From the NCBI GenBank assembly GCA_963777605.1, contig CAVZRV010000012.1, positions 1-15,119 of the forward strand: a stretch of 15,119 nt of DNA. The letters are read 5' to 3'. This DNA is from an uncultured Acidobacteriota bacterium. Its GTDB lineage: Bacteria; Acidobacteriota; UBA6911; RPQK01; JAPXNP01. The notes below the pieces were generated by a model. That model was not told the origin of the DNA. It saw only the letters and a list, made by a program, of their open reading frames with translations, and did not search any database. Both the position numbers and the translations under genes were made by a program. Of this stretch, positions 1 through 15,119 are shown in pieces; position 1 is the first letter of the stretch; every line of letters starts with the position of its first letter.

Positions 1-760
1 CGGTGGCCTTGACCCCGACGCAGATGCCACCTAACCCAAAACGAGTTTTGGCCTTTCAGATCATTCAAGCCCAGTTCGGCTGAAATCCCAAGCGCGGTCT
101 CCGGGTGGGTTGCACACGACCGGTCGGGGCCACAAGCCTGGAAGTCCCTCATACCAATTGCCGCATCGCAGAGTATGCGGTATTGACCACTCTCACTATC
201 GACTGCAGCGAGGTATCGCGGATGTCCGGAGAGATGGCTCGGAACCCACGGGGAATTCTCGTGGTGGTATGTCGGCTCGAACCGACGACCCCCTGCGTGC
301 AAAGCAGATCCCACAATTGGCCGGAAACACCCCATTTGCGTGGCGTTTGTTTTCAGGCAGTTACGGCCACTCGGTTGTTGCTGGTTGCTCCTTGTGGGTC
401 TGTGAAGCCTTGAACAGCTACAAATCTGACTACATCTTCCACAACCCGCCTACTCTTGCGCCTATCCAAGCCCAGGAGTGTGTTTACCGGGTCCAACCGG
501 TAAAACGTGTTTGGGGGAGCCCGGTGCACGAGTTGTGCAGGTATGGCTCAGAGAGGAGTAGGCGACAACCAACTTCGGTTGACGTCTTGAGGCGCCGCAG
601 GGAAACCAGACGAGAAGCAGAGAAGATAAGCCTCGGCCTCAGACCTTGCGGGAATCCGTATACTCGCCGAGTGTGTGTGTTGATCATGCTAGTAACCAGA
701 ACCTTGAACTTCAGGGCAGTTGTCTGTATCTTCTAGCCTTCTCTGTACCTAGCATCGATG
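1..760 (+). ncRNA. Candidate large structured non-coding RNA, family unassigned, probably 5'-incomplete
   Basis: More than a dozen nested local and long-range stems read by eye (e.g. 98-104/226-232, 155-166/175-185, 304-316/392-403 enclosing 318-323/364-369, 447-457/554-564, 483-490/497-504, 686-692/749-755), a C(UUCG)G tetraloop hairpin at 570-581, and mismatches that are mostly G-U wobbles on the + strand. No convincing protein. Boundaries approximate. Confidence 0.5.
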
Positions 761-840
761 TGGATTTTACACTCGTTTCCCCGACGTCAACTACATTTCC
801 CTACCGCATTGACTCATAATTTTTGTTGTTGAAAGCGGGC

Positions 841-880
841 CGTTGCCTCAAGAGAATGTTACCGAGATTGGGAGGCAACG
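841..880 (+). promoter_or_regulatory. Hairpin sequestering the transposase RBS
   Basis: CGTTGCCTC (841-849) is the perfect reverse complement of GAGGCAACG (872-880), which covers the SD and abuts the ATG at 881. Confidence 0.6.
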
Positions 881-2488
881 ATGGACCGTCAGATCAGCAA
901 AGAGGCGAGAGCCGAGTTACTGGAAGCATTAAGGGAACGTTATCGCACCTCTGGGAAGGCGCAGAAGACTCGCATCTTGAACGAGTTCACGGCCGTAAGT
1001 GGCTACCACAGAAAGTACGCAACGCGCCTTCTGGGTGCCAGTCGGTTTCGAGAGAGTGACGTGACAGACGGCTTCAAACCTGCAGGGACCAAAGGCCGGC
1101 AGATCTACGATGAGGCAGTTAGGGAAGCGCTGGTCGTGCTTTGGGAAGCCGGAGACCGGATGTGTGGGAAACGACTGAAGGCCATCGTCCCCCAGTTGGT
1201 CGGAGCTTTGGAGCGTCACGGCCACCTGGCCCTCGACCCGGAAGTAAGGAGGCGTTTACTGGAAGTCAGTCCTGCAACGATCGACCGCCTACTGGCTCCG
1301 ATCCGCAAGCAGTCGAAGTCCCGCAGGAGACGGAGAGCGGTTCGAAAGATCAGCAAAAAGATTCCAGTACGCACCTTTGGAGACTGGAATGAGCCTCCTC
1401 CTGGCTATCTCGAAATCGACTTTGTTGTGCACTGTGGCGGCAGCATGGCCGGTTCATTTCTTCACACGTTGGTAGCGACGGACATCTGCTCAGGCTGGAC
1501 TGAATGCGTCCCCCTTCTGGTCCGGGAGCAATCGTTGGTGGTTGAAGGATTGGAGGCGCTCTTCCGCCAGATCCCCTTCCCGATTCGGGGCATTGACTCC
1601 GACAACGATGGAGCGTTCATCAACGACACCCTGTTGGGTTTCTGCGAGATGCACGGGATTGAATTCACTCGTTGCCGCGCTTACAAGAAGAACGATCAGG
1701 CGTGGGTGGAACAGAAGAACGGCTCTATTGTCCGGCGATTGGTTGGGCACGATCGGTTCTCCGGTATCATCGCTGCTCAGACCCTGGCGCACTTGTATCA
1801 GTCGGCTCGCCTCCACGTGAACTACTTCCAGCCCTCCTTCAAACTACGAGACAAGTCTCGAACTGGGTCGACCTTCAAACGCAACTACGACCTTCCGGCG
1901 ACTCCATGTGAACGGGTGTTGCGCCGGTCGGACGTCGAAGAGGCGATCAAAAAGAGACTGCGTTCCGTGCGTGACCGATTGGACCCGCTGGAACTGCTCC
2001 ACTCAATCCGTGAGGGTCAGGCCGCCCTGGCTCACCTGGCCTCAAGGACTGATTCCATGGAAGGGCCAGGAAAGAAGACGCTTGAACAGTTTCTCACAGA
2101 GTTGCCGACCTACTGGAAAGGAGGTGAAGTCCGGCCAACACACAGAGAAACTAAACAGGACGCCTCTCGTCACTGGCGAACCAGAAAGGACCCCTTCGAA
2201 GCGGTCTGGCTCGATGTGCTTCAGTGGTTGCAGCATGATCCAGACGAAACCGCCAAGGGACTGTTCGAACGTTTGCTGGACAAGTATCCCGGCCGTTTCT
2301 CAGATGGCCAACTAAGGACTCTCCAGCGCCGTGTTCGCGAATGGCGCCAGGTGATGGCCAAGCAACTCGTCTATGCCTTCATGAACGGTCCCACACCGGA
2401 GCAAAACGCCGCTGAGGTCAGAGTAGTCGGCGACTGTAGAAAAGAACACACTGCTCCGGGGCTGCACCGAGAATCCAACGGGGACTGA
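881..2488 (+). CDS. DDE (integrase-core) transposase, 535 aa, with C-terminal IstA-like HTH domain
   Basis: GGAGG RBS at 871-875; N-terminal helical/HTH region (GYHRKYATRLL); catalytic motifs LEIDFV, IDSDNDGAF, WVEQKN; codons 2168-2347 align ungapped to IstA codons 10355-10534. Confidence 0.92.
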   Translation: MDRQISKEARAELLEALRERYRTSGKAQKTRILNEFTAVSGYHRKYATRLLGASRFRESDVTDGFKPAGTKGRQIYDEAVREALVVLWEAGDRMCGKRLKAIVPQLVGALERHGHLALDPEVRRRLLEVSPATIDRLLAPIRKQSKSRRRRRAVRKISKKIPVRTFGDWNEPPPGYLEIDFVVHCGGSMAGSFLHTLVATDICSGWTECVPLLVREQSLVVEGLEALFRQIPFPIRGIDSDNDGAFINDTLLGFCEMHGIEFTRCRAYKKNDQAWVEQKNGSIVRRLVGHDRFSGIIAAQTLAHLYQSARLHVNYFQPSFKLRDKSRTGSTFKRNYDLPATPCERVLRRSDVEEAIKKRLRSVRDRLDPLELLHSIREGQAALAHLASRTDSMEGPGKKTLEQFLTELPTYWKGGEVRPTHRETKQDASRHWRTRKDPFEAVWLDVLQWLQHDPDETAKGLFERLLDKYPGRFSDGQLRTLQRRVREWRQVMAKQLVYAFMNGPTPEQNAAEVRVVGDCRKEHTAPGLHRESNGD

Positions 2489-2567
2489 GAGAGGGTCGTG
2501 CCTGGAATCGGAAACCCAAAGGGATGGTGTTCCGTCTTGGGAGGTGACAGTAAGGGTCCTTCGCCGC

Positions 2568-2649
2568 CCACCGAGGAGGCCCGGCTGCACTTCGTCCTGC
2601 GCCGCCTCCGGCGGCTCCGGACTCCGTTCCGCCCGGGCCTCCTCGGTGG
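2568..2649. repeat. 17-bp perfect inverted repeat in the IS 3' region
   Basis: CCACCGAGGAGGCCCGG (2568-2584) / CCGGGCCTCCTCGGTGG (2633-2649) with an inner GCCGCCTCCGGCGGC hairpin. Confidence 0.85.
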
Positions 2650-2791
2650 TAAAACACCTCAATCAACAACATGGTGTCAGGCAAAGCAAAAGGCTGAAAT
2701 CAGAGCAAACCAGGTCGACAAACTCAACATTCTCACTGGTAAGATTCCAGCCTGAGGCAACGGGCCAGGGAAATGTAATTGTCGTCGAGCA

Positions 2792-3110
2792 CCCGATACT
2801 TTTCGGTGAGTTGAACCCACGAGGTTATGTAGGATGCGCCGGGTGCGTCGCGTCTCCGGATCCGGCCTGCGAGGACGAATGGACAGGAGACGAGATCTGC
2901 CAGAGGGCCCTCGACCGGCTCGTCGCTTCCGGCACCACACCGCTCGGAGTCCTCGTGTTTCGCCATGTGGAGGGCCGGCTCGAGGGAAGCCGGATTCTCT
3001 TTCCTTGGCTCGAGGACACTGCGGAAGTCGTACGGTTGTTCGACGAGATTTGCGATGGAGCGGCAAAGAGTGTCGCGGCAGAGGCGAAGGTGTGGGAGAG
3101 GATTCAGTGA
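2792..3110 (+). pseudogene. 3' remnant of a hypothetical gene truncated by the IS21-type end
   Basis: Protein-like frame (PILFGELNPRG...AEAKVWERIQ*) begins right after the terminal CA at 2790-2791; the upstream part of ORF 2544..3110 is IS sequence. Confidence 0.45.
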
Positions 3111-3140
3111 AGCGAAGCAGCCGCAAGAATTAGCGGTGTC

Positions 3141-3367
3141 CTAGCGTTCCCAGATTGTCGATCGGACCTGATCTCGAAAGCGACGTTCGACTCGAACCGC
3201 AAACTCTTCTATGTCTTTCACGCTGTGATCAACCGCCAGCTCAGCGACCGCTTTCTTTCGGCCCCGTTTGGTCTGCCAGTGTTGAAAAGGGTACCCCTCA
3301 ATCGGGAGGAATGTACCTGATCCTCGCTCCGGAGCGCTCATGATTGTGCTTCCCGTGTTGTACGGAG
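3141..3367 (-). pseudogene. 3' remnant of a gene truncated by IS66, resembling the DUF7002 C-terminus
   Basis: Frame PYNTGSTIMSAPERGSGTFLPIEGYPFQHWQTKRGRKKAVAELAVDHSVKDIEEFAVRVE...IWER* starts exactly at the IS66 left end. The family call is from memory and needs an HMM check. Confidence 0.55.
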
Positions 3368-3567
3368 GTAAGCGTCCGGTGAACCCATCTTTTCTCCAGT
3401 AGTCTCCCGACGGATACTCCGCGACAGTGGCGCGGGGCGTGGTGCCTGTGCCGAGGTGTGCGAACTGGGACGGAGGGATCCGATGGGGCGAGCGAAGCGG
3501 GATGTGGGGAAGGAGCGGTACTTGTCCCGTCCTGAAATAGGTTGACACGAAAACGAAAGGACAGGAC

Positions 3568-3972
3568 ATGGAGCAGCGAGTCATTCGGTACAGCGAAGCG
3601 TTCAAGCGGCAGGTGGTGGAGGAACTGGAATCGGGGCGGTATGGATCGATCCAGGAAGTGCGGCGCAAGTACGGGATCGAGGGGGGCGATACGGTTCCGA
3701 AATGGTTGAAGAAATACGGACGGGAACACCTGCTGCCGAAAGTTGTTAGGGTGGAACGCATGGGAGAAGGCGATCGAATCGAAGCATTGGAGAAACGGGT
3801 AAGGCAGCTGGAGAAGGCGTTGACGGAGGCGAACCTGGACAAGGTGTTGAGTAAAGCGTACTTCGAACTGGCCTGTGAGGAGTTTGGGATCACGGACGTG
3901 GAAGCGTTTAAAAAAAACGCCGATCGGCGGCTGTTCGAAAAGGACATGCAGGGCGGGACGCGACGGGGATAA
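3568..3972 (+). CDS. IS3-family OrfA (HTH plus coiled coil)
   Basis: RYSEAFKRQVVEELESG...KYGI...WLKKYG HTH followed by a leucine-zipper-like segment; purine-rich RBS upstream. Confidence 0.92.
   Translation: MEQRVIRYSEAFKRQVVEELESGRYGSIQEVRRKYGIEGGDTVPKWLKKYGREHLLPKVVRVERMGEGDRIEALEKRVRQLEKALTEANLDKVLSKAYFELACEEFGITDVEAFKKNADRRLFEKDMQGGTRRG
3907..3930 (+). promoter_or_regulatory. Probable -1 programmed frameshift site fusing OrfA and OrfB
   Basis: TTT followed by A8 (3910-3917) and C; orfB is in the -1 frame and that frame is open from the A-run to 3975. Confidence 0.7.
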
Positions 3973-3974
3973 CG

Positions 3975-4790
3975 GTGACAGGGTTGTGCCGGCGAGTAGG
4001 GATGAGCCGGCAGAACTACTACCGGGAGAAGCGGCAGCGGCAGCGCGAGCAGGTCAACGAAGCGCTGGTGGTGGAACTGGTGCAGCGGGAGCGGCGGCAA
4101 CAGCCGCAACTGGGAGGACGCAAGCTGCTGCACCTGCTGGAGAAGGAACTGGTACAAGCGGGGGTGGCACTGGGTCGGGACCGGTTTTTTGATCTCTTGC
4201 GCCGCCATGGACTGCTGGTTGAGAGACGGCGCCGAACGGTGCGGACGACGGCCAGCCGGCATGGATTTCGAGTGTACCGCAACCGGTTGAAGGAACGTCG
4301 GATCGAAGGGCCGCACGAGGCGTGGGTGAGTGATCTGACGTACGTGCGGACGGACAAAGGGTTTCTGTATTTGTCGTTGATCAGTGACCAGGCAAGCCGC
4401 AAGATCGTGGGCTGGGAAGTCAGTGAGAGTCTGCGTGCGGAGGGGAGTTGCCGGGCCTTGCGCCAGGCGGTGCGGCAACTGCCGAAAGGGAAACGGCCGC
4501 TGCATCACTCGGATCGGGGGATTCAGTACTGCTGTCGGGACTACATCGGGATCCTGGAGAAGCGGGGTCTGGAGGTGAGTATGACGGAGGAGAATCACTG
4601 TTATGAGAATGCGCAGGCGGAACGGCTGAACGGGATCCTCAAGCAGGAGTACGGGATCGGGGGTTGTTTCCGGACGAAGGCGCAAGCGCGGGAAGCGATC
4701 CGGCAAGGGATCGGGCTGTACAACCACCGAAGGCCGCATCAGAGTCTGGGCTATCGAACCCCGGAAGAAGTGCATCGGCAGGCGGCCTGA
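3975..4790 (+). CDS. IS3-family OrfB DDE transposase
   Basis: WVSDLTY, HHSDRGIQY, ENAQAERLNGILKQE and YNHRRPHQSLGYRTP motifs. Confidence 0.96.
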   Translation: MTGLCRRVGMSRQNYYREKRQRQREQVNEALVVELVQRERRQQPQLGGRKLLHLLEKELVQAGVALGRDRFFDLLRRHGLLVERRRRTVRTTASRHGFRVYRNRLKERRIEGPHEAWVSDLTYVRTDKGFLYLSLISDQASRKIVGWEVSESLRAEGSCRALRQAVRQLPKGKRPLHHSDRGIQYCCRDYIGILEKRGLEVSMTEENHCYENAQAERLNGILKQEYGIGGCFRTKAQAREAIRQGIGLYNHRRPHQSLGYRTPEEVHRQAA

Positions 4791-4862
4791 TCCACACGAT
4801 GTGGAAAACCGGTGTGGATGGCAAAGAAAGAAAAAAGAGCCAAAAAAGAAAGAAAAGAACTC

Positions 4863-4944
4863 GGCCTGATGGAAAAGTGGAAAACGCGGCTCAGCATCCT
4901 CGCACCGCCCAATGGTTCAGGCGTTTCCCACTTTTCCACAGGCC
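4863..4944. repeat. Long imperfect inverted repeat in the IS3 3' region
   Basis: GGCCTGATGGAAAAGTGGAAAACGC (4863-4887) / GCGTTTCCCACTTTTCCACAGGCC (4921-4944). Confidence 0.85.
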
Positions 4945-5307
4945 CGACGACGAACTCAAAACCTCAAAACAAACTGTCAACTTTTAATCAGGACTTGACA
5001 ACTGGCGGAAGACGATCCGGGAGGCGGCCGGCAGTGGACTGTCGATCCGGGAGTTCTGCCGGCGGAATGATCTGAGCGAGAGTCAGTTTCACTGGTGGCA
5101 GCGCCGGTTGAGAACGAACGAGCGCGGCGGCTCGAAACGCAAGCCCACAGATGAGAGCCGGGCGAGCTTCGCGCTGGTCAGCGAGGAGGCGGCAGGGCTG
5201 GAAGCCGGTCTGGAACTGGTCCTGATTGACGGGCGTCGGCTGCGCATCGGCCGGGGAGTGGACGAGGAGACGCTGCGGACGGTGCTCGGGGTGGTGGAGG
5301 CGAGTGG

Positions 5308-5688
5308 GTGCTGAGTTTCCCGGCGGCGGTCAAGGTCTATCTGTGCACCCTGCCCTGCGACATGCGGCGCTCCTTCGACGGGCTGTCGATGATGGCCGAG
5401 CACGTGATCGGCTGCAATCCCTTCTCGGGTCACCTGCTGGTGTTCTGCAACCGACGCTCGGATCGGGTCAAGATCCTGTACTGGGACCGGGACGGATGGG
5501 CGATCTGGTACAAGCGGCTGGAGGCGGGAACGTTCGCCTTTCCCTTTGCCAAGACGGGACGCAAGGAGATCGCGGCCTGGGAGCTGGGCGTGCTGCTGGA
5601 GGGGATCGATCTGGGTCGGGGCCGACGGCGCAAGCGCTACGTTTTGCCGGGGGAAACCGAAGTGGAGCAGGCGCCGGCAAGGGGATGA
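5308..5688 (+). CDS. tnpB: IS66 accessory protein TnpB
   Basis: DMRRSFDGL, VFCNRRSDRVKILYWDRDG and YKRLEAGTF motifs. This is IS66 TnpB, not the IS605 RNA-guided TnpB. Confidence 0.96.
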   Translation: MLSFPAAVKVYLCTLPCDMRRSFDGLSMMAEHVIGCNPFSGHLLVFCNRRSDRVKILYWDRDGWAIWYKRLEAGTFAFPFAKTGRKEIAAWELGVLLEGIDLGRGRRRKRYVLPGETEVEQAPARG

Positions 5689-5718
5689 AAAGGATTGCCG
5701 GAAAAGGGCATTTAGGGG

Positions 5719-5754
5719 TGGATAAAAGCCGAGAGCTCTGCTATGCTCTCGGCT
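5719..5754 (+). promoter_or_regulatory. Internal sigma70-type promoter overlapped by a 10-bp inverted repeat
   Basis: TGGATA (5719-5724), 17-bp spacer, TGc-TATGCT (5742-5747); AGCCGAGAGC (5727-5736) / GCTCTCGGCT (5745-5754); ATG at 5755 with no SD. Confidence 0.55.
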
Positions 5755-6114
5755 ATGACAAACGATTCCTCCACCACGCTGCGCCAACAGATCGAGCAGA
5801 TCCAAACCGAGCTGGCGGCTCTGGGGCCGATCCACCCCGGGAGCCTCTCCGAACAGTACAACGTCTGCGGGACGCCGGGCTGCCGCTGCAAGGATCCCGA
5901 CGATCCCCAAAAGCACGGGCCCTACCACCAGTTGAGCTTCACCTGGCGGGGCAAGAGCAGCTCGCGGTTCGTCAAACAGGATCGGCTCGAGGCGACTCGC
6001 CACAAGGTGGCCAACTACAAACGGCTGCGCGACCTGGTCAACCGCTGGGTGGACCTGGCCGTCGAATTGGAGCGGGCCGAACGCGAGGAAGCCAAACAGA
6101 GCCATGGAGCTTGA
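5755..6114 (+). CDS. DUF6788-like IS-associated small protein (CxxxxCxC...H)
   Basis: GSLSEQYNVCGTPGCRCKDPDDPQKHGPY...TWRGKS motif; overlaps the tnpC start. Start could be 5743. Confidence 0.8.
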   Translation: MTNDSSTTLRQQIEQIQTELAALGPIHPGSLSEQYNVCGTPGCRCKDPDDPQKHGPYHQLSFTWRGKSSSRFVKQDRLEATRHKVANYKRLRDLVNRWVDLAVELERAEREEAKQSHGA

Positions 6115-7460
6115 TCCCACCCGGCTGCCGGCCGATCCGGGGGCGCTGCGGGCCATCATCCTCGAACTGGTCGAAGATCTGGAGACGAGCCGGCGTCGAC
6201 TGCGCCAGGCCCAACACCTGTTGGAACAGCTGCTGCGTCACCGCTACGGGGCGAGACGGGAGCGGGTGGACGAGAACCAGCTGTTCTTGTTTGCCGCCGG
6301 GATCGTCGAAAGCGGCAAGGATCGGACACCCCCGGCGAGAGAAGAGACCCCCGCGCCGAAACCGCAAAGGAGAGGCCATGGTCGCCGGCCGCTGCCGGCC
6401 TCGCTCGAGCGCCGCCGGGTGGTCTACGACCTCGGGGAGGACGAACGGCATTGCCCCGAATGCGGGGATCCCCTGCACCACATCGGAGAGGACACGAGCG
6501 AACGGCTCGAGTACGTCCCGGCCTCCTTTCAGGTGATCGAGGAATCGTGTCAAAAGTACGCCTGCCGGAAGGGATGCACGGTGGTGACGGCCGACAAACC
6601 GCGGGCGCCGATCGACAAGGGAAGGCCGGGGCCGGGACTGCTGGCCCAGGTGGCGGTCTCGAAGTACGCCGACCATTTGCCGCTGTATCGTCAGGAAGGC
6701 ATCTATCGGCGGCAGGGCGTGGAGTTGTCGCGCCAGACCCTGTGCGGGTGGATGCGGCAATGCGCCGAACTCGTCGATCCTTTGTATGAACGGATGAAGC
6801 GTGAGGTCCTGAGCTCGAAGGTGGTCGGAACCGACGATACGCCGGTCAACGTCCTCGACCGGAGCCGATCGCGGAGCCGGGTGGGTCGGATCTGGACCTA
6901 TGTGGGGGACGGCCGGCATCCTTACACGGTCTACGACTACACGCCCAATCGCAGCCGGGCCGGACCGGAAGCGTTCCTGGACGACTTCACCGGATATCTG
7001 CAGGCGGACGCCTACGCCGGTTACGATCAGCTCTATCAGAATCCGAAGCGCCCGGTCGTGGAGGTGGCCTGCTGGGCGCACGCCCGGCGCAAGTTCTTCG
7101 AGGCCCAGTCGTCGGACGTGATGCGCTCGACGGTTTTACTGGCCTACATCCGGCTGTTGTACGACGTCGAACGGGAGGCCCGAAAGGCCAGGCTGACGGC
7201 AAAGCAACGTTATCGGTTACGGAGCCGGCGTTCGGGGCCGATTCTCGACGACATCCACGCCTACCTGGAAAAGGAGCGGGAACAGGTCTTGCCGAAGTCT
7301 CCGATCGGGGTGGCCATCGGCTATGCGCTCTCGAACTGGCGGGCGTTGGTCCGCTAACTGGAGGACGGGGATCTCGAGATCGACAACAACCCGGCCGAGC
7401 GCAGTCTGCGAGTGATCGCCATCGGACGAAAGAACTGGATGGTCCATGGTAGTGACAACA
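6104..7460 (+). pseudogene. tnpC: IS66 transposase TnpC with a nonsense codon and 3' truncation
   Basis: CPECG zinc finger, KYADHLPLYRQ, TDDTP, QADAYAGY, CWAHARRKF; TAA at 7355-7357 where Tyr is expected, then in-frame LEDGDLEIDNNPAERSLRVIAIGRKNW until similarity stops. Confidence 0.92.
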
Positions 7461-7940
7461 GTGAACTTGCCGGAGCCGCGTTGAAGCGGAAGTCTCTCGC
7501 CGGCCCAAGCGACAGCAAGAATACCGAATGCGCCGCTTCAGATTTCTCGATCGGGCCCAGGGCTTCCTCAGTGTTCACGAAGCGGCAGCCCAGGATCTGT
7601 TTCGAGGGGGTTTGACACCTCTGCTCAGCGACAATGAATAAGATTCTTTCGGGCGTCCGCGGCAGCGGCATGACTGAAAGAATCCATTGAGCTAAACCGC
7701 CCTCCAGGTTGAGCTGTCTATGGGGATTCAACTTGGGGAAGGATCACCGCCGCGGCGAACGGCGCCGCCGGGATGAGCGGAACAGGTCGGCGGGAGAGTG
7801 AGATGCCGGAAACGCGGAGGGTGTTTCTCCCGCTCTTGGACTCATCCGGATCGAAACCGAGGCCGGAGGCGCAACAGCGGACACAATGGGACGGTTCGGT
7901 TCGAAGGAACCGGAAGCCGGAGCGGGACGAACGGATTGCT

Positions 7941-9140
7941 TCATCTCGGTGTCCTTTGTGGTGGGCCGCGCAGGAGCGTCGCAGCCGAGAAGGTCTCGAC
8001 GAGAAACAGTTTCCCTTGCTTACAGAAAGGGCACATCGACGGATCGGCACCGGTCGCCGGCGCGATACCGGTGCCGGAAGATCGGCCCGCCATGGAGTCG
8101 GCCTCGACGATCGGTTGCTCCGCCAGTAGACAGCGGCAGGTCTGGAGATTCTCCGCTCGATGACGGTTGGCCAGGAATCCATAGTATCGGATGCGAACGA
8201 AGCCCCGCGGAAGAACGTGAAGAAGGAACCTGCGGATGAACTCGTGGGCGTGGAGCGTGAGGGTAGTCTTGGCTCCCCCTTTCCGGTAATCCTTCAAGCT
8301 GAAAGTGACCCGCTGATCCTGGAACCCGATCAGCCGGTGATTGGAAACGGCGATCCGGTGAGTGTAACGAGCGAGGTAGTCGAGGACGGTCTCCGGAGTG
8401 CCGAAAGGGGGCTTCGAGTACACCACCCACTCCCTCTTTCGAGCGGAATGGAGGAGTTTGCGGAATGCTCGGGGCTCGGCGATTCCCTCCAGTAGTCCGT
8501 GGAAGGAGAGGCGATCTTGCTCGAAGGCCTGCTCGAGGAGTTCCAGGAACAACCGGCGAAACAGTCGGGAGAGGACTCGGACCGGGAACAGGAACCGGGA
8601 TCGGCAAGCAACCCATCGGAGCCCGTCGGAGCTCAGGCCTCCCGCCGGGACCACGCAATGGATATGGGGATGGTGCATAAGGTTCTGGCCCCAGGTGTGG
8701 AGGATGGCCAGAAAACCAATCGAGGCCCCCAGGTGTCGGGGATCGGAAGCCATGAGCAACAGGGTTTGGGAAACGGCTTGGAACAACAGGCGGTAGACGG
8801 TGCGGGGATTTTGCAGGGCGATGGGTGCCAGAGTGTGCGGCAAGGTGAACACGACGTGGAAGTAGGGGACGGGAAGGAGTTCCTTCCGGCGGGCGTCCAG
8901 CCATGCGGCTTTGGCTGAGGACTGGCACTTCGGGCAGTGCCGATTGCGACAGGAGTTATAGGAGATCCGACGCCTGGCACAGTGCTCGCACTGTTCGACG
9001 TGGCCCCCCAGCGCCGCCGTCCGACACCGTTCAATGGCCCGCATCACACGCTGCTGCCGGCGTGACGGTCGATAGGTTTTTCGATAATCTTCGCCGTGGA
9101 GACGGAAGAGGTCGGCCAGTTCCAGAGAGGGAAAACCCAT
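7941..9140 (-). CDS. IS91-family (Y2, HUH) transposase, 399 aa
   Basis: Zinc-binding CRT...SCRNRHCPKC, HVVFTLP, HUH HPHIH, YLARY, RIRYYG and C-terminal CPFC; start coupled to the integrase stop by a TAATG overlap. Confidence 0.96.
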   Translation of the reverse strand: MGFPSLELADLFRLHGEDYRKTYRPSRRQQRVMRAIERCRTAALGGHVEQCEHCARRRISYNSCRNRHCPKCQSSAKAAWLDARRKELLPVPYFHVVFTLPHTLAPIALQNPRTVYRLLFQAVSQTLLLMASDPRHLGASIGFLAILHTWGQNLMHHPHIHCVVPAGGLSSDGLRWVACRSRFLFPVRVLSRLFRRLFLELLEQAFEQDRLSFHGLLEGIAEPRAFRKLLHSARKREWVVYSKPPFGTPETVLDYLARYTHRIAVSNHRLIGFQDQRVTFSLKDYRKGGAKTTLTLHAHEFIRRFLLHVLPRGFVRIRYYGFLANRHRAENLQTCRCLLAEQPIVEADSMAGRSSGTGIAPATGADPSMCPFCKQGKLFLVETFSAATLLRGPPQRTPR

Positions 9141-9982
9141 TAACCGTCGAGTTCAGGGAGGGCATCCAGCGGACTGGCCGTCTGCGGAATATCCTGCAGC
9201 GCCACATGGGTATAGCGCACGGTTGAGGCAAGGCTCTGGTGGCCGAGCAGAATCTGGATCTTTCTAAGGTCGGCTCCTCCCTCCAGAAGATGGGTGGCGA
9301 AACTATGACGCAAGACATGGGGGGTGACGCGCTTATTCAGACCCGAGGCCAGGGCGGCTTTGCGACATATGCCCTGGACGGTGTGTGTGGAAACAGGCCG
9401 ATCGTTCCCGCGCCCGGGAAACAGCCAGTGCGTAGGTCGAGCCGCTCGCCAGTACTGCCGAAGCAGGGAGAGAAGCTTCTCGGGGAGCATGACATAACGG
9501 TCCTTTCGCCACTTGCCTTGATCCACCCGAATCACTTTCCGCCGGCTGTCGATGTCGGAGACGCGCAATCGGGTGACCTCGGAGATGCGCAAGCCGGCCC
9601 CGTAGGCCGTCATCAGAATGGCCCGGTACTTGAGGCTGCCGACGGCTTGAAGGAACTGGAGCACTTCGTCCGGACTGAGCACCACGGGAAGCCGCTTCTC
9701 CCGGTGAGCAAGGGCGATCCGCTCGATGTTCCAGTTGCAGTTCAACGTCACCCGGTAGAGAAAGCGCAGGGCACACACCGTCACATTGATGGAGCTTGAT
9801 GAAAGCCCCCTCTGCACCAGGTGGAGTTGATAGGCGCGAATCTCCTTGGGCCCCAGTTGTTCCGGGGACTTTCCGAAGTGCTTGGCGAAGGCTGCGACCC
9901 GGTCCACGTATCGTTTGCGGGTGTGGGCGGAGAGATTACGGATTCGCATGTCCTCAAGCATGCGGCGACGCAGTGTGGTCAT
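9140..9982 (-). CDS. Tyrosine recombinase/integrase of the IS91-like element
   Basis: AAGGAGG RBS before the ATG at 9982; SAM-like N-terminus MTTLRRRMLEDMRIRNLS; catalytic GLRISE, GKWRKDR, HVLRH, LGH and RYTH intact. Confidence 0.96.
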   Translation of the reverse strand: MTTLRRRMLEDMRIRNLSAHTRKRYVDRVAAFAKHFGKSPEQLGPKEIRAYQLHLVQRGLSSSSINVTVCALRFLYRVTLNCNWNIERIALAHREKRLPVVLSPDEVLQFLQAVGSLKYRAILMTAYGAGLRISEVTRLRVSDIDSRRKVIRVDQGKWRKDRYVMLPEKLLSLLRQYWRAARPTHWLFPGRGNDRPVSTHTVQGICRKAALASGLNKRVTPHVLRHSFATHLLEGGADLRKIQILLGHQSLASTVRYTHVALQDIPQTASPLDALPELDG

Positions 9983-10201
9983 GGGGAAACCTCCTTTTGG
10001 ATAAATCTCGGACATTCGGAAGTCGAGTATTCAGGAGGTTGGGAGAACCCGCAACGAAACGGAGACAAACGCAAGGTAAGGTCTACGGCAGAACCATGAA
10101 CCTCGTCAGTCCTACCGCGAAGCGGTTTAGTTCAATTAGACTTCCCTGATTTTCGGGGGGCGTCGCAAACTCTTCTGAATGGAAAACGGGAGAGTTTTTG
10201 G

Positions 10202-11698
10202 ATGGTGACGCCGGACCGGAAAGTGAGGAAGTTGATGACGGAGTACGAGAAGACGGGGAACTTGACGAGGGCGGCGCTGCGGGCGGATGTGGATGTGAAG
10301 ACGGCACGCAAGTACGTGCGGGCCGGGAGGTTGCCGAGCCAGATGAGGGCGGACCGGGATTGGAGGACGCGGCCGGATCCGTTCGAGGCGCACTGGGAAG
10401 AGTGCGAGAGGATCCTCGAAGACGCCCCGGAGTTGGAAGCCAAGTTTCTGTTTGAGTGGCTGTGCGAACAGTACCCCGGGGAGTATGAGGAAGGGCAGGT
10501 GCGGACGTTTCAGCGACGGGTCCGACGCTGGCGAGCGCTGCGGGGACCGGCCAAAGAGACCTACTTTCCGCAGCGTCATGAGCCGGGCAGGCGGATGGCG
10601 ACGGACTGGACTCGCATGGATGAGCTGGGGATCACGATCGGCGGCGAACCCTACCCTCATCTGTTGTGCCACTGCGTGTTGACCTACTCGAACTGGCAAT
10701 GGGCGACGATCTGTCGAAGCGAGAGCCTGCTGTCGCTGCGGCGCGGGATCCAGACGGCGCTGTTCCGACTGGGTCGTGTGCCGCAGGAACACTGGACGGA
10801 CAACTCGAGTGCGGCGACCCATCGGCCGGGGGGAGACGAGGGGGAGGGGCCGCGACGTCGGTTCAACGACAACTACCTGAAACTGATGGAGCACTTCGGG
10901 ATGGAGCCCCGGACGATCCAGGTGGGCGCGCCTCACGAAAACGGGGACGTGGAATCCCTCAACGGGGCGTTGAAGCGGCGCATGCGGCAGTACCTGCTGC
11001 TGCGGGGTTCGAGCGACTTCCGCGATGTTACGGCGTACCACCGTTTTCTCGAGCGGCTGCTGGAGCGAGTCAACGACAGACGCAGTCGACGCCTGGCCGA
11101 GGAACTGGCCCGAATGCGGAAGCTGAACGCTTCGCGTCTGGCCGACTACGTGGAGTATCGCTGCCGGGTGATGAGCTGGGGGACGATCACGGTGGACCGG
11201 CGGATCTACTCGGTTCCCGGCCGTCTGATCGGGGAACGGGTGGTGGCGCGCCGCTACGAAGCGCATCTGGAAGTCTACTTCAACGGAGTCTTCCAGTTCA
11301 GGGCTCCCTGGATCTCCCGTGAAGGGGGACCTGCCATCAACTACCGTCACCTGATCGGCCGGCTGGTCCGTAAACCCGGGGCGTTTCGGAACTATCGATA
11401 CAAAAGTGCCCTGTTCCCGACCGAGACCTTCCGTTGGGCCTACGACGCCTTGTCGGCGGCGCTGAGCGAGCGAACGGCGGATCGGGAGTATCTGCAGATC
11501 CTGCATCATGCGTCCGAGACGTTGCAATCGCGCGTGGAAGCAGCGCTGAACGACTTGCGCCGCCAGGGGAGCGTCCCCCGGCTGGATCGGGTGTTGGATC
11601 TGAGCCCCCCTTCGATTCCGGCTCCACCCCGGATGCGTCCGCTCGAGGTCAATCTGGGCGAATACGATGCCTTGCTCACTGAGGGGGTGGCGGTATGA
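10202..11698 (+). CDS. istA: IS21-family transposase IstA
   Basis: N-terminal HTHs, DDE motifs ATDWT, WTDNSS, ENGDVES, C-terminal YSVP beta domain; ATGA overlap with istB. Confidence 0.96.
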   Translation: MVTPDRKVRKLMTEYEKTGNLTRAALRADVDVKTARKYVRAGRLPSQMRADRDWRTRPDPFEAHWEECERILEDAPELEAKFLFEWLCEQYPGEYEEGQVRTFQRRVRRWRALRGPAKETYFPQRHEPGRRMATDWTRMDELGITIGGEPYPHLLCHCVLTYSNWQWATICRSESLLSLRRGIQTALFRLGRVPQEHWTDNSSAATHRPGGDEGEGPRRRFNDNYLKLMEHFGMEPRTIQVGAPHENGDVESLNGALKRRMRQYLLLRGSSDFRDVTAYHRFLERLLERVNDRRSRRLAEELARMRKLNASRLADYVEYRCRVMSWGTITVDRRIYSVPGRLIGERVVARRYEAHLEVYFNGVFQFRAPWISREGGPAINYRHLIGRLVRKPGAFRNYRYKSALFPTETFRWAYDALSAALSERTADREYLQILHHASETLQSRVEAALNDLRRQGSVPRLDRVLDLSPPSIPAPPRMRPLEVNLGEYDALLTEGVAV

Positions 11699-12453
11699 GC
11701 CAGGCGGGAGGACTCGAGATGCTGCTGCGCACCCTGCATCTGCCCAGTGTCGGGCGGGAATACCAGACGGTGGCCGCCTCGGCCCAGGCCGGTGAATGGA
11801 GCTACGAACAGTACTTGCACGCCCTGATGGAACTGGAGGTGCACGAACGGCGGGAGCGCAAGATCGCGCGACTGCTGAAACGATCCCAGTTGCCGGAGGG
11901 TAAGAGTCTGGCGACGTTGGAGCAGAAACGGTTGCCGGTCAAAGTCCGCCGCCAGATCCCGGTGCTGATCGAAGGCGGGTTCGTGGAACGGGCCGAGAAT
12001 ATCCTGGCCTTTGGGCTTCCCGGTCGAGGAAAGACGCACCTGCTGTCGGCAATCGCTCGGGAACTGATCTTGGGTCCAGGCCAGACGGTCTGGTTTACCT
12101 CGACTCGGCACTTGGTGGAGAAGCTGTTGGTTGCCCGCCGCGATCTTCGGCTGGAGGAACTGCTCAAGAAGCTGGACCGCTTCGACGTGATCCTGCTCGA
12201 CGACATCGGCTACGTCCAACAGAACCGGGAAGAGATGGAGGTGCTGTTCACCTTCCTGTCCGAACGCTACGAGCGGCGGAGCCTGATGATCACGTCGAAT
12301 CTGGTCTTCAGCGAATGGGACCGGATCTTCAAGGACCCGATGACGACGGCGGCGGCCATCGATCGGTTGATCCACCATTCGATCATCCTGGAGTTGGACA
12401 ACCCCAGCTACCGGGCGGAGGCGGCGCGAAGCCGACAGAACCAGGGCAACTAA
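11695..12453 (+). CDS. istB: IS21-family helper AAA+ ATPase IstB
   Basis: Walker A GLPGRGKT, Walker B ILLDDIGY, ITSN, AAIDRLIHH, SYR. Confidence 0.97.
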   Translation: MSQAGGLEMLLRTLHLPSVGREYQTVAASAQAGEWSYEQYLHALMELEVHERRERKIARLLKRSQLPEGKSLATLEQKRLPVKVRRQIPVLIEGGFVERAENILAFGLPGRGKTHLLSAIARELILGPGQTVWFTSTRHLVEKLLVARRDLRLEELLKKLDRFDVILLDDIGYVQQNREEMEVLFTFLSERYERRSLMITSNLVFSEWDRIFKDPMTTAAAIDRLIHHSIILELDNPSYRAEAARSRQNQGN

Positions 12454-12475
12454 TCCCGGAGGCTTGGAGAGAATC

Positions 12476-12751
12476 ATGTGGTCGGAACTGAACTTGGAAG
12501 AGCTGGAACGAGAAGACAATAACTATGTTGCGGACAATCACGGCCCCGACGAGGTGGAAGCGTTGGTTTGCATGGTCCGCCTGGAGCTGTACAACCGGGG
12601 AAAGCCCTGCGGTCCTAAGGCGCTGCGCCGACGGTTGGACCAACACTACGGTATGCAACCGCTACTGTCCGAGCGCACGATCGCTCGGATTCTGGCTCGG
12701 CACGGCTTGACCGGAGGCAGAACGGGACGATACCCCGGGGAGGAGGCGTGA
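12476..12751 (+). CDS. Small HTH-like passenger protein inside IS21
   Basis: GGAGA RBS; VRLELYNRGKPCGPKALRRRL...LSERTIARILARHGL resembles IS481/IS3-type transposase HTH segments; lies inside the right IR. Confidence 0.65.
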   Translation: MWSELNLEELEREDNNYVADNHGPDEVEALVCMVRLELYNRGKPCGPKALRRRLDQHYGMQPLLSERTIARILARHGLTGGRTGRYPGEEA

Positions 12752-12753
12752 CC

Positions 12754-12818
12754 GAACGGGTTGGGGTGTTCCGCCCTTGTCCCTTTCGGTCCTGCGGGCT
12801 CCACACCCCAACCCGTTC
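12754..12818. repeat. 16-bp perfect inverted repeat near the IS21 right end
   Basis: GAACGGGTTGGGGTGT (12754-12769) / ACACCCCAACCCGTTC (12803-12818). Confidence 0.85.
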
Positions 12819-12928
12819 CAACAACCCAAAACCAACAACGATGATCAGCAATGAAACCGAAAAGAATCAGTGAACCAGGTAGGGAAGTGTAGTTGTCGTC
12901 GGCAGGGAAATGTAGTTGACGCCGGGGA

Positions 12929-13615
12929 TTGGTTGCTCATATCACTCAGGATGAGCTGATCAAACGTCTCTCAGGAACGGAATGTCACAACGGATTCGCG
13001 AACAGGTTCCTCTGGGCCATCTCCGAACGCAAGCAACTGATCCCCTTCCCGGAGGAGCCATCAAAGCAGGAAGTTGATTTGATAGTCAACGACTTGAAAG
13101 ATGCCGTTGCATTTGGGAAGACGGCCGGAAGAGTTGAGCTAGCACCTTGTGCCAAACAACTCTATGTAGCAATCTACCCAGAGCTGTCAAAAGATCGGGA
13201 AGACCGCGTCGGGCCGATCATTGCTCGTGCCGAGACGCAAGTTTTACGGATTTCTCTCATCTACGCCTTGTTGGACCAGAAACGCACGATCGGAGAAGAA
13301 CACCTTCGCGCGGCACTGGCAGTCTGGAAGTATTGTGAGGAGTCCTGCGAGTACATCTTCGGCAACTCGACGGGAGACTCCACTGCCGATCGTATTCTCA
13401 CGGGACTGCGCGACCGCCCGGACGGCATGACAAAGACGGGCATCCACAGGTTGTTCAGCAATCAGAAATCCGGGAATGAACTCGACCAAGCACTCCGGCA
13501 CCTTGAGAAACTCGGTCTTGCACGGCCGATCACTAAGACCACCGGTGGAAGAAACTCGGAAACTTGGGTAGCGGTCGATAACGAAAGAAGCGAAGAAAGC
13601 GAACAGGCAGCGTAA
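12929..13615 (+). pseudogene. 5'-truncated DUF3987/YfjI-like replication-associated protein of an integrative element
   Basis: AHITQDEL...NGFANRFLW...RISLIYALLD...HLRAALAVWKY and a C-terminal winged helix (GMTKTGIHRLF...GGRNSETW); the frame starts mid-domain at the first base after the IS21 right end. Confidence 0.75.
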
Positions 13616-13665
13616 CGACATTGGCCCGTCGTTCATGGCGGGCCTTAACCTTCAGGAGATTCAAC

Positions 13666-14025
13666 ATGAGCAACAAGAATTTCAATGGTGGTGAGATCAA
13701 TGCGTTCGATACCTCGGGAACCTCTCCCGGGATCTTCCCTGACCTCCTCGATGGTCCAATTTTCGAACTGGATCGCACCAAGCCCAAGGAGGCACTGCGG
13801 CGACCCTTCAAACCTGACATGGAGCGGATTTTCGGGGATCAGGCGATGGCCACAATCACGCAGGTCAGCAAGCGATCCGGCATCACCGCGGAGTTGCTCC
13901 GCCACCATATGTTGAAGGGAAACTTGACCGGTGTTCAACTCGAGACACCGGGCGGCTACCAGAAGGTGTTCATTTCCCGGGATTCATTCCACTTGTTCTT
14001 GAAGGGATCGCAGCCGCAGCCGTAA
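13666..14025 (+). CDS. Excisionase-like HTH DNA-binding protein
   Basis: AGGAG RBS before the ATG at 13666; C-terminal half TITQVSKRSGITAELLRHHMLKGNLTG...VFISRDSFHLFL fits an Xis/MerR-type winged helix; adjacent to the integrase. Confidence 0.65.
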   Translation: MSNKNFNGGEINAFDTSGTSPGIFPDLLDGPIFELDRTKPKEALRRPFKPDMERIFGDQAMATITQVSKRSGITAELLRHHMLKGNLTGVQLETPGGYQKVFISRDSFHLFLKGSQPQP

Positions 14026-15024
14026 GGAGATCGTCAGTCTGAGTGTGAATGTAACCTTGTGTCACCTTGATCGATTCATGGCCTGCCCACTTTTGGACAA
14101 CCGAGAGTGGCAGGCCCCATCTATTTAGGGCGTGGGAGATGAAGGTGTGACGGAACGTGTGCGACGTGACATCGTCCGCACCGGCCACTTTCTTGAGGTG
14201 ATCATTCAAGCCCTTGTCGAGCGGCCCCTTCCTCGACGTAAAGATCAGGTCCTCCTTCCTCTTCCCCTTCATCGCCGCCTCGAGGAGGGGTGCCAAGTCC
14301 GGCACGACCGGGATCATCCGGGACTTCTTCGTCTTCGGTTTCCAGCTGATCTCCTTCTCCCGGAATGCGAACGTCTTCGGCCGGATGTGAATCAGACCGT
14401 CCTTCACGTCCTTCACTTGGAGCATGGCAATTTCGCCCAGTCGCATTCCCGTATAGTAGAGGGTCATGAAAATCGGGTAGCGTGGGGTGGCCGGGTTGAG
14501 CAGGACCTCGAGTTCCTTGTCGGTGAAGATCCGACGACGGGTTCTATCACGGGCCTTGACCAGCCGGGGACACTATCCGCGGAAGCCGGGTTGGAGGGTA
14601 TCCAGCCCCTCCGTTTGCACCACGTGAAGAAGGTGCCGCAAAGAATGAGGTCCTGATCGACAGTCGACTTCTTGACAAGATTGGCCCTCAGGGCTTGAAA
14701 GTCCGACATCGTGTCTGGTGTGATGGTGCCGAGGTGAGGATCGCCACGGAGGAATGTCTGAAGGTGCTTGAGAGTGATGGTGAAGTTCTTCAGGGAGGAG
14801 GGCTCCAACCGGAGCGCAGCCTGCGCGAGGAATTTGGCGGCGGCTTCGGACAAGCGGACCAGCTTCCCCTGCTGCGCCTTCGTGTAGCTCGTCCAGTTCT
14901 GAAATCGCTTGAGAGCTTCACGGCGCGACTTGGTCTTGAGGGAGACGTATTTCCGCTTGCCAGTGTCGTCGGTGATGCTGACGTAGAAGTACCCATTCGG
15001 CCGCTCGTAGAGATCAGTTTTCAT
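13970..15024 (-). pseudogene. int: Phage-type tyrosine integrase with a 1-bp frameshift near 14566-14569
   Basis: Arm-binding and core N-terminal part (MKTDLYERPNG...NPASADSVP) joins the catalytic part (RLVKARDRTRRRIFTDKEL...TGMRLGE...KT...HTFRH...GH...GYIH) if one base is added to the G4 run. Confidence 0.9.
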
Positions 15025-15031
15025 GCGCTGC

Positions 15032-15100
15032 ACGGTATCAAGTCTGCAACAATTTTGCAACAATCTTGACTTTGGAACTGTAAGTTAATTTATTGCAACA
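15032..15100 (-). promoter_or_regulatory. Integrase promoter overlapped by TGCAACA(A) direct repeats (candidate arm-type sites)
   Basis: Minus strand TTGCAA-17 bp-(TGa)TACCGT-7 bp-ATG; + strand TGCAACAA at 15045-15052 and 15056-15063 and TGCAACA at 15094-15100; AT-rich. Confidence 0.55.
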
Positions 15101-15119
15101 CATATATGGATACGGATTC

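What the first reader, a model, noticed from the sequence alone, without database searches (positions are those of the whole stretch)
837..2791. DDE transposase with an IstA-like C-terminal domain inserted flush against an IS21 terminal repeat: candidate IS21-end-targeting IS
Seen: the 60 residues encoded at 2168-2347 (RHWRTRKDPFEAVW...YPGRFSDGQLRTLQRRVREWR) align without gaps at 33/60 identity (hand count) to the N-terminal region of IstA at 10355-10534. The element has its own unrelated IRs and N-terminal DNA-binding region, and its GGGCC target duplication abuts the inner edge of an IS21-type IR (2766-2791). Established: IstA N-terminal HTHs bind IS21 terminal repeats, and some IS target other elements' sites (IS4321/IS5075 at Tn21 IRs, IS1202 subgroups at Xer sites). 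Inference: the extra domain is a captured targeting module steering insertion next to IS21 ends, giving a safe site and possibly a ride on IstAB. This rests on one insertion.
Basis: partly seen in the sequence, partly recalled or inferred. Interest (0 to 1): 0.85.

Follow-up and report, generated by a model that had tools for sequence, protein, structure and literature searches.

The report
Insertion sequence that homes into IS21 ends
A small jumping gene whose enzyme carries a copy of the DNA-reading domain of a different jumping gene (IS21) sits exactly between two IS21 end repeats, and its relatives in many bacterial phyla are found at that same spot.

Summary
The domain observation is exact: 33/60 identities, BLASTP E=4e-14, and the match falls on the linker plus HTH-2 of IstA. 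The element boundaries were misread. The IS runs 805-2764, not 842-2761, and GGGCC is not a target duplication. The IS lies between two inverted IS21-type repeats (778-804 and 2765-2791), which together form a mini-IS21. The same genome holds empty ~55-bp copies of this mini-IS21 with 6-bp duplications.

Targeting is family-wide. In 80 loci from many phyla plus two own-genome copies, 58 of 68 assessable right ends abut an IS21-type repeat, 57 of them at a fixed spacing and none in reverse orientation. In two other genomes the same IS21 occurs with an intact R2-R1 end and with this IS inserted exactly between R2 and R1, flanked by a 4-5-bp duplication.

All 120 listed homologues carry the C-terminal domain (precomputed PF27155), and so do the listed IstA relatives. 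So the domain is a family trait, not a one-off capture.

Site- and orientation-specific insertion into IS21 ends is well supported. That the domain does the targeting is inference. I found no description of this in five library searches. It is a new variant of target-specific IS.

The parts
778..804 (+). Left IS21-type repeat (type A, tip to inner edge). This is the left half of a mini-IS21 and is target DNA, not part of the IS.
   Evidence: 24/25 identical to the reverse complement of R1 of the window's istAB element. Empty A+B' pairs occur elsewhere in the genome.
805..2764 (+). The insertion sequence proper ('ISX', 1960 bp). It starts CGCATTGACTCA and ends TGAGGCAACGGG.
   Evidence: Ends defined by family-wide conservation and by empty/occupied site pairs in G001 and G004. 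A second copy on contig C35 is 94% identical.
809..850 (+). Two direct subterminal repeats of the left end (TTGACTCA 809-816 and TTGCCTCA 843-850).
   Evidence: Same pair at about 73 and 39 nt before the ATG in most loci.
842..879 (+). GTTGCCTC (842-849) is complementary to GAGGCAAC (872-879). This possible stem would cover the GGAGG ribosome-binding site before the ATG at 881.
   Evidence: Read directly from the sequence; not tested.
881..2488 (+). Transposase, 535 aa, rve-type DDE core (D180, D241, E277).
   Evidence: Pfam PF00665 at 39.1 bits against a 32.6 cut-off. The three residues are invariant columns in alignment A1 and are present here. Foldseek finds integrase and IstA cores at E about 1e-6.
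2150..2383 (+). C-terminal domain homologous to the IstA linker plus HTH-2 (precomputed Pfam PF27155).
   Evidence: Three helices at 443-501 in the AF2 model, with pLDDT about 77-87 over residues 441-490.
2567..2651 (+). Long GC-rich hairpin in the 3' non-coding part of the IS.
   Evidence: Fold of 2489-2764 gives z = -3.7; 0 of 200 shuffles fold as well.
2753..2764 (-). Right end of the IS with its subterminal repeat (TTGCCTCA on the minus strand).
2765..2791 (-). Right IS21-type repeat (type B). This is the right half of the mini-IS21 and is target DNA.
   Evidence: 21/25 identical to repeat A.
10202..11698 (+). istA of the window's IS21-family element. The HTH-2 region is encoded at about 10355-10534.
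   Evidence: NCBIfam NF033546 at 194.4 bits against a 160 cut-off.
11695..12453 (+). istB.
   Evidence: PF01695 at 194.4 bits.
12881..12928 (-). Right end of the IS21 element: R2 (12881-12903) and terminal R1 (12904-12928), 23 bp apart and contiguous. This is an unoccupied ISX target.

Best explanation
Positions 805-2764 are an autonomous single-gene IS. Its plasmid relatives are labelled ISNCY. It has integrated at the centre of a mini-IS21, a ~55-bp mobile pair of inverted IstA-binding terminal repeats (778-804 and 2765-2791).

This is the family's normal behaviour. The IS inserts at the inner edge of the terminal IstA-binding repeat of one IS21 lineage, with its right end facing that repeat. 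The site lies a fixed distance from the conserved core CGWCAAYWA, whatever the sequence at the insertion point. Where visible, the insertion makes a 4-5-bp duplication. In full IS21 copies this places the IS exactly between R2 and R1.

Inferred mechanism. The N-terminal helical region binds the IS's own bipartite subterminal sites (TTGCCTCA-N8-GTTAC). The C-terminal domain is homologous to IstA HTH-2 and shares its conserved helix (QLRTLQRRV..WR). This domain would bind the tip-proximal conserved block of the IS21 repeat and position the transpososome about 15 bp away.

The result would be a safe landing site inside another mobile element. Insertion probably impairs that IS21 end, and the IS may be carried along when the mini-IS21 or IS21 moves.

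Shown: specific position and orientation, and the empty/occupied site pairs. Inferred: which domain reads the target, and the consequences for IS21. The confidence of 0.7 is for the whole statement: about 0.9 that insertion is targeted and about 0.55 that the C-terminal domain is the determinant.
For: Domain homology. All 120 listed ISX homologues and all 120 listed IstA relatives carry precomputed PF27155.

Target association (80 loci plus 2 own copies). The right flank carries the repeat core pointing tip-to-IS in 58 of 68 assessable copies, 57 of these at offset 13-17, and 0 of 68 are reversed. By eye, 3 of the 10 'none' cases still hold a diverged repeat. The control was 137 forward and 124 reverse hits in 3037 distal windows.

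Empty and occupied sites. In G001, 5 IS21 right ends have R2-R1 contiguous, and 7 have the IS between R2 and R1 with an ACCG or ACCGG duplication. In G004, one occupied end and one empty end share the same outside flank with a TTTCG duplication, and 10 further ends are empty.

istB ends directly upstream of the IS in 6 loci from 5 genomes.

With these ends, 10 of 66 loci show a 4-bp and 6 of 66 a 5-bp duplication. The duplicated sequences are unrelated to each other.

Copies that are 99.4-99.8% identical inside differ at several positions in the flanking repeats or have swapped repeat types.

In this genome, C12 and C35 hold the IS in opposite orientation at the identical junction. Empty mini-IS21 copies have perfect 6-bp duplications at 3 loci.

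In IS5376, HTH-2 contacts the CS1 block of each repeat, and the repeats are 23 bp apart (PMC10122671, passages read).
Against: The role of the domain is untested. IstA HTH-2 also makes protein-protein contacts in the IstA tetramer (PMC10122671), so the domain could serve assembly or binding of the IS's own ends.

The two copies in this genome show no duplication at the ISX junction (0-1 bp; and reading).

By eye, 7 of 68 right flanks have no repeat. The script scored 23 of 71 left flanks as having none, and at least 5 of those were misplaced left ends.

The IS termini (CG...GG) lack the TG...CA usual for this superfamily.

A 5-6-bp duplication outside the outer repeats in 7 of 24 palindromic loci fits movement of the whole composite equally well.

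Strict pattern searches for empty palindromes in G002 and G003 found none.

A 47%-identical Sinorhizobium relative lacks the repeat at the usual place on its right side.

The 80 loci are the best 80 of 580 confirmed stretches. More than 30 are from Dehalococcoidia MAGs and several are copies within one genome, so the counts are not independent events.
Confidence: 0.7

Rival explanations
1. The outer repeats are the IS's own terminal inverted repeats. On this view the real element is 778-2791 (2014 bp, TG...CA-type tips, 6-bp duplication), the C-terminal domain binds these ends, and the resemblance to IS21 ends reflects shared ancestry of domain and site.
For: The repeats are present at fixed spacing at both ends in 33 of 82 copies. 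A perfect 5-6-bp duplication lies outside them in 7 of 24 palindromic loci, including the C35 copy. The tips mostly begin TG and end CA.
Against: In G001 and G004 the same IS21 ends exist with R2-R1 contiguous and with only the inner unit inserted plus a 4-5-bp duplication. Outer repeats differ or swap type between copies that are 99.4-99.8% identical inside. By script and by eye, about 12 loci have the left repeat in direct rather than inverted orientation. Empty repeat pairs with their own 6-bp duplications exist in this genome. C12 and C35 have the IS inverted relative to the A and B halves.
Confidence: 0.06
2. Targeting is real but the C-terminal domain is not the targeting device. The domain would bind the IS's own ends or mediate oligomerisation. 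The site would be chosen through DNA shape at IS21 ends or through resident IstA/IstB bound there.
For: IstA HTH-2 also forms subunit contacts (PMC10122671). No binding data exist. Duplicated sequences at the insertion point are unrelated, which fits any ruler-type mechanism.
Against: The conserved helix and the WRTR.DPF block are shared between ISX and IstA consensus sequences. The flanking repeat core that stays constant across phyla is the block next to the tip, whereas the IS's own subterminal sites look unrelated to it. Mini-IS21 targets are hit in a genome with only one, possibly defective, IS21 of this type.
Confidence: 0.25
3. The association arises the other way round, or through co-mobilisation only. 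IS21 or mini-IS21 would insert around or next to this IS, or a few IS21::ISX composites were spread by IstAB, with no targeting by ISX.
For: Seven of 12 IS21 copies in G001 carry the IS at the same junction at different genomic places. That could partly reflect transposition of the composite.
Against: The insertion interrupts an otherwise contiguous R2-R1 and duplicates 4-5 bp of it. Junction variants (ACCG against ACCGG), a 95%-divergent IS21 copy and an IS21 left end are all occupied in G001. The same position is hit in IS21 variants with different sequence at the site, in many phyla, and in both orientations in mini-IS21.
Confidence: 0.04

Closest known systems
IS4321/IS5075 (IS1111 group) inserting in the 38-bp terminal repeats of Tn21-family transposons
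   Same: An IS that lands at one fixed position and orientation inside the terminal repeat of another mobile element.
   Different: As I recall, those use a DEDD-type transposase of the IS110/IS1111 kind. Here the enzyme is an rve DDE transposase. It also carries a domain homologous to the victim transposase's own end-binding domain.
IstA of the IS21 family, domain HTH-2 (IS5376 structure 8B4H; PMC10122671, passages read)
   Same: The C-terminal domain aligns to IstA residues 39-104. That stretch is the linker plus HTH-2, which reads one conserved block of each terminal repeat. The helix QLRT.QRRV..WR is shared.
   Different: The domain is C-terminal rather than N-terminal. There is no HTH-1 counterpart next to it and no istB gene. 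The NCBIfam IS21 score of 47 is far below the 160 cut-off. The IS21-type repeats are target, not own ends.
ISNCY ('not classified yet') transposases as labelled by NCBI annotation
   Same: Plasmid relatives at 46-47% identity in Rhizobium, Sinorhizobium and Ensifer are annotated 'ISNCY family transposase'.
   Different: This is a holding label, not a defined family. No NCBIfam ISNCY model matched at E<=0.01. My recollection that this may be ISfinder's ISDol1 group could not be checked: one search found 2 papers, seen as a listing only.
IS1202-group elements that target XerCD sites, and IS30 targeting of its own inverted repeats (both recalled; no call)
   Same: DDE-type IS with sequence-specific target choice attributed to the transposase.
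   Different: The targets differ (dif-like sites; own IRs). No captured foreign transposase domain is known to me in those cases.

Membership tests
rve (retroviral-integrase-fold) DDE transposases | Pfam PF00665 above the gathering score | tested here: met
   39.1 bits against 32.6, residues 173-269.
rve (retroviral-integrase-fold) DDE transposases | Conserved D, D, E triad, with E about 35 residues after the second D | tested here: met
   D180, D241 and E277 are invariant in alignment A1 and present in the window protein. Assigning these three as the triad is my reading.
IS21 family (for the 805-2764 element) | IstA-type transposase reaching the NCBIfam NF033546 cut-off | tested here: not met
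   47.3 bits against a cut-off of 160. Only residues 424-494 match, to profile positions 35-104.
IS21 family (for the 805-2764 element) | A second gene, istB (AAA+ helper), downstream of the transposase | tested here: not met
   There is a single long ORF at 881-2488. The region 2489-2764 is non-coding with a hairpin.
IS21 family (for the 805-2764 element) | Own ends made of repeated IstA-binding sites | tested here: not met
   The IS21-type repeats are target DNA. The IS's own ends carry TTGCCTCA-type repeats.
IS481 family | NCBIfam NF033577 cut-off | tested here: not met
   45.4 bits against 224.
IS21 family (for the 10202-12928 element) | IstA and IstB above cut-off, and terminal repeats R1 and R2 23 bp apart | tested here: met
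   NF033546 at 194.4 against 160. PF01695 at 194.4 bits. Repeats at 12881 and 12904. The left terminal repeat was not recognisable, only a copy with 3 mismatches at 10130-10146.
Target-specific IS that home into another element's terminal repeat (functional class) | Fixed position and orientation relative to the repeat in independent insertions | tested here: met
   57 of 68 right flanks at offset 13-17, none reversed. Opposite-orientation insertions at one junction in this genome.
Target-specific IS that home into another element's terminal repeat (functional class) | Empty and occupied versions of the same site | tested here: met
   G001: 5 empty and 7 occupied. G004: 11 empty and 1 occupied, including one pair with the same outside flank.
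Target-specific IS that home into another element's terminal repeat (functional class) | The transposase domain that reads the target has been identified | not testable with these tools
   Needs binding and transposition assays. Only homology to IstA HTH-2 is shown.
Pfam PF27155 | Domain listed for the protein | tested here: inconclusive
   It is listed in the precomputed column for all 120 ISX homologues and all 120 IstA relatives. The local Pfam copy returned only PF00665 for ISX, so I could not see the model's name or score.

The most novel reading that the evidence does not exclude
A widespread, ancient IS lineage (at least 7990 homologous protein clusters) is a dedicated parasite of one IS21 lineage. 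Its transposase acquired IstA's repeat-reading HTH-2 domain and uses it as a built-in homing device. This makes it a single-protein, accessory-free, site- and orientation-specific DDE integrase. It splits R2 from R1, so it would disable or hijack its IS21 host, and it could be retargeted by swapping the domain.
Probability: 0.5. Interest if true: 0.85.

Novelty: new variant of a known kind. Interest (0 to 1): 0.75.

Why it matters
Target-specific insertion by a lone DDE transposase is rare. Its molecular basis is known in only a few cases.

Here the likely reader module is identifiable by homology to a domain whose DNA contacts are already solved in IstA. The hypothesis 'one added HTH domain sets the integration site' is therefore directly testable by deletion and domain swaps.

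The finding also shows an arms-race or commensal layer among mobile elements: an IS living inside the end repeats of another IS across many phyla. This affects how IS21 copies and 'ISNCY' elements should be annotated. Curators could easily take the IS21 repeats for the element's own inverted repeats.

Tried and rejected
The family-wide left-end architecture places 837-841 inside the IS, and the C35 copy has GGGCC against GGGGT.

I first favoured 'outer repeats = own ends', because the C35 copy shares them and they are nearly universal. I dropped this after the empty/occupied pairs and the divergence of the repeats between near-identical copies.

I looked for a duplication at the ISX junction in the window's copies. 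None was found under any boundary shift that is consistent for both copies (and reading). This is unexplained.

Strict pattern searches for empty palindromic sites found 0 hits in G002 and G003.

Searching solved structures by sequence gave only integrase cores at E>=0.0013 and no IstA.

The AF2 model is of moderate quality (mean pLDDT 65.7). Foldseek gave only the generic integrase/IstA core, so no separate fold test of the C-terminal domain was made.

The domain census against 1.84 billion representatives gave 2371 hits at E<=0.001, but the 150 listed are mostly short fragments. It gave no view of architectures.

Cluster look-up gave no informative names. Rfam gave no match in the window.

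Literature searches found no paper describing an IS that targets IS21 ends. For some searches I saw listings and abstract starts only. For PMC10122671 and PMC12486865 I read passages. Supplements were not seen. Supplementary Fig. 8 of PMC10122671 may show which conserved block is tip-proximal, which I infer only.

Whether IS21::ISX composites move as units was not tested.

Full report
WHAT IS IN THE WINDOW

The window is contig C12 of a 6.7-Mb, 53-contig assembly and is crowded with mobile elements. The ORF at 881-2488 encodes a 535-aa protein with an rve integrase core (PF00665, 39.1 bits, residues 173-269). An IS21-family element lies about 7 kb downstream. Its istA is at 10202-11698 (NCBIfam NF033546, 194 bits) and its istB at 11695-12453 (PF01695, 194 bits).

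THE OBSERVATION

BLASTP gives 30/66 identities with E=4e-14 over ISX 417-482 and IstA 39-104. NCBIfam's general IS21 profile, positions 35-104, hits ISX 424-494 at E=1.9e-12. The similarity is therefore to IstA in general.

In the solved IS5376 IstA, HTH-1 is residues 1-39 and HTH-2 is residues 55-104, joined by a minor-groove linker. HTH-2 contacts the conserved block CS1 of each terminal repeat, HTH-1 contacts CS2, and the repeats are 23 bp apart (PMC10122671, passages read). The ISX C-terminal domain thus corresponds to the linker plus HTH-2.

Consensus sequences of 90 ISX and 106 IstA domains share WRTR.DPF, several hydrophobic positions and the helix GQLRT.QRRVR.WR. The AF2 model (mean pLDDT 65.7) shows three helices at 443-501, with pLDDT about 77-87 over residues 441-490.

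THE IS21-TYPE REPEATS

The motif CAAYTACATTTCCC with up to 2 mismatches occurs 5 times in the window against 0.10 expected. Two copies 23 bp apart form the right end of the istAB element: R2 at 12881-12903 and R1 at 12904-12928. One copy lies at 788 on the plus strand and one at 2781 on the minus strand. The 25 bases at 778-802 match the reverse complement of R1 at 24/25. So the IS is bracketed by two IS21-type repeats in inverted orientation, not one.

WHERE THE IS ENDS

A second full copy on contig C35 is 94% identical in DNA, and its intact 535-aa ORF is 507/535 identical. It carries the same outer repeats, but with types A and B swapped relative to the IS.

In 80 loci from other genomes, the region upstream of the ATG nearly always holds two direct TTG[CA]CTCA repeats about 73 and 39 nt before the start. 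The downstream region holds one inverted copy. The invariant bases just outside these repeats are CGCA on the left and, read inward from the outside flank, CCTG on the right. In the window this puts the IS at 805-2764 (1960 bp).

ARE THE OUTER REPEATS OWN ENDS OR TARGET?

Four lines of evidence say target.

(1) G001, the genome of L037, holds an IS21 in at least 12 copies. Five have the istB stop codon followed by contiguous R2-R1 and then different flanks. Seven have the IS inserted exactly between R2 and R1, with ACCG or ACCGG present on both sides but only once in the empty ends.

(2) G004 holds one occupied IS21 end and one 99%-identical empty end with the same outside flank. They differ by the IS plus a TTTCG duplication. 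Ten further IS21 right ends are empty.

(3) Within genomes, copies 99.4-99.8% identical inside differ at several positions in the roughly 25-bp outer repeats, or carry the other repeat type.

(4) This genome holds empty ~55-bp pairs (repeat A, 1-7 bp, inverted repeat B). Perfect 6-bp duplications flank them at C16:11213, C35:87514 and C31:19904, and there is a 5/6 case. They behave as mobile mini-IS21 elements. The C35 composite has a 6-bp duplication outside the outer repeats, and the window's composite has 4/6.

HOW GENERAL AND HOW PRECISE

I scored the 45 nt next to each IS end for the core CRNCGWCAAYWA with up to 2 mismatches, in 80 loci plus 2 own copies.

Right flank:
- forward (tip towards the IS) in 58 of 68 assessable, 57 of these at offset 13-17;
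- reversed in 0;
- none in 10, of which 3 still carry a diverged repeat by eye.

Left flank:
- forward in 41 of 71, 33 of these at offset 14-17;
- reversed in 7;
- none in 23. At least 5 of these 23 were misplaced left ends with the repeat at the expected place.
- Five scored as forward at odd offsets are really reversed by eye (L037, L039, L053, L062, L069).

Control windows from distal flanks gave 137 forward and 124 reverse hits in 3037.

The constant feature is therefore the IS's right end facing the inner edge of a repeat. The left end meets one of three things: an inverted repeat (the mini-IS21 context), the tip side of the next repeat inward (the R2|IS|R1 context, with istB ending directly upstream in 6 loci from 5 genomes), or unrelated DNA. 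In L020 the left end meets the HTH-2-coding part of an istA, possibly through an adjacent deletion.

With the nominal ends, 10 of 66 loci show a 4-bp and 6 of 66 a 5-bp duplication. The duplicated sequences are unrelated (ACCG, CCGG, GCTG, TTTCG, ATTCG, AAAAG, GTGCA). The site therefore appears to be set by distance from the conserved core rather than by the local sequence.

The record titles span many phylum-level labels: Planctomycetota, Chloroflexota/Dehalococcoidia, Acidobacteriota, Verrucomicrobiota, Omnitrophota, Myxococcota, Actinomycetota and others. A copy on Paraburkholderia phymatum STM815 pBPHY02 shows the direct context with ACCGG on both sides.

THE FAMILY

At least 7990 homologous clusters were found among 8000 scored candidates. 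The best 120 are 477-585 aa long, and all list PF00665 plus PF27155. The 120 best relatives of the IstA N-terminus also list PF27155, and some are named 'IS21 family transposase' by NCBI. The shared domain is therefore a family-wide trait of both lineages.

ISX fails the NCBIfam cut-offs for IS21, IS481 and IS3 and has no istB. Plasmid relatives at 46-47% identity are annotated 'ISNCY family transposase'.

MECHANISM: WHAT IS SHOWN AND WHAT IS INFERRED

Shown: the mobile unit, its position and orientation relative to IS21-type repeats, and the short duplications.

Inferred: the N-terminal helical region (helices 7-52 and 78-145 in the model) binds the IS's own bipartite subterminal sites. The C-terminal HTH-2-like domain binds the conserved tip-proximal block of the IS21 repeat and acts as a ruler.

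That HTH-2's block is the tip-proximal one is my inference from the domain order in IstA. The text I read does not say so.

Insertion separates R2 from R1 by about 1.7-2 kb. Because the IstA tetramer engages both repeats (PMC10122671), this probably impairs that end. Whether the composite still moves was not tested.

WEAK POINTS

- The two copies in this genome show no junction duplication.
- The IS termini are not TG...CA.
- A minority of copies lack the repeat.
- Outer duplications (7 of 24) cannot tell movement of an empty mini-IS21 from movement of a loaded one.
- The sample is enriched in a few MAG lineages.
- No binding or transposition data exist.
- I found no paper on such targeting in the held library. 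ISfinder could not be consulted.

VERDICT

The domain similarity is real, but the stated boundaries and TSD are wrong. The interpretation 'IS21-end-targeting IS' is right in substance and holds family-wide. The role of the domain is a strong but untested inference. My confidence is about 0.9 that insertion is targeted and about 0.55 that the C-terminal domain is the determinant.

Noticed in passing
window 6104-7357, 7941-9140, 9140-10015: The window also holds an IS66-family transposase (open to the end of the Pfam model, possibly truncated), an IS91-type Y2 transposase, and an adjacent tyrosine recombinase on the minus strand. The contig is largely a pile of mobile elements.
   Followed up: no
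window 10100-10201: The istAB element has no recognisable terminal left repeat. There is only a copy with 3 mismatches at 10130-10146. The element is single-copy in the genome. It may be truncated or defective, yet mini-IS21 pairs with its right-end sequence are scattered in the genome.
   Followed up: partly
window 12464-12751: A 95-aa ORF lies between istB and R2, inside the IS21 element. Its function is unknown.
   Followed up: no
window 2567-2651: A long GC-rich hairpin lies in the 3' non-coding part of the IS (z = -3.7). By eye, a comparable GC-rich inverted repeat sits downstream of the ORF in the 47%-identical Sinorhizobium relative (L093).
   Followed up: partly
G000 contigs C7:1040037, C16:11213, C16:32924, C30:428903, C31:19904, C35:87514: These are ~55-bp elements made only of two inverted IS21-type terminal repeats. 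Three have perfect 6-bp target duplications. They are unusually minimal MITE-like derivatives of an IS21-family element.
   Followed up: partly
G000 contig C53:1-320: The contig starts inside a copy of the IS (121 nt, 98.3% identical). The 200 nt of outside flank examined match the window's left junction. This is either a duplicated region or an assembly variant, not an independent insertion.
   Followed up: partly
L020:1177-1406: The left end of the IS abuts the part of an istA gene that encodes WRTRPDPF, the very domain the IS shares. This could be an adjacent deletion or recombination between the homologous coding stretches.
   Followed up: no
L064/L065 left ends: Two tandem outer repeats precede the IS's left end, and both copies are 100% identical across them. 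The IS may sit inside a longer array of IS21-type repeats there.
   Followed up: no
proteins P0259, P0263, P0269, P0278, P0341 and others: Some representatives match the 78-residue domain in two separate stretches, suggesting tandem copies of the domain in some proteins.
   Followed up: no
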